In this document: positions 1-64,000 of the stretch, piece after piece
How positions within the stretch are numbered: the stretch's first letter is position 1
Layout of the letters: every line of letters begins with the position of its first letter
Source: Candidatus Kapaibacterium sp.
GTDB taxonomy: Bacteria; Bacteroidota; Ignavibacteria; Kapaibacteriales; UBA2268
NCBI GenBank assembly: GCA_963665665.1
Contig: OY762428.1
Location: 800,001-864,000, forward strand
Direction: 5' to 3'
DNA length: 64,000 bases
Program-made: the position numbers and the translations under genes
The notes under the pieces: generated by a model
The model's input: only the letters and a program-made list of their open reading frames with translations
What the model was told of the DNA's origin: nothing
Databases searched by the model: none

Positions 1-2
1 CC

Positions 3-389
3 GAAAAAATCGGTGCCAAGCCGATTGCTAAAGTAATTGCTCATGTTTCACACGCCCAAAAGCCTGAATGGTTTACAACAGCGCCGGCTGAGGCTATCAA
101 AAAAGTTCTGGCAAAAGCTGATATGAAAATTGATCAGATAGACTTGTTTGAAGTGAACGAAGCATTTTCAGTGGTTACACTATACACACAGAAAGAGCTT
201 GGGATTTCGATGGATAAATTGAATATCCACGGCGGAGCTGTTGCCCTTGGGCACCCGATAGGAGCTTCAGGAGCAAGAATAACTGCTACACTGATCAACG
301 CGCTGAAACGGACAGGCGGCAAATATGGTATTGCCAGCCTTTGTATCGGTGGCGGTGAAGCCAACGCTATGATAATAGAAATGCTATAA
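3..389 (+). CDS. Acetyl-CoA C-acetyltransferase (thiolase), 3' part; starts before window
   Basis: Frame open from window edge; thiolase C-terminal motifs NEAF, GHPIGASG, CIGGGE. Confidence 0.93.
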   Translation, partial: EKIGAKPIAKVIAHVSHAQKPEWFTTAPAEAIKKVLAKADMKIDQIDLFEVNEAFSVVTLYTQKELGISMDKLNIHGGAVALGHPIGASGARITATLINALKRTGGKYGIASLCIGGGEANAMIIEML

Positions 390-581
390 TGGAGCATTGT
401 CTGAATTTTATTCGTGAAACTCAACCCTTATAAATGTAGCGATATGAATTTTTCAGATTAACGATGCATGGCGAAATCGCAAAATAAAAAAACATTCCGG
501 CTTATTTCGGAATCCGTTTTCAAAGTTTAGCTGGATTCATACACAGAATTATTATATCTGATATAAATTTAATATCGTAAA

Positions 582-615
582 AAAAAATCCTTCTGTCAGC
601 ACAGAAGGATTTTTT
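582..615. terminator. Bidirectional intrinsic terminator
   Basis: AAAAAATCCTTCTGT-cagc-ACAGAAGGATTTTTT perfect hairpin between convergent genes. Confidence 0.85.
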
Positions 616-635
616 AATAAAAATTTGAGATAAAA

Positions 636-2081
636 CTACCTTCCCACAACAAAGGACTCAATCATCTGTCTGCCAGCGGATGTTATTTTAACAAAGTAAA
701 CACCCGGATTTAAATCGCTGATATCAATTTTTTCGTCAAATACCCCGGAGTTGATTTTTTGATAATTCCTGATTGATTGTCCGATTGTGTTTAGTATTTC
801 AACATTTACGGCGTTGGCGCTATCGGTATCGCATTTGATATTCAAATAATCTGAAGCAGGATTGGGATATATCTGTATATCGCTGCTCATAATAGCGAAT
901 TCGACAGAATTTGGTTTGCCTGTTGTGAACTCCATAATACGCGACCAGGGGCTAACGTCGTTCCCGTGAACAGCCCGAACGCGCCAGACGTAAACAGTAT
1001 TGTCGGTCAGTTCTGTTTCAACTGTGTAAGTTGTATCGTGTATCTCGTATTTCTCGATTATCGGGTCGTCGAAATCCTTATCGCCAAGCAGGTTTGAATT
1101 TGTTTTTGCAGCGAGTTGCAGAATGTAATAGTCAGCACCGGTATTTGTCCAGTTCAGAACAGGAGTTGTGCTTACAGGTTCTCCTTCTTTGCCGATAGGA
1201 AGAAGTTTGGGAATTTTCTCAATATCAACCAGTTGAATAAAATCAACTGTATTTGTTAATTGATTGGGTATGGCCAGCTTTCCGTCGGCTGGATTGTACA
1301 GTATATCGCATGGTTGAGCATATCCCGGCCTGAATATTTCCGGCCGCCCCGAGAAATCAAAATTAACCTTATAAATTTTTCCGGAGAACTCGCCACCATT
1401 ATCCCAGCTTGCAATGTAATATGCATCAGGCCCCTCAGTGATACCCTCAAGTTTGTAAAGGCTGGTTTCCATCAGCATAGTTACTTCGCGTGATTCAATA
1501 TCAACAGCAACGATATTGGATGCCCTCATGGAATTTTTCCAGTTCGAAAGGATTATCAGGCGGTTATTATCCGCATCAAATATCATATCGGAAGGACCGC
1601 GAATAGAATCCATTGTATTGAACATTTCAAGCTGTCGCGTTCTGATATCGTAGCGGTATAACTTATAGCTTTTGCCTTCGGACATATAAAGATAATTTCC
1701 TCCGTCGTAGCAAACCGAATTCAGATTGAAATAATCGCTGTTGTTGAAGAAATAATCAGTTCCGAACACCTGTGATGAATTCAAATCACAACGGATAACA
1801 GAGCACATAAATACACCGTAAATAGTATCACCTACAATAGCAAGGTCAGTCATACCGTTAACAGTTGAATGAGGATATGTATTGCCAAGTGTATCTATTT
1901 TTAATACCATAGCCTGTGTAGTTGTTGCATTACACGATTCAGATGGTCCAATATTTGCCACATAATATGAATTGGTTTTTTCTGAATAAGCAATCCCGTC
2001 CGGTTTGTCGTACTGGGAAAAAAGATCAACTGAAAAAAATAAAATTACAACTGAAAGAGTAAACAAGTAAATATACTTCAT
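636..2081 (-). CDS. Secreted T9SS type A sorting-domain protein (beta-propeller + Fn3-like domain)
   Basis: Signal peptide MKYIYLFTLSVV; SMP-30/NHL-like repeats (PDGIAY, GPSDM, LEGIT, QPCDI); Fn3-like YVWRVRA..SPWS; CTD IYPNPASDYLNI..GVYFVKI. Confidence 0.8.
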   Translation of the reverse strand: MKYIYLFTLSVVILFFSVDLFSQYDKPDGIAYSEKTNSYYVANIGPSESCNATTTQAMVLKIDTLGNTYPHSTVNGMTDLAIVGDTIYGVFMCSVIRCDLNSSQVFGTDYFFNNSDYFNLNSVCYDGGNYLYMSEGKSYKLYRYDIRTRQLEMFNTMDSIRGPSDMIFDADNNRLIILSNWKNSMRASNIVAVDIESREVTMLMETSLYKLEGITEGPDAYYIASWDNGGEFSGKIYKVNFDFSGRPEIFRPGYAQPCDILYNPADGKLAIPNQLTNTVDFIQLVDIEKIPKLLPIGKEGEPVSTTPVLNWTNTGADYYILQLAAKTNSNLLGDKDFDDPIIEKYEIHDTTYTVETELTDNTVYVWRVRAVHGNDVSPWSRIMEFTTGKPNSVEFAIMSSDIQIYPNPASDYLNIKCDTDSANAVNVEILNTIGQSIRNYQKINSGVFDEKIDISDLNPGVYFVKITSAGRQMIESFVVGR

Positions 2082-2247
2082 CACTTCTCCGATTTTAATG
2101 ATCAACAAATTGTTTTTTACAAAATATAAAAAAAAAGAAAATATTTAGCTAATAATTTTATCAATAATTTGATTCATTTATTAAATTTTGTTATATTAAA
2201 GCATTATATTGAAAACTAAGGTTTTATTGATGTTAGAGGTTTATCCT

Positions 2248-2994
2248 ATGAAAAAACTCATGACTTTTACAGCTCTATTATTTTTAATCTTTTCATCTTG
2301 CGACGATTCTCCGTCCGGGCCGGATACTTATACTTTGGATAATTACAAAATACTGAAAGATCAGACTCATAACGTGATAATGCCGCTGGCCGACAGCAAT
2401 CGCTGGGATTACCATACCTTTTCATATATAGATGAAAAATTTGATAGCAACAGATATACAGAAAATTACATTAAAATCTGGGTAAGCAAAGATACACTTG
2501 GAGGAGCCTATTTTGCGATTCTTTCAAATCTTCAATATTTTAAATCCTATCTGTTTCCCTATACAAATACTGTATCAGGTTTTGTTTGCATGGACTGCGA
2601 TAGTTCCCTGCTGATTAAATATCCTGCAAAAAAAGGAGATTCATATAGATTAATCCGGGAAGCAAAGTATCCGGTTTTGGTAAAAGATACCGTTACAGGT
2701 GATATTATTGTTGATTCATTATGCGAATTTTTCTATGACTATAAGGTAATTTCAACTGATAACAAAATTACAACAACTTGTGGTAATTTCAGGACTATAT
2801 TATATGAATTGAATGTTACAATACGAAGAACCGAAATTCAGGACAGAATACCTGATCTTAATTTTTTTAAAATTGAGTTCGATTTCGCTCCTGATATTGG
2901 TTTGATTAAAATGAAAAATTACAGTAGGAGATATAATCAGCATGAATTTAAAACTGTGTCAGAATCAGTATTGACAAATTATATATTAAATTAA
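2248..2994 (+). CDS. Lipoprotein, variable-array member 1 (head type A)
   Basis: Lipobox FSSC; family motifs MPLA, KYP.K.G, FAPDIGLIK; paralog of next three ORFs. Confidence 0.85.
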   Translation: MKKLMTFTALLFLIFSSCDDSPSGPDTYTLDNYKILKDQTHNVIMPLADSNRWDYHTFSYIDEKFDSNRYTENYIKIWVSKDTLGGAYFAILSNLQYFKSYLFPYTNTVSGFVCMDCDSSLLIKYPAKKGDSYRLIREAKYPVLVKDTVTGDIIVDSLCEFFYDYKVISTDNKITTTCGNFRTILYELNVTIRRTEIQDRIPDLNFFKIEFDFAPDIGLIKMKNYSRRYNQHEFKTVSESVLTNYILN

Positions 2995-3007
2995 CAGTGG
3001 TCTCAAC

Positions 3008-3757
3008 ATGAAAAAAATACTTACTCCGCTAATATTATTTATCATCATAGCAGCATGTGACGATTCTCCGTCAGGGCCGGCAGAATACGACTATGACGAT
3101 TTTAAAATCCTTGACAACCAGCGCGAAGGAGTTATAATGCCCCTTGCCACAGGTCATAAATGGGTATATGAAAACTGGAAGTTATACCCGGATGGAACAA
3201 TAAACGAAGAGAAGCAATTGGATTCGATAGTAGTTGTCAATTCAGTAGATACTTTGGAAGGGCCAGGGTATATATTAAATGGATATGTGCCTGGAATTGA
3301 TTTTGTTAATTATCCAATTTCAAATAAAGTAAACGGACTATGGTTTCTTGTATCCGAAGGCCATTTAAAATTCAAATATCCAATAAAAAAAGGAGAAAAA
3401 TGGAAATATTCGAATCCTATTATCAGAATTGCACAATCGAAAGATACAACCAAATGGGAGAATAAATTTATCCGATCGGAAATTGTAAATGAAATAGTTG
3501 TAACAAGTGTTTCTGAACAAATCAAAACTCCTTTACAGGATTTTAAATCAGTTGTTTATAAAAAGCATCAAAAAGTTAAAGATACAGAAGAATTAGAAGG
3601 AGATTATTATCCTGTCCGGGCCGCAGAAGCAATTATTACAAGCTATTTAGTTCCGGATATAGGAATTGTAAAAATTGAGATATATTGGAAAGAATATAAT
3701 ATGGATAATTTTTACTTGCGTTGGGTATCTGAATTAACCCACTACGAACTTTATTAA
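3008..3757 (+). CDS. Lipoprotein, variable-array member 2 (head type B)
   Basis: Lipobox IAAC; same family motifs. Confidence 0.85.
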   Translation: MKKILTPLILFIIIAACDDSPSGPAEYDYDDFKILDNQREGVIMPLATGHKWVYENWKLYPDGTINEEKQLDSIVVVNSVDTLEGPGYILNGYVPGIDFVNYPISNKVNGLWFLVSEGHLKFKYPIKKGEKWKYSNPIIRIAQSKDTTKWENKFIRSEIVNEIVVTSVSEQIKTPLQDFKSVVYKKHQKVKDTEELEGDYYPVRAAEAIITSYLVPDIGIVKIEIYWKEYNMDNFYLRWVSELTHYELY

Positions 3758-3769
3758 CCAGACATTACC

Positions 3770-4513
3770 ATGAAAAAAATACTTACTCCCCTATTAATAT
3801 TTATCATCATCGCAGCATGTGACGATTCCCCGTCCGGGCCGGCAGAATACGACTATGACGATTTTAAAATCCTTGACAACCAGCGCGAAGGAGTTATAAT
3901 GCCCCTTGCCACAGGTAATAAATGGGAGTATGAGACAATATCATACAATTATGACGGTTCAGTTAATGATACATCAACAATGGTATATAATGTTTTAAAT
4001 CCAGTTGATTCTTTAGATAATAAAGGGTTTTATTTTGATAAAGATTTAGTTTATTTTTCTTCAAACAACCCGGTAACAAATAAAACAAATGGATTTTGGA
4101 TTGCAGCTTGTAGGAAGTTTTTGGCTTTTAAATATCCGGCAAAGCGTGGCAATCATTATTTGCATTCTTACACTTTTAAATACCCGTCTCTCGTCGTTGT
4201 TATTGAAAACGGAGATACATCAAATAAAATTATTGATGTTGAGACACAGTTAATTTATGATTTCAAAGTTCTTAGTACGAATGAAACTGTTCAAACCCCT
4301 GCCGGAAAATTCAAAGCATATGTTTATGAATTAAATATGTGCATGGATAATCTTTCTGACGAGAACGTTGTAAACCGTTATTTTAAATTTAAATATTTCA
4401 TTGCTCCCAATATTGGCATTGTTAAAATTAATTATTACTACGAACAAAACAATTTAGAATCCGATTTTAAATTATGGTCTGAAAATTATCTTGCTCATTA
4501 CGAACTTTATTAA
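3770..4513 (+). CDS. Lipoprotein, variable-array member 3 (head type B)
   Basis: First ~50 aa nearly identical to member 2; same HYELY end. Confidence 0.85.
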   Translation: MKKILTPLLIFIIIAACDDSPSGPAEYDYDDFKILDNQREGVIMPLATGNKWEYETISYNYDGSVNDTSTMVYNVLNPVDSLDNKGFYFDKDLVYFSSNNPVTNKTNGFWIAACRKFLAFKYPAKRGNHYLHSYTFKYPSLVVVIENGDTSNKIIDVETQLIYDFKVLSTNETVQTPAGKFKAYVYELNMCMDNLSDENVVNRYFKFKYFIAPNIGIVKINYYYEQNNLESDFKLWSENYLAHYELY

Positions 4514-4525
4514 CCAGGCATTAAA

Positions 4526-5248
4526 ATGAAGAAAATACTTACTCCGCTAATAATATTTATCATCATCGCAGCATGCGACGATTCTCCGTCCGGGCCGGAT
4601 ACTTATACTTTGGATAATTACAAAATACTGAAAGATCAGACCCATAATGTGATAATGCCGCTGGCCGACAGCAACCATTGGGAATACCAGGTTCTTAAAT
4701 CCAGTTGTCATGATGATGATTGTTATATAACAATTTATGACTACCCGGATACCCTTAGAGGAAAATATTTTTTTCTTGGTTCAAATATTGGTTTTCTCTC
4801 ATGCAGTGGATATTTAAGTTCAAATACTGATGAAGGGCTTCTGCTACTTGATTCAAACATGAAGCAATTCTTTAAATACCCGATCAAAGTTGGCGATACA
4901 TACGATGTAGAAATTTCATTCAAAGTACCTTATCTTTATTACTTTTCGGAAAACGATTCTACGGCAGTTGTTGCAACGGATAGCATATTATTTAGATATA
5001 CATTAATTTCAAATAATGAAGAAATAACAACTGATGTTGGTTCATTTAGTACTTATGCATATAAAGTCGAATCCTTCATGGTATTTCCTGAAGGATCAGA
5101 CTGCCAGACTGAACTGGCCTGGGATACTTTCTATTATTTTGCCCCTGGCATAGGATTAATTAAATATCAAACTTATAAATATAATTATAAAACTTCTGAA
5201 TATACTATTTTGGAAAAATTAATCCTTAAAGAATATACTTTGAATTAG
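4526..5248 (+). CDS. Lipoprotein, variable-array member 4 (chimeric: B signal peptide, A head)
   Basis: Signal peptide as members 2/3, post-Cys segment as member 1. Confidence 0.85.
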   Translation: MKKILTPLIIFIIIAACDDSPSGPDTYTLDNYKILKDQTHNVIMPLADSNHWEYQVLKSSCHDDDCYITIYDYPDTLRGKYFFLGSNIGFLSCSGYLSSNTDEGLLLLDSNMKQFFKYPIKVGDTYDVEISFKVPYLYYFSENDSTAVVATDSILFRYTLISNNEEITTDVGSFSTYAYKVESFMVFPEGSDCQTELAWDTFYYFAPGIGLIKYQTYKYNYKTSEYTILEKLILKEYTLN

Positions 5249-5264
5249 CATCCAAAAAAGTTCA

Positions 5265-5584
5265 ATTTAACACCTGCCCCCTGCCTGCCCCGACAGGTCG
5301 GGGAAGGGCGGGGGTGGTTTCTTAAACATTCCCCTCCAGTGGAGGGGTGGCGAGCGCAGCGAGTCGGGGTGGTTTCTTTTTCTTAGTCCCAAGGTATTTT
5401 TATCCACGAGAATGCACGTGGCTATTGAATTTTGCGATATTCTGGATGGATTGTCATTCTGAGCGGAGCGAAGTATCCATTCTTCATACATTATCTGCAA
5501 TCAAAGATAGATTCTTCGGTCGCTTCGCTCCTGAAGCCTGCCCCTGCCTGCACCGATTTATCGGTGACGTGTCGGGGAATGACA
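5265..5584. repeat. Composite cluster of REP-like palindromic repeats
   Basis: CCTGCCCCGACAGGTCGGGG, CCCCTCCAGTGGAGGGG, TTATCCACGAG..CACGTGGCTATTGAATTT and TGTCATTCTGAGCGGAGCGAAG..GAATGACA, each recurring elsewhere in the window. Confidence 0.8.
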
Positions 5585-5760
5585 ACATAATACCTCATTC
5601 TTTTGCTCTGTTTACCCGTTCTTCCACCACAATGAACAGGCCGCCGGCCTTAATTCCCCATCCTGTGGTTTCAATGAATCGGATAATTTCCTTACTTCAA
5701 CGCTGTTTTGAACCAGAATCCTGATGTTTGGGCTAAATGCTTTGTTGGCAGGGCTTTAAA

Positions 5761-6545
5761 CTGCCTTGGCCGGAGTTATTGAATCATTGTTTGGCCTTAA
5801 TGTAGTGAAATTTGACCTCATTGAGGTCTTGTTTGGCCTTATTGAGGACTTGTTTGGCCTTACTGAGGACTTGTTTGACCTTATTGAGGTCTTGTTTGAC
5901 CTTATTGAGGTCTTGTTTGACCTTACTGAGGACTTGTTTGACCTTATTGAGGTCTTGTTTGACTTTACTGAGGTCTTGTTTGGCCTTACTGAGGACTTGT
6001 TTAGCCTTACTGAGGACTTGTTTAGCCTTATTGAGGTCTTGTTTGGCCTTACTGAGGTTACTCATTATCTTCAAACAAGGCATCATTATCTTCAAACAAG
6101 GCATCAATGACTCCGACCAAGGCGTCAATGCCTTCAAACAAGGCATCAATGACTCCGACCAAGGCAGCAATAAAGCAAAACATTGCTGCAATAGCTTCAA
6201 CCAAGAGTTCATTATCTTCAACCAAGACGTCAATAACTTCGAACAAGGCATCAATGACTTCGACCAAGGCAGCAATGACTTCGAACAAGGCATCAATAAA
6301 GCAAAACATTGCTGCAATAGCGTCGACCATTGGTACATTGATTTCGAACAAGGCGTCATTATCTTCAAACAAGGCGGCAATGACTCCGACCAAGGCGGCA
6401 ATGACTCCGACCAAAGCAGCAATAACTCCGACCAAGGCATCAATAACTTCGACCAAGGCGTCAATGCCTTCAAACAAGGCAGCAATGGATTCAAACATTG
6501 GTGCAATAACTTAGACCAAGGCAGCAATAGGTTAAACCATTGGTG
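5761..6545. repeat. Two oppositely oriented arrays of related 21-bp units
   Basis: Left unit TTGTTTGGCCTTATTGAGGTC; right unit CAAGGCATCAATGACTCCGAC; orientation switch at ~6058. Confidence 0.85.
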
Positions 6546-6559
6546 CTTTGCTTTCGACA

Positions 6560-6956
6560 CTTTCTACCTCCCCCCGGCCCCCTCCTTCAAAAGGAGGGGG
6601 AGTTAATCTTATGATATTTAACTTCTTATCCACTCCTCGGGGAGGAGGGAATTATAGGGGTGGTTTTATTAAACTGCTCGCCCCGCGATCTCCGTATCCC
6701 GACGCAAAAAAGGGAAAGGATTTCCCAATCCTCTTTTCTTTCGGATAAGATATCCGAAAGAGCATCGGAGCGCAGCGAGACGGGGTGGATTCTTTTTCTT
6801 AGCCTCCTCCCTTATCCACGAGCTAAAGCACGTGGCTATTGAATTTAACGATGGTAAAACTGCATGTCATTCTGAACGCCAGCGAAGAATCCATTCTTAT
6901 TACATTATCTGCAAAGGAAGATGGATTCTTCGGTCGCTTCGCTCCGTCAGAATGAC
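6560..6956. repeat. Composite cluster of REP-like palindromic repeats
   Basis: CCCCTCCTTCAAAAGGAGGGG, TTATCCACGAGCTAAAGCACGTGGCTATTGAATTT, GTCATTCTGAACGCCAGCGAAGAATCC..GGATTCTTCGGTCGCTTCGCTCCGTCAGAATGAC. Confidence 0.8.
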
Positions 6957-7117
6957 GGATGGGAATGTCCACCGATGGTGAGGGACAGAGGGGATTGAAT
7001 TAACAAGAAAAATAAGTGATGTGCTAATGTTAATCAGTTTTTATATTTGGCGGAAATAAAAAAATGATTAATTTGAATTATCAATATATTATCAACAAAT
7101 ATTTAATTGGTTTAAGG

Positions 7118-7867
7118 ATGAAAAAATTACTTCTATTATTCATTACACTGTTAGTATTTTCCTGTGATAACTCTACTGATAACAGTACTGCTGATATTGG
7201 CCTGATAGGACAGGTTATGTTCAGAACCCAAAGAACTGCCGACAACGGGCAAAAAATAGGTAAATATTTTAACAATGACGGAACAGCAGGGATAAAGGTT
7301 GAACTTATCAGCGGCGATGAGGTTGTTGCAACTACAACTACAAAAGAATCCGATACAATTGATTGTATGTTCGTTTTCAATGATGTGCAAACGGATGTGG
7401 AATATAGGATTAAAGCTTCAATAGCTGATGATATTTACAAAGAGACGGAACCTTTTACTATTAGCGATTCGGATATTTTCGAAGAGGATAAGGAAAGTTT
7501 TTATAGCAAGTTCTCGATTGTGCCTGAATGGTTTGAAAAGGGGGCTTATTATCTGAGAATGATGGAGTATAATCATTCCAATCTTGTTTTTGATCTATAT
7601 GAAAATGATATCAATTTCTTGATTTATCCCCAGCCTGTTAATCAATACACCAATGTTGTATTTGAAGTTCCTGAAACAAATACTTGTGTCCTTGAGATTA
7701 CAACAATTCTGATGGAACCGGTAAAAGTAATTGCCAATGAGATACTTGAAAAGGGATTTCATCAAATTTCAGTAGATGCTTCTGATATTTCAGATGGAAT
7801 TTATATCCTAAGATTAACAATTGACGATGAAAAATATTATTATTCTTTCAGAAAATATTCTTTGTAA
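7118..7867 (+). CDS. Lipoprotein with C-terminal T9SS-like sorting domain
   Basis: Lipobox VFSC; IYPQPVN..GIYILRL CTD-like end. Confidence 0.75.
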   Translation: MKKLLLLFITLLVFSCDNSTDNSTADIGLIGQVMFRTQRTADNGQKIGKYFNNDGTAGIKVELISGDEVVATTTTKESDTIDCMFVFNDVQTDVEYRIKASIADDIYKETEPFTISDSDIFEEDKESFYSKFSIVPEWFEKGAYYLRMMEYNHSNLVFDLYENDINFLIYPQPVNQYTNVVFEVPETNTCVLEITTILMEPVKVIANEILEKGFHQISVDASDISDGIYILRLTIDDEKYYYSFRKYSL

Positions 7868-7974
7868 ATGAAATATTCAATAAATCGGGCTTTTATCCGG
7901 AAAACGGGGTTCAGAAATCTGTTTGAACATTGTTCGGAATCCTGGTATATAATTAATAAGGAAAATAATTAAAC

Positions 7975-8724
7975 ATGAAAAAAATACTACTGCTATTCAT
8001 TGCCCTGCTAATATATTCCTGCAATAGCGCAACTGAAAACGATGAACCCAAGACAAAACTGATAGGCGCAGTAACTTTCCGCATAATTCGAATTAATGAA
8101 ATCGGGCAAATGCTTGGGCGCTTCCTGCAGAAGACCGGAATTGACGGGGTAAAAGTTGAACTTTTGAGCGATTCCAGAGTAGTTGCCACCACATACACCC
8201 GGGAATCTGATTCCCTGGACTGTTTTTTTGTTTTCGACAATGTGGATAGCGGAGTGGAATACAGGATAAAAGCATCCCTGGACGATAATATTTTCAGTAT
8301 AACAGACCCATTTACAATAGCAGAAAACGAAACGGGCGAGCAAAATAAAGACAGCATCAGAAAAATTCTCGGTTTCGCACCCGAATGGTTTAAAAGCGGT
8401 ATCTATTATATGGATATATTAAAGAATTATCAGAACAACCTTGTTATAGACGCTTATAACGAAGATATTCATTTCTTCGCTTTTCCACAGCCACTTAGCA
8501 ATAAAGGAACAATTTTTTTCGAAATGCCCGAAACGGATGAATGCAAAATGGAAATTTTAAATCACAGATTTGAAAGTGTCAGAATAATTTTCAGAGGAAT
8601 ATTGGAATCCGGAAACCATACTTTTTCTTTCGATGCCGCTGATATTGACGAAGGTTTCTATTTAATGCATTATTCTTATGGCGAAAACAACAAATATTTC
8701 CCTATGTCTGTAAAAAGGAATTAA
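7975..8724 (+). CDS. Lipoprotein with C-terminal T9SS-like sorting domain (paralog of previous)
   Basis: Lipobox IYSC; shared KVEL..VVATT..ESD..DC.FVF..VEYRIKAS; FPQPLS..GFYLM. Confidence 0.75.
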   Translation: MKKILLLFIALLIYSCNSATENDEPKTKLIGAVTFRIIRINEIGQMLGRFLQKTGIDGVKVELLSDSRVVATTYTRESDSLDCFFVFDNVDSGVEYRIKASLDDNIFSITDPFTIAENETGEQNKDSIRKILGFAPEWFKSGIYYMDILKNYQNNLVIDAYNEDIHFFAFPQPLSNKGTIFFEMPETDECKMEILNHRFESVRIIFRGILESGNHTFSFDAADIDEGFYLMHYSYGENNKYFPMSVKRN

Positions 8725-8725
8725 T

Positions 8726-9277
8726 ATGAAGAAAGAATTTCCGGCATTCGAAACCCAAAGGCTGATTCTCAGGGAATTCAGCCATCAGGATAAGGATATT
8801 ATTCATGATATACGTTCTAACCCGTCTATGATGAAGTACATGAACCGTCCGTTGCACAAAAATTTACAGGAAACAATAGATTTTATTGATAATTCAATAC
8901 GTGGTTTCTACGATTCCACTGGAATTAACTGGAGTATTGAAATGAAGGACAGCGGTATTGCAGCAGGATATATCGGCCTTTGGCGTATTGACCGTGATAA
9001 TAATATCGGCGAAACGGGTTTTGCAATACATCCGGACTTTCGTGGGAAAAAGATAATCGGAGAAGCAATGCTTCCTGTTATTGAATATGGCTTCAACCGT
9101 GAAAAACTTAATAAGATTATAGCTGATGTTGATCCTGAAAATATTCCCTGCCGCAGGATATTGGAAAAACATAATTTCACGGCAGAAGCACATCTGCGGG
9201 ACAATATATTTTTCCTAAGCAAATATTTCGATAGTATTATATATGGTTTGCTTAAAAGAGACTGGAAACAGTTATAA
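8726..9277 (+). CDS. GNAT N-acetyltransferase, RimJ/RimL family
   Basis: ETQRLILR start, GETGFAIHPDFRGK, DPENIPCRRILEK. Confidence 0.88.
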   Translation: MKKEFPAFETQRLILREFSHQDKDIIHDIRSNPSMMKYMNRPLHKNLQETIDFIDNSIRGFYDSTGINWSIEMKDSGIAAGYIGLWRIDRDNNIGETGFAIHPDFRGKKIIGEAMLPVIEYGFNREKLNKIIADVDPENIPCRRILEKHNFTAEAHLRDNIFFLSKYFDSIIYGLLKRDWKQL

Positions 9278-9283
9278 TTTAGT

Positions 9284-10267
9284 TCAATCCTTATTACTCT
9301 TTTTAATAAACACCCTGAGAAGGCTTTCAATTTCTTTGGCACTGGAAAGATTATTTGTTCCCAGCAGGGAAGTACTATTTCCGGAAGCTGATCTGGAATG
9401 TTCATGCTCTGTTTCTTCGTCCTGTTTGGCATACATCAGGGTAGTGGCATAGGTTATCAGAAGCGAGAACTCCAGCCCAAGGGCAAAAAGAACCAGTGAA
9501 GGCTGTGTGGGAGGAATAAATTTTAACCCTCTAAGCCCGATAATAATAATCAGAACAGCAGCACCGATATACACAAAACCAAGTACGGCATTGTTGTATT
9601 TCACGGTAAAGTATGAATGCATGTATATTCCCAGCCCGTCACGAACATGAATTATTTTGTATAAAAGTGAGCCATTATACCACTTCAGTGCTTTCTGTAA
9701 TATTTTCAATTCCTCTACATTAATATTCCATATCTCTTCATAATCATAAAGGTCGCGAATATCAGCATTGATTATTTCATCTGCAAGTTCATCATGATAT
9801 TCTTCAGAATAAAAGCCGTCACGTGAAATAAGAATTTTGTCCAGGAAGTTGGTTATTTCGCGCTGTATCTTCTGATTCATGTATCCAATACTACGGGGAA
9901 GCAAAGCTGAAACAGAAACACCACAGGCAATAGACAAAAGCGAAACCGGAACAAAAACTGCAAGGATTGGATTAAACCAATATCTTCCTTCGGACGGAGT
10001 ATTAACATAGATATCAACAGCCCAGGAAAAAAGCCAGTCAGTTCGGGATTTCGGATCGGGATATTCAAGGCTTTTGCCAAGAATTTCTCCGGAATGGAAT
10101 ACTCTGCCGTCAAGAAAATCCCTGAAGAAGCCTTCCAAACCAACAATAATAATATTAAAAATTATTATTGCGAATATTAGTATAACAACAAAGAAAACTA
10201 TTACCTGGATGGAATTATGTTCGCTGAGTTCAAAATAAGATTTCCTGCCTGACTGATTTGATACCAT
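9284..10267 (-). CDS. Multi-pass membrane protein with GldL-like C-terminal TM hairpin
   Basis: Four hydrophobic segments; FVYIGAAVLIII..LFALGLEFSLL. Confidence 0.6.
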   Translation of the reverse strand: MVSNQSGRKSYFELSEHNSIQVIVFFVVILIFAIIIFNIIIVGLEGFFRDFLDGRVFHSGEILGKSLEYPDPKSRTDWLFSWAVDIYVNTPSEGRYWFNPILAVFVPVSLLSIACGVSVSALLPRSIGYMNQKIQREITNFLDKILISRDGFYSEEYHDELADEIINADIRDLYDYEEIWNINVEELKILQKALKWYNGSLLYKIIHVRDGLGIYMHSYFTVKYNNAVLGFVYIGAAVLIIIIGLRGLKFIPPTQPSLVLFALGLEFSLLITYATTLMYAKQDEETEHEHSRSASGNSTSLLGTNNLSSAKEIESLLRVFIKKSNKD

Positions 10268-10374
10268 AACAACCCGGAATATTACAAACAAAAGTTAATG
10301 CAAAATACAAAAAAACAAACGTATTTATTCCATTAGTAGGAAAAAATCCTAAAAAAATGACAGCAAATTATACA

Positions 10375-11007
10375 TTACTTTTTGGTTTTTAAAAGAAGTT
10401 TTTTAATTGATTCAATATTTTTCTTTTCATCTTCCTGGTAGTGCTGAAGGAGCCGTCCTTTATCAACCTTGGGTTTATCTGAGTCTTTTGCGGAAGGTTC
10501 GGACGAAACATCTTCATTATCAATTCCGCTTATACGGTTTTCGGGTTGTTGAAAAGGTGTTTTAATAACATCATCACCATAGAACTGCGTTTCGGTATCG
10601 ACATCTTCGCCCCTTTTAATCATGTCGAGAGCTTCTCTGCCGTATATATTAACAAGTTTTTCGTAAATGGTGGCTTTTGTGAATGGTTTGGAAATAAACC
10701 CGGCAGTACCGCTTTTCACTGCCAGCCCGAGATTTTCCACATCCGAAAGGGCAGACACCATTAAAACGGGTATATCGCGCGTAGCTTTTATTTTCTTCAG
10801 TATTTTTAAGGATATATGCCCGGAAAGTTCCGGCATAAGAATATCCAGAATTATGAGTGAAGGCTCGTGTTCAACAGCCAGGGCTATACCGTCAAAACCG
10901 TTTGATGCCAGGTAGGCAGGCTTGAACCCGTAGCTTTGCAGTGTTTTTGATAATATTCGCTGCATCCATATATCATCATCGATTATTAGAACCGAGTGTT
11001 CCTTCAT
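10375..11007 (-). CDS. Response regulator (REC + charged tail)
   Basis: IIDDD, LDILMP, VSA, SKPF. Confidence 0.9.
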   Translation of the reverse strand: MKEHSVLIIDDDIWMQRILSKTLQSYGFKPAYLASNGFDGIALAVEHEPSLIILDILMPELSGHISLKILKKIKATRDIPVLMVSALSDVENLGLAVKSGTAGFISKPFTKATIYEKLVNIYGREALDMIKRGEDVDTETQFYGDDVIKTPFQQPENRISGIDNEDVSSEPSAKDSDKPKVDKGRLLQHYQEDEKKNIESIKKLLLKTKK

Positions 11008-11032
11008 TTTCAATTCCAGATAATTTTTAAAA

Positions 11033-11326
11033 TCATTTTTTCTGCCCCGTACTGATAACTGATCCCGGCGTTAATTTCGAGTTTGTTTCATCCGGAAACT
11101 GCATTGCCGATTCGGACATTGCAGTTTTCAAGGCTGAAAGGTCAGTTTTCGAAGCCTGAGTATTAAGTTCAATAATTCTGTCGTAAACTTCTTTCCGGTG
11201 AACCGGTACTGATTTAGGTGCCTCGATTCCCAGCCTGACAACACCGCGGTCGAAACTTAAGACCCTGACGGTAACAGATGACCCTATTGTTATTACTTCT
11301 CCTATCTTCCTTGATAAAACCAGCAT
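11033..11326 (-). CDS. csrA: Carbon storage regulator CsrA
   Basis: MLVLSRKIGEVITIG..VRLGIEAPKSVPVHRKEVY, with the C-terminal extension typical of FliW-partnered CsrA. Confidence 0.95.
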   Translation of the reverse strand: MLVLSRKIGEVITIGSSVTVRVLSFDRGVVRLGIEAPKSVPVHRKEVYDRIIELNTQASKTDLSALKTAMSESAMQFPDETNSKLTPGSVISTGQKK

Positions 11327-11401
11327 CTATGCTAATCCTAAATTTGTTAAAAACTCCGGGAACAACCCTTTTCTGATAACATATCAAAAACAATACCAGT
11401 T

Positions 11402-11833
11402 TTAAGCATCTCTTTTAGGTATCACAAAATCCGGAGAGTACCTGTCTTTTGGCAAAACCGTCTGAAGGCCTGACTGATCAACAACATCAAGAATAATAGG
11501 CGCTTTCATGTTTGCAGTCATTAATCCTCTTGAATTTTCAAGGGTAACAACAACAAAGAGCACTTTCCTGTCCAGGTTGAATTTTTTACCAGGATTATAT
11601 GTCAGATCAATATGCCAGGGGCTTAGAAGAGGGAAACCAATTTCCGGCTGATCGATAGAAATCAGCCATTTAAACGGCAGGGTTTCTTCTTCCGCGATTA
11701 GAACGAAATGCTGTAATGTTTCAAAGCCAAGAAGGCCAGTCTCGAAAGTAAAAATGTGGCGCTGTTCGACTTCTATTTCGCCGAACTGAGACGTCCTGAT
11801 GCGCCTTATTCCTGTTTTTTCATTAACTTCCAT
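11402..11833 (-). CDS. fliW: Flagellar assembly factor FliW
   Basis: TSQFGEIEV, GLLGFE, MTANMKAPIIL; adjacent to csrA. Confidence 0.93.
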   Translation of the reverse strand: MEVNEKTGIRRIRTSQFGEIEVEQRHIFTFETGLLGFETLQHFVLIAEEETLPFKWLISIDQPEIGFPLLSPWHIDLTYNPGKKFNLDRKVLFVVVTLENSRGLMTANMKAPIILDVVDQSGLQTVLPKDRYSPDFVIPKRDA

Positions 11834-11945
11834 AACTCAAATGCCTGTTATTATTTATCACCGGAGTAAAAATACTTCCGCCGGAATATAATGTATGTAA
11901 TTTATTAATCTTTTCAAAAGATTTATTCAATTGTCAAATTTTTAA

Positions 11946-12740
11946 TTATCCAGTAGAATCATTCCGTTTCAAAGAATCATTTTCATCAGCATATCCCCTT
12001 GTAGATGGAACATTGCCGGGAATTTCGCTAATGGTAACTTCCACCCTTCTGTTTTTCGACTTGCCGGCAGCATCATTATTTTCTGCTATCGGCCTTTGTG
12101 AACCAAAGCCGCGTATGCTCATATTTCTTTCCGGCACACCGCTTCTTATCAATGTATAAGCTACATTGGTAGCTCTGGCAACTGAAAGATGCCAATTAGA
12201 TTCGTACCTGAATGTTCTTATCGGATCTGTATCAGTATGGCCGTCAACGGCAATCTGTTTGTCAATTCCGCTTAAAACCCTGGCAAGAGTATCCAGAATA
12301 AACCTTCCTGCAGGCTCAATTTCAGCTTTTGCGGATTTGAAAAGCAATTTTTCCGGCAGGGTGAGAACAAAATTTCCGTTACCTCTTGTCATGGAAATTG
12401 TACCGTTATCAATGTACGAACTGAGTGCTTTTTTCGTTTCTTCAACAATTTCATCCACACTTACTTTCGATCCGCTTTGAAAGATCGGTTCAGGAAGTCC
12501 GTTCTTTTGTCCTTCCAAAAGCCCGTCGCCTCCCTCAAGAACCCCGGCACCTGTTTTAAAATACTGAGCCATGGCAGCAGAAAACTCACTGTACTTTTCC
12601 TGATCCACCTGCGAAGCAGCGTAAAGTATAACAAACAGGCCCAATAGCAGTGTTATTAAATCGGCATAAGTAATCAGATACCTGTCGGTTCCGGAATTAT
12701 GTTCTTCATCGCTTAAATCATGTGTTTTTCTTTTTTTCAA
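11946..12740 (-). CDS. motB: Flagellar motor protein MotB (OmpA/MotB family)
   Basis: TYADLITLLLGLFVILY TM with conserved Asp; GHTD, SNWHLSVARA, NRRVE. Confidence 0.9.
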   Translation of the reverse strand: MKKRKTHDLSDEEHNSGTDRYLITYADLITLLLGLFVILYAASQVDQEKYSEFSAAMAQYFKTGAGVLEGGDGLLEGQKNGLPEPIFQSGSKVSVDEIVEETKKALSSYIDNGTISMTRGNGNFVLTLPEKLLFKSAKAEIEPAGRFILDTLARVLSGIDKQIAVDGHTDTDPIRTFRYESNWHLSVARATNVAYTLIRSGVPERNMSIRGFGSQRPIAENNDAAGKSKNRRVEVTISEIPGNVPSTRGYADENDSLKRNDSTG

Positions 12741-12996
12741 TCCGTTACTCAGTATATGCTACATATAATCAACGCCGATACGCCCTGCCAGATATTTCAT
12801 ACCAAAAGAATATTAATAAAAACATTCCAATGGGACAAATTTTAATTCGGGTGCAAAATAAAAAAATTTTCAAAAAACGTTCATAATTCTTTCTTTCCAT
12901 TTTTAATTATCGGTATTTTTTAAAAAATCTTGCGTTATTATTTTGCAATTGTATCAATATCTTTTCCACATGAATAATTTTGGTATAACAAAACTG

Positions 12997-13031
12997 AAAA
13001 ACCCCATGCGGTACTGAAGACTGCATGGGGT
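12997..13031 (-). terminator. Intrinsic terminator of the repeat lipoprotein gene
   Basis: ACCCCATGCAGT/ACCGCATGGGGT stem followed by T run on minus strand. Confidence 0.75.
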
Positions 13032-13055
13032 AATATCTTCATTATTATTAATTGT

Positions 13056-15614
13056 TTAATTCTTTTCCATCCGGATAGTTTCTTTCAATGTTATACACTT
13101 TTCAAACCTGAATTCTACTGTTTTCGCCTGGTAACCATCATATTCTAATACCACACGATAAACTGCCGGCGCTGTAAGGCCGTCGAATATAACAACTCCG
13201 TCGTTGTTTGAAATCAAATCTTCAATAATCCTTTCGCCACTATAAATAATTACTTTTACTCCGCCCAGAGCACGTGACGATTCTGCATCTTTGATAATCA
13301 ATTTCAATATAGCATCATCGCAAGGTTCGCCATTGGACTTTTCCATTAATTTCACAGGATCAATCACTTCATTGCAACCTATCCTGACTTCAAATTCAAC
13401 GTCCTGATATCCTTCGGCAATTATCTCGACTACATAGCTTCCTTCACATACATCTTCGAAAAGAGCGTAACTTTCGCCACAGACAGCATCAGCAATAACA
13501 TTACCTGAATGCCATAACTTTACTTCCGCCCCTTTTATTACGGTCTTTGTTTCAGCATCCTTTGGAACAATATATATCTTGCCGTCACAGCAGGAATCTT
13601 TCTCCGATGTCCTGACAAGTTCCTTTACTATTTCCTTTTCTTTATTACAACCAAGTTCTATTGCAAATTCTATGTGCTTGTAACCCTCGGCCATTATATC
13701 AACACCATATTTACCCTCGCAAAGGTCAGTAAACAGTACCATGCCGTTCTCGGTATATTTGGTTTCAAGCTCTTTTCCGTCCTGCCATAATACTACTTTG
13801 GCATTATTTATTTTCTCGCCGGTGCGGCTGTCTTTGGCTAATATATATATCTTGCCGTCGCAGCAGGAATCTTTCTCCGATGTCCGAACAAGTTCCTTAA
13901 CTATTTCCTTTTCTTTATTACAACCAAGTTCTGTTGCAAATTCTATGTGCTGGTATCCTTCGGCCATTATATCAACACCATATTTACCTTCGCAAAGGTC
14001 AGTAAACAGTACCATGCCGTTCTCGGTATATTTGGTTTCAAGCTCTTTTCCGTCCTGCCATAATACTACTTTGGCATTATTTATTTTCTCGCCGGTTCGA
14101 CTGTCTTTAGTTATTATATATATCTTGCCGTCGCAGCAGGAATCTTTCTCTGATGTCCTGACAAGTTCCTTAACTATTTCTTTTTCTTTATTACAGCCAA
14201 GTTCTATTGCAAATTCAATGTGCTTATATCCCTCGGCCATGATATCAACCCAGTAATTACCCTCGCAAAGGTCAGTAAACAGTACCATGCCGTTCTCGGT
14301 ATATTTGGTTTCAAGCTCTTTTCCGTCCTGCCATAATACTACTTTGGCATTATTTATTTTCTCGCCGGTGCGGCTGTCTTTGGCTAATATATATATCTTG
14401 CCGTCGCAGCAGGAATCTTTCTCCGATGTCCGAACAAGTTCCTTAACTATTTCCTTTTCTTTATTACAACCAAGTTCTGTTGCAAATTCTATGTGCTGGT
14501 ATCCTTCGGCCATTATATCAACACCATATTTACCTTCGCAAAGGTCAGTAAACAGTACCATGCCGTTCTCGGTATATTTGGTTTCAAGCTCTTTTCCGTC
14601 CTGCCATAATACTACTTTGGCATTATTTATTTTCTCGCCGGTTCGACTGTCTTTAGTTATTATATATATCTTGCCGTCGCAGCAGGAATCTTTCTCTGAT
14701 GTCCTGACAAGTTCCTTAACTATTTCTTTTTCTTTATTACAGCCAAGTTCTATTGCAAATTCAATGTGCTTATATCCCTCGGCCATGATATCAACCCAGT
14801 AATTACCCTCGCAAAGGTCAGTAAACAGCACCATGCCGTTCTCGGTATATTTGGTTTCAAGCTCTTTTCCGTCCTGCCATAATATAATTTTAGCACGATT
14901 TATCTTCTCGCCGGTTCGACTGTCTTTAGTTATTATATATATCTTGCCGTCGCAGCAGGAATCCTTGTATTCATTACTTGAAAGTGTAAAATCTTTTGCA
15001 ACAGTATCACATTTTCCAAGTTCAAACTGAGTTTCAATTACTTTATAACCGTCTTTTGCAATTCTTATCCAGTAATTTGCAGAACAGAGGCTGTCAAACC
15101 TGATATAACCGTTATCATTTGTATTACCCTCTGCTATTATAACATCCTCCAACCCTATCCTGACATTTGCATTGCCGACCTTTTCTTTCTCCATGTTGCC
15201 GACATTTATTTCAACAACAGAACAGCAATCATCATCTTCAGCTCTTGAATCAACCAGGGTTATCAGAAGATTCTCTGTTTGTTTGTCATCGCCGCTTATA
15301 TCGCTCAGGCTGGAATTAAACGGATCATGGCCATCAGCCTGAACTTTAATCGTAACAGAAGCAAATGTTTCAGGAATATTCATCAATTCGAAATTCCCTT
15401 CATCATCAGTTGTATCCCTGTCAATTAAATTATTAGCAGCTCCATAAGCTTCAATTACTGCTCCGCCAATAAATTTTCCGGAAGTACTTTTTATCTTACC
15501 GCTAATCGTTTGCAGGCTGCTGACGGAATCCGTTGAATTATCGCAGGCCCAAAAGGACAGTACTATAATTAACAGAAGAGCTCCTATATATTTTATCTTG
15601 TTAAAAGTTTTCAT
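13056..15614 (-). CDS. Lipoprotein with tandem carboxypeptidase-regulatory-like (prealbumin-fold) Cys-rich domains
   Basis: Lipobox FWAC; repeated KD..TG..I..A.V.L..T..NG...F.DLC.G.Y...I.AEGY units, each opened by DSCCDG. Confidence 0.8.
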   Translation of the reverse strand: MKTFNKIKYIGALLLIIVLSFWACDNSTDSVSSLQTISGKIKSTSGKFIGGAVIEAYGAANNLIDRDTTDDEGNFELMNIPETFASVTIKVQADGHDPFNSSLSDISGDDKQTENLLITLVDSRAEDDDCCSVVEINVGNMEKEKVGNANVRIGLEDVIIAEGNTNDNGYIRFDSLCSANYWIRIAKDGYKVIETQFELGKCDTVAKDFTLSSNEYKDSCCDGKIYIITKDSRTGEKINRAKIILWQDGKELETKYTENGMVLFTDLCEGNYWVDIMAEGYKHIEFAIELGCNKEKEIVKELVRTSEKDSCCDGKIYIITKDSRTGEKINNAKVVLWQDGKELETKYTENGMVLFTDLCEGKYGVDIMAEGYQHIEFATELGCNKEKEIVKELVRTSEKDSCCDGKIYILAKDSRTGEKINNAKVVLWQDGKELETKYTENGMVLFTDLCEGNYWVDIMAEGYKHIEFAIELGCNKEKEIVKELVRTSEKDSCCDGKIYIITKDSRTGEKINNAKVVLWQDGKELETKYTENGMVLFTDLCEGKYGVDIMAEGYQHIEFATELGCNKEKEIVKELVRTSEKDSCCDGKIYILAKDSRTGEKINNAKVVLWQDGKELETKYTENGMVLFTDLCEGKYGVDIMAEGYKHIEFAIELGCNKEKEIVKELVRTSEKDSCCDGKIYIVPKDAETKTVIKGAEVKLWHSGNVIADAVCGESYALFEDVCEGSYVVEIIAEGYQDVEFEVRIGCNEVIDPVKLMEKSNGEPCDDAILKLIIKDAESSRALGGVKVIIYSGERIIEDLISNNDGVVIFDGLTAPAVYRVVLEYDGYQAKTVEFRFEKCITLKETIRMEKN
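13602..14966. repeat. Five near-identical 273-bp (91-aa) intragenic tandem repeats
   Basis: Directly visible; identical antisense ORFs at 13741 and 14287 show a 546-bp higher-order period. Confidence 0.95.
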
Positions 15615-15950
15615 TATTTTGCTCCGAATGTTAAAGTTTATTAATTTAAAGCGACCCAATATTACTAACAGCTAATATAATAAAAGCTCACAAAATTCCC
15701 CTGATATTTAGCTAAGTTTTAAAAAAACGTATGAGTGTAATTATATAATTTAATTATTTACTATTTATACAAAAATAATAATGAAGAATGGGTTGTTTTT
15801 ATTAAAATAAATGTTATATTATGTTGTACGACATAATAAAATGATAAGCTTGGAAAATAATACTAACTTAATTCAAATATGACGGGCCGTGAAGATTTTA
15901 ATTAACGACATTTATGATCTTGCATTATATACTATTTCAGGAGATTATCA

Positions 15951-16490
15951 ATGGCTAAAAAAATTGATGAAAAAGAAGCAACTATGCTTCCTACTGCCGG
16001 AAACTTAGAACAAATCAGAGATATCCTTTTCGGTAAATCCATGCAGGAACTGGAGGAAAGATTCGTTAACCTTCAGGAATCATTGACTAATGAAATATCC
16101 GTCCTAAGGGACGATACAAAAAAAATGTTCAATACTCTTGAAACTTATGTTAAGGAAGAGCTCAACTCTTTCGGCCAGCAACTAAAAAGCGAATCCGATG
16201 AAAGAGAAGAATCTGATGAAAGAATTATCAGGGAAAAAGATACACTGGCAAAGAAATTCAATGCCTTCGAGAAGGAAACCACCCGGGTTCAAAGTGATAT
16301 AAGATCCCAGATTCTTGATCTTAACAAGAAATTTTCAGACGAACTTTCAGAAGCAAGGAAAGATCTTACCACGAACCTTAAAAAAGCACAGGCTGATTTG
16401 CAGAATAAGAAAACAGACCGTTCCAAACTTTCTTCACTTCTGACGGAAATGGCTTTAAGAATAAGCGACGATGATTCTGAAACAAATTAA
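15951..16490 (+). CDS. Helical coiled-coil protein, first gene of the small-GTPase operon
   Basis: LEQIRDILFG start, heptad-rich body, KTDRSKLSSLLTEMALRI end. Confidence 0.75.
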   Translation: MAKKIDEKEATMLPTAGNLEQIRDILFGKSMQELEERFVNLQESLTNEISVLRDDTKKMFNTLETYVKEELNSFGQQLKSESDEREESDERIIREKDTLAKKFNAFEKETTRVQSDIRSQILDLNKKFSDELSEARKDLTTNLKKAQADLQNKKTDRSKLSSLLTEMALRISDDDSETN

Positions 16491-16505
16491 TATTGCCAGG
16501 ATTCA

Positions 16506-18230
16506 ATGAGTAAAAACACAGATATTGAATCATTGAAAGAATGGGAACAACTCAAGGAAATCCTGACCGGAGAAGAAAAAAGGCAAATCGAAAGTATTCT
16601 CCGCCGGCTTGACGACGATAAAATACACGCTTCGGAAATTAGCAGGATTCTCCCCGAAGCCCTCAGGCTGAGCGCCAAGCATGGTAACAGGCTAAACGAG
16701 GTTCTCATTCCGATAATTGAAAAAACTTTGCAGGAAAGTATGCGAAGGAATTCGCATATACTTGTTGATGCATTGTATGCTCTTATTGGCCCTGCTACCA
16801 GAAAAGCAGTTTTCGAATCTATGAAGGGCCTGCTTCAGTCTTTTAATACCGCGCTGGAAAGTGTCTTCACAATTAAGGGTATTAAATGGAGAATAGAAGC
16901 AATTGCCACAGGCAAGCCTTATGCCGAAGTGGTTCTTATCCATAGTATCGTTTACCAGGTTGAGCAGGTTTTCCTGATTCACAAAGAAACAGGATTATTG
17001 CTTCAACATGTTAAAACTGATAATATAATAGTCCAGAATGAAGATATGATCTCCGGAATGCTGACTGCTATTCAGGATTTTGTTCATGATTCATTTCAGG
17101 TAAGTGAAAATGATTCGCTGAACACGATGAATGTTGGCGAGATGACCGTATGGGTTGAACAAAGCCCGCATACAGTTCTTGCAGTCGCTATAAGGGGCAC
17201 AGCACCTGTATCCTTAAGGCAGACGATGACTGATACAATAGAAAGGATTCATTCGGATTATATTCAGGACCTTATAGAATTTGAAGGCGATACAGATGTT
17301 TTTCAGCCTTCGGCAGGAGAGCTGGAAAAATGCCTTGAAAAACAGGTTAAATCAGACGATAAAAAGACCCCGGCTTTTGCCTGGGGGGGTATCACTGCTG
17401 CTATTTTGATTTTCATGACATTTTTATATTTTCAAATTTCGGATTCTATCAGATGGAGCGACTATACAGAAACCCTTAGACAACAGCCTGGAATTCTGGT
17501 ATTAAACGAGGACAGGGGAATTTTCACTAATTATATTAGCGGAATGAAAGATATGTATTCGGAATCCCCGGACAGCCTTCTGAAAAATTTCGGATATACA
17601 ACTGAGAATGTTGAATCCGAATGGCTTGAATATCTTGCGCTTGATCCGCAAATGATGATACGAAAAGCAATCCTTATCCTTGATGCTCCTGAAACAATTT
17701 CTTTTAGCTTCAGTAACGGATTATTGAAGGCCTGGGGCAAATGTAACGAGAAATGGTATGAAAGAGCTTTGAGAACAGCGCCTTTGATAACTGGTGTAAA
17801 GGATATTGACTTTTCAGGAATCAGTTTGTCCGAAGGAGAAAATGTTGATGCGATTATTAAAAGTATTGAAAAAACATATATCAACTTTGTAAAAAACAAA
17901 ACCAGGCTGATAAAAGGGCAGGATGAAAAAGTAGAGAAACTGGTACAGAAAATTAGAAACCTGATAAAACTTTCGCCAAATAAAGAAATCAGCTTAGAAA
18001 TAATGGGTCACACAGATTCAAGCGGCTCTGAAAAAACAAATGCCAAACTGAGCTGGAACAGAGCCAAGAGTTTTATGGAATTACTAAGCACTCACGGGTT
18101 GATAGATATTGATTTCACTATAAAAGGTATAGCTTACTCTCAGCCATTGGTTGAGGAAAAGACAGAAAATGACCGCCAACTAAACAGGCGGGTTAGTTTT
18201 GATGTTAAACTTGGATGGAACGAAAAATAA
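16506..18230 (+). CDS. Membrane protein: cytoplasmic helical + longin/roadblock-like domain, TM, periplasmic OmpA domain
   Basis: VEQVFLIHKETGLLL..MISGMLTAIQDFVHDSF; TM AWGGITAAILIFMTFLYF; GHTDSSG..NAKLSWNRA..NRRVSF. Confidence 0.82.
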   Translation: MSKNTDIESLKEWEQLKEILTGEEKRQIESILRRLDDDKIHASEISRILPEALRLSAKHGNRLNEVLIPIIEKTLQESMRRNSHILVDALYALIGPATRKAVFESMKGLLQSFNTALESVFTIKGIKWRIEAIATGKPYAEVVLIHSIVYQVEQVFLIHKETGLLLQHVKTDNIIVQNEDMISGMLTAIQDFVHDSFQVSENDSLNTMNVGEMTVWVEQSPHTVLAVAIRGTAPVSLRQTMTDTIERIHSDYIQDLIEFEGDTDVFQPSAGELEKCLEKQVKSDDKKTPAFAWGGITAAILIFMTFLYFQISDSIRWSDYTETLRQQPGILVLNEDRGIFTNYISGMKDMYSESPDSLLKNFGYTTENVESEWLEYLALDPQMMIRKAILILDAPETISFSFSNGLLKAWGKCNEKWYERALRTAPLITGVKDIDFSGISLSEGENVDAIIKSIEKTYINFVKNKTRLIKGQDEKVEKLVQKIRNLIKLSPNKEISLEIMGHTDSSGSEKTNAKLSWNRAKSFMELLSTHGLIDIDFTIKGIAYSQPLVEEKTENDRQLNRRVSFDVKLGWNEK

Positions 18231-18731
18231 ATGGTAAAGAAAAAGATAGTTATGCTTGGGGCATTTGCAGTCGGAAAAACTTCACTTGTACAGAGATTTG
18301 TCAGAAGTATTTTCTCCGAGAAATATCACACGACAATAGGAGTGAAAATTGATGAAAAAACTGTTATTGTCGGAGATATTGAAGTAAAAATAATTCTTTG
18401 GGATATCCACGGTGAAGATGAGTTTCAGAAGGTAAAAAAATCATACATCATGGGTTCTTCGGGATATATAATGGTTGCTGACGGAACCCGAAAAAATACT
18501 TTCAACACAGTGGAATACCTTCACGATCTTGCTGTATCAACAGTTGGCGAGGTTCCATTCCTGTTTTTAATCAACAAATCCGACCTGACAGATGAATGGG
18601 ATATTGAAGATAGTGATATCGATAAAATCAAAGCAAAAGGATGGAACACTTTTATTACCAGTGCAAAAACCGGGAATAATGTGGAAGAAGCCTTTAGATT
18701 ACTTGCAGAATTAATGGTTAAAGCGAAATGA
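18231..18731 (+). CDS. Small Ras/Rab-like GTPase (Rup-type)
   Basis: G1 GAFAVGKT, G2 TTIGV, G3 WDIHG, G4 NKSD, G5 SAKTG. Confidence 0.92.
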   Translation: MVKKKIVMLGAFAVGKTSLVQRFVRSIFSEKYHTTIGVKIDEKTVIVGDIEVKIILWDIHGEDEFQKVKKSYIMGSSGYIMVADGTRKNTFNTVEYLHDLAVSTVGEVPFLFLINKSDLTDEWDIEDSDIDKIKAKGWNTFITSAKTGNNVEEAFRLLAELMVKAK

Positions 18732-20260
18732 TTAATATACCTCCTGAAATAGTTGAATTTATTGCCTCGCGGGGATTAGAATTCTCCAAACCGGCATATA
18801 TAATTGCTAATTACGATGAAAAGATAGTTAACTTCGGCGGCGAACTTAGTTATTATGGTTTCAATAATATAAGTTTCGGTGATGATATCAATGATGTTCA
18901 TAGCATGTTCGAGGGATATTTCCCCTTCAGGGGTTCAGAAACAGAACTACCACTTATAAAATTCAATGACGACATAAGAGCAAACGTTTTTATCTTTCAC
19001 CGCAGCAGTCATTACTGGATTGTTTTTTTAGATATTTCACAATCAGAAGATAAATTGAAGGAATTCTACCAGGCAAGGAATGATCAGAAATTGTTCCTTG
19101 ACAAAGAATTTCATTTTAGTAACGATGACTCGGTATTCGATGTTCTCAGATTCCTTGATATTTTAGTATTGGAAAGGAAGAGCCAGGATATTTTCGCTGC
19201 TCACGGGAAAGCTCCTATTTGGGCAGATTTTCTGAAACCAGGTTCCAAAGGATATGTTAATACATCGAAACTTATTGACAAGTATCAATTTGTTGAAATA
19301 TTTCTGATGACAGCTGAAGTTTTCTGGGAAAATAACAACCGCGGGCTGATGAAAAGCGATATATGGTCGGAAGAAGATGAAAACAGGAATGAAATATTTA
19401 TGGAAGCAACGGCAATTAGCATGGGTGTAAGAAAGTTCCTGCTTATCCAGAAATCATCAAGTTCGGCCAATGAAAAAAGAATGCTGATACAGCGTGCCAG
19501 GGAACTTAGCCTTGAGCATGAACTCAGGAAAAAAGCCGAAGCTGCCCTTGAAAAGAAAAATAAAGAATTACAGGAGCTAAATGCTACAAAGGATAAATTT
19601 TTCTCGATAATTGCCCACGACCTGAGAAACCCGATCGGAGCTTTCAGAAATATTACCGAAGTATTTTCACTGCATCTTAATAAAATGTCTGAGGATGAAA
19701 TCCATGAATTGATTGTAATGCTCAGCGATCAGAGCAACAACCTGATACGGCTGCTTGACAATCTGCTTCAATGGTCCAGGGCTCAAATGGGGTCCATTAA
19801 ATACAGGCCAGATATTCATAACATAAATGAAATAATTTCAAATATTATTGAAATCCAAAATGTTCAGGCAATTGAAAAAAATATTAAAATTGAAAATAAA
19901 ATTGATATTAAAGATGCTGTATATTGCGATAGTGATATAATTGCCGTTGTTACCAGGAATTTAATTTCCAATGCAATAAAATTTACTGAAAAGGGAGGTG
20001 AAATTGTTGTATGGAGTGAAGATAAGGATAATGAAATTATTTTTCACGTGCAGGATAGTGGTGTCGGGATTTGCGAATCTAATCTAAATAAATTATTCAC
20101 CATCGACTCGAATTTAAGCACTTCAGGGACTTCAAAGGAAAAAGGAACAGGTTTAGGATTGATTCTCTGTAAGGAATTTATTAATTTACATAAAGGGAGA
20201 ATATGGGTTGAAAGCGATTGCGGAAAAGGCAGTACTTTCAGTTTCTCGATACAGAAATAG
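18728..20260 (+). CDS. Cytoplasmic sensor histidine kinase
   Basis: H-box IAHDLRNP, N-box NLISNAIKF, DSGVGI, GTGLGL; ATGA overlap with GTPase gene. Confidence 0.92.
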   Translation: MINIPPEIVEFIASRGLEFSKPAYIIANYDEKIVNFGGELSYYGFNNISFGDDINDVHSMFEGYFPFRGSETELPLIKFNDDIRANVFIFHRSSHYWIVFLDISQSEDKLKEFYQARNDQKLFLDKEFHFSNDDSVFDVLRFLDILVLERKSQDIFAAHGKAPIWADFLKPGSKGYVNTSKLIDKYQFVEIFLMTAEVFWENNNRGLMKSDIWSEEDENRNEIFMEATAISMGVRKFLLIQKSSSSANEKRMLIQRARELSLEHELRKKAEAALEKKNKELQELNATKDKFFSIIAHDLRNPIGAFRNITEVFSLHLNKMSEDEIHELIVMLSDQSNNLIRLLDNLLQWSRAQMGSIKYRPDIHNINEIISNIIEIQNVQAIEKNIKIENKIDIKDAVYCDSDIIAVVTRNLISNAIKFTEKGGEIVVWSEDKDNEIIFHVQDSGVGICESNLNKLFTIDSNLSTSGTSKEKGTGLGLILCKEFINLHKGRIWVESDCGKGSTFSFSIQK

Positions 20261-20618
20261 ATTTCATGGGGAAAAATGAAAATTGGGGATCACATATAAA
20301 AAATTTCTTAATTAGCCATTCATTGATTTAAAATATTTATAAAATGATATCTTAATTATTTATTATCAACCAAAATATTTTTATATACGATTGTAAAAGC
20401 AACAGTATGGGTACTTTCTCCTCCTTCTGTTATTTTAGACAGGCTCCTGAATCACTACCATCCTTTTTTATACAAGGGAAATGTTGGAGGATTATAGATA
20501 TTTTGAAAAATTATTATATTGGAGCGGGTCAAAATTGCCGGGAAAAAAGGGTCAATTTTTTAATTGGAATCAACATTTAGTGAATCTGAAATTGAGTTTT
20601 ATCGTTTTTTCAATTTTC

Positions 20619-21884
20619 TCAGTTGTTCAATATTGGGATTTTTACAATAAAAGTACTTCCATCCCCCGGTTTGCTTTCAACTTCAATTATCCCGCCAAGA
20701 GCATCAACATATCTTTTACTGATAGATAATCCAAGGCCAATCCCTCTTTGCAGGCCAATATATTTTGAACTTCTGTAAAATGGTTCGAATATTTTTTCCA
20801 GTTCCCCGGCAGATATACCGTCTCCAAAATCTGTTATTGAAAAAATAAAAGAATTATCAGGCATATTGAATGTAATGATAATTGGTTTTTCTTGTGGTGA
20901 ATATATTTGCGCGTTAGTTAATAAGTTTTTCATGATATTTTTTAGCAAATGGATATCTGTGCATACCTTTGTAGTTGTGCTATTGTTCTTTATTTCAAGC
21001 CTTCTGCCGGAATTAGCTTTAATTTCCGAAGCAAATATATTGGCCAGGTCAACAAAATCTAAAAGTTCCCGATTTACCCGAATTTTGTGAATATCTGAGG
21101 GGTTGACTTCCAGAGTTTTGTCCAGCAGTTCTGTCATCGATTGAACTGAAGAGAAAATTTTATCGAAAAACCTATCGTATTTAATGTCTCTTCCTTTGCT
21201 CAGGGCTACTTTAATAATTTCAGCCGAAGATAATATTTCTGTCAGGGGTGTTCTGTATTCATGTGAAATTGTCGAAATAATCTCTGATTTTAAAAGTCCT
21301 ATTACTCTTTCTTTTTCAAGCAATATTTCTAAATTATGATGGGCTTCTTCCAGCTCGAGGGTTCTTAATTTAACTCTTTCTTCAAGATCCCTGTTCATTT
21401 TAGCAAGGTCATCCCCGAATTTTTTTCTTTGGGTAATTTCGCTTTTCGCTTCATCAATTTCAACCTTTTTTTCAACTATACGCCTGGACAGGTCTGAAAC
21501 ATCATTAACTGTAATTGCCAGATAATTAACAGAATCATCCTGCTCGAAAACAGGGAACATTGATATATTCTGCTTAACATTACCGCAGTTTTTACCTTTT
21601 GCAACAAAAAGGCATTCATGCAGCTGAGATGACAAAGTAACAGGCAGGCCTTTTTCAAATGCAATCTTCAATCTGTTTTTTAGCAGTGGATTTGAAAAAG
21701 CAGGGAAAAGGCAATCAATTTTAGAACCCAGAATATGTTCTCTTTCAATACCGGTATATGTTTCCAATATTGAATTCCAGAATATTACTTTCTCTGATTC
21801 ATCTATAATGCAACAACCTGTTGCAATGTAATCAAGCAATGAAAATCTTGCGCTAAAGCTATTATTCCTGATTGGCTTATTCAT
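20619..21884 (-). CDS. PAS-domain histidine kinase
   Basis: N-terminal PAS (IIDESEKVIFWN); SHEYRTPLT, NLLTNA, GIGLGL. Confidence 0.9.
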   Translation of the reverse strand: MNKPIRNNSFSARFSLLDYIATGCCIIDESEKVIFWNSILETYTGIEREHILGSKIDCLFPAFSNPLLKNRLKIAFEKGLPVTLSSQLHECLFVAKGKNCGNVKQNISMFPVFEQDDSVNYLAITVNDVSDLSRRIVEKKVEIDEAKSEITQRKKFGDDLAKMNRDLEERVKLRTLELEEAHHNLEILLEKERVIGLLKSEIISTISHEYRTPLTEILSSAEIIKVALSKGRDIKYDRFFDKIFSSVQSMTELLDKTLEVNPSDIHKIRVNRELLDFVDLANIFASEIKANSGRRLEIKNNSTTTKVCTDIHLLKNIMKNLLTNAQIYSPQEKPIIITFNMPDNSFIFSITDFGDGISAGELEKIFEPFYRSSKYIGLQRGIGLGLSISKRYVDALGGIIEVESKPGDGSTFIVKIPILNN

Positions 21885-22485
21885 TATCTGTGCTTATGTG
21901 TTCATCAATAATCTCGATAATTTTGCTAAGTGTTTCAAATTTCAGAAAAAGAATAAAATCCCCTGACAGTTCTAACTCACTTATGGTAAATTTGGTTTTG
22001 GCAAGAAGTGCTCTTTTGGAATCATCTAAATTATTCTTAATAACATCCTGCATTGTTTGCTCAAGATAAAAAGGAGCCTTGAACCTGATCCGGGTATCGA
22101 GAACATTGCAAATCGATCCCATTAGTGAATTAAGTACAATATTTCCGATTTCAATAAAAGTAGCTTCAAAAAGAGATTCCGTATCCTCCTCTAAGTTATA
22201 ATATCCCGCAAAAGCATGAGTTAATTTATGTGCATTTTCTTTTGTAAAAAATAATTGCGACACTCCGCTAAGAGGGCCGCCAAAATCCATTTGTACAATC
22301 GAGAGTTTGTTGTTCTTCAAATAGTCATATTCTTCGATAGCATCGGCAGAATTAATTATTTTAATATAAGGCACTTCAAGATTGATCGGCTTATTTACCA
22401 GGGAGTTGAGAATGTCCGCAGCCTGGAAAACCCCGATATTGATCAGGTCGTTTAATTTTTTTCTTAATGGATCCTGAATTAGCAT
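21877..22485 (-). CDS. cheC: CheC-like phosphatase
   Basis: DLINIGVFQAADILN and EIGNIVLN motifs; LEVPYI. Confidence 0.82.
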   Translation of the reverse strand: MLIQDPLRKKLNDLINIGVFQAADILNSLVNKPINLEVPYIKIINSADAIEEYDYLKNNKLSIVQMDFGGPLSGVSQLFFTKENAHKLTHAFAGYYNLEEDTESLFEATFIEIGNIVLNSLMGSICNVLDTRIRFKAPFYLEQTMQDVIKNNLDDSKRALLAKTKFTISELELSGDFILFLKFETLSKIIEIIDEHISTDNE

Positions 22486-22883
22486 ACCGACTTCTCCGTT
22501 TCAATAAGCGGTTTCAATAAATTGAAAATATCTTCTTTTCGGGGCGGTTTATTAAGAAATCCGTAAGCACCCAGACTGTAGCATTCATCTTTTACTTTGT
22601 CCTGAATATCAGAAGTGAGTACGATAATCGGAATTTTCATATTATATTCTTTAATTAATTTCAGGAATTCAATGCCATCCATTTCCGGCATTAACAAATC
22701 AAGAATTATTATGTCAGGTTTTTTTGCAAGAACTTTAGCAAAGCCGTTTTTTCCATTTGCTGCTTCTATAGTATCCAGATTCAGTTCGTCAATTGTTCTT
22801 CCTATCATTTTTCGGGCTATCAAAGAATCGTCAATTATCAAAACACGTTTTTTACTTCTATCCATCAGGTCGTTTTCCTTCAT
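22479..22883 (-). CDS. Single-domain (CheY-like) response regulator
   Basis: IIDDS, LDLLMPEMDG, LTSD, NKPP. Confidence 0.9.
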   Translation of the reverse strand: MKENDLMDRSKKRVLIIDDSLIARKMIGRTIDELNLDTIEAANGKNGFAKVLAKKPDIIILDLLMPEMDGIEFLKLIKEYNMKIPIIVLTSDIQDKVKDECYSLGAYGFLNKPPRKEDIFNLLKPLIETEKSVC

Positions 22884-23152
22884 ACGTAAATGTAATCCTA
22901 AACCAAAAATAAATAAAATCATTACCAATTACAATCATTTACAATTACGAAAGTAATATTGGATAATTGTTAAAAATTCAAAACTCTTTGCACACAAATG
23001 AATTCAAGTAGTTTTAAATATTAGCATTATAAAAAAGTAAAATACAGTTTAATCAATTAAAATCGACTATTAATAATTCAGTTCATAAGATGCCGCTGAT
23101 TCATCTTCAACCCAACATCCTGTATGATGGATCAGATTTCAATAGCTTTCCG

Positions 23153-23376
23153 GTAACTACTCAGCACAAAGGAAAGATTTAATGGATATGGATAATAATT
23201 GAAGAAAATGTCACTCTGAACAAAGTGAAGAATCTATTCTTCATAATTTTATCCAAAAAAAAAATGGATTCTTCAGTCGCTTCGCTCCGGAAGCCTGCCC
23301 CGACGTGTCGGGGAATAACAATTTTGCAATTATTCTTTTCATAAACAGAACAATATTATATTTGCTGAGCAGTAAC
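23153..23376 (+). mobile_element. MITE, copy 1 (IS66-like ends)
   Basis: Ends GTAACTACTCAGCA..TGCTGAGCAGTAAC; 8-bp flanking direct repeat GCTTTCCG (23145-23152, 23377-23384); homologous to 45869-46071. Confidence 0.88.
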
Positions 23377-23502
23377 GCTTTCCGAATATCAAAAATTCAA
23401 GTATTTAAGTGAGCCAAAGACACATAATCTCCGCGCCGTCGGTACAAGAAACATTGCAACGTCACGTCAAAGAAAAAGGTATTATGAACAAAAGGTACGG
23501 AA

Positions 23503-24735
23503 ATGGAACGAATTATGATTTTTTTCTCGGTACTGCTGATATTAATCCTGCTTATTGAATTCTATGTATTAAAGAACTGGACGAGGTTTACCAAAGAAAG
23601 AAACTGGATGAAATGGACTTATCTTCTTCCATGGTTCGTTAGTGCTCTAACCCTTTTGATGACAATAATAACACTGGGAATCAGAATATCCGGTGCTGAT
23701 AGTGGTTTAGCGGACAAAATATATTTGTCAATGGTAAGTTTGTGGATAGTTCCCAAGATTGTTATCGTACCATTCCTGATTTTAAAAGATATTTCAAAAT
23801 TTCCCCGCAAAATTTTCAGGAAGTTATCGGGAAGAAGAAAGGATTTATCTGCTATCAGAGTCAATAAGTCCAATTCACGTAGAAGATTTGTACAGACCGT
23901 TGGGTGGAGCCTTGCCGGAATACCTTTTGTTGCTGCCGGGCACGGTATGATAAAAACCCGCTACAATTTTACGGTTTATGAAAGCGATGTGTGGCTTGAT
24001 AATTTAGATCCTGCTTTGGATGGTCTGAAAATTGTACAGATCTCGGATATTCACGCTGGATCTTTTATCAGTGCCGAACCTTTTAAAAATGCTGTAGGAA
24101 TAATTAATTCCCTTGATCCGGATATCATTACTCTGACCGGTGATTTTGTTAATAGCCGGCATCAGGAAACTGATATTATTCTTGATGATTTTAAAAGCCT
24201 GAAAGCAGGCTATGGAGTTTTCGGATGCCTTGGAAACCATGACCACTATATGGATGAGCCTGATAAAAAGATATTACTCGAAAAGCTAAAAAGCTCAGGT
24301 GTTGATATGCTTGTAAACGAGAACAGGACAATTACCGTAAACAGCCAGGGGTTACAGATTGCAGGTGTGGACAATACCGGGCATAATACTCACTATGCAG
24401 ATTTTGATAAAGCCATAAAAGGATTATCTGCTGATGAACCAATCGTAATGCTATGCCATGACCCCACTAACTGGGATAAATCTGTAAGGAATAAGTTGCC
24501 GATAGACCTTATGCTTACAGGGCATACACACGGAGGGCAGATTGGAATGGAATTATTTGGCAGGTATATCTCGCCTGTAAGAATGGTTTATAAGCAATGG
24601 GCAGGCCTTTACAAAGATTCCGAGCAATATCTTTATGTTAATCGCGGACTTGGAACAGTAGGGCCTAATATCCGCGTAGCTATGCCACCGGAAATAACTC
24701 TTATCAGGTTGCGCTCATCGCAATCAGCGGTTTAA
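23503..24735 (+). CDS. Membrane-anchored metallophosphoesterase (YkuE/YaeI-like)
   Basis: SDIH, TGDF, GNHD, LCHDP, GHTHGGQ. Confidence 0.92.
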   Translation: MERIMIFFSVLLILILLIEFYVLKNWTRFTKERNWMKWTYLLPWFVSALTLLMTIITLGIRISGADSGLADKIYLSMVSLWIVPKIVIVPFLILKDISKFPRKIFRKLSGRRKDLSAIRVNKSNSRRRFVQTVGWSLAGIPFVAAGHGMIKTRYNFTVYESDVWLDNLDPALDGLKIVQISDIHAGSFISAEPFKNAVGIINSLDPDIITLTGDFVNSRHQETDIILDDFKSLKAGYGVFGCLGNHDHYMDEPDKKILLEKLKSSGVDMLVNENRTITVNSQGLQIAGVDNTGHNTHYADFDKAIKGLSADEPIVMLCHDPTNWDKSVRNKLPIDLMLTGHTHGGQIGMELFGRYISPVRMVYKQWAGLYKDSEQYLYVNRGLGTVGPNIRVAMPPEITLIRLRSSQSAV

Positions 24736-25905
24736 ATATTTGAATGCGGTATTAGCCATCATCGCTGCTCCCAAAGCCAGAGCAGATTCGTCAGGACAAA
24801 AACCTGAATTGTGCAGAGGAGGCATTGTGGCCATTGAATTGGGCCTAACCCCGAGAAACCAGAACACTGAGGGCTTATAGCGTGAATAGTAAGCAAAATC
24901 CTCGGCCCACATTTTGGGTTCGGTTTCGATAACGTTTTCCGATCCGAATATTTCAGCAGCTGAGGTTTTTACAAAATCAGTCAGGGATTTATCATTGATC
25001 AATGAAGGATAGCCGTTTACGATATTCAACTCACATTCGGTATCATATAATGAAGCAATTTTACCCGAGTTCTCTTCGATGAACTTTTGGGCCTGTTTCC
25101 GCCAGTCTTCGTCGTAGGAACGAAGAGTTCCTTTCAGTTCTGCTTTATCCGGAATAATATTTGTTGTAAAACCTGAATTAAATGCCGTAACAGAAAGAAC
25201 TCCCGGAGTAAGAGGATTTCGGAATTTTGATATCAATGATTGAAGGCCGGTAACAATATTGGCAGCAGCTAACAACGGGTCGCGGCTAAGGTGTGGCTGA
25301 GCAGCATGGCCTGATGAACCTTTCACAGTCCAGTATAGCTCGTCGGTGGAGGCCATGAAGGGGCCGGAAGCCAGATGAAGCTCGCCTACAGGAGCTTCTG
25401 GAAAAACATGCTGCCCGAATATGGCTTCGGGTTCGATACCTTCCTTAAGTATTCCCGATTCAATTATCTGTATGGCTCCGCCAGGCAGTTTTTCTTCTCC
25501 CGGCTGGAATATCAGTTTTACCACTCCATTCAATTTATCTTCATTTTCTTTAAGGTATTCTGCTGTGCCAAGAAGCATTGCTATATGCATATCATGTCCG
25601 CATGCATGCATTACCCCGGCATTTTCGGATGAAAATTCCAGCCCGGTAGTTTCCTGAACAGCTAACGCGTCAATATCAGCCCTGAGTGCCACGCAGCTCT
25701 TACCCGATCCAATCACGGCAACAGTGCCGGTTTCAAGAACTTTTGAATATTTTATTCCAATCTTGTCAAGACAGGAACGAATGTATTCCGCCGTTTGAAA
25801 TTCCCTGAAAGAAAGTTCCGGGTTCGAATGGAACTGTCTGCGATGCTTTATGATTTGGTTTTCAATAGCATGAATTGATTTTTTTAAATAATCAGGTTTT
25901 GTCAT
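24724..25905 (-). CDS. M20 family amidohydrolase
   Basis: HSNPELS, LRADIDAL, MHACGHD, FQPGEE, AEDF, PLHN. Confidence 0.93.
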   Translation of the reverse strand: MTKPDYLKKSIHAIENQIIKHRRQFHSNPELSFREFQTAEYIRSCLDKIGIKYSKVLETGTVAVIGSGKSCVALRADIDALAVQETTGLEFSSENAGVMHACGHDMHIAMLLGTAEYLKENEDKLNGVVKLIFQPGEEKLPGGAIQIIESGILKEGIEPEAIFGQHVFPEAPVGELHLASGPFMASTDELYWTVKGSSGHAAQPHLSRDPLLAAANIVTGLQSLISKFRNPLTPGVLSVTAFNSGFTTNIIPDKAELKGTLRSYDEDWRKQAQKFIEENSGKIASLYDTECELNIVNGYPSLINDKSLTDFVKTSAAEIFGSENVIETEPKMWAEDFAYYSRYKPSVFWFLGVRPNSMATMPPLHNSGFCPDESALALGAAMMANTAFKYLNR

Positions 25906-26759
25906 AACAGTTCCCGAACGTTAATATCTTTTGAATCATGTTTTAGAATAACGGCTTCACCATTCAACACTATACCTGAAATATTATCATTATCCAATTC
26001 GAACTTTACCTTCAAAATACTGTTTCCTGGAGTATGGAATGAATACTCGTTCCTTTTGTCTCCTGATAGAAAAAGGCTTACAGCTGATGACATAGCACCG
26101 GTACCGCACGCACCTGTTACCTTCTCCACGCCGCGTTCAAAGGTTTTTATATTAAAGCCTCCATCATCCCGGTTTTGAAGGATATTAATATTCGCTCCGC
26201 CACCTGGAAGTGATTTATTATACCTTAGATTCCGTGCTTTACTATCGATACCGAAATCAGCAAATTCAATTACTTTTCCCTGTCCGCGATGAATAACGAA
26301 ATGATCGGAATCAACGTCAATATAATCGCCGCTGACCGTTCCGTCACCGGTTTCAATTTTCAAATCCTGACTAATTAAAACAGGGGCAGGAAAATGCACG
26401 CTAATCCTGTCTTTTAAAATTTCTGCTGAATAAATATTGTCCAGCATTTGAAAAGAGACATTATGACTATTCCCGATAAGGCCCGAAAATTCGGCAAATC
26501 TGACCGAACATCTTGCGCCATTGCCGCACATCATTGAAGAGCTGCCGTCCGGATTGAAGAATTTAACGGAAAAATCGGCATCATTACTTTTTCCGATAGT
26601 TAGAAATCCTTCCGTATCAATATATTTATTCCATTTCCCGGAACAGGATTTTACTGCCAGATTTGATAATTCCTCATTGCTCAAACCATATTTATCATTA
26701 TTAATTACAGTAAAAAGGTTTCCGGCCCCGGACATATAATTGAAATCAATAAGCATCAT
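25902..26759 (-). CDS. dapF: Diaminopimelate epimerase
   Basis: SGAGNLF, NPDGS..MCGNGARC, FERGVE..TGACGTGA. Confidence 0.92.
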   Translation of the reverse strand: MMLIDFNYMSGAGNLFTVINNDKYGLSNEELSNLAVKSCSGKWNKYIDTEGFLTIGKSNDADFSVKFFNPDGSSSMMCGNGARCSVRFAEFSGLIGNSHNVSFQMLDNIYSAEILKDRISVHFPAPVLISQDLKIETGDGTVSGDYIDVDSDHFVIHRGQGKVIEFADFGIDSKARNLRYNKSLPGGGANINILQNRDDGGFNIKTFERGVEKVTGACGTGAMSSAVSLFLSGDKRNEYSFHTPGNSILKVKFELDNDNISGIVLNGEAVILKHDSKDINVRELL

Positions 26760-27556
26760 AATTTTATATAGTGGTTACATGTACTTAGTTTTTTTACCAG
26801 CTCGGGATGCATTTTTGCAGAACTTGCTATCAAAGTCCGGTCAAAAAGATTATACTCATTGCCATTGAATTCAGTTACTTTGCCGCCTGCCTCCCGGATA
26901 AGAAGAATTCCTGCTGCAACATCCCAGGGATTCAGGTCAATTTCCCAGAAACCGTCGAATATTCCGGCAGCCACATAAGCCAGATCAAGAGCTGCCGAGC
27001 CAAGTCGCCTGACAGGGTTGCCATTACGTATAACATCTACAAAATGATCGATACAATTGCAGGGATTTTTATAAACATTATAAGGAAACCCCGTAACAAG
27101 AAAAGCTGTGCTGTAATCTTCATTTTGAGAAACTGACAGTGCGGCACCGTTCCTTGTTGCCCCCTGCCCCTTAATGGCAACAAAAATCTCATCCAGTACA
27201 GGGTGATAGATTACTCCTGCTACAATCTCATTGTCAATTACAGCAGCAATGCTGATACTGAATATTGGTAATTTATGAGCAAAATTAACAGTGCCATCCA
27301 AAGGATCAATTACCCAGGTAATTTTTTTATTCTCTATACCGCTTTTGCCGCTTTCTTCAGCAAGGAAATTGCTGTCCGGAAAATCATTACCGAGCATTTC
27401 AATGATCATTTTCTCAGACAGGGTATCAAATTCGGTAACTAAATTATTTCTTCCCTCTTTGTTATATATCTTGAAATCAGTTCCGAATCCTCTTCTTAGT
27501 TCCCTGCCTGCGGCATAAGCCGCTTTTACAGCCGCGTCGGCCAGTTGCTTATACAT
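26756..27556 (-). CDS. suhB: Inositol monophosphatase family (SuhB-like)
   Basis: LAEE, WVIDPLDGTVNF, RRLGSAALDL, WDVAAG. Confidence 0.88.
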   Translation of the reverse strand: MYKQLADAAVKAAYAAGRELRRGFGTDFKIYNKEGRNNLVTEFDTLSEKMIIEMLGNDFPDSNFLAEESGKSGIENKKITWVIDPLDGTVNFAHKLPIFSISIAAVIDNEIVAGVIYHPVLDEIFVAIKGQGATRNGAALSVSQNEDYSTAFLVTGFPYNVYKNPCNCIDHFVDVIRNGNPVRRLGSAALDLAYVAAGIFDGFWEIDLNPWDVAAGILLIREAGGKVTEFNGNEYNLFDRTLIASSAKMHPELVKKLSTCNHYIKL

Positions 27557-27763
27557 ATATTTTCCAATTAATCATTAATCATTCAACTTTACAAAGTTAT
27601 GAATATAAAGTAAAGGTTGCAAGAAAAGATAAGCATGTCAAAAAAAATTATTAATTACGATTAAATACTTTCATTAGATTAAAAAAAGTTTATTTGCACC
27701 TGAGATTTTACGTATTTTTTTGTTATTTTGAAACGATACATAAAACTGGCTGGGAATTAATTT

Positions 27764-29977
27764 TTGGAGCGTGAAGTGAACTTAAACCTGAGTAGAAAAA
27801 TTACAATTTTGGCCATCACGGCAGCCTTTATTCCGGTATTGATAGTATATTTTCTTACAACTGCTTTCGAGGAAAAAATCGCGGAAAAAGCTAAAGAAGA
27901 ACTGGATAAACTGGCGGAAGCAAATCTTGGGCAAATTGCCCGGGATGTTTACTCAATGTGCAACAATACCGATATCCTTCTGGACAACAAAATAGTTCAC
28001 GACGAAAGAGTTCTTGAATATTTTGAAAATATTTACGGCGGATACAGCCTTGGGAACGAATCTGTTGTCTGGGATATGAAGAATCAGTTCACCGGCAACG
28101 TTTCCACCGTAAGGCTTCCAAAATTTCTTGTTGGCGGAAAGTGGTTCGGCCAAAATTACAGCCGAAATCAAAAGACTATCTTTGTTGATGAAATTAAAGA
28201 AAAGACAGGAGCTACATGCTCGATTTTTCAAAGAGCTAATCAGCAGGGAGATATGCTGAGAGTTGCGACAACCGCGGATACAGAAAACAACAGAGCTATC
28301 GGCACATATATTCCCGCGAGAAATCCTGACGGAACACCTAATGCCGTTGTTGATTCTGTACTCAGGGGAGCTACTTTCCGAGGCCCGACTTTTGCAATTG
28401 ATGCATGGTATATTGCAACATATAAACCCATTTTTGACAGTAACAAAGAGGTTATCGGCATATCGTGCGTGGCCGAGAAAATCGAGGGAGTTGCATCTAT
28501 CAGAAAAGTTATTAGCGAAATTAAAGTGGGAGAAACCGGAAAAGTGGTGGTGATCGGTGCAGATGGCATGCTGGAAGGTAAATATATTATTTCCAGAGAT
28601 GGCAGCCGTGACGGAGAAAATATTATTGATGCTGTTGATGCAAAAGGCAATAAATTTGTAAGAGATCATATTAAAAATGCAAAGGCTCAGGTTCCCGGTG
28701 AATATATTATTGAAAGATATCCCTGGAAGGACGAGGCCACAGGTAAAATTAAAAATAAAATAGCAGCAATCATTTATTTCGAGGAATGGGAATGGATTGT
28801 AAGTATTGGCTTGTACAAGGAAGAATACTACACTGCAAATAAGGAACTGGAAATAATTATTAATGATCTTGAATCCAAACAGATGTTAACATCGATCGTG
28901 GTGGTTTTGGCTTTGATAGTTGTATTTATGATTATTGGCGGACGAATAACAAGGCCATTGGTATTTATTGATTCACTTGCCAGGAATATTGCTGCCGGAA
29001 ATCTGACAGAAGCGAAAAATGAAATAAAAAAATATTCCGATAAAAGAAAAAATAAGAAAATGTCCAAGTTTTTCAGGGATGAAATCAGCCAGCTGTTCGA
29101 TTCATTTAAACTTATGGTTAACAACCTGGAATCTCTAATCAAAAAAGTTCAGGAATCAGGAATAAAAGTAAATGCTTCTGCAACACAGATATCTGCTTCT
29201 GCAAGAGAGCTTGAATCAACAGTTGCAGAAAGGGCAGCTGCCACTCAGCAGGTAACAGCCACAACCAGGGAAATTTCAGCAACATCTGATGAGCTGGGCC
29301 ATACACTGAACAGAGCTGCCGATACGGTTAATGAAACAATGGAAGTAGCTGATACCGGAAAATCAAAGATTGGGGAAATGGAAGGCGCTATGGACGGCCT
29401 AAAGAAATCGACAGGTTCGATTTCGGCCAAGTTATCAATTATTAATGATAAAGCCAGCAAAATCTCTTCTGTGGTTACTACTATTAATAAAATATCAGAC
29501 CAGACAAACCTGCTTTCCCTTAATGCCGCTATCGAAGCTGAAAAAGCCGGAGAGTACGGAAAAGGCTTCTCCGTTGTTGCCAGGGAAATCAGCCGCCTGT
29601 CGGATCAAACGGCTGTTGCAACAAGAGATATTGAATATATGGTAAATGAAATGCAGGCCTCGGTTTCATCAGGTGTAATGGAAATGGATAAATTTTCACG
29701 GGGAGTTAAGGACGGAGCAGATAAAGTTTATGAAATTGGCGATCAGCTTGCTGTGATAATTGAAATAATCGAAAGGTTTAAACCGCAATTCATGACCGTC
29801 AATGACGGTATGAAAGCTCAGGTTCAGGGAGCGGCACAGATAGCTGAAGCAATGAGCCAGCTAAGCATTGCAGCAAATCAGACAAAGGATTCTCTTGCAG
29901 AGTTTAAATCAGCAACAACACAGCTGAACGATGCTGTAGGCGGCCTGCAGAATGAAGTTAGAAAATTTAAAATATAA
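27764..29977 (+). CDS. Methyl-accepting chemotaxis protein with Cache sensor domains (WspA-like)
   Basis: Two TMs, Cache 3/2-type [42 protein letters not shown]. Confidence 0.92.
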   Translation: MEREVNLNLSRKITILAITAAFIPVLIVYFLTTAFEEKIAEKAKEELDKLAEANLGQIARDVYSMCNNTDILLDNKIVHDERVLEYFENIYGGYSLGNESVVWDMKNQFTGNVSTVRLPKFLVGGKWFGQNYSRNQKTIFVDEIKEKTGATCSIFQRANQQGDMLRVATTADTENNRAIGTYIPARNPDGTPNAVVDSVLRGATFRGPTFAIDAWYIATYKPIFDSNKEVIGISCVAEKIEGVASIRKVISEIKVGETGKVVVIGADGMLEGKYIISRDGSRDGENIIDAVDAKGNKFVRDHIKNAKAQVPGEYIIERYPWKDEATGKIKNKIAAIIYFEEWEWIVSIGLYKEEYYTANKELEIIINDLESKQMLTSIVVVLALIVVFMIIGGRITRPLVFIDSLARNIAAGNLTEAKNEIKKYSDKRKNKKMSKFFRDEISQLFDSFKLMVNNLESLIKKVQESGIKVNASATQISASARELESTVAERAAATQQVTATTREISATSDELGHTLNRAADTVNETMEVADTGKSKIGEMEGAMDGLKKSTGSISAKLSIINDKASKISSVVTTINKISDQTNLLSLNAAIEAEKAGEYGKGFSVVAREISRLSDQTAVATRDIEYMVNEMQASVSSGVMEMDKFSRGVKDGADKVYEIGDQLAVIIEIIERFKPQFMTVNDGMKAQVQGAAQIAEAMSQLSIAANQTKDSLAEFKSATTQLNDAVGGLQNEVRKFKI

Positions 29978-29989
29978 TACGGTGGTAAA

Positions 29990-32017
29990 ATGCTAAGGAA
30001 AAGACCAATCGGATTTATTCTTTCTACCCTGATAGCCTTATGTGCCTCGGTTATTATATTAATCCTTTTTTATTATAATTACTTAATATCAGCAGAAAAT
30101 GTTACGGGTATTGTAACCGATGATGCTATGAAAAATGCCGCTTCACTGGCAGGACAAATAGAAAAAGTATTAATCAATACACAAAAAATTACCGAAAATG
30201 CTGCTTATTTTATTCAGAGCAATGATTATAGCGAGAATAAAGTTAAGTCACTTCTAAAAGGTATTGTCAGAAATAATAATGAAATATACGGATCGGCATT
30301 AGCTTTCGAACCATATAGCTTCAAGCCGGATATTGAACTTTTCGGCCCTTATTACTACCGAAATGCAGGTGAAATTAAATATCTCGACCTGAGCGTGAGT
30401 GATTATTATTATCCCGACTGGGACTGGTATAAAACCCCCAGGAAACTAATGAAGCCAATATGGAGCGAGCCTTATTTCGACGAAGGTGCCGGCGATGTTA
30501 TGATGACAACCTATTCCGTTCCATTGTTCAATAATAATAAGGTAATCGGCGTTCTGACAAGTGATATTTCCCTGGATTGGATGAGAAATTTGCTTGATTC
30601 TCTGGAATTGTATAAAACAGGTTTTGCTTTTCTGATATCCAAGGAAGGTAATATACTTTCTCATCCAAGAAAAGATATTATAATGACAGAATCAATTTTC
30701 TCTTTTGCCGAGAAATTCGATGACGAGCAGCTAAAAGTTATAGCCAAGGAAATGTTGGGCGGCAAGCAGGGATCTGTTGAATATGATTCTAAAGCATTTG
30801 ATGTGGAAGGGATTTTATGCCACTATCCTCTGAATTCCTGTGGCTGGTCTCTGGCTCTTGTAATTCCGGAAGACGAGTTTATGGAGCCGGTACATGAATT
30901 GAATAAAATAATTGTAATCCTTGCTGCTATTGGAATACTCCTTATTGCAGCATTTACAACTTTTATTTCAAGAATTATTACCAGGCCACTAAATATTGCT
31001 ATAAAGTCAGCAGAATCCATCGCCGTTGGAAAAATGGATGAAGCCAACAAAATATCCGATGAATTTACTTCAAAAATTCATCTTAATGACTCCGAAGAAT
31101 CTAAATCAAAAAATGAAATTGTCCGGCTGTTTTGTGCTGTAAGAAAAATGTCCGGCAATCTGGATTCACTTCTTTCCCAGGTGCATAATTCGGGAGCGCA
31201 GGTAACAGATGCGGCCCTGAAAATATCATCTCTTGCCAGGGATCTCGAAGCAACAGCTTCGGAGCAGGCGGCTTCATCCAATGAAGTCAACACCACCAGC
31301 AAGGAAATATCGGCAACAGCTACCGAACTGGCTCTTTCCATGAGCAAAGTGGCTAAATCAGCCTCGGGTATATCAGATAAAGCCGGAATAGGAATACAGG
31401 GACTCAGCGAGATAAAGAATTCTATGAACGAACTTATTCAAAACAGCGAACTGATACTTGAAAAACTAAATGAAATAAATACAAGAACTGCCGGTATCAG
31501 CCAGGTTATTGATACTATTACCAGGGTTGCAAATCAAACAAACCTGCTATCGCTTAATGCTGCTATCGAAGCCGAAAAAGCTGGTGAGTACGGAACCGGA
31601 TTTGCAGTGGTGGCCAGGGAAATAAGGCAATTGGCAGATCAGACGGCAGTAGCCGCACTTGATATTGAAGAAATGATCAATGATACTCAGAATTCTGTAA
31701 GCGATGGCGTGAAAACAGTTGAGAATTATGCAAGGCGAACTTCCGAAAGCCTTGAAAAAATGGCAGATATCAGCCTGGAACTTGAAGAAGCAATAACAAG
31801 AACCCGCGATATTGAACCGGAATTTGAACTTGTTGACAACGGAATGCAGATGCAGTCCATGGGGGCTGGTCAAATAAGCGAGGCAATCGGCCAGCTAAAC
31901 GAAGTTGCAGTGCAAACAAGGGATTACCTGATTGATTTCAATAAAGCAACTGAATTGCTAAATGATGCTGTCAGGGGATTGCAAACTGAAATGGATAAAT
32001 TTACAACAAGTGTTTAG
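29990..32017 (+). CDS. Methyl-accepting chemotaxis protein with dCache domain
   Basis: WYKTP..WSEPYFD..TTYSVP dCache; [20 protein letters not shown]. Confidence 0.92.
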
Positions 32018-32025
32018 GTTTTATT

Positions 32026-32490
32026 ATGATGCTCCTGCTTTTCAATATCGAGAATGATTTCTACGGAATTGATTTTAAATTCGTTTCCGAAATAATTCCA
32101 TTGGTAAATTGCGAAAAACTTCCCGGCGCTCCTGATTTCGTTACAGGTGTAATTAATATTCGCGGAAGGATAATCCCCATAATCGACCTCTCGAAATTAC
32201 TTTGCGATAAGCCTTCAAGAAAAATGCTGAGTACAAGAATCATCATTATAGACAATCAGAGTTCCGGTAAGTTTTCTTCAATAGGCCTTATCGCTGAAAA
32301 AGTTACAGAAGCTATTACCTGTGATTCGAATGATTTTCAGGAAACAGACATAGGTCTGGGCGAAAACTGGAAAATTCTGGTCTATATGGGGAAGACTATC
32401 AGGCTGTTTGAACCCGGATCAATTTTATTGAAAAGAATTTCAGGACAAAGTGAATCCAATAAGCTCCCGGGCGGGAATAAAATTGATTAG
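32026..32490 (+). CDS. cheW: CheW adaptor (WspB-like)
   Basis: LPGAPDFVTGVINIRGRIIPIIDL; STRIII; IGLIAEKVT. Confidence 0.88.
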   Translation: MMLLLFNIENDFYGIDFKFVSEIIPLVNCEKLPGAPDFVTGVINIRGRIIPIIDLSKLLCDKPSRKMLSTRIIIIDNQSSGKFSSIGLIAEKVTEAITCDSNDFQETDIGLGENWKILVYMGKTIRLFEPGSILLKRISGQSESNKLPGGNKID

Positions 32491-33757
32491 CATTGAAAAA
32501 ATACTTGAGCAAAGAACCGGACTTTCAGCATCAATTATCGGTGAAAGAAATTTTGATTCCGCCATCAGCCGGATATTAAAAAAATATTCATTGTCCGGAA
32601 TTGAAGAGCTTGCCGATAAACTAAGGTACAGAGAAGAAATATTTGACTCTTTTATTGAAGAAATCACTATACCCGAAACATGGCTTTTCAGAGACAAGAA
32701 TGTATATGAATATCTGCCGGGCCTCGTGTGGAAAATATTAAATAAAAATAATCCTGATTACAAAATAAATATTTTATCAGCGCCATGCTCTACCGGTGAA
32801 GAGGCCTATTCTATAGCAATTTCACTGCTGAATTCCGGATTTAAAGGCCTTTTTAAAATCAAGGCCCTTGATATAAATAAAAAATCAATTGATTTTGCAG
32901 GGAAGGGAATTTATACAAAAAACTCTTTAAGGGACACAAATCTGAATGTGAATTATCTAAATTATCTTGCTATTGACGATAAACACGTCAGGGTAAAACC
33001 TGAATTGAAAGAACATATTGAATTTAGCTTTGGAAATTTGATTGATGAAAACTGCATTGAAGAAAAAGAAAAATTCGATATAATTTTTTCCAGAAACCTG
33101 CTTATTTATTTTGATAAAGAATCAAGAGAAAGATATTTAAAAGTTTTAAGAAGACACTTCAATGATAATGGTGTTCTGTTCTGCGGACATAGCGAGAAAT
33201 CATGGTTCATAAGCAAAGGATTTGACAATATTGATGAAGATGGTGTGTTTGCCTGTAAATATTTACGTGAAAAACATGATATCAGGCAGCAAATGAAAGC
33301 CGCAAGAAAAATTAAAAGCAACCACACCCCGCAAAAAAAACTTACCGGTTCAGAAAAACGAACAAGGCAAAAGTATATTGAAAAATCCAGACATATAATA
33401 AACAAACCGAAACCGGTGAAAGCAGAGAAAAGCGCTGAGGATGAACCGCTGAACAAAGCTATGTATCTTGCTAATCAGGGAGAAACATTAAAAGCTGAAA
33501 AAATATGCCTGGATATAATCAGTGAAAACAAGGTTGAATATCAAGCATATTATATTCTTGGACTTATAAAAGAATCAATTAATGATATTATTGAAGCAGA
33601 AGTCTTTTTCAACAAAGTGCTTTATTTGAACCCTTCTCACCATGAATCGCTGGTACACCTGAGCCTGATTCATAATAAACTGGGTAATAACGATCTTTCT
33701 GACAGATATAAATTAAGAGCTGAAAAGGTATTTTTTAAACGAGAGGACTTAAAGTGA
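32450..33757 (+). CDS. cheR: CheR methyltransferase with C-terminal TPR (WspC-like)
   Basis: ETWLFRD, SAPCSTGEEAYS, IFSRNLLIYF, TPR KVLYLNPSH; true start may be TTG at 32483. Confidence 0.9.
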   Translation: MNPISSRAGIKLISIEKILEQRTGLSASIIGERNFDSAISRILKKYSLSGIEELADKLRYREEIFDSFIEEITIPETWLFRDKNVYEYLPGLVWKILNKNNPDYKINILSAPCSTGEEAYSIAISLLNSGFKGLFKIKALDINKKSIDFAGKGIYTKNSLRDTNLNVNYLNYLAIDDKHVRVKPELKEHIEFSFGNLIDENCIEEKEKFDIIFSRNLLIYFDKESRERYLKVLRRHFNDNGVLFCGHSEKSWFISKGFDNIDEDGVFACKYLREKHDIRQQMKAARKIKSNHTPQKKLTGSEKRTRQKYIEKSRHIINKPKPVKAEKSAEDEPLNKAMYLANQGETLKAEKICLDIISENKVEYQAYYILGLIKESINDIIEAEVFFNKVLYLNPSHHESLVHLSLIHNKLGNNDLSDRYKLRAEKVFFKREDLK

Positions 33758-34686
33758 CGGACAAAAATGAACAAAATGAAAAATTTATGCGCTTACTCAC
33801 CCAAAACACTTCGAAAATTTGTGAGGGGGATTATAGTGTTTCCAAAGAAATTGAAAAATTTACCAACGAAAATGAATATCCCGAAACAATAGCCCATCTT
33901 GCAGAATCATTCAGCATGATGGCAGTTAAGCTTGAAGCCCGGGAATACAACCTGGAACTTAATCTTGAAGAGCTTAAAGGTAAAAACCAGAAATTACACG
34001 AGGAAAGCCGTACCCGGTCGGATTTTGGATATCTTGCAATTGCTGTTATTGTTCTTCTCAGCCTTTATTCAATTATTCTTATATCAATGCATTCTTTGCT
34101 TCCATTCGAAATTTCACCATCAACAGGACATGTGATTTCACTCGTTTTACAGGTGATTTTCATTGTGATCGTTATCGCAGGATTGAAACGAATGAAGATG
34201 CCGCTCAGGGAATTCGGGCTGAATTTTAATAATATAAAATTGGCTTTGGGGCAATCAATAGGGTTTTCGGCAATAATTATGATAATAACACTTGGAATCA
34301 AATATTATTTAGTGAATTATTCCAATGTGTTCGAACCCGGAGAGCCACTATTAAATTTCACTCATATTGATTCTGTATTCTATACTTACCTTATAATAGC
34401 CCCTATGCAGGAATTCCTTGCACGCGGAGTAATTCAAACTACTCTTGTAAGGGGGTTTTCCGGAGCGTACAATATTTTCTGGGCAATACTGCTTACATCA
34501 ATGATACACGGGAATTTTCATATACACGAATCTGTTTCCCTTGGTATAATTTCTATTCTTATGGGAATTGCGTGGGGATATATGTTTTACCGTCATAAAA
34601 CAATTATCGGAGTCAGTATTTCTCATTTCTTATTGGGAAATTGGGTTGTTGTTCTTGGATTGTGGGATTTTATTTTAAATTATTAG
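33754..34686 (+). CDS. HAMP-like/coiled-coil + CPBP (Abi/CAAX protease-like) membrane protein
   Basis: IAHLAESFSMMAVKLEARE; PMQEFLARG, HGNFH, SHFLLGNW; multiple TMs. Confidence 0.78.
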   Translation: MTDKNEQNEKFMRLLTQNTSKICEGDYSVSKEIEKFTNENEYPETIAHLAESFSMMAVKLEAREYNLELNLEELKGKNQKLHEESRTRSDFGYLAIAVIVLLSLYSIILISMHSLLPFEISPSTGHVISLVLQVIFIVIVIAGLKRMKMPLREFGLNFNNIKLALGQSIGFSAIIMIITLGIKYYLVNYSNVFEPGEPLLNFTHIDSVFYTYLIIAPMQEFLARGVIQTTLVRGFSGAYNIFWAILLTSMIHGNFHIHESVSLGIISILMGIAWGYMFYRHKTIIGVSISHFLLGNWVVVLGLWDFILNY

Positions 34687-34696
34687 ATAAAAAATT

Positions 34697-35338
34697 ATGA
34701 AAAAATGCTGGAATGATATAGGAGTTTTCGGGCTTGCAATCTGTGATGATCTGAATATCTACGGCCACTGCAGGCACTGCCCGAAATATTCCGAAGGTGG
34801 CAGAAGCCTGCTGGACAGGGAAATTCCCGGTGGGTTAATCGATGAATGGACCGAGAAACTTACAAAAGGAAAAAAGGAACTTGCCGATTCTTACCAGTCA
34901 CTTGTTGTATTCAAAATCAACGGTGAATTACTTGCAATGCCTTCTTCAGGTTTCCAGGAAATCATATCTGTCCGGCAGGTTCATACGGTTCCTTTTCGAT
35001 CGGATAAAGTATTTCGCGGGCTTGTTAACGTGAACGGAGAGTTGCTGCTGTGCATAAATTCTGCCGGATTTTTCGGGTTTAATAATATTCCTGAGGAAAA
35101 AAATCCTAACCCGGTAATGGCCGTATTGAAAAACGATCAGGAAAGATATGTATTCGAAGTTGATTCAATAGTGGGGGTTGTACAGATTTACCCGGCATCT
35201 ATAACCAATGCTCCGTCCACGGTAGGAAAATCTCCAAAAGCATTTACCCGCGGGATTTTTAAGCTAAAGGAAAATGATGTCGGGATAATTGATGAAGTGA
35301 AATTGTTTTCAGAACTTGATAATAGAATAACTTGGTAA
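34697..35338 (+). CDS. cheW: CheW adaptor with N-terminal Cys motif (WspD-like)
   Basis: CWNDIGVFG..C..HCRHCPKY N-terminus characteristic of WspD; GLVNVNGELLLC. Confidence 0.88.
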   Translation: MKKCWNDIGVFGLAICDDLNIYGHCRHCPKYSEGGRSLLDREIPGGLIDEWTEKLTKGKKELADSYQSLVVFKINGELLAMPSSGFQEIISVRQVHTVPFRSDKVFRGLVNVNGELLLCINSAGFFGFNNIPEEKNPNPVMAVLKNDQERYVFEVDSIVGVVQIYPASITNAPSTVGKSPKAFTRGIFKLKENDVGIIDEVKLFSELDNRITW

Positions 35339-35353
35339 ATTAGCGGATTGGTT

Positions 35354-38300
35354 ATGGATATTTCATTATTGGAACTATTTAAAAATGAGCTTGAATTAAA
35401 TTCAAGAATTCTCGAAGACGGCCTTGTAGCTATTGAAGGAAATCAATCCTCGAAAGAGGTTGAACCGCTAATGAGGGCAGCCCATTCAATAAAAGGTGCT
35501 GCAAAAATTATCGGCCTTGAATCTTTGGTAGGGCTTTCGCATTCAATGGAAGACAAGCTTGTAAAAGTAATGAACGGGAACTCTGTTCTTTCCCCGGCAG
35601 AAATAGAGTTACTATTAAAAGCAAATGATATATTTATTACCCTTGCTGAACATCCGGCGGAAGAAATTGAAGATATTACAGGATCTCAGTCTGATACAAT
35701 TTCAGATATTCAAAATAATATATTGAAATCCGACACCCTGCCTGAAAAAAAAGAAACAACGGAAATAGAAAAAACCGAAGTTGTAAGCCAAACTATTGAA
35801 GCAGATGATGAGACTGAAAATTTCAGTCACGATATTGACCCCACTCTACTTGAATTATTTAAAACTGAAATTGAAACCAATAGTGAAGTGCTCGAAAACG
35901 GGCTTGTTGATGTTGAAAGCGACAAATCTCCTGAAGCTGTGGAACCGCTAATGAGAGCAGCTCATTCAATAAAAGGCGCTGCAAGAATCATCGGGATAGA
36001 CAGTGCGGTGCAGCTTGCTCACGCTATGGAAGATATGCTGTCGGCTGCCCAAAAGGGACAATACAATATCAGTGCTGATGATATCGACCTGTTGCTGAAA
36101 TCAAATGATTTTATTAAATCAGCCTCGGAATTGCCTGTAGATTCAATACCGGGATATTTTAACTCGCAGGCATCGAAGATGTCTGTAACAGCTGACGAGC
36201 TGAGACATAGCCTGAAGAATCCGGTTGTTGTAGATAAATCAAAAAAATCAGAAGAAAGCCCGGCTTCTGCCCCGGCGGATTCAACAAATAATCCCCAGCC
36301 AAAGCCCGGGCCCGTTAATGATACTTCCCTGCTTGACCTGTTTAAAATTGAAGTGGAAAATAATTCTCAGGTTCTTGAAGACGGCCTTGTTGATGTGGAA
36401 AACAATCAGCTGTCGGAAACCATTGAACCATTAATGAGAGCTGCGCACTCGTTAAAAGGTGCAGCAAGAATAGTTGGTCTGGATAATGCCGTTACACTGG
36501 CGCACGCCATGGAGGATATGCTTTCTGCTGCACAGAAAGGCGAATACCTGCTTTCATCTGATGATATTGAAGTATTGCTTAAATCCAACGACATGATAAA
36601 AGGTTCGCTGGAAACCCAGACTTCAGAATTGCCAATATACTTCTGGAACAAATATTCCGAAGTAATCAATTTAAAAGAAGAATTGAAATTTCAGCCTGGT
36701 GTGGAAAAAAAGATACCTGCACCGAAAAAAAACAAAACTGTCCGGAATGAAGAATCACTGACAGAAAAGAAACCTGTTTCTCCCGAAAAAATTCAGGAAA
36801 CAGAAATTGTTGAAAAATCCCCTGCAATAGAAAAAAAGAAAGAAATTCATGCAGATCAGTTTGTAAGGGTATCTTCTGTAAATTTGAATAAACTTATGGG
36901 CCTTGCAGGTGAATCCTATGTTCAGACAAAATCATACAAGCCTTTGGCTGATAATTTATATGCCATAAAAGACCAGATTAATGAACTGAATTGCCTGAGG
37001 GAAGAAATATTTGAAAAATTAGTTATTGAAGACCTTCCCGAGGAAATCATTTCGAAATTTAGTGATTCGGAAAAACTGATTGAAAGGATAAGAACAAATA
37101 TTACCAATCAGATAAATAATTTTGAAATATTTTCCCGTAAACTTGATAATATTTCAGGGAAGCTATACTCCGAAGCAATTGAAACCCGTATGAGGCCGTT
37201 TATCGAAGGCACCCACGGATTCCCCAGAATGGTCAGGGATATCGCCCGTAAACTTGGGAAAAAAGTAAAATTTGACATTACAGGCGAACAAACAAGGGTG
37301 GACAGAGACATTTTGGAGAAAATTGAGTCTCCGTTGAATCATTTACTTAGAAATTCTGTTGATCATGGTATAGAAATGCCCGAGGACAGATTAAACAAGG
37401 GAAAGGATGAGGAAGGAACCCTGACACTGAAAGCACAACATCGCTCAGGAATGCTTATAGTAACTGTTCAGGACGATGGTAAAGGAATTGACCCGGAGAT
37501 GATCAGAAAGAAAGTAGTTGAAAAAGGATACAATTCCAGGGAAATGGCAGCACAGCTGAGCAATTCAGAATTAATGGAATTTCTTTTCCTGCCCGGTTTT
37601 TCCACTGCCGGCAAGGTTACCGAAATATCCGGACGCGGCGTTGGCCTTGATGTAGTATTTTCTATGGTCAACGAGGTTGGAGGTACTGTCCGGGCAGATT
37701 CTGAACCAGGATTCGGCACTAGTTTTATTCTTGAACTTCCATTGACACTTTCTGTTGTCAGATCGCTGATAGTTTCTCTGAACAATGAAATTTATTCGCT
37801 CCCGCTAACCAGAATTGACAATATTTTAAGGGTAAATTCTAACTTGATAAAAACTGTCGAGGACAGGCAGTTCTGCGAGTTCAACGGCGAGAATATCGGC
37901 ATTATAAAGGCTGCCCAGGTATTGAATACAAAGGAATCGATTGAAAAAGATGATTATTTTCATATTGCAGTGATAAGCGACAGGCTGAACCGATACGGGC
38001 TTAATTTCGATAAATTTCTCGGAGAACGGGATCTTGTGGTAATACCGCTTAATCCGAGATTGGGGAAAATACCCAATATCAGCGCCGGAGCTATCATGGA
38101 AGACGGTACGCCTTTGCTAATTCTTGATGTGGATGACCTTGTTCGTTCAATAGATAAGATTCTTGGCAGCGACAGTATAAATAAACTTGAATCAAAAGAT
38201 GATCAGCAATTGATATCGAAAAAGATACTCGTTGTTGATGATTCAATAACTGTAAGGGAAGTTGAAAGAAGGCTGCTGGAAAATCATGGCTATCATGTAA

Positions 38301-38587
38301 CGGTGGCTGTTGATGGTATGGACGGATGGAACACAGTTCAGAGAATGAAATTCGATCTGGTTATATCTGATATTGATATGCCCAGGATGAACGGAATAGA
38401 ATTTGTAACAAAAATTAAAAACGACCCAAATAAAAAAAATGTACCTGTTATGATAGTTTCATACAAGGACAGGGAAGAAGATAAGATAGCCGGGCTTGAG
38501 GCAGGGGCAAATTATTATTTTACAAAAAGCAGTTTTCATGATGAAACCCTTATAAACGCTGTAAAAGAATTAATTGGAGATGCGTAA
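35354..38587 (+). CDS. cheA: Hybrid CheA kinase (3x Hpt, HATPase, CheW, REC; WspE-like)
   Basis: Three MRAAHS(I/L)KGAA Hpt motifs; HLLRNSVDHG; SGRGVGLDVV; C-terminal REC VDDS..DIDMP. Confidence 0.93.
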   Translation: MDISLLELFKNELELNSRILEDGLVAIEGNQSSKEVEPLMRAAHSIKGAAKIIGLESLVGLSHSMEDKLVKVMNGNSVLSPAEIELLLKANDIFITLAEHPAEEIEDITGSQSDTISDIQNNILKSDTLPEKKETTEIEKTEVVSQTIEADDETENFSHDIDPTLLELFKTEIETNSEVLENGLVDVESDKSPEAVEPLMRAAHSIKGAARIIGIDSAVQLAHAMEDMLSAAQKGQYNISADDIDLLLKSNDFIKSASELPVDSIPGYFNSQASKMSVTADELRHSLKNPVVVDKSKKSEESPASAPADSTNNPQPKPGPVNDTSLLDLFKIEVENNSQVLEDGLVDVENNQLSETIEPLMRAAHSLKGAARIVGLDNAVTLAHAMEDMLSAAQKGEYLLSSDDIEVLLKSNDMIKGSLETQTSELPIYFWNKYSEVINLKEELKFQPGVEKKIPAPKKNKTVRNEESLTEKKPVSPEKIQETEIVEKSPAIEKKKEIHADQFVRVSSVNLNKLMGLAGESYVQTKSYKPLADNLYAIKDQINELNCLREEIFEKLVIEDLPEEIISKFSDSEKLIERIRTNITNQINNFEIFSRKLDNISGKLYSEAIETRMRPFIEGTHGFPRMVRDIARKLGKKVKFDITGEQTRVDRDILEKIESPLNHLLRNSVDHGIEMPEDRLNKGKDEEGTLTLKAQHRSGMLIVTVQDDGKGIDPEMIRKKVVEKGYNSREMAAQLSNSELMEFLFLPGFSTAGKVTEISGRGVGLDVVFSMVNEVGGTVRADSEPGFGTSFILELPLTLSVVRSLIVSLNNEIYSLPLTRIDNILRVNSNLIKTVEDRQFCEFNGENIGIIKAAQVLNTKESIEKDDYFHIAVISDRLNRYGLNFDKFLGERDLVVIPLNPRLGKIPNISAGAIMEDGTPLLILDVDDLVRSIDKILGSDSINKLESKDDQQLISKKILVVDDSITVREVERRLLENHGYHVTVAVDGMDGWNTVQRMKFDLVISDIDMPRMNGIEFVTKIKNDPNKKNVPVMIVSYKDREEDKIAGLEAGANYYFTKSSFHDETLINAVKELIGDA

Positions 38588-38665
38588 TTTTGATTGTATT
38601 TTTGTTGTTGTATTATGGTGTAAATTAAAGTATTTGTTTTTATTAAGAATATTCTGGATAGGAAA

Positions 38666-38860
38666 ATGACCACAAAGTTTAAATTTTTGGCCGAAGAAAT
38701 GGATGAAAATTTTGTAATGGCAATAAAAAAGAATTATCCCGGCAAGGAAATTGAAATTGAAGTTAACGATGAAAAAAATGGAATCTATAGTGCTGACCAA
38801 CTCAAAAATAATATTTTGAAGGTTGTCAGGAATATTCAAGAGAAAATTAGCAAAAACTAA
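38666..38860 (+). CDS. Small hypothetical protein, possibly orphan antitoxin-like
   Basis: 64 aa MTTKFKFLAEEMDENFVMAIKKNYPGKEIEIEV with upstream AGGA. Confidence 0.55.
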   Translation: MTTKFKFLAEEMDENFVMAIKKNYPGKEIEIEVNDEKNGIYSADQLKNNILKVVRNIQEKISKN

Positions 38861-38871
38861 ATTAGAAGTTA

Positions 38872-39882
38872 ATGAAAATAGCAATAGTAAATGATCTTCG
38901 GCTTGCTGTAGAAGCCCTTAGGAGAGTTGTGGTTTCGATTCCCGGCTACGAAGTTTCATGGATTGCATATAATGGCCGCGAAGCAGTAGAAAAATGCAGG
39001 AAAGAAGTACCTGACCTTATACTGATGGACCTGATTATGCCCGGGATGGACGGCGTTGAAGCAACCTGCAGGATTATGCGGGAAACCCCCTGTGCTATAT
39101 TGATTGTTACGGCAACGGTAAGCGGGAATTCTTCGAAAGTATTTGAAGCTATGGGCTGCGGAGCTCTTGATGCCGTATGTACACCGGTTTTTGATAATGC
39201 CGGCAATCTTGAAGGTGCCAGGGACCTGGTTAAGAAAATTGATACTATTGCACGCCTGATAGGAAAAGATCATGCCGTAAATAGTAATTCTAATATCAGA
39301 ACCGATCCGGTTGAAATTGCCAGGGAAACAAAGCTGGTTGCTATTGCTTCTTCCACCGGCGGGCCCAAAGCTTTGTCTCAGGTATTAATTCCGCTGCCTG
39401 CAAATATTAACACCTCGATAATTATAGTGCAGCATGTTGATTTTCAGTTTGCCGGCGGGCTGGCCGAATGGCTTGATCAACAAACAAAATTGAAAGTTAA
39501 GGTGATAAGGGAAGGATCTCGGCCCGAACCTGATACTGTACTTGTAGCTGAAACAAACGACCATCTTGTTCTGGATAGCGACGGTAGTTTCTACTACACA
39601 CCAGAACCTATTGACTATCCATACAGGCCTTCTGCAAATACTTTTTTCAGAAGCCTTGCCAGGAACTATCCCGGAAAGGGCCTTGCTATGGTGCTGACAG
39701 GTATGGGCAATGACGGTGCAAGCGGTTTGCTTGAACTTAGAAACAAAGGCTGGGAAACAATTGCACAGGATGAAGCAAGCTCGGTGGTTTACGGAATGCC
39801 GAGAGCAGCTATGGATAACGGAGCTGCGAGAAGGGCCGTTAATATCAAAGATATACACAAAGAAATTTTAAGATATATTTAA
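38872..39882 (+). CDS. cheB: CheB methylesterase with REC domain (WspF-like)
   Basis: LMDLIMP; ASSTGGP, VQHVD, TGMGNDG catalytic residues. Confidence 0.93.
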   Translation: MKIAIVNDLRLAVEALRRVVVSIPGYEVSWIAYNGREAVEKCRKEVPDLILMDLIMPGMDGVEATCRIMRETPCAILIVTATVSGNSSKVFEAMGCGALDAVCTPVFDNAGNLEGARDLVKKIDTIARLIGKDHAVNSNSNIRTDPVEIARETKLVAIASSTGGPKALSQVLIPLPANINTSIIIVQHVDFQFAGGLAEWLDQQTKLKVKVIREGSRPEPDTVLVAETNDHLVLDSDGSFYYTPEPIDYPYRPSANTFFRSLARNYPGKGLAMVLTGMGNDGASGLLELRNKGWETIAQDEASSVVYGMPRAAMDNGAARRAVNIKDIHKEILRYI

Positions 39883-39900
39883 TAATTCAGGAAGCTGACT

Positions 39901-41094
39901 ATGACAGAGAACCCGTCTCAGAAAGTTGAACTTGCTAACTATAAAATTAAAGTGTTTTTAGTTGACGACCAGAAAATAGTCGGTGAAACTGTACGCCGAA
40001 TGTTAGAGGCAGAAAGCGATATTGAATTTCATTTTTGTGAAGATCCCACAAAAGCTATTACTACTGCTGCTGAGATAATGCCGACAGTTATACTTCAGGA
40101 CCTTGTTATGCCGGATATTGAAGGTATGACCCTGGTGAAATTCTATCGCGCGCACAAGCAGCTTAAAGACGTTCCTATCATTGTTCTTTCTTCTAAAGAG
40201 GAAGCAATTACAAAAGCTGATGCTTTTGCTGCCGGAGCTAATGATTACTTAGTGAAACTTCCGGATAAAATTGAACTTATTGCCAGAATAAGATATCATT
40301 CCAAAGGTTATATTAACCTGCTGGAAAGAAACGATGCCTATGATGCCCTGGTAAAAAGCCAGAAAGAACTTGCCGCTGAACTTGCAAAAGCCGGTGAATA
40401 CTGTATTTCACTACTGCCAAAAACTATGGAAGACGAAAATGTGAAAACAGACTGGCGGTTTATTCCATCGGAACAACTTGGTGGTGACTCATTCGGTTAT
40501 CACTGGATTGACGAAGACCATTTTGCAATGTATCTTCTTGACGTCTGCGGGCATGGTGTCGGTTCTGCTTTGCTGTCGGTTACAGCACTTCACGCCCTGC
40601 GCTCACAAACCCTTCCGAACGTGGACTTTAAAAATCCCGACGAAGTGGTTTCGGCCATGAACGAAGCTTTCCAGATGTCCGACCACAATGACTTGTATTT
40701 TACTATGTGGTACGGAGTATTCAACAGGCAGACACGCGAGATCAGCTATATAAGCGCAGGCCATCCGCCGTCCTTATTGATTAATTCAAATGGTGATGTC
40801 CAACAGCTTATGAATGATAATTTCATTGTAGGAGGCATGCCGGGGTTTCCCTTTAAATCAACAAAAGCTGTTGTGGATGAAAATTCAAAGCTGTTTATCT
40901 ATTCCGACGGCGTTTATGAAATTGAATTTGATGACGGCAAAATGTGGGAGATGGATGATTATATTGATTTCATGAAAGATAAAGCCGGAAACAGCGAAAC
41001 AGAAATTGATACTCTCCACGAGTACGTAATGAAAATGAATGGTGAAGAAATTCTGGATGATGATTTCTCTATGCTGAAAGTAATATTAAAATAA
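39901..41094 (+). CDS. REC-PP2C/SpoIIE phosphatase (output of the chemosensory cluster)
   Basis: WspR-type REC (VILQDLVMP, GANDYLVKLPD) fused to LGGD, DVCGHG, SAGHPP, YSDG, DDFS. Confidence 0.9.
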   Translation: MTENPSQKVELANYKIKVFLVDDQKIVGETVRRMLEAESDIEFHFCEDPTKAITTAAEIMPTVILQDLVMPDIEGMTLVKFYRAHKQLKDVPIIVLSSKEEAITKADAFAAGANDYLVKLPDKIELIARIRYHSKGYINLLERNDAYDALVKSQKELAAELAKAGEYCISLLPKTMEDENVKTDWRFIPSEQLGGDSFGYHWIDEDHFAMYLLDVCGHGVGSALLSVTALHALRSQTLPNVDFKNPDEVVSAMNEAFQMSDHNDLYFTMWYGVFNRQTREISYISAGHPPSLLINSNGDVQQLMNDNFIVGGMPGFPFKSTKAVVDENSKLFIYSDGVYEIEFDDGKMWEMDDYIDFMKDKAGNSETEIDTLHEYVMKMNGEEILDDDFSMLKVILK

Positions 41095-41174
41095 ATTTGT
41101 TAATTGGCGGAAATTTCTTATAATTTAATAGATACTCTAAAAAGCGAAACTTATCAATCAACCTGGGGAAACTC

Positions 41175-41705
41175 ATGATTAACTATCAAAGTATTGACGA
41201 CCTTGAAAGAGATGAACTTCTGGAATTATTGAAAATTTACGCTAAAAACTGGCTGGCGCACGATGGTTGCTGGTTCCTTTCCATAGAAGAAAAATATGGA
41301 ATGGATATGGCTATTGATATGGACAGGGAAGCCTGGAGAAAATTTACCGTGGTTGAAGCTAAACGAATTAAAAAATTCCTGCAGCTTGGCGATAATTCCG
41401 GACTTAAGGGCCTGGCAAGAGCTTTGGCGTTCAGGCTCTATGCCACCATAAACGAGGATAAAATCGAGATTATCGATGAAAATTCTTTCCGCTATTACGT
41501 TAAAACTTGCAGAGTACAGCAGGCACGACGCAAGAAAGGAATGCCCGACTTCCCATGCAAATCTGTTGGTATTGTTGAATACAGCTATTTTGCGAAAACT
41601 ATTGACGACAGGATCGAAACAAAATGTATGTCCTGCCCACCGGAAATTGCCGACCCCGATTACTATTGTATTTGGGAATTCACGCTTAACAGCCGGCAGG
41701 ATTAA
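41175..41705 (+). CDS. DUF6125-like / V4R-related Cys-containing protein
   Basis: WLAHDGCWF, CRVQQAR..FPCK, CMSCPP..CIWEF. Confidence 0.72.
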   Translation: MINYQSIDDLERDELLELLKIYAKNWLAHDGCWFLSIEEKYGMDMAIDMDREAWRKFTVVEAKRIKKFLQLGDNSGLKGLARALAFRLYATINEDKIEIIDENSFRYYVKTCRVQQARRKKGMPDFPCKSVGIVEYSYFAKTIDDRIETKCMSCPPEIADPDYYCIWEFTLNSRQD

Positions 41706-41783
41706 CAGGGCAAACTGAATTCACAAGTAAGGAAGTATTTTAATCCTGTAAATATCCGACAGCTTTCATACACTTTTTTTACT

Positions 41784-41821
41784 ATCTCCCCTCCCTTGTC
41801 AGGACGGGGAGATTTCTTTTT
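41784..41821 (+). terminator. Intrinsic terminator after the chemosensory cluster
   Basis: ATCTCCCC..GGGGAGAT stem followed by TTCTTTTT. Confidence 0.7.
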
Positions 41822-42194
41822 ATATTTCGCCCTGGCATACTGCTTCCTGCCTTCCTTTATGCAACAGCCGGCAAAATATTTTCTTTCACTGCCGGAAGAA
41901 TGATAGCAGAAGATAAAAGAATCCCCAATCAACCGTGCTGATTCCTGAAGCGGATAATCCCGAAACCATAAGGCACGGGAGCATTTAATATTATAATAGT
42001 TGCAAATTTCTGTAGCTAAGCACTGAAATTTTATTAATTGTTCTGAAACATCAAAGCCACAATTGTAAAAAATATTAATCACAAATCGAAATCCCGGCAC
42101 ATTTTACAATTCCGCTGCTGTTTATAGTACTTTATTTATGTCAAATTACGCATCCTGAACCCAAAGTGGTTGAAATTTTGACCATAAAGATAAT

Positions 42195-42446
42195 TCGGAA
42201 GGTACGGAGGAACGCTCGGAAAGCACGGGGGAACGCTCGGAAGGCATGAGGGAATGCTCGGAAGGCACGGGGAAACGCTCGGAAGGCATGAGGGAACGCT
42301 CGGAAAGCATGAGGGAATGCTCGGAAGGCATGAGGAAACGCTCGGAAAGCACGGGGGAACGCTCGGAAGGCATGAGGGAACACTCGGAAGGCATGAGGGA
42401 ACGCTCGGAAGGCATGAGGAAATGCTCGGAAGGTACGGGGGAACGC
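42195..42446. repeat. 12 x 21-bp tandem repeat (TCGGAAGGCATGAGGGAACGC)
   Basis: Twelve contiguous units counted directly. Confidence 0.95.
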
Positions 42447-42631
42447 TAAGATAGCACACACCAGAGCTCTCCTGAATTATATTGTTGATACGTTAGATAT
42501 GCCTTATGCGAATCTGACATCAAACATTAGATTTCAATCTTATTACAAAATTTTTTCCCACGAAGGGCCTGAATTTTCAAATTAAGCAAGTAACTCAGAA
42601 ATTTGAGTATATAAATATAACTTCCGAATAC

Positions 42632-43237
42632 TTACCCGAATATCATTTCAAAAAAGTGAGGAATAATTTCAGGTACTAATATAGCTGTAACAATTATTCC
42701 ACCCAATGCACCCCACAGATGTGCTTCATGGTTGATAAAATCACGTGATTTCTTAGCAGCGAACCAGCAGTAAACAAGATAAAGAACTGCAAATATCGGA
42801 GCCGGAATACCTATCGGAAACAGAATGAACCCTATCTTTGTTGTCGGGTCAAACAAAATATAACTGAAAAGTACGCCGGAAATTGCCCCTGATGCACCTA
42901 CAGCACGGTAGTAAGGATCATCCTTATGTTTGATAACTGTTGTAACGTCTGCTATTATCATGCTTAGGAAGTAGATCAGGATAAAATTCAATGTTCCGGA
43001 ATAATATTCCAGTTTGAATGCAAAGAAAAGAAATGTGAACATATTAAACATCAGGTGAGCCACATCGGCATGCAGGAAACCGCTGGTTACCATCAGATGG
43101 AACTGGTTCTGATTGGCAACACGCCACGGGCTTAGAAGAAACCTTTCGTAAATATTCCGGTCCTTGTATATTGCGTAAAGGCTTATCCCGACTGTAGCAA
43201 GTAATATTATCAAAGCGGCAGGCGATTCGGTAAACAT
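42632..43237 (-). CDS. Rhomboid family intramembrane serine protease
   Basis: FLHAD..HLMFNM, VGASGA, HEAHLWGA. Confidence 0.93.
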   Translation of the reverse strand: MFTESPAALIILLATVGISLYAIYKDRNIYERFLLSPWRVANQNQFHLMVTSGFLHADVAHLMFNMFTFLFFAFKLEYYSGTLNFILIYFLSMIIADVTTVIKHKDDPYYRAVGASGAISGVLFSYILFDPTTKIGFILFPIGIPAPIFAVLYLVYCWFAAKKSRDFINHEAHLWGALGGIIVTAILVPEIIPHFFEMIFG

Positions 43238-43322
43238 ATTTTATACTCTTTCAAAATTATTATCAGTATGATTTAGAAAAAACGAATATAAAAAAATCAC
43301 AACATAATGCCAAAAATGATAT

Positions 43323-43488
43323 TAATGGTAAATCTCCTTCCGACGAACGGGTTAGGAATGATAATCACCCGGGCCGGCGAGCAGGGAACAGTTAAATCAA
43401 ACTATATGGTAAACCCTTGTGGTGCTCCCCCCCATCTGCTTTCTACCTCAGAAAGACTGCGGAAAAAGCTGACAGGACAGCCCCATTA
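43323..43488 (-). ncRNA. Candidate structured non-coding RNA (unassigned; strand uncertain)
   Basis: GC-rich intergenic island closed by TAATGG/CCATTA with stems CGGGT/ACCCG, GAGCA/TGCTC, CTTTCT/AGAAAG. Confidence 0.45.
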
Positions 43489-43496
43489 GCTAATAA

Positions 43497-44474
43497 TTAA
43501 TTTTTCCTGTTTGCCGCGATAATAACAGCCATTTCAATAGCTTCAGCTGCGCTACGTTCGTCGGCCATATCCTTTCCGGCAATTGCAAATGCAGTGCCAT
43601 GATCCACTGAAGTACGAACAATTGGCAGCCCGGCTGTATAATTTATGCCGGCGCCATCGGCAATCATTTTCAGCGGTATAAGTCCCTGATCGTGGTACAT
43701 AGCAAGTATGGCATCGTAATTTTTGTATTCCCCGTGAGCAAAGAAACCATCCGATGGAAATGGCCCGAAAGCATCAATGCCTGCTTCATTTGCTGCTTTA
43801 ATTGCAGGGCTGATAATTTCAATTTCTTCCTGCCCCATGCTGCCGTTTTCACCGGCATGAGGGTTCAAACCGAGAACAGCTATCCGGGGACTGCTTATTG
43901 CATGGTCATTTATCATACTGCCATTAACCACCATCAGCCTTTCCTCTATAAGCTCTTCATTGATAAGCCCGGGAACAGTGGAAATGGCTGTATGAACTGT
44001 GGCAAGCGCAACCCTTACTTCGCGCGTGCAAAGAATCATTACCTGTTTTTCAACTCCGCAACGGTCTGCAAGCATCTCCGTATGTCCGGGGAATTTCCAT
44101 CCCGCCATGTACAAAGCTTCTTTTGATACGGGCATTGTTACAACAGCATCGTACTTTTTTTCAATTGTTTTCTTAACGGCATATTCTATTGAATCAGCGG
44201 CACATTTTCCGGCATCCCGCCTGTTTTCCCCCAGGTTTATTTCCGAATCCGGGCATACATCAAGGATTTTTATTTCTTTATGATTTATTATCAGCTTTCC
44301 ATCCCTGATAGAAGCATCAAGTTTGCATTTATCAATATAATTAAGCAATACTTTTGAATTTCCAGCAATTTCGAATTCAGCATCCAGATTTCGGATATTA
44401 TCCAGTTGAAAAGCTTTAACAAGTACTTCTATTCCAATACCATTCGGGTCGCCCATTGTCATGATAATCTTCAT
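43497..44474 (-). CDS. pdxA: 4-hydroxythreonine-4-phosphate dehydrogenase
   Basis: TMGDPNGIG, GHTE, GLNPHAGE, MYHDQG, RTSVDHGTA. Confidence 0.95.
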   Translation of the reverse strand: MKIIMTMGDPNGIGIEVLVKAFQLDNIRNLDAEFEIAGNSKVLLNYIDKCKLDASIRDGKLIINHKEIKILDVCPDSEINLGENRRDAGKCAADSIEYAVKKTIEKKYDAVVTMPVSKEALYMAGWKFPGHTEMLADRCGVEKQVMILCTREVRVALATVHTAISTVPGLINEELIEERLMVVNGSMINDHAISSPRIAVLGLNPHAGENGSMGQEEIEIISPAIKAANEAGIDAFGPFPSDGFFAHGEYKNYDAILAMYHDQGLIPLKMIADGAGINYTAGLPIVRTSVDHGTAFAIAGKDMADERSAAEAIEMAVIIAANRKN

Positions 44475-44487
44475 TCTATACTCCTTG

Positions 44488-45750
44488 TCAGCGTTTAATT
44501 TTTTTTGTTCTGTAAATATTCAGCAGCAGGCCTATCATGGCCATATTGGTCATCAGCGATGTACCTCCCGCGCTCATAAATGGCAATGGTATGCCCATAA
44601 CCGGCATAAGCCCTATTGCCATTCCGATATTAATTATTGTATGGTAAAGAAATATAGAAGCAATGCCTATAGCCACAATACTGCTGAACGGATTGTCAGT
44701 CATCTGTGCTGTTTTTACAGCACGAAAGATTAAGCCCATAATAAGGGCGATTACTGCTACACCACCAACAAAACCAAATTCTTCCGTTGGAACTGAATAT
44801 ATAAAGTCAGTCCACTGCTTTGGTATATAGCGAAGCTGAGTCTGAGTGCCGTGCATAAATCCCTTGCCGGTAAGGCCGCCGCTTCCCACTGCCATTTTCG
44901 ACTGGATAACGTTGTAGCCCTTGCCCCGGGGATCGTTATTCGGATCCAGGAATGTAGCTATCCTGTCCTGCTGGTGAGGCTGGAGCGACTGATAGATAAG
45001 AGGAGCACCCGAACCGAGAGCAATAAAAACAATTATAGCACCAACTGTAAGAAGTATCTTTTGGCGAAAGAATATTGCTATGGTAGAAAAAATTACTATT
45101 GCAATAATACCATAAATCTGGTTGAACAGAGAAGCAATCACAATAAAGGGCATTGCCACAATAGAATATATAATAAAAATATTATAACCAGTCCAGAGCA
45201 AAATGCCAAATGTCATTGCCAATAGTACGGTAGCTGAACCGGTATCCGGCTGCAGCATTATCAGAGCTACTGGAAGAAGTACAATCCCTGCAACAACACC
45301 GAAATCCCTGATAGTTCTGATATCCGTACCTTTTCTTCCCATATACTGTGCTACTGCAAGAAGGGTTGTTATTTTTGCCACTTCAGCAGGCTGTATTGAA
45401 AATCCGGCAATACTCAGCCAACCTCTTGTTCCGTAGGTTGATTTACCAATTATCAAAACTAAAACAAGCATAGCAACACCAATAGCGTAAAGGAAAATTG
45501 AATTTCGTTCAATCCACCTTTCCGGAATCAGAAAAATCGTAATCATACCGGCAAGGCCAATTCCTCCGGAAAGTAATTGCCTGTAAAAAGTTCCGCTCAT
45601 TCCGGTATCATAAGCATTGCTGTATGTATATGTTGCGCTGTATATCGATATAAGGCCGAATGCTATCAGAGTAATAGTAAGGAAGAAAGTTATATAATCA
45701 AACGAATCCGTCTGCTTGCTGTCTATCTGAAAAAAAGCGTTGTCCGCCAT
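44488..45750 (-). CDS. rodA: Rod shape-determining SEDS protein RodA
   Basis: IQPAE, QPDTG, GYNVIQSKMAVGSGG, TDFIYS..EEFG, GIPLPFMSAGG. Confidence 0.93.
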   Translation of the reverse strand: MADNAFFQIDSKQTDSFDYITFFLTITLIAFGLISIYSATYTYSNAYDTGMSGTFYRQLLSGGIGLAGMITIFLIPERWIERNSIFLYAIGVAMLVLVLIIGKSTYGTRGWLSIAGFSIQPAEVAKITTLLAVAQYMGRKGTDIRTIRDFGVVAGIVLLPVALIMLQPDTGSATVLLAMTFGILLWTGYNIFIIYSIVAMPFIVIASLFNQIYGIIAIVIFSTIAIFFRQKILLTVGAIIVFIALGSGAPLIYQSLQPHQQDRIATFLDPNNDPRGKGYNVIQSKMAVGSGGLTGKGFMHGTQTQLRYIPKQWTDFIYSVPTEEFGFVGGVAVIALIMGLIFRAVKTAQMTDNPFSSIVAIGIASIFLYHTIINIGMAIGLMPVMGIPLPFMSAGGTSLMTNMAMIGLLLNIYRTKKIKR

Positions 45751-45868
45751 ATTTATCTCCAATTTTTCATAGCAGTTTTTCGATTTGTGTCAAATCAAAA
45801 AAAATAAATTTAGTAAGGAAATAAACAGAAAACAAGAAATAGAAGATATATAAAAAGTTGAAAATAAT

Positions 45869-46071
45869 GTTACTGCTCAGCAAATATAATATTGTTCTGT
45901 TTTTGAAAAGAATAATTGCAAAAATGTCATTCTGAAGGAGCTTGCGACTGAAGAATCCACTTATTTTTAGGATAAAATTATGAAGAATAGACTCTTCACT
46001 TCGTTCAGAGTGACATATTCTTCAATTTTTAACCATAACCAACATATTTTTCCTTTGTGCTGAATAGTTAC
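45869..46071 (-). mobile_element. MITE, copy 2 (IS66-like ends)
   Basis: GTTACTGCTCAGCA..TGCTGAATAGTTAC; 8-bp direct repeat AAAATAAT on both sides; inverted relative to copy 1. Confidence 0.88.
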
Positions 46072-46257
46072 AAAATAATTATATAGTTATATTTACAATA
46101 ATTGATACTTTTTTCGTTATGACAGCTTTTTGTAAGTTTTATAATAATTTTTAAAATTTATAGCGATTTGATTTCTCTTAGTCCGTTACTTTTTTTATAT
46201 TTAAATGTTTATCTGTGTAACAGAAAATTTGGATTAATTGAAAACAATGATTTAACG

Positions 46258-47220
46258 ATGATATTCAGGATTATATATATACTTTCGCTTTTATTATTTC
46301 TGCCTGCCCTGGCAAGCGGAAAGATTGGCTCATCTGACTATCATATAAATCTTGTAAATGTGCCTGAATTGTATCAGCCTTTGAATGGTTCTGCTGATGT
46401 TACTATCAGGCCTGAGTTTAGCTGGATAAAAGAGGACGGGGTTGTTTATCACCTCCAGGTTTCGGAATTTGAAGATTTCAGCGAATTGAACCTGGAAATT
46501 GAAAATCTTGAGGAATCTTTGATTACTCCCGAAACAGTACTTGAACATGACAAAACTTATTACTGGCACGTGCGTTCTTCTGATGGAACCGAGTATTCGG
46601 AATGGTCGGATACCTGGTCGTTCCATACGATTAAAGCAATTCCCGAACCGCCCCAACTCATATATCCGGAAAATGGAGCGAACGAAATTCCCAAAGAGTT
46701 TGCATTCAGATTTAAGCCGGTTGATAATGCCGAAAGTTATATTCTTTATGTATCTACCAACGAAGAAGATTTCGAATCGTTGAGCGATAGTTTGAAAGTA
46801 AGTGCTCTGGGCCATCTTGACTCTATTGAAGGAATAAAGACATATTCTGAAAAAACGGAGTATTTCTGGGCGATGAAAGCTGTTAATTCTGCAGGTTTCA
46901 GTAAACTAAGTGAAATATGGAGTTTTACGACTCAGGAAGCAGTTACAATAATTTATGAAAGCCGGAATGATTTAATTGAGTTGTCAATATTTCCTAATCC
47001 TGCATCGGACTATATTTACATTTCCAAACTCGGTATGAATGAAATATCAGCTTATAATATTTTCAGCTTTGATGGTAGAAATCTTTCTGAATTTGTTCCG
47101 GGTATCAATAACCCTGGTCAAATTATCCTTGATCTGAGAAACATACCATCAGGAAAATATTTTATTAATATTTATATTGATAATTCTATGATTACCAGGG
47201 GTTTTGTAATACAAAGATAA
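46258..47220 (+). CDS. T9SS sorting-domain protein with two Fn3-like domains
   Basis: Signal peptide; YYWHVRS..WSDTWSF and YFWAMKA..SEIWSF; IFPNPASDYIYI CTD. Confidence 0.8.
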   Translation: MIFRIIYILSLLLFLPALASGKIGSSDYHINLVNVPELYQPLNGSADVTIRPEFSWIKEDGVVYHLQVSEFEDFSELNLEIENLEESLITPETVLEHDKTYYWHVRSSDGTEYSEWSDTWSFHTIKAIPEPPQLIYPENGANEIPKEFAFRFKPVDNAESYILYVSTNEEDFESLSDSLKVSALGHLDSIEGIKTYSEKTEYFWAMKAVNSAGFSKLSEIWSFTTQEAVTIIYESRNDLIELSIFPNPASDYIYISKLGMNEISAYNIFSFDGRNLSEFVPGINNPGQIILDLRNIPSGKYFINIYIDNSMITRGFVIQR

Positions 47221-47312
47221 TCACAGACAGGCTTTATGCTTTGGATTCTCCGTTTTGTTCAATTCCTTTAACACTCCAAATAATTATTTATTTCAATTTT
47301 TTTCATAAAAGT

Positions 47313-47338
47313 TGAAACCTTTTTAAACTGATGTCGTA
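47313..47338 (+). promoter_or_regulatory. ECF sigma-type promoter (TGAAAC-N16-CGTA)
   Basis: Exact match to the SigW-type consensus spacing, just upstream of a two-hairpin transcript. Confidence 0.55.
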
Positions 47339-47344
47339 GATTAG

Positions 47345-47424
47345 ACTGTATATACTCCTTCTCGTTACAGTACATACGATTCGAACCGCAAGCTCCCGGC
47401 ACCTGACTTGCGGTTCATTTTTTT
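47345..47424 (+). ncRNA. Candidate ~80-nt sRNA with intrinsic terminator
   Basis: Hairpin ACTGTA/TACAGT with CTCCTTCT loop; stem GAACCGCAAG/CTTGCGGTTC followed by T run. Confidence 0.5.
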
Positions 47425-50089
47425 ATTTATCAATATTGTTCTGCTCCGAGCAACAAGGAGACTTTTGTATTCTGCCGTCAATATACTCTATGCGGTTAAT
47501 TACCACATTTATCCTTCTGACGGGATCCAGAGAATAATAATCATCTTCTTTACCAACGTATCCTTTATGTTTAAAATCGGCTTCAGTGTCTATTTGCCTG
47601 CCCTCAATAAAGAATATAACTGATGCATTATCAAATTTAGCTTTAAATTCCGATTCAGTGAAAAATCTGTCGGGCAGTAGAACATCGCCTGAACTTACCA
47701 AATCAGCAAAAAGCGAATCTGACATAAGTACATCGAATAATGCTTTATAACCAAAATATGCCCTTAGCCTGGAAAGATTGGCGTTATTCTCGCTAACAAG
47801 TGACGTTCCGGGTTCTACTTTTACCGGGCGAATATTATATTTTTCAGTAATATCATTATAAGATCCGGAATAATAAAATACACTCTTACTGCCGGTGTAA
47901 TCACCCTTTTTTATCGGCCTTCTATCCGAATAGCTGTTTATCTGAATTATTATTTTATTGTTGTTTCCGCCGGTTTTCAGATTCAATTCATTAAATGCGG
48001 GAAGTATATTGCTGCAAATTTCCTGTTTTATGATATTCAGATTATTGTCAACTTCCCTTGCATAGTCGCGATATTCTTCAAGCCTTACAGCATATTTCAC
48101 CCTTCTGTTACGTTTTTCTTCATCTTCAAGCCCGTACCGTTTATAGCCGAAATACTGGTTCTCAGGGTGCAGTTCAATAAAAGAAGCGCCCGCGTATTCA
48201 CGGTTTTTCAGTTCTTTTATATGTCGTTCAAGATTCTCGACAGTATTAACTTCCCAGAAACCGGTCTGGAAATATGGAATATTCCTCCTGTATTCGTCGA
48301 TATGCTCAACAAATTCCCACCGGCACGGAGGGAAATAATAGTATCGTGGTTGCAGATAAACAATATCATCAATTACAGTATCATTTTCAGCGATAAAATC
48401 CGGAAACAATTTCTGCTTAGAAAGCTCGGACATAGCCGGATGATTTACCGTGCGCATGAAAGTAGTATCAAGAATTGTCAGCGTATCGTTTACAGTTACC
48501 AGTCTTTCCATTGGTTTAATATACCCTGAAATCAGGCTGTCTCGGCTTGTTATTTCCATAAAACTAACGGTAACCGAATCGCCGTTCATGGAGATATTTT
48601 TAATTTCCAGCATTTCATTTGATTTTATCCTGTCCGTTTCGGAAGTATGGAATTTTTTATTATAATAGCTGGTATCATAGAGAGTATAATACTCGGGACT
48701 GATAACAGTATCATATTTTTCAGTTACAATTCGTTCTTGGATTTCAATTCTCGGAGGAAGAGCTTTTGGCCAGGAATAGTGGCTCATAACGCTGTCGGTT
48801 CCCTCGCAATTAATTTCGTCATACATTGAGCCGCCATAAGCTCTGTATTTCCTTCCGCTTTCAAGGCTGAACGATGCAGAGGCCGCACTTACCTTCGCTA
48901 TACTGACCTCACGTTGGTAATCAGGTGGCAGGGCTTCTCTTAATTCAATATACGGTTCTTTCACCGGGCGGCCCGGCGCTTCGGCATCAACAATATTGAT
49001 TTTAATTTCCGTTTTTGGCTGGCGGCAATTTAAATCAACGGGAAATTTGTAAAAATCAAATCCGCCTTTGGCAGCAACAAGGGTGTCAAAACTTTTTTTG
49101 AATTTCTGTTTATACCTGTTCGATGAAAAATAAAGAAAAGGCTTAACACTGTCGTTTGTTTGTTTATACGGCCTGGGAATGAATGGATAGAAATCCTTGG
49201 CGCTTTGTGAAACAGAATCCGGAAAATTTAATAACTTTTTCACTGGCGCTGTTAGCTTCAGGTTCTGCCTGTCGTAGTCAATTTCAATATTTACCGAGTA
49301 GAGGTCAAAGTCATTTATTGATGTACTGTCCCGGTCAGATGAGAATATCAAAACCGGATTGTAGCATTGACAATAAACAAATGGTGTAATTTCTGAAAAT
49401 TTAGTATTTATCTCAGGATTTATCTCGGCAAAATTCACTGGTTCAGTCCATTCCCCATTTTTTCGAAAGGCAAAGTAAAGATCAGAATTGCCACTGATAG
49501 TATCACTTCCCATATCCAGAGCCTTTTGGTATTGAAATGGAGAGCCGTAACCTTTTTTGTAATCCGGACGGTCTGATGACCATATAAGCAGGATATCCTT
49601 TCCGTTGCTTAGCGCACACGGGTGAGAATCCCAAAACCGGGAGTTAATATCCTTGCCGGGATTGGCAAAAACATATTTTTCTCCGTCCTTATCGAACTCG
49701 AAAATATCAGTACCGCCAACACCTCCGCCAATTGGAAGTTCCATGAAAAGTGCCGCGTTGGGATCCTTCGGGTGAGCTACAGATAAAAATCCATAATTCT
49801 CAGATATGAAAGATACTGCTCCTGAATTCAGCGCTCCGTCATATCCTGTTATGATTTCAAGAATTTCATTAGCAGGGATAATATTTCTTTCATTATCCGG
49901 AGATACTGCCGCGAACTCGTTAAAACATGGATCGGCATTTTTAATTGCTCCGATAGGAACCTGCGTTGGGGCAATTTCATTCTTCTTACTATTCAATATA
50001 CTGATATTACCCTCGGGAAGCACCCTGGCTTTTCTGCATGCACCAAGGATGATAAGAAACAACATAATTGTGGATATTTTATACTTCAT
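47423..50089 (-). CDS. Large lipoprotein with PD40/TolB-like propeller and degenerate OmpA-like C-terminus (PorE-like)
   Basis: Lipobox LGAC; INSRFWDSHP, WSSDRP, FSSDR, FSSNR repeats; NANLSRLRA..RRINV. Confidence 0.7.
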   Translation of the reverse strand: MKYKISTIMLFLIILGACRKARVLPEGNISILNSKKNEIAPTQVPIGAIKNADPCFNEFAAVSPDNERNIIPANEILEIITGYDGALNSGAVSFISENYGFLSVAHPKDPNAALFMELPIGGGVGGTDIFEFDKDGEKYVFANPGKDINSRFWDSHPCALSNGKDILLIWSSDRPDYKKGYGSPFQYQKALDMGSDTISGNSDLYFAFRKNGEWTEPVNFAEINPEINTKFSEITPFVYCQCYNPVLIFSSDRDSTSINDFDLYSVNIEIDYDRQNLKLTAPVKKLLNFPDSVSQSAKDFYPFIPRPYKQTNDSVKPFLYFSSNRYKQKFKKSFDTLVAAKGGFDFYKFPVDLNCRQPKTEIKINIVDAEAPGRPVKEPYIELREALPPDYQREVSIAKVSAASASFSLESGRKYRAYGGSMYDEINCEGTDSVMSHYSWPKALPPRIEIQERIVTEKYDTVISPEYYTLYDTSYYNKKFHTSETDRIKSNEMLEIKNISMNGDSVTVSFMEITSRDSLISGYIKPMERLVTVNDTLTILDTTFMRTVNHPAMSELSKQKLFPDFIAENDTVIDDIVYLQPRYYYFPPCRWEFVEHIDEYRRNIPYFQTGFWEVNTVENLERHIKELKNREYAGASFIELHPENQYFGYKRYGLEDEEKRNRRVKYAVRLEEYRDYAREVDNNLNIIKQEICSNILPAFNELNLKTGGNNNKIIIQINSYSDRRPIKKGDYTGSKSVFYYSGSYNDITEKYNIRPVKVEPGTSLVSENNANLSRLRAYFGYKALFDVLMSDSLFADLVSSGDVLLPDRFFTESEFKAKFDNASVIFFIEGRQIDTEADFKHKGYVGKEDDYYSLDPVRRINVVINRIEYIDGRIQKSPCCSEQNNIDK

Positions 50090-50349
50090 GATCAGATACA
50101 ATATTCTGTTTTACAATAAATACTAAGATATAAAAAAGAAATTGATTCTTTTCTATTTAATACGATGGAAAACACAGATTTGTTATTAAAAATGGATTGT
50201 TTATCTCGAACATAAATAATTAAATTGAAGAAATACCCTTGATCATAATTGTTTACGTGGAAATATTTAATAATTTACCTGCAATTAATTGAATTATACA
50301 TACAATTTTATCTACAAATTTATTGACTAAATTGTGAGTAATGCTAATT

Positions 50350-50497
50350 ATGGATACAACAATAATTAGGCTGGAAAAATCCGTGGACAGAAAATTTAAA
50401 AACAGTGTCTGCGTTATTCGATAAATCAATGAATTCAATCATTGAAGAAATGATAGCTGATTATCAGAAAAATGATTTTTTAGGAAGAAGCAGATAA
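50350..50497 (+). pseudogene. Frameshifted ribbon-helix-helix-like small gene
   Basis: Removing one A from the A5 run at 50398-50402 gives MDTTIIRLEKSVDRKFKTVSALFDKSMNSIIEEMIADY.. Confidence 0.45.
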
Positions 50498-50597
50498 ATC
50501 ATTTAAGAATTGAAAGCTCAAATGAAAAACTATTTTCGAATTTGAATAAATTCTGATAATGATATTTATTTTGGGATAAATTTATCAATAAACACTT

Positions 50598-50637
50598 AAA
50601 AAAAATCATCCGAAAACACCAGGTCATCGGATGATTT
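50598..50637 (-). terminator. Intrinsic terminator of purD
   Basis: AAATCATCCGA/TCGGATGATTT stem with A-tract on plus strand (T-tract on minus). Confidence 0.75.
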
Positions 50638-50657
50638 GTGCAAATAAAAAATTAAGA

Positions 50658-51932
50658 TTATATCTCAAGTCCTTTTTTAGCAATATCCCTGCGGTAGAAG
50701 GCATTTTCAAAGTCTATCATATCAACGTAGTAATAAGCTCTGTCCACAGCATCGGAAAGGCTGCTTCCCAACGCTGTTACAGACAGTACACGGCCGCCGG
50801 AAGTTATTATCTTTCCATCCTTTTCCGATGTACCAGCCTGGAAGACTATTCCACCGTCTTTTTCAGCCCTGTCAATACCTGTAATTTCATATCCCTTATC
50901 ATAGCTGCCGGGATACCCGTCAGAGGCCATGATTACTGTGCAGGCACTGGCCATACAAACATCTTTTGCCAGTGTTTTATCCAGTTCGCCATTGGCAGCA
51001 GAATAGAGCAAACCGGCAAAATCTCCTTCGAATACCGGTAGTACAACTTCTGTTTCCGGGTCGCCGAAACGCACATTGAATTCTACCACGCGCGGCTCTC
51101 CGTTCTTTATCATCAGCCCGGCGTAAAGGCAGCCTATAAAAGGCGATCCTTCAGATTGCATGCCCGCAATAGCCGGAGAAATAATATCTTTACGAACCTT
51201 ATTCAGGACATCGTCAGTAACCACAGGAGCAGGAACATAAGCTCCCATACCACCTGTATTCGGCCCTATATCGCCATCCAATGCCCTTTTATGATCCTGC
51301 GAAGGCGCCAGTGTAATAAAATCTTTCCCGTCGGCAACGGCAAGCACGGAGGCTTCCTCGCCATCCATAAATTCTTCTATAACAACTGTTTTCCCTGAAT
51401 CCCCGAAAAGCCCTGCAAACATTTCATCAAGGGCTTTGTGTGCTTCTTCCTTTGTTTCAGGAATAATAACGCCCTTGCCTGCTGCAAGCCCGTCGGCTTT
51501 GAGAACAACCGGTGCATTGAATTCATCGATAAATTTATGCGCATCAACAGCTTTGTCAGCCGGGAAAGTTTCGTAAGCGGCTGTAGGGATATTATATTTC
51601 TTCATAAATTCTTTGGCAAATCCCTTGGAAGCTTCAAGCATAGCTGCATTTTTTACAGGCCCGAAAACTTTTATACCCTTTGCGGTAAGTTCATCGGCAA
51701 TACCCTCGGCAAGAGGATTTTCCGGCCCCACCACAACAAGCTTTATATCATTTTCCCCGCAAAATGCTGCAACAGCATCAAAGTCAGAAGGATTGATATC
51801 GGCTTTTTCAGCAAGGTTGAAAATACCGGGGTTCCCCGGTGCGCAAAATAGTTTACCACAGCTTGGCGAGCCATGCAGAGCCAAAGCCAGAGCATGCTCC
51901 CTGCCACCACTGCCTATCAGTAATATATTCAT
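50658..51932 (-). CDS. purD: Phosphoribosylamine--glycine ligase
   Basis: GSGGREHA, KADGLAAGKGV, SQDHKR, NTGGMG, EFNVRFGDPE. Confidence 0.97.
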   Translation of the reverse strand: MNILLIGSGGREHALALALHGSPSCGKLFCAPGNPGIFNLAEKADINPSDFDAVAAFCGENDIKLVVVGPENPLAEGIADELTAKGIKVFGPVKNAAMLEASKGFAKEFMKKYNIPTAAYETFPADKAVDAHKFIDEFNAPVVLKADGLAAGKGVIIPETKEEAHKALDEMFAGLFGDSGKTVVIEEFMDGEEASVLAVADGKDFITLAPSQDHKRALDGDIGPNTGGMGAYVPAPVVTDDVLNKVRKDIISPAIAGMQSEGSPFIGCLYAGLMIKNGEPRVVEFNVRFGDPETEVVLPVFEGDFAGLLYSAANGELDKTLAKDVCMASACTVIMASDGYPGSYDKGYEITGIDRAEKDGGIVFQAGTSEKDGKIITSGGRVLSVTALGSSLSDAVDRAYYYVDMIDFENAFYRRDIAKKGLEI

Positions 51933-53086
51933 ATTTTATTTCCGTTATAGTTGAGAAAATCTTTAATATTATTTATTGCTTGTGTCAACGTAATAAATTC
52001 AATTTGGTCGCCAAATTCCTTTTTAATCCTATCAACTATCCTTTCAAAGTTCCTGGCATCAGGTGAATCTTTCATGTGTCCAGTTGCAATTACGGGCAAA
52101 GAATCTATCTGTTTTTGCAATTTGTTATATTCTTTAGATTTAAAAATTCTGGCGATAAGTTTTGTAAATGCTTCCGGAGGCAAATAGTCATAATCCAACT
52201 GGATAGCATTTTTTCCGGCAATAATATTTAAAAGCCAATTGATATTTTTCTTCTCGTTAGTTTTGTAGAATCTTCGATGTTTTGGGTACAGTTCATCTTT
52301 GATTTTATTTCTGTTTTCAAACCAGCTTTTATCATCTTTTGAGTATGATGCATTCAGAAACAATCTGTAATATAATTCTGGCAGAAATTTCCAAACAATT
52401 TTAGAATCTGTAATAATTTCGGAAAAAATTGGTATTTCAATTATTCCCTTCCCATTCAAATCTTTTGTGGTAACTGTTTTTCCGGATGTTATCCATGGAA
52501 TAATATTTGAGAATGCATTACTGAAGTCGTATAAACCTTTGTTTACAAGTCCTTTAGTAACCGATACATCACAAATTATACCATTAGTGACCATGGAATC
52601 AATTATGTATTCAGCCGGCTCAATATAGTAACCACCTGCCCTGAAAGCTATACATGAATAATCATGTTTCACCTTCCTGATTAGTTCTTCCAGATATTCT
52701 TTACCATTTGTAATTATTTGATGAATTGTTTCCTTATCCAGATCAGCAATTCTTGATATCCCGATATTGACTTTCCATTCGGCATTTTTATATTCTGCTC
52801 CAAGCCATTGAGGATGCAAATGCAACTGGACGTCATGCCCTTTCTGAATTGTATCCTGAATTGTTCTATCCCAATCCTCAGCTACTTTTTCCAGGTCCGG
52901 ATTGCTCACTGAAAATTTATGATGATAAAGCTGTTGCAATACTTCAGCCATCAGAGTTAGTTTAATATCATTATTTTCACAAACTTCAAAAAAATCATAT
53001 AATGGTTTTTTTTGAATTTGGAAATAATTACCGGATCCGTCCCCGAATAATTCCCAGTCATTTGTGAAAACAATTGAAAGTTTCAT
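51929..53086 (-). CDS. Polysaccharide deacetylase-like (NodB-fold) protein
   Basis: FTNDWELFG, GHDVQLHLHPQW, AFRAGGY. Confidence 0.78.
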   Translation of the reverse strand: MKLSIVFTNDWELFGDGSGNYFQIQKKPLYDFFEVCENNDIKLTLMAEVLQQLYHHKFSVSNPDLEKVAEDWDRTIQDTIQKGHDVQLHLHPQWLGAEYKNAEWKVNIGISRIADLDKETIHQIITNGKEYLEELIRKVKHDYSCIAFRAGGYYIEPAEYIIDSMVTNGIICDVSVTKGLVNKGLYDFSNAFSNIIPWITSGKTVTTKDLNGKGIIEIPIFSEIITDSKIVWKFLPELYYRLFLNASYSKDDKSWFENRNKIKDELYPKHRRFYKTNEKKNINWLLNIIAGKNAIQLDYDYLPPEAFTKLIARIFKSKEYNKLQKQIDSLPVIATGHMKDSPDARNFERIVDRIKKEFGDQIEFITLTQAINNIKDFLNYNGNKI

Positions 53087-53087
53087 T

Positions 53088-53960
53088 TTAATACTTTGAA
53101 TAAATTGAAATATTCTTCTCTTTTGCTAAGTTTACCATGTAATCAAACATTTTTTTTCCATCAGCCCTGAAAAAATTCATCCCTTTATAATCAATATCCT
53201 CGCATATAGCATCGGGAATATATGTCTTAAAAAATTTTGGAAGATCGAAATTCATCTTCGACATATCATGAGTATATGTTTCAACATAATTCACATTTTT
53301 ATTATAGTCAATGCACTTCACACGAAACAGTTGATCATGGTATGGCCTAACCGGAAAAGTTTCCCTCAAAAAATCATCAACAGTATGAACACAGGACAGA
53401 TATGTTGTTTTTACACCTAACCCGACAATTATGGCATTATATTTAAAAATTTTTTGATAGGGACTGTTTGAATCATAAGGATAAGGTGACTTGGAATGTT
53501 CTGAAGTCAATTCTTCAGCCAACGGCCCAATAGCACAAACAGATTTAGTAGGATGCAAACTCCTTTTACTATTTCTCTGCTTTCTCGCAAATTCGCTTAA
53601 TATACCGGTATAAGACGGTGTTTTTTTTATGTCAAAGGTATTTCCTGATTTCAAAAATTCATAGGAATTTACAGGTGGATAAGTTGGGAACAACATGGTT
53701 CCGTTTTCTCCAATAACTTTCCTTAACAGGAACAAAACACGAAAAAAAGGAAAATTTAAATTCAATTGATCAACTGAGCCATGAATAAAAACAACATCTC
53801 CGTCCTTTAAAAGAAGATTATCTCTAAGAATTGATTCAAACTCTGGTTCATCAATTTCCGGTAGAGATTTAATGTAATCCTGTTGTTTCTCTCTTTGTTT
53901 CTGTTTAACCTTATCTTTTATAAATTCAGGTACCAATTTTTTTAATTTATATAATCCCAT
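53088..53960 (-). CDS. AAC(3) family N-acyltransferase
   Basis: GDVVFIHGS, GTMLFPT, TGILSEFAR, RSLHPTKS. Confidence 0.85.
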   Translation of the reverse strand: MGLYKLKKLVPEFIKDKVKQKQREKQQDYIKSLPEIDEPEFESILRDNLLLKDGDVVFIHGSVDQLNLNFPFFRVLFLLRKVIGENGTMLFPTYPPVNSYEFLKSGNTFDIKKTPSYTGILSEFARKQRNSKRSLHPTKSVCAIGPLAEELTSEHSKSPYPYDSNSPYQKIFKYNAIIVGLGVKTTYLSCVHTVDDFLRETFPVRPYHDQLFRVKCIDYNKNVNYVETYTHDMSKMNFDLPKFFKTYIPDAICEDIDYKGMNFFRADGKKMFDYMVNLAKEKNISIYSKY

Positions 53961-55296
53961 CTTTCTTCCTTAACTTTTTAAACCTGTCTCCGTGCTGCTT
54001 TTCTGAAGTAAATTGAATTTTTACCGGGACTTTATAATTTTCGACTTTGCTTTTGCAAAATTTTTGAATTTTTTTCTTTAACAATTTTTTATCAACAACA
54101 CTATCATTAATAGTAATTTTTGCACAAACAATATTACCCATAATACTATTTGCTTCTCCATAAACAGTAGCTTCAATTACCTCATCAATTTCCTGCAACA
54201 AGTTTTCAACTTCGGCCGGATAAACTTTTTCACCTCCGACATTTATTATTTCTGTTTCCCTGCCAAGAATTTTCAAAAAGCCATCTTTTTCTTCTACTTT
54301 ATCTCCTGTTATAAACCAGCCGTCTTCAGTAAACGGACTTGGAGCATTAATATATCCTAACATTGATGTAGAAGCCTTTATTTGAAGAATCCCTTCCACA
54401 ACTCTGATATCAGAAATTTGATCACCAAGTTTTATAAAAGTCGAAGTATTTGATTTTGATCTTGATCTGAGCGTACCTGTTTCAGTTGTTCCATATTTTT
54501 GAATGATCTTAATATCCGGAAAAATCTCATTGACCTTGTTCAACGTAAAATCAGACATAGGTTCAGTACCGTATGTAATATATTTTATAGACGATAAGTC
54601 AAATTTTTTATAATCTTCACTTAATAACATCATATTCAAAAAAGAAGGTGTGGCGGGCAGCACTTCAACTTTCCATTTTTCAACAAGGGAAAGAATATTT
54701 CTTGGTGATCGGTCATTTACGATAACAATCGTACTGTTATTGGATAATGAATAAAACAATGTATCAATACCACCAATATGGTCATAATACATAAACACAA
54801 GTGTTCGCAAATCCTTACCAGGTTGTTCAAATTTCTTTAGTAAATAAAATAAATCATGAACAGCAGCCTTACTTGTCCCGGTTGACCCGGATGAAAACAA
54901 TACCAGGCCGGAAGATTTTTTATTACGTATTTGATTATATAGCTCAATATCTGAATTACTGAATTTTATTACTTCTGGTTTGTTGTTTTTAAAAACAACT
55001 CTGTAATCAGGATGAGCAATATCCAGATAATTATTAATTTGATTTTCATCAATCAACGTTATAGGTATAGAAATCATATTGTTCTGAATACAAGCCAGAA
55101 AAAATGCTATTGAGTAAGGTGTCATCTCTGACTCTATACTAACAACACTGCCCTTAGGAATTTTTTGAGTAATAAAACTTGAAAAGTTAACAATTTTTGT
55201 CAAAAAAAAAGAATAATTAAAAGGGAAATCATCCCAAATTATTGCCTCTTTATCTGGGTTCAATCTAAATTCTTCAATCAATCTGTCTAACAGCAT
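53947..55296 (-). CDS. ANL-family adenylation enzyme (acyl-CoA/ACP ligase)
   Basis: FSSGSTGTSK, YGTTE, TGD, GRETEIINVGGEKVYPAEVE, YKVP. Confidence 0.9.
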   Translation of the reverse strand: MLLDRLIEEFRLNPDKEAIIWDDFPFNYSFFLTKIVNFSSFITQKIPKGSVVSIESEMTPYSIAFFLACIQNNMISIPITLIDENQINNYLDIAHPDYRVVFKNNKPEVIKFSNSDIELYNQIRNKKSSGLVLFSSGSTGTSKAAVHDLFYLLKKFEQPGKDLRTLVFMYYDHIGGIDTLFYSLSNNSTIVIVNDRSPRNILSLVEKWKVEVLPATPSFLNMMLLSEDYKKFDLSSIKYITYGTEPMSDFTLNKVNEIFPDIKIIQKYGTTETGTLRSRSKSNTSTFIKLGDQISDIRVVEGILQIKASTSMLGYINAPSPFTEDGWFITGDKVEEKDGFLKILGRETEIINVGGEKVYPAEVENLLQEIDEVIEATVYGEANSIMGNIVCAKITINDSVVDKKLLKKKIQKFCKSKVENYKVPVKIQFTSEKQHGDRFKKLRKKDGII

Positions 55297-56003
55297 TAAA
55301 CCCCGCCAAGATAAATCGTTTGTCCGGTAATAAAATCTGATTCTTCTTTGATAAAGAAATCAATGGCATTTGATACATCTCTGAATTCACCCAATCTTTT
55401 TATCGCCTGCCTGTTTATTAGGGCATCCATTTTTTCCTTGGGTACCGACCTGATCAAATCAGTAGCAATCGGAGTAGGGCCAACAGCATTAACTGTTATG
55501 CCACTATCGGACAGTTCTCTGGATAAAACTTCAGTAAGGCTGACTATTGCTGCTTTTGAAGCGGCATAAGCTGCTTCGCCTTCAAGTTTCAGAGGAGTAG
55601 CTACAGTTGCAAAATTAACAATCCTGCCAAATTTATTTTTTGTCATAAGCTTTGCCGCTTCACGACAAAAAAGGAAAGTACCAAAGACATTCGTACTGAA
55701 AATTTTATTTATTGTACTTAAGGGTGTCAAAAGAAAATGATTCATTGATGCTATTCCTGCATTGTTCAAAAGTATATCAACTTTTCCGAATTTCTTTCTA
55801 ATCCCTGAGAACATTCTCCTGACACTGATTTCGTCAGAAACATCTAACGAATAATGCTGATAATCATCATTAATTATAGAACCATCTCCCCTACTACACC
55901 CTACAACAATACAATCGGCTTCAAGATAATATTCCGCCAGATATTTTCCTATCCCTTTTCGAGTTCCCGTTATTACAACAACTTTCTTCAATTTCTTAAC
56001 CAA
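55296..56003 (-). CDS. SDR oxidoreductase (FabG-like)
   Basis: TGTRKGIG, NNAG, YAASK. Confidence 0.9.
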   Translation of the reverse strand: MVKKLKKVVVITGTRKGIGKYLAEYYLEADCIVVGCSRGDGSIINDDYQHYSLDVSDEISVRRMFSGIRKKFGKVDILLNNAGIASMNHFLLTPLSTINKIFSTNVFGTFLFCREAAKLMTKNKFGRIVNFATVATPLKLEGEAAYAASKAAIVSLTEVLSRELSDSGITVNAVGPTPIATDLIRSVPKEKMDALINRQAIKRLGEFRDVSNAIDFFIKEESDFITGQTIYLGGV

Positions 56004-56286
56004 TTAGTGATTGAACATATTCTGCAAGGGTTGTTACTGTTCTAAAAGGACTGTTTTTCAGAGACATAGCCTTTTCATCAGCGAGAGTGATTGTTTCATC
56101 AAGTTCTTCATCTACAATATTTTCAACTGCTACAATCAAATTTACCAGTCCAAGTGAATCTAACTTACCGTCAGTTCCAAATAAAATTGTATCAGGAGTC
56201 TTCTCCAGTTTTCTTGATTTAGGAAGTTGGTCGTTAATTTCCTCTATAGCATCGTATATAACTTTAATTATTTTTTCTTTATCCAT
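55996..56286 (-). CDS. Acyl carrier protein
   Basis: LDSLGLV phosphopantetheine site; acidic helical 96-aa protein. Confidence 0.85.
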   Translation of the reverse strand: MDKEKIIKVIYDAIEEINDQLPKSRKLEKTPDTILFGTDGKLDSLGLVNLIVAVENIVDEELDETITLADEKAMSLKNSPFRTVTTLAEYVQSLIG

Positions 56287-56448
56287 TATATAATGTCCAA
56301 TTATTTCCATTTGTAATTAACTAAGAAACAAATATAAGAAATAAATTTTTTTTTTCATTTTAACATTTGCTTTAATTGTTTTTTTTTAATAAATTATTGA
56401 AGTTAATATATATACACTATTGTTCTATTCATTGAAAAAGAGGAAAAC

Positions 56449-58296
56449 ATGAGGAGAATAATTTTTATCATTATTTTATTCCCCGGCTTTATTTTCGGCC
56501 AGTCAAAATACTTTAAAACAGATATGGTGAAAATTGAAAAATGTACATACACACGAGGTAATATTACCAATTTTTCAGAATCTCATCACGATGAAAAACC
56601 GGTACATAATGTAACGATTTCATACGACTTTTTTATTGGAAAATATGAAGTAACCCAGAAAATTTGGCAAGAAGTTATGGGAAATAATCCAAGTTTCTTT
56701 GTTGGTAAAAACCGGCCTGTTGAAAATGTATCCTGGCTTGATGCTTGTAAATTCTGTAATTCGTTATCATTAAAAGAATGCCTGACTCCGTGTTATCAGA
56801 TAAATGATATTTATACAAAATGTGATTTTGATGCCAATGGTTACAGGTTACCTACTGATGCTGAATGGGAATGTGCTGTCAGGGCTGGAACGCAAACAGA
56901 TACATATATTGGAAATATTTATGATTACAGCTGTATTCCAATAGAGAAAAACGTTGACCTAATTGGGTGGTATTGTGGTAATTCAGGAGATACTACTCAT
57001 AATGTAGGATTGAAAGAACCAAATAAATTTGGCCTTTATGATATGATTGGCAATGTTTGGGAGTGGACTTGGGATTGGTACAATGATTACTATTACGATA
57101 ATTCTCCAAGAACTGATCCGAGAGGGCCGGAAACAGGAGAAACTCACGTATTTCGTGGAGGAAGCTATGAAAATCGTGCGGCCTATTCCAGATGTTCAGA
57201 CAGGAATCGCTCGCCTCATTGGGGTTACTATTCCAGCTTAGTCGGTTTTAGAATTGTTAAAGTAGGAACCCGGGAATGCCACCAGTCTGCCTTTGATTAT
57301 CCTGCACTGAATTCTGCCGAGGACTTCTTCTTTATCGGTGATGCCACGCTTGAAGGTGATTGCTTCAGGCTGACGACAACCGAGGAATACCAGCGGGGTG
57401 CAATTTGGTATGCCGAGCCCGTGCCGGTGAAAAACGGATTTATTGCCGAGTTCTCGTTCAGGTTTTCCCAGCCGGCTAATAACGACTTCGAAGATGGTTC
57501 CGAGCCGGGAGCTGACGGTATTGCTTTCGTTCTGCAGAACCATTCCGAAAGTGCCCTTGGCAGCAAAGGATTCGGTATCGGGTACGCACAGATACCAAAC
57601 AGTATCGCCGTGGAATTCGATACATACGCTAACGACCGCGCCCAGCTTAATAATATGAAAGACCCCAACGGGAATCATGTTGCCGTTCAAACTTACGGCC
57701 AGCAGCCAAACTCGCCCAGCCACGGCGGCGGCGCAGTGAAAGCTATTGAAGATGATATTATTCCCATTCATTCGGACAGCTCGCTTTATTATGCCAGGAT
57801 AGATTATAACCTGATTGAAAACACCCTGCGTGTTTACCTGAGTGATACCGGATACATGAGTGAGCCCTGCATTGAATTGAAAGACTTTGATATTTCTTCC
57901 ATCATAGACCTTAGTGATGGGGAATTCTGCCGGGCTGGTATCACTTCTGCAACCGGTAATGGTTGGGAAAACCATGATATCGTAAGTTTTTCCATGTGCC
58001 CCTTCCCTACCGATGCCGGAGTAGCTGTCGAGGATAATACAGAATTATATAATGATGAGATTTCAGTTTATCCCAACCCTGCCTCTGATTTTATCAGCAT
58101 AAAAGTATCAGCCGGATTCGATGGCAGCTATCTGAAAATTGTGAACCTGATTGGCGAGACTATCGAAGAAATCAAAATAAATGATATTAACGACGGTATT
58201 ATTTCATATTATACCGGAGATCTTTCTCCAGGGGTGTATTTTATTGAAATATCAAATAGTGAAAGCAAACAGCATATTAAGTTTATCAAAAAATAA
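56449..58296 (+). CDS. FGE-sulfatase (SUMF1/CLec) + L-type lectin + T9SS sorting domain protein
   Basis: YEVTQ, RLPTDAEWE, PNKFGLYDMIGNVWEW, RGGSY..GFR; GADGIAF, AVEFDT; YPNPASD CTD. Confidence 0.85.
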   Translation: MRRIIFIIILFPGFIFGQSKYFKTDMVKIEKCTYTRGNITNFSESHHDEKPVHNVTISYDFFIGKYEVTQKIWQEVMGNNPSFFVGKNRPVENVSWLDACKFCNSLSLKECLTPCYQINDIYTKCDFDANGYRLPTDAEWECAVRAGTQTDTYIGNIYDYSCIPIEKNVDLIGWYCGNSGDTTHNVGLKEPNKFGLYDMIGNVWEWTWDWYNDYYYDNSPRTDPRGPETGETHVFRGGSYENRAAYSRCSDRNRSPHWGYYSSLVGFRIVKVGTRECHQSAFDYPALNSAEDFFFIGDATLEGDCFRLTTTEEYQRGAIWYAEPVPVKNGFIAEFSFRFSQPANNDFEDGSEPGADGIAFVLQNHSESALGSKGFGIGYAQIPNSIAVEFDTYANDRAQLNNMKDPNGNHVAVQTYGQQPNSPSHGGGAVKAIEDDIIPIHSDSSLYYARIDYNLIENTLRVYLSDTGYMSEPCIELKDFDISSIIDLSDGEFCRAGITSATGNGWENHDIVSFSMCPFPTDAGVAVEDNTELYNDEISVYPNPASDFISIKVSAGFDGSYLKIVNLIGETIEEIKINDINDGIISYYTGDLSPGVYFIEISNSESKQHIKFIKK

Positions 58297-58299
58297 AGC

Positions 58300-58328
58300 A
58301 AAAAAAAGCCCGGCCAAAAGCCGGACTT
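58300..58328 (-). terminator. Intrinsic terminator
   Basis: AAGCCCGGC/GCCGGACTT stem with A-tract between convergent genes. Confidence 0.6.
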
Positions 58329-58353
58329 ACAGACGGGAGTATATGAAGAATTT

Positions 58354-59382
58354 TTATTTGTTCAGAGTCATTCTGCCACTTTTATTGAATGACTCTGCAT
58401 CAATTTTGTAGAAGTAAACACCGGAGCTCAAGTTTCCGAATTTCCCGTTATCAGCATTAAAATCAAAGGAGTGGCTGCCGGAATTAAGGTTCCCTTCGTA
58501 CAATGTGCCAATCACCTTTCCGCTTGCGTCGGATATTGTTATCTTTACATTCTCATCGCGCGGCAATTCAAATTCGATCTTCGTGGATGATTGAAACGGG
58601 TTCGGATAATTTCTGACATTTCCGTTATCATTTTCAAAGCCTTCCACGCTGTTGATCATTTCATTATTGCCCGGGCCACTGTCATCATCTTCGGGGGCAA
58701 CACCATCCCAGAGCATGAAGCGAATCCGGCCCTTGCTGCAATCAAGGTCTGGCATCATGTCGCGGTGATTTCTCATTTTTCTCATTGGATGCCCTCTTCT
58801 TGGCCTGTCCTTGTTCTCGCTCATTTTTTCGCGTGCTGCTTCAATAGCTTCCTCATTATTTTCTTTCCATGTATCCCTGATCTGTTTAATCGTTTCTTTC
58901 CATTCCTTCCGTTTATCGTTTGCTTTGTCGCTTATTGATTCCAGTGTTTCATCATATTTTTTCATAAGCGGCCTGCATTTTTCAGCCATTGTTTCCATTT
59001 TCTCCTTAATTGCCTCGCGGCCTTCTTCCATTTGCTCACGATGCGCCCTCATTGTTTCCTTGTCAGGCCTCTGTCCGGAACGTCTCATTTCCATACCTTT
59101 TTTCATGCGTTCTTTCATCATAGCTTTCATTTCAGACCTCAATTCCGCTGCTTCTGCCCTTAGTTCGTTAAGAGCCTGCAGGTCGTCCGAACTCATAGCA
59201 GCGTCAAGTTCCTGCTTCCAATTCAGCATTTCCGGTTGTACCTGCTCCTGACGGAATTTGCTAAGCTGTTCGTGAAGCTGTTTGCCAAGTTCCCTGTTGC
59301 CTGCCAGAAGGCCGCCGGCAAAAAGTGAAAATCCAATTGCAACAATCGCTGCAATTTTTGTTGTTTTGTTCATTGTTTTCAT
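58354..59382 (-). CDS. Met/Arg-rich helical (Spy/CpxP-like) protein with T9SS sorting domain
   Basis: Signal peptide; long charged helices; NYPNPFQSSTKIEF..GVYFYKI CTD. Confidence 0.75.
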   Translation of the reverse strand: MKTMNKTTKIAAIVAIGFSLFAGGLLAGNRELGKQLHEQLSKFRQEQVQPEMLNWKQELDAAMSSDDLQALNELRAEAAELRSEMKAMMKERMKKGMEMRRSGQRPDKETMRAHREQMEEGREAIKEKMETMAEKCRPLMKKYDETLESISDKANDKRKEWKETIKQIRDTWKENNEEAIEAAREKMSENKDRPRRGHPMRKMRNHRDMMPDLDCSKGRIRFMLWDGVAPEDDDSGPGNNEMINSVEGFENDNGNVRNYPNPFQSSTKIEFELPRDENVKITISDASGKVIGTLYEGNLNSGSHSFDFNADNGKFGNLSSGVYFYKIDAESFNKSGRMTLNK

Positions 59383-59433
59383 TTTTTAATCTCCAACTGT
59401 TTCGTAAAATAATGTTCTTTGACTTTCAAAAGT

Positions 59434-59462
59434 TTAGACAGGTAATTCAGAATTTGGTTTAA
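59434..59462 (-). promoter_or_regulatory. Candidate ECF sigma promoter (TAAAC-N16-TGTCTAA)
   Basis: ECF-like -35/-10 spacing ~50 bp upstream of the start codon. Confidence 0.4.
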
Positions 59463-59659
59463 AGGGCAGGATAATTATTTTAGATTAGAACCCCTAACAC
59501 ATATTCCATGGTTTATGAAAATGTAACTCCCAATCCCCGAAATATCTCCTTATCAGAAAAAACATGTCTCATATAATAGCCAGGTACTTTAGCTCTTTGT
59601 AGGAAATCAATAAATTATCATCCTAAAAATATTTTACACCACCCTGCCGGCGCATGGAT

Positions 59660-60030
59660 TGTCATACTGAGCGAAGCGAAGTATCCATTCTTTATACATT
59701 TTCAGCTAAGTAAGACGGATTCTTTTTTGGGCAACCACAAGGTTTGCCCCTAAGGTTTAATCACCTGTCCCCCGCTGGCCCCGACGTGTCGGGGAAGGGT
59801 GGGGGTGGACTTCCTCAGTTGCAAGAGCAGCGAAATCATATAAAAAGCTCCGTAGGAGCGGAATTTTTGTAGATAATATTTGCATAATCTTCATTCGAAG
59901 CTCCGTAGGAGCGACATCTGAAATGTAAATGCCGCCCCGACGGGGCTGTTATTCATCCCGGGATCGATTTACTACAAAAATGTCGCGGCTACGCCGCTAT
60001 CCTTCATTCCGATGAATAGGGGGATGACGG
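59660..60030. repeat. Composite REP-like cluster, including GTAG-type AGCTCCGTAGGAGCG doublets
   Basis: TGTCATACTGAGCGAAGCGAAG, CCCCGACGTGTCGGGG, two AGCTCCGTAGGAGCG and inverted GCCGCCCCGACGGGGCT / GTCGCGGCTACGCCGCT. Confidence 0.8.
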
Positions 60031-60072
60031 ATAGGAATATCTTCCTGGGACAGATTTGCCATTATTTACCAC

Positions 60073-60250
60073 AAAATATCAATCATATATCCCATAATTT
60101 CGATTTTTTATATCAAAATAGTGATCTGATTGCTGAGAATATCAATTCTTTATCTCATAATATTGATTCTTACTTTTAAAATTGTGAATCAATGTCGGGA
60201 AAGTCTGATCATTTGAACCATAATTCCGATTCTTTATTTTAAAATAATAA
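60073..60250. repeat. Degenerate 21-bp periodic array
   Basis: About eight units with A(A/T)AAT...(G/A)AT recurring every 21 bp. Confidence 0.55.
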
Positions 60251-60839
60251 ATACGCGGATTATTTGAATGAAGCCTAATCCTGTAAATGATTTGGTGTGT
60301 GCAATTTGCTGGTATCGGATAATCGGATTAATATTTAGTAAGTGTAATCTATTATATATTTCATTTATCAGAGTATATAATCATCATAAAATTATATATT
60401 ATCGATATATTTTATTAAATATTTAATCTATTTTATGCTTGATATAGTTTATCTAACTAATTTCCTTATTTATATTATTGATTAATTTATGTATATGATA
60501 AAATAGTGAGTTATGCTAATTGTATATTATATTTGTCCTATTATATAATAAGATATTATAATTTATTAGGTTAATCTGTTTTTTACTAAATAAGGCTGTT
60601 TATTTAATATGAAATGAACTGGAATTGATATTAAAAGTTAATTATTTACCAATATAGGTATGTTATTTAATATTTTTGATTGATTATTTATGGTTTTTAA
60701 CATGGGAATTGCTCAATTATTTAAGATAAATATTAATTGTTATTATTTTATTTGTTGTATAAGTAGATTATTTCTTTGAACTTATAATTTAATTACTTAT
60801 ATTAATATTAGTAATCATATTATATATCGGGGAGATATA

Positions 60840-61379
60840 ATGTCTGTAATACTAAACAATAATTTCTCGCAGGATACTCATGATATCAGGGCTGAAAGGC
60901 TTAGAAAAATCCAGGATAATCATGATTTTATTCGTGACGAGCTTCATGCGCCGGAGGAAATCTGTATTTGGGCTGAGGACTGTTATGATATATTCATGAA
61001 TAAGATTAGTTCGTCGGCGGTGGACACTGCGCAGTGGCATTCACAGACCTTTTCGGTGCAGAACATGCTTAGGGAACTGACGGAATGTTATCAGATTGTG
61101 CGGGCATTGGGTATTCCGATTTACGCGGATGATCAGAAGCACCTGAAGGATTTTGATTTTGGGCTGAGGTTCCCAAAGTCGCGCCTGGAGATGCTTTCGA
61201 GGGCCGAGCTAATTATTGAAGTGCACAACCGGCACGTTCAGGAGGGGCTGCCGAAAACTATTCCGCAGCTGATGATCGACAGGCTGGCTGCGGCGATTGC
61301 CGATACGGAGCTGGCGATGGAGGAGCAGGAGCAGAAAAAGAAGCGCGGGCTGATAAGCGCTGTGGTGGCGGTGGGATAG
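60840..61379 (+). CDS. Hypothetical helical protein, probably 3'-truncated
   Basis: GGAGA RBS, plausible coding composition; ends immediately before a repeat cluster. Confidence 0.6.
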   Translation: MSVILNNNFSQDTHDIRAERLRKIQDNHDFIRDELHAPEEICIWAEDCYDIFMNKISSSAVDTAQWHSQTFSVQNMLRELTECYQIVRALGIPIYADDQKHLKDFDFGLRFPKSRLEMLSRAELIIEVHNRHVQEGLPKTIPQLMIDRLAAAIADTELAMEEQEQKKKRGLISAVVAVG

Positions 61380-61400
61380 GCGGAATCTCGAAGGATACCC

Positions 61401-61528
61401 AAAGGGCGGGGGTGGACTTCCGGAAAATTCCCCTCCCGTGGAGGGGATTAAAGGGGTGGTTTCTTTTTCTTTGCCTTCGCACCTTGCACATTTATCCACG
61501 AGCTAAAGCACGTGGCTATTGAATTTTG
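61401..61528. repeat. Composite REP-like module homologous to 5303-5433
   Basis: AAGGGCGGGGGTGG..ATTCCCCTCC.GTGGAGGGG..GGGGTGGTTTCTTTTTCTT..TTATCCACGAGCTAAAGCACGTGGCTATTGAATTTTG. Confidence 0.82.
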
Positions 61529-61929
61529 ACGAAGGTAGTTGGGGATGTCATAATTAGAAAGCCCTATAAAAACATCAGGTATACGCTGGCGGGGAAAAAT
61601 CAGGTTTGCTGTCCGTTTTTGTTGCTGCACATGATACAAGTATAAGCAGTATAAACGGAATCAGGTATTTCATCTCTCTGCCCTTGCAAAATGATTGATT
61701 ATTTCAATATTAATAAACTTACGTTTTTTCGGCAAAAATTTCAAATATAAATAAATAAAAAATCTCTGAGCTTAGTATATACTGTTTCATCTGTACGTTC
61801 AGCAATTGAATTATGTAATAATAATTATTTTTCAATTGCTGCTGAAAAAGTTATTATTCGCCGGCGGGAATTATTATATTGCTGATAATTTGTTATACTT
61901 TGTAATTTATTACTTCGAAGCAGGAAAGA

Positions 61930-62769
61930 ATGTGGCATTATATACTTGATGCTTTCAACATCATACATAAATCAAAAGAACTGAAAGAACTGATGGATTT
62001 TTCGCCGGAAGCAGGCGGTATGGGGCTTGTAAAGCTTCTGGATTCCATCCTGAATAAGTACCCTTCATACAAGTTTACTGTTATATTCGATGGAAAATGG
62101 GATAATGTTTATTCCAGGAATAAAAATATCAAAATCAAAATGTCAGGTGCACTGCCTGCCGATGACCTTATAAGGGAACTAATAAAAATTGACAAAAGGC
62201 CTTCGAACTGCGTGGTTGTTTCATCTGACATGGAAATATACAATTTTGCCCGCTTGTATGCCTGTACTGCCATGAAATCCGAGGATTTCCTTTTCAGCAG
62301 GCCGGGAAGGGAAGCAATAAAAACAGCCGCCTCGTTAATTAAAGGTGAAACTGAGAAGCCGGAATTCGTCAGTAAATACGAAATTGAAAGCATGAAGAAA
62401 CTGTTTTCTGACGATGATAATAGCGAAAGCCCTCAGGATAATACGCTGAAGCCGGGCCGGAGTATCGAAATGAAAAATGCCCTGCCCGATGATGAAGTAA
62501 GTAAATTAAGGGAACACTTTCTGGAAGGCAACCAAATACTAAACGAGAAGAAGAGTTCCAAAAAACCGGATGAAAAGAAAAAGATCCCAAAAAACAGGGA
62601 CAGCATTGAGATGTTCGGCAGCTTGGATGATGATGAAATAAATAAACTAAAAGATCACTTTGGCAAAAAAAGAAAGCCCCCGCAGGTGAAAGAAGAAGAA
62701 CCTGAAAAACCTGAGGAGGTTTCGAAAGAAGAACTTGAAGAATTGAAAAGAAGATTCGGGAAAGGGTAA
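61930..62769 (+). CDS. NYN/PIN-fold (YacP/Rae1-like) RNase with repeated C-terminal helices
   Basis: ILDAFN, VIFDG, ADDLI, VVSSD acidic active-site pattern. Confidence 0.82.
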   Translation: MWHYILDAFNIIHKSKELKELMDFSPEAGGMGLVKLLDSILNKYPSYKFTVIFDGKWDNVYSRNKNIKIKMSGALPADDLIRELIKIDKRPSNCVVVSSDMEIYNFARLYACTAMKSEDFLFSRPGREAIKTAASLIKGETEKPEFVSKYEIESMKKLFSDDDNSESPQDNTLKPGRSIEMKNALPDDEVSKLREHFLEGNQILNEKKSSKKPDEKKKIPKNRDSIEMFGSLDDDEINKLKDHFGKKRKPPQVKEEEPEKPEEVSKEELEELKRRFGKG

Positions 62770-62770
62770 A

Positions 62771-63226
62771 ATGAGAAGAAAAGACAAACAAATTAGCGTA
62801 TTTGAGGAACTTGAAGCTATACTCCGAAAATCGGATATCTGCCGTTTAGCATTGAATGACGAAGATTATCCTTATGTCATACCAATGAATCACGGCTATA
62901 AGGATAGTACACTCTATTTTCATTGTGCTGCCGATGGCAGAAAAATTGAACTGATACGGAAAAACAACAGGGCTGCTTTTGAAGTTGAAACTGACTATTA
63001 TTTAAAAAAAAGTGAGAAAGCCTGCAAATGGACTGCCGGGTATAGTTCGGTTATTGGCAGGGGAACAATCGAGATCATCGACGATACGGAAAAAATAAAG
63101 GAAGGGCTTGATATAATTATGAGTCATCACAGCGGACCTGTTGGCAGCTATGATGACAAATATTTAAAAAAAATGCTGATCCTGAAGTTGTCAATTATCA
63201 ATATGACAGGAAAAAAATCAAAATAG
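62771..63226 (+). CDS. Pyridoxamine 5'-phosphate oxidase family (NimA-like) flavin-binding protein
   Basis: MRRKDK, YPYVIPMN, LYFHCA..GRK, YSSVIGRG. Confidence 0.88.
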   Translation: MRRKDKQISVFEELEAILRKSDICRLALNDEDYPYVIPMNHGYKDSTLYFHCAADGRKIELIRKNNRAAFEVETDYYLKKSEKACKWTAGYSSVIGRGTIEIIDDTEKIKEGLDIIMSHHSGPVGSYDDKYLKKMLILKLSIINMTGKKSK

Positions 63227-63227
63227 A

Positions 63228-64000
63228 CTAATCCATTTTAATAAACCTGGTTTTGTATAATTCACCTTCTTTGTTCAGGATTAAGAAGTAAATTCCGGGT
63301 GGCAAATCTGATATATCAATGGTTTGTGTTCTTCCGGATATTGTTAGATTTTTTATTGTATTAGCAAGAATATCGACAATACTGGCACTGGTATTATTTC
63401 CAATAATTCCCTGCAAATCAATCCTTATTTCATCTTCTGCCGGGTTGGGGCTGACAAGAATATCATTATCCGTATATACCGTTTCTTCCCAGACACCCAC
63501 AGGCTGTTCGTCCGATTTCAGGCAAACATCGAATTTCATTATCTCATGCTTTTCATAGCAATTTCCTGTTGCCGCTGTGAAGCCTATATAGGAAAAAACA
63601 TCGTCGGTAAGATCAAGTGTTTCGGCTAAATTAAAGTTCTCTACAACAGCTACAGGCTCGGAAAAGCCCGGAACAGTATCGCAATAAATCTTTAATTCGT
63701 TTGAATATTTATTATAGTCAACTCTTGCATAGTAAACTGAACTGTCAGTCTTTATTGGCAAAATACCGCCAACTGTAGCAATATTTGAACTGCCGGAATG
63801 ATCGCAGGATATTGGTTCATCCATTGATGCAAATACACCGATATGGATGCCGTCCGGGTCATTCAGGTTATCATAAGCAGAAGAATTGTTATTATAGGTA
63901 TCAAACTCTATTGCCAGGGCATTTGGTATTCCGTCATAACCGATCCCATAGCCGGATTTGCCTAATGCTTCAGGCGAAGTATTCTGAATTACAAACGCAA
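63228..64000 (-). CDS. L-type lectin + T9SS sorting domain protein, 5' part outside window
   Basis: LAIEFDTY, IGFTAATG, VSPNPA..GIYFL; paralog of the 57270-58296 region. Confidence 0.82.
   Translation of the reverse strand, partial: AFVIQNTSPEALGKSGYGIGYDGIPNALAIEFDTYNNNSSAYDNLNDPDGIHIGVFASMDEPISCDHSGSSNIATVGGILPIKTDSSVYYARVDYNKYSNELKIYCDTVPGFSEPVAVVENFNLAETLDLTDDVFSYIGFTAATGNCYEKHEIMKFDVCLKSDEQPVGVWEETVYTDNDILVSPNPAEDEIRIDLQGIIGNNTSASIVDILANTIKNLTISGRTQTIDISDLPPGIYFLILNKEGELYKTRFIKMD

Follow-up and report, generated by a model that had tools for sequence, protein, structure and literature searches.

A Group 1 Rup small-GTPase module with a predicted longin-fold membrane protein and a PAS-fold histidine kinase in Candidatus Kapaibacterium sp.

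A four-gene operon

The window, a stretch of 64,000 nt from contig OY762428.1 of Candidatus Kapaibacterium sp. (GCA_963665665.1), contains at positions 15951–20260 four ORFs, all on the + strand and lying where originally predicted. A 15-nt spacer follows the coiled-coil gene, the TAA stop of the membrane-protein gene directly abuts the ATG of the GTPase gene, and the end of the GTPase gene and the start of the kinase gene share the sequence ATGA. The coordinates and junctions, read directly in the sequence, bear out the original prediction of four tightly coupled genes in which a soluble kinase overlaps the GTPase gene by ATGA; the four co-oriented genes are translationally coupled. The features are as follows.

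15951..16490, +, coiled-coil cytoplasmic protein (ORF, 179 aa)
16506..18230, +, single-pass membrane protein (ORF, 574 aa; helical region, predicted longin domain, transmembrane helix, periplasmic region, OmpA-like domain)
16506..16946, +, conserved helical cytoplasmic region, residues 1–147 (family alignment)
16947..17351, +, predicted longin-fold domain, residues 148–282 (AF2 model and structural matches)
17370..17432, +, single transmembrane helix, residues 289–309 (hydropathy window 289–307; model helix 290–309)
17442..17867, +, conserved periplasmic region, residues 313–454 (family conservation)
17886..18188, +, OmpA-like peptidoglycan-binding domain, residues 461–561 (Pfam OmpA, 1.5e-10)
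18231..18731, +, Group 1 Rup (Rup1) Ras/Rab-like small GTPase (ORF, 166 aa)
18728..20260, +, soluble histidine kinase (ORF, 510 aa; PAS-A, PAS-B, signalling helix, HisKA, HATPase_c)
18728..19117, +, predicted Rup-associated PAS-fold domain type A, residues 1–130 (model and structural match)
19124..19531, +, predicted Rup-associated PAS-fold domain type B, residues 133–268 (model and structural match)
19589..20251, +, HisKA and HATPase_c catalytic core (Pfam; H-box FFSIIAHDLRNP)

The small GTPase and the coiled-coil protein

The GTPase, present as a single copy in the 5.46-Mb genome, matches Pfam Ras (5.8e-31) and with 166 aa falls under the 240-aa limit for Group 1 Rup. Among solved structures, it is best matched by Rab23 (1.7e-27), Rab6, a Thorarchaeota Rab and Rab35. 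All five motifs, G1 to G5, are intact (GAFAVGKTS, T35, WDIHGE, NKSD and SAK) and their columns are conserved in the family, in agreement with the complete small GTPase that had been read from the letters. The histidine replacing alanine in WDxxG, which that reading had singled out, is indeed present but is not distinctive, as the position varies in the family (Y in 21, A in 12, E in 12 and H in 9 of 65 sequences). The family shows two conserved departures: glutamate at the position of the catalytic glutamine (48/65; A in 8 and Q in 4) and phenylalanine at a P-loop position that we take to be Ras Gly12 (52/65). The G2 Thr35 and the G3 glycine are kept in 61/65 and 64/65 sequences, respectively. 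By its motifs, the protein is thus a Ras/Rab-like GTPase that should be competent to bind nucleotide but has no catalytic glutamine.

The coiled-coil protein gives weak coiled-coil-type Pfam matches only and carries two conserved motifs, IRDILFG.Q at the N terminus and KTDR..LA.LFTE.A.RL at the C terminus.

The membrane protein has a predicted longin domain

Clustered at 50% identity, the family of the membrane protein comprises 4279 clusters when E <= 0.001 is required and 1519 at E <= 1e-30. Residues 1–147 have no Pfam match, are modelled by AF2 as helices at low confidence (pLDDT about 42–72) and include the invariant residues P69, S78, G95, R99, W128, R129 and E131 of the family alignment; in the model, a helix at 139–147 precedes beta1 of the following domain.

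That domain, residues 148–282, has no Pfam match even at E 10, Pfam Longin included, and the family profile matched OmpA-like chains in the PDB but no solved longin. Its AF2 model consists of beta1 (150–159), beta2 (165–170), alpha1 (179–196), beta3–5 (207–231), alpha2 (235–257) and alpha3 (264–274), an order of elements over residues 150–274 that agrees with the longin topology as defined in the available text of PMC3747258. The best VIA-align match was Sec22 (3egd_C, Z 13.2, rmsd 2.6, 121 aligned residues), with VAMP7 (Z 12.5), Ykt6 (11.1) and sedlin (11.0) as further longin matches; all 50 of the 50 rows listed were longin or roadblock, and the roadblock chains scored below the longins (Z 8.1–8.8 over about 100 residues). 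Foldseek returned nine chains at E 1.2e-4 to 7.8e-4; AP sigma matched at 1.2e-4, Mon1–Ccz1 at 2.9e-4 and Sec22b with a TM(target) of 0.74. These matches bear out the longin-like fold originally guessed for the cytoplasmic domain, and the predicted assignment holds at the level of the fold only. The whole model has a mean pLDDT of 65.8 and a low value in alpha1 (57–64). Helix alpha1 carries 9 of the 27 invariant family columns, from S183 to F197, and thus appears to be both the most conserved element and the platform face; in longin and roadblock platforms the GTPase-binding top face is formed by this helix, according to the available text of PMC3747258.

Exactly one hydrophobic transmembrane segment was found in 76/77 family members. 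The conserved periplasmic region at 313–454 has no Pfam match even at E 10, and the C-terminal domain also matches solved OmpA-like domains by profile, such as PA0833-PD (2.9e-16) and YfiB; the single transmembrane helix and the periplasmic OmpA domain expected from the sequence were therefore both recovered. In four loci labelled Dehalococcoidales or Dehalococcoidia, the membrane protein ends right after the transmembrane helix and the module is kept. The core can therefore do without the OmpA part, and envelope input is not essential; the original proposal that the module relays envelope state is not borne out.

The kinase carries two predicted PAS domains of apparently transferable families

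Pfam places HisKA at residues 288–354 (5.7e-8) and HATPase_c at 401–508 (1.3e-21) of the kinase, and the H-box HDLRNP and the N and G boxes can be read in its translation. HisKA with its phospho-acceptor histidine, together with HATPase_c, marks the protein by sequence as a two-component histidine kinase. Pfam detected neither a transmembrane nor a HAMP region, and no PAS family at E 0.01. The N-terminal part was modelled with a pLDDT of 91.2; PAS-A matched PYP (1odv_B, Z 9.3 over residues 20–103) and PAS-B matched the DvhD PAS/HD-GYP protein (9rc0_A, Z 9.1 over residues 133–270). All 50 of the 50 structural matches listed contain PAS, and Foldseek gave 155 matches at E <= 0.001. The model thus points to two divergent PAS domains, assigned at the level of the fold only. 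A glutamine in the C-terminal helix of each is strongly conserved (Q115 of PAS-A in 97% of 30 sequences, Q255 of PAS-B in 96% of 49); as the long helix that holds the conserved glutamine continues into HisKA, this residue may belong to a coiled-coil core instead of being catalytic.

PAS-A and PAS-B represent two families that occur beside Rup genes. Among 71 ORFs with an A or B domain, 27 had HATPase_c as output, 12 further PAS only and 17 stood alone, and rarer outputs were HD_5 (6), Guanylate_cyc (3), SpoIIE (3) and Sigma54_activat (3). Neither GGDEF/EAL outputs nor cytoskeletal or motility proteins were found among these 71 ORFs. Because their output partners vary in this way, the A and B domains show the pattern of a transferable input domain.

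Conservation of the module

Of 80 loci, which come from many phyla, most show the same gene order. Among the 72 loci with room for the neighbouring genes, a coiled-coil homologue lay directly upstream of the membrane-protein gene in all 72 and the GTPase gene was adjacent in 65; an A/B-domain protein followed the GTPase in 52 of the 62 loci with enough downstream sequence and was upstream in three. The longin region was found in 16 of 401 same-phylum genomes, all 16 of which (related genomes, and so not independent) also have the GTPase, and a GTPase without the longin region was found in one of the 401. As the original prediction requires, the four genes are thus conserved together, in an arrangement far beyond chance. 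A GTPase gene directly downstream was missing in seven of the 72 loci. In the four of them that are labelled Desulfobacterota, a divergent GTPase (WDIAGLEKF) is encoded upstream on the opposite strand and A/B domains are absent. In three genomes, all from one genus, separate contigs carry the longin and the GTPase gene.

Gene fusions were also found: GTPase–A (P0142, four sequences), GTPase–B (P0141, a single sequence), B–GTPase (P0145, on five contigs) and GTPase–PAS_4–kinase (P0138), so that the counts are few. Since a 4-nt overlap is the normal arrangement of the two genes, the fusions with the GTPase before PAS could be frameshift artefacts. In the sole fusion of GTPase and longin protein (P0135), which resembles a read-through product, the GTPase follows the periplasmic OmpA domain.

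Identity of the module and related systems

The Group 1 Rup system was described by Wuichet and Sogaard-Andersen (Genome Biol Evol 7:57; PMC4316618). As given in the available text, its neighbourhood encodes four proteins: one with a coiled coil, one that combines an unknown domain, a transmembrane segment and OmpA, a GTPase in which the G3 glutamine is missing, and an output protein whose N-terminal part bears a conserved glutamine. Because every described feature of this neighbourhood is present here, we assign the locus by sequence to the Group 1 Rup (Rup1) small-GTPase signalling modules. As far as that text goes, the components and their roles are the same four and nothing essential differs, and the taxonomic spread that it gives (Cyanobacteria, Chloroflexi, Proteobacteria and others) is matched here. 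No Roadblock family was found by Pfam among nine neighbouring proteins, which fits Group 1 Rup, a group not coupled to MglB/Roadblock. The same parts of PMC4316618 already contain the four-gene neighbourhood, the missing G3 glutamine and a proposed signalling role, so the original prediction had overstated the novelty of the module.

Other systems share parts of this architecture. The eukaryotic longin platforms Mon1–Ccz1/Ypt7, TRAPP/Ypt1, DENND1B/Rab35 and SR-alpha SRX/SR-beta likewise combine a longin fold with a Rab/Ras-like GTPase, and the domain studied here matches Mon1/Ccz1 (Z 9.3–9.7), DENND1A (8.3) and SRX (8.2–9.6). Sequence similarity to eukaryotic longins was not detectable (7–12% identity in the alignments). 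Unlike in those platforms, the product of one gene joins the domain to a transmembrane helix and to an anchor in the cell wall, a two-component kinase takes the place of membrane traffic as the output, and GEF activity is putative. In MglA/MglB (and MglC) of Myxococcus and Thermus, too, the partner of the bacterial small GTPase belongs to the longin/roadblock superfold (MglB 3t1r_A, Z 8.7; MglC 7cy1_A, Z 8.8). In contrast to MglA, the Rup GTPase keeps the G3 aspartate and is Ras/Rab-like; its partner scores higher against longins than against MglB/MglC (Z 13.2 versus 8.8; 121 versus about 100 residues) and is membrane-anchored, whereas MglB is a small soluble dimer.

The actinobacterial conservon (CvnA–D; the mycobacterial mfp operon) likewise contains a small GTPase, a longin/roadblock-superfold protein and a histidine kinase, according to the accessible parts of PMC4316618 and PMC13015309. 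It consists of an MglA-type GTPase, a soluble Roadblock protein (CvnB), a DUF742 protein (CvnC) and a membrane kinase (CvnA), whereas the present operon combines a Ras-type GTPase with a soluble kinase and has the longin protein as its membrane component. We rejected an identity with the conservon on the Ras-type GTPase and on Pfam results, which gave no Roadblock or DUF742 match and no transmembrane or HAMP region in the kinase. The kinase itself has the PAS–PAS, helix, HisKA, HATPase architecture of tandem-PAS kinases such as Brucella LOV-PAS-HK (6pps_D, Foldseek 5.3e-7; 6ph4_B, Z 8.8), but its PAS domains escape the Pfam PAS models and their proposed input is a GTPase protein instead of a cofactor.

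Proposed mechanism and alternatives

We consider it fairly probable that this Rup1 module runs from a longin platform through the GTPase to a PAS effector kinase. The membrane protein, probably dimeric and together with the coiled-coil protein, would let the GTPase dock on its longin domain at the inner membrane and would set the nucleotide state there, with the OmpA domain fixing the complex to peptidoglycan. By analogy with Mon1–Ccz1, TRAPP and DENN, the activity of the longin domain would more likely be exchange; alternatively, it could assist a GAP as in MglB, and we infer a GEF or GAP role on this basis. In its GTP-bound form, the GTPase would then bind to the effector's A/B PAS domains and alter kinase output. 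Hydrolysis would need help in trans, because Gln61 is replaced by Glu and Gly12 by Phe. Candidate donors are the conserved glutamine in the helix after each PAS domain, as proposed in 2015, and R99, R129 or Q154 of the membrane protein.

It is unlikely, though conceivable, that the longin domain serves dimerisation, scaffolding or small-ligand sensing of the PAS/GAF/longin kind and does not regulate the GTPase, which would exchange spontaneously and use the PAS effector as GAP through the conserved glutamine. A shared fold does not show function, the effector glutamine matches the missing G3 glutamine (a proposal in the available text of PMC4316618), and the GTPase fusions are to PAS domains, the one to the longin protein being the probable read-through. 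Against this stand the co-occurrence and adjacency of longin region and GTPase, the conservation of alpha1 at the platform face, and the solved longin/roadblock partners of small GTPases, which are platforms in the accessible text of PMC3747258.

We regard as improbable that the module, instead of sensing, serves positioning or polarity, with the anchored protein marking a fixed site (pole or septum) where the GTPase recruits the kinase, much as MglA/MglB set up polarity in Myxococcus. OmpA-like anchoring would immobilise the complex, the C terminus of the GTPase lacks a lipid-anchor motif, so that the protein needs a membrane partner, and known bacterial small GTPases function in polarity in the literature available to us. 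The great majority of the outputs, however, are signalling enzymes and transcription activators, cytoskeletal and motility proteins are absent from them, and OmpA-less versions exist; positioning is in any case compatible with the platform-to-kinase mechanism.

Very improbable, in our view, is a hydrolysis-dead GTPase, permanently bound to GTP and acting as a structural cofactor of the kinase complex without switching. Most family members have Phe at the Ras-12 and Glu at the Ras-61 position, where substitutions leave Ras and Rnd proteins unable to hydrolyse GTP; yet the switching residues in G2 and G3 are kept, conserved Gln and Arg residues of both partners are available in trans, and Rap-type GTPases without Gln61 still cycle with a trans-acting GAP. 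We hardly credit an anti-phage defence system: close GTPase homologues (46–55% identity) are fused to TIR domains in 7 of 16 long relatives and PADLOC gave weak matches to ZorB (OmpA part, 1.6e-9) and ZorA (coiled coil, 9e-4), but those matches are limited to generic parts with none for the GTPase, the outputs are ordinary signalling domains, and neither the ORFs nor Pfam revealed a defence-type effector within the operon.

Together, these results place the operon as a copy of a widespread bacterial signalling cassette that was first catalogued in 2015 and apparently has never been tested; we found no experimental study of the Group 1 Rup module in the literature that we searched. To its description they add that the 'unknown domain' models as a longin, that the N-terminal region of the output protein is predicted to be one or two PAS-fold domains of types A and B, and that the module extends to HD-GYP, cyclase, SpoIIE and sigma-54 activator outputs and to GTPase–PAS fusions.

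Gene layout and relation to Group 1 Rup GTPases

The cassette consists of four open reading frames (ORFs) on the forward strand, which lie where the original prediction had put them.

The four genes of the cassette, with window coordinates
15951-16490, + strand: coiled-coil protein, 179 aa; ORF with weak Pfam matches of coiled-coil type
16506-18230, + strand: membrane protein, 574 aa; ORF whose sole Pfam match is OmpA (residues 461-561, 1.5e-10)
18231-18731, + strand: GTPase, 166 aa; ORF with Pfam matches to Ras (5.8e-31) and also to Roc and Arf
18728-20260, + strand: kinase, 510 aa; ORF with Pfam HisKA (288-354) and HATPase_c (401-508)

At the junctions, a 15-nt spacer separates the first two genes, the stop TAA of the second abuts the ATG of the GTPase gene, and the GTPase and kinase genes share the ATGA overlap that had been predicted. 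Promoter-like sites (19 versus 17.6 expected) and terminator-like sites (5 versus 3.2 expected) were uninformative. The GTPase gene is present as a single copy in the 5.46 Mb single-contig genome, and its product is Rab-like, as had been proposed: the closest solved structures are Rab23 (1.7e-27), Rab6, a Thorarchaeota Rab and Rab35, and the motif set is complete, with G2 (Y-x-T-T-[VI]-G-V-K), G4 (NKxD) and G5 (SAK) intact. The P-loop reads G-x-F-A-V-G-K-T-S, with Phe, in 52 of the 65 module GTPases, at the position of Ras Gly12. G3 reads WDIHGE, where Glu occupies the conserved-glutamine position (E in 48, A in 8 and Q in 4 of the 65). The histidine singled out earlier at the alanine position of WDxxG is indeed present, but this position is variable (Y 21, A 12, E 12, H 9; n=65). 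Database searches beyond Pfam yielded generic NCBIfam matches only (OmpA, small-GTPase and kinase models, all under the cut-offs for specific families), unnamed 'hypothetical protein' clusters in the ESM Atlas and generic ZorB/ZorA/kinase matches in PADLOC.

In the Group 1 account of Wuichet and Sogaard-Andersen (PMC4316618), Rup GTPases of this group lack the conserved G3 glutamine and have three further genes in a conserved neighbourhood, which includes a cytoplasmic protein of coiled-coil type; the Rup output protein is a GGDEF/EAL protein or a histidine kinase with an invariant glutamine in its N-terminal region. Every described Group 1 feature that was tested at the locus, in sequence and gene neighbourhood, was found there, and by these features the locus is a predicted member of the Group 1 Rup (Rup1) system. 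The novelty claimed for the four-gene module was therefore overstated: the arrangement had already been described point for point in that account (PMC4316618), whose authors state that no Rup had been characterized at the time. Among the open-access papers listed by phrase (from 2015), whole-word and longin-directed searches, there was neither a bench study of any Rup1 member nor an assignment of a longin fold to the Rup1 membrane protein. Published trees place the Rup1 GTPases in one grouping with Rab/Ras/Rho/Ran of eukaryotes and Asgard RasL (PMC4316618; bioRxiv 10.1101/2024.02.28.582541), and in the tree discussion of the latter, an Asgard Arf preprint, Rup1 figures as a tree group only. 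The locus resembles three other systems in how it would work, without belonging to any of them: MglA with MglB, the conservon of actinobacteria and the longin GEFs of eukaryotes; it is devoid of the Roadblock, DUF742 and membrane kinase of the conservon and of sequence similarity to the longin GEFs.

Several neighbouring features of the window were recorded alongside the cassette. At 13056-15659 (- strand) lies the gene of an 867-aa protein of CarboxypepD_reg/PEGA-like domains, which contains a 273-bp tandem repeat (13570-14963, 5.1 copies, 93% match) whose units also produce spurious ORFs, identical to one another, on the other strand. A MotB-like protein (MotB_plug and OmpA) at 11946-12740 (- strand) is a second OmpA-domain protein nearby, unrelated to the module. 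Convergent with the cassette, an overlapping three-gene unit at 20619-22928 (- strand) encodes a protein consisting of a receiver alone (149 aa), a 202-aa protein for which Pfam returned no family, and a histidine kinase with PAS (421 aa).

The membrane protein contains a longin-fold domain

Residues 1-310 of the membrane protein were aligned with 43 homologues (alignment A1) and folded (mean pLDDT 65.8). The model comprises low-confidence helices over residues 1-147, a domain at residues 148-282 with strands at 150-159, 165-170, 207-210, 213-219 and 223-231 and helices at 179-196, 235-251, 253-257 and 264-274, and a transmembrane (TM) helix at 290-309; one TM segment is predicted in 76 of the 77 family members. 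The longin-like fold anticipated for this domain was recovered in an all-against-representatives structural search, in which the top match was the Sec22 longin (3egd_C, Z 13.2, rmsd 2.6, 121 residues), followed by CPLANE (7q3d_C, Z 12.6), VAMP7 (4afi_B, Z 12.5), Ykt6 (1iou_A, Z 11.1), sedlin (2j3w_A, Z 11.0), a Lokiarchaeota longin (8yqg_B, Z 10.8) and Mon1/Ccz1 chains (Z 9.3-9.7). Roadblock proteins scored lower (MglC 8.8, MglB 8.7, over ~100 residues), and all 50 rows listed were longin or roadblock proteins. Foldseek likewise returned AP sigma (1.2e-4), Mon1-Ccz1 (2.9e-4) and Sec22b (TM 0.74 on target). We make the longin assignment at the level of fold only, because the region matched neither longin models nor solved longins in sequence. 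Pfam at E 10 gave nothing meaningful for residues 1-290 or 313-454, and the N-terminus did not resemble the coiled-coil protein significantly in its 'L..(I/L)R.(I/L)L.G' start (hhalign E 0.096, probability 0.6%).

Of the two motifs highlighted in the original prediction, VEQVFLIHKETGLLLQH forms beta1-beta2 of the longin domain and DMISGMLTAIQDFVHDSF forms alpha1, which accounts for 9 of the family's 27 invariant columns (A1) and is modelled with a pLDDT of only 57-64. In longin/roadblock platforms, the single-helix face is described as the GTPase-binding and dimer-contact site (PMC3747258). The same 2013 article, in its statement on distribution, holds longin domains to be absent from prokaryotes, and Dey et al. 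2016 enter 'Longin/Roadblock' as one joint category that occurs in bacteria (PMC4917890).

In four loci with the label Dehalococcoidales or Dehalococcoidia (L042, L055, L065, L074), the membrane protein is 336-340 aa long and ends directly past the TM helix, with no periplasmic or OmpA part; the downstream protein with the second kinase PAS domain (PAS-B, below) is a histidine kinase in L055 and an HD-GYP enzyme in the other three. That lineage is not known to possess peptidoglycan. Because these four proteins stop after the TM helix, the core of the protein is the cytoplasmic region and membrane anchor, to which the OmpA domain adds an envelope-specific part.

The kinase N-terminus comprises two PAS domains found with varied outputs

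Comparison by phmmer with ORFs of related loci resolved kinase residues 1-270 into a pair of separable domains, one (A) spanning 1-130 and the other (B) 133-268. In the model (pLDDT 91.2, alignment of 74 sequences) both halves adopt a PAS fold, with a long helix after it. PAS-A matched PYP (1odv_B, Z 9.3, residues 20-103) and PAS-B the PAS/HD-GYP protein DvhD (9rc0_A, Z 9.1, residues 133-270); further matches were a Brucella LOV-PAS-HK (6ph4_B, Z 8.8) and, by Foldseek, 6pps_D (5.3e-7), and all 50 rows listed were PAS-containing. Pfam PAS models detected neither half. The kinship of the two domains rests on shared fold, since their profile similarity is weak (E 0.0023, probability 12.5%). Each carries a conserved glutamine within the helix behind its own PAS core in the model: Q115 (97% of 30 sequences) and Q255 (96% of 49). 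Because the second helix continues into HisKA, such a glutamine may just as well belong to the core of a coiled coil. A word-indexed search with the kinase N-terminus gave 13 proteins, a count that understates the family, as phmmer and HMMs run on the fetched loci recovered many more.

Among 71 ORFs carrying A or B, HATPase_c was found in 27 (often as hybrids that also have REC and Hpt), an extra Pfam PAS domain as the only addition in 12, HD_5 (HD-GYP) in 6, Guanylate_cyc in 3, SpoIIE in 3 and Sigma54_activat with HTH_8 in 3, and 17 were stand-alone proteins of 120-249 aa with no Pfam domain. In cyanobacterial loci, A is a small separate gene that precedes a B-kinase gene. As A/B is joined to varied outputs and also stands alone, it is, by its behaviour across these architectures, a putative portable input domain.

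Longer GTPase relatives (16 proteins at E <= 1e-20 among the matches listed, with domains placed by HMMs) included GTPase+A (P0142, 304 aa, 4 member sequences), GTPase+B (P0141, 373 aa), B+GTPase (P0145, 307 aa, on 5 contigs) and GTPase+PAS_4+HisKA+HATPase (P0138, 555 aa). A 738-aa protein comprising the entire membrane protein and the GTPase (P0135) was rejected as a genuine fusion and read as read-through of abutting genes, because a fusion would place the GTPase in the periplasm. Separately, TIR (PF13676) is fused to Rup GTPase relatives in 7 of the 16 listed, at 46-55% identity in six (P0134, P0136, P0137, P0139, P0140, P0144) and 40% in P0146, which also has TPR repeats. This TIR-GTPase architecture differs from that of the signalling cassette and may be defence-related; that the cassette itself is a defence system we consider scarcely credible.

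The module is widespread across bacterial phyla and patchy within the window's family and order

A pattern scan over one genome per species found at least 599 stretches, at least 537 of them encoding a relative; the 80 best loci were retained for analysis (complete membrane-protein ORF in 76). Their titles name Acidobacteriota, Desulfobacterota, Cyanobacteria, Nitrospirota, Dehalococcoidia, Gammaproteobacteria, Myxococcales and others. The expected joint conservation was borne out among these 80, with the coiled-coil gene directly upstream in all 72 loci with room and a co-oriented GTPase gene immediately downstream in 65 of 72 with room. Where at least 2.5 kb lay downstream (62 loci), an A/B-domain protein followed the GTPase in 52 and stood upstream of the coiled-coil gene in 3; in the remainder, the A/B protein was not found in 3 and the downstream GTPase was missing in 4. 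By HMM, 33 of the best 80 loci had B only, 18 A only, 13 both and 16, mostly short contigs, neither. The membrane-protein family comprises 4279, 2850 or 1519 clusters at 50% identity (E <= 0.001, 1e-10 and 1e-30, respectively).

Across 401 sampled genomes of the window's phylum, among which related genomes are not independent, the longin region was present in 16 and the GTPase in 17, namely all 16 with the longin region and one (G203) with the GTPase alone. Occurrence is patchy in the family and order to which the window belongs (2 of 41 genomes, its own included). Two variant layouts were also observed. In three genomes of one genus of the phylum (G053, G080, G256), the longin-protein and Rup GTPase genes lie on separate contigs, in contrast to the usual adjacency. 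In four Desulfobacterota-labelled loci (L007, L020, L029, L058), the coiled-coil and longin/OmpA genes are retained and a divergent GTPase (G3 WDIAGLEKF) lies upstream on the opposite strand; an A/B PAS protein was not found in these four.

Proposed mechanism

Demonstrated here are the components, the way they fold and the coupling of their genes. We propose that the membrane protein, with the coiled-coil protein, would dock the GTPase on its longin domain at the inner membrane and would set the nucleotide state of the GTPase (as GEF or GAP). The GTP form would then bind the A/B PAS domains and alter kinase output. The 2015 proposal, in its treatment of the output protein, was that the glutamine acts in trans as a GAP residue (PMC4316618); in our scheme, hydrolysis would rely on a trans residue that may be Q115/Q255 in the kinase or one of three invariant residues in the membrane protein, R99, R129 and Q154. 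Complex prediction with membrane-protein residues 1-288, kinase residues 1-270 and GTP gave ipSAE values of 0.44, 0.46 and 0.43 with the GTPase as partner, 0.00 and 0.00 with the partner replaced, and 0.43 with chain 1 swapped for an unrelated protein; we count these values neither as support for binding nor as evidence against it.

We judge this chain, from longin docking through nucleotide state and PAS binding to kinase output with trans-assisted hydrolysis, to be moderately probable as a whole. That the longin domain is instead a scaffold or sensor only, with the effector acting as the GAP, seems unlikely. A positioning device, which would be compatible with the docking chain, is less likely still, and a GTPase serving as a permanently GTP-bound subunit is very improbable.

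Implications

Taken alone, the window's locus is ordinary, a further copy of a catalogued cassette, and the cassette resembles eukaryotic GTPase logic. It is conceivable, if somewhat short of probable, that a true longin domain serves the Rup1 GTPases, which among bacterial proteins are the nearest kin of Rab/Ras/Rho/Ran, as their cognate exchange platform anchored in the membrane, that a dedicated pair of PAS families reads the GTPase state for kinases, cyclases, phosphatases, HD-GYP enzymes or sigma-54 activators, and that the longin-Rab pairing thus exists in bacteria too. If so, the longin-Rab partnership was not invented in the Asgard-eukaryote line, and its bacterial form would be either an ancient pairing or a transferable one. 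Should the longin domain be the regulator and the A/B PAS domains the effectors, the cassette would serve as a simple model, in bacteria, for the longin-GTPase-effector logic behind eukaryotic membrane traffic, with kinase activity as an easy read-out and a bearing on the origin of that logic.
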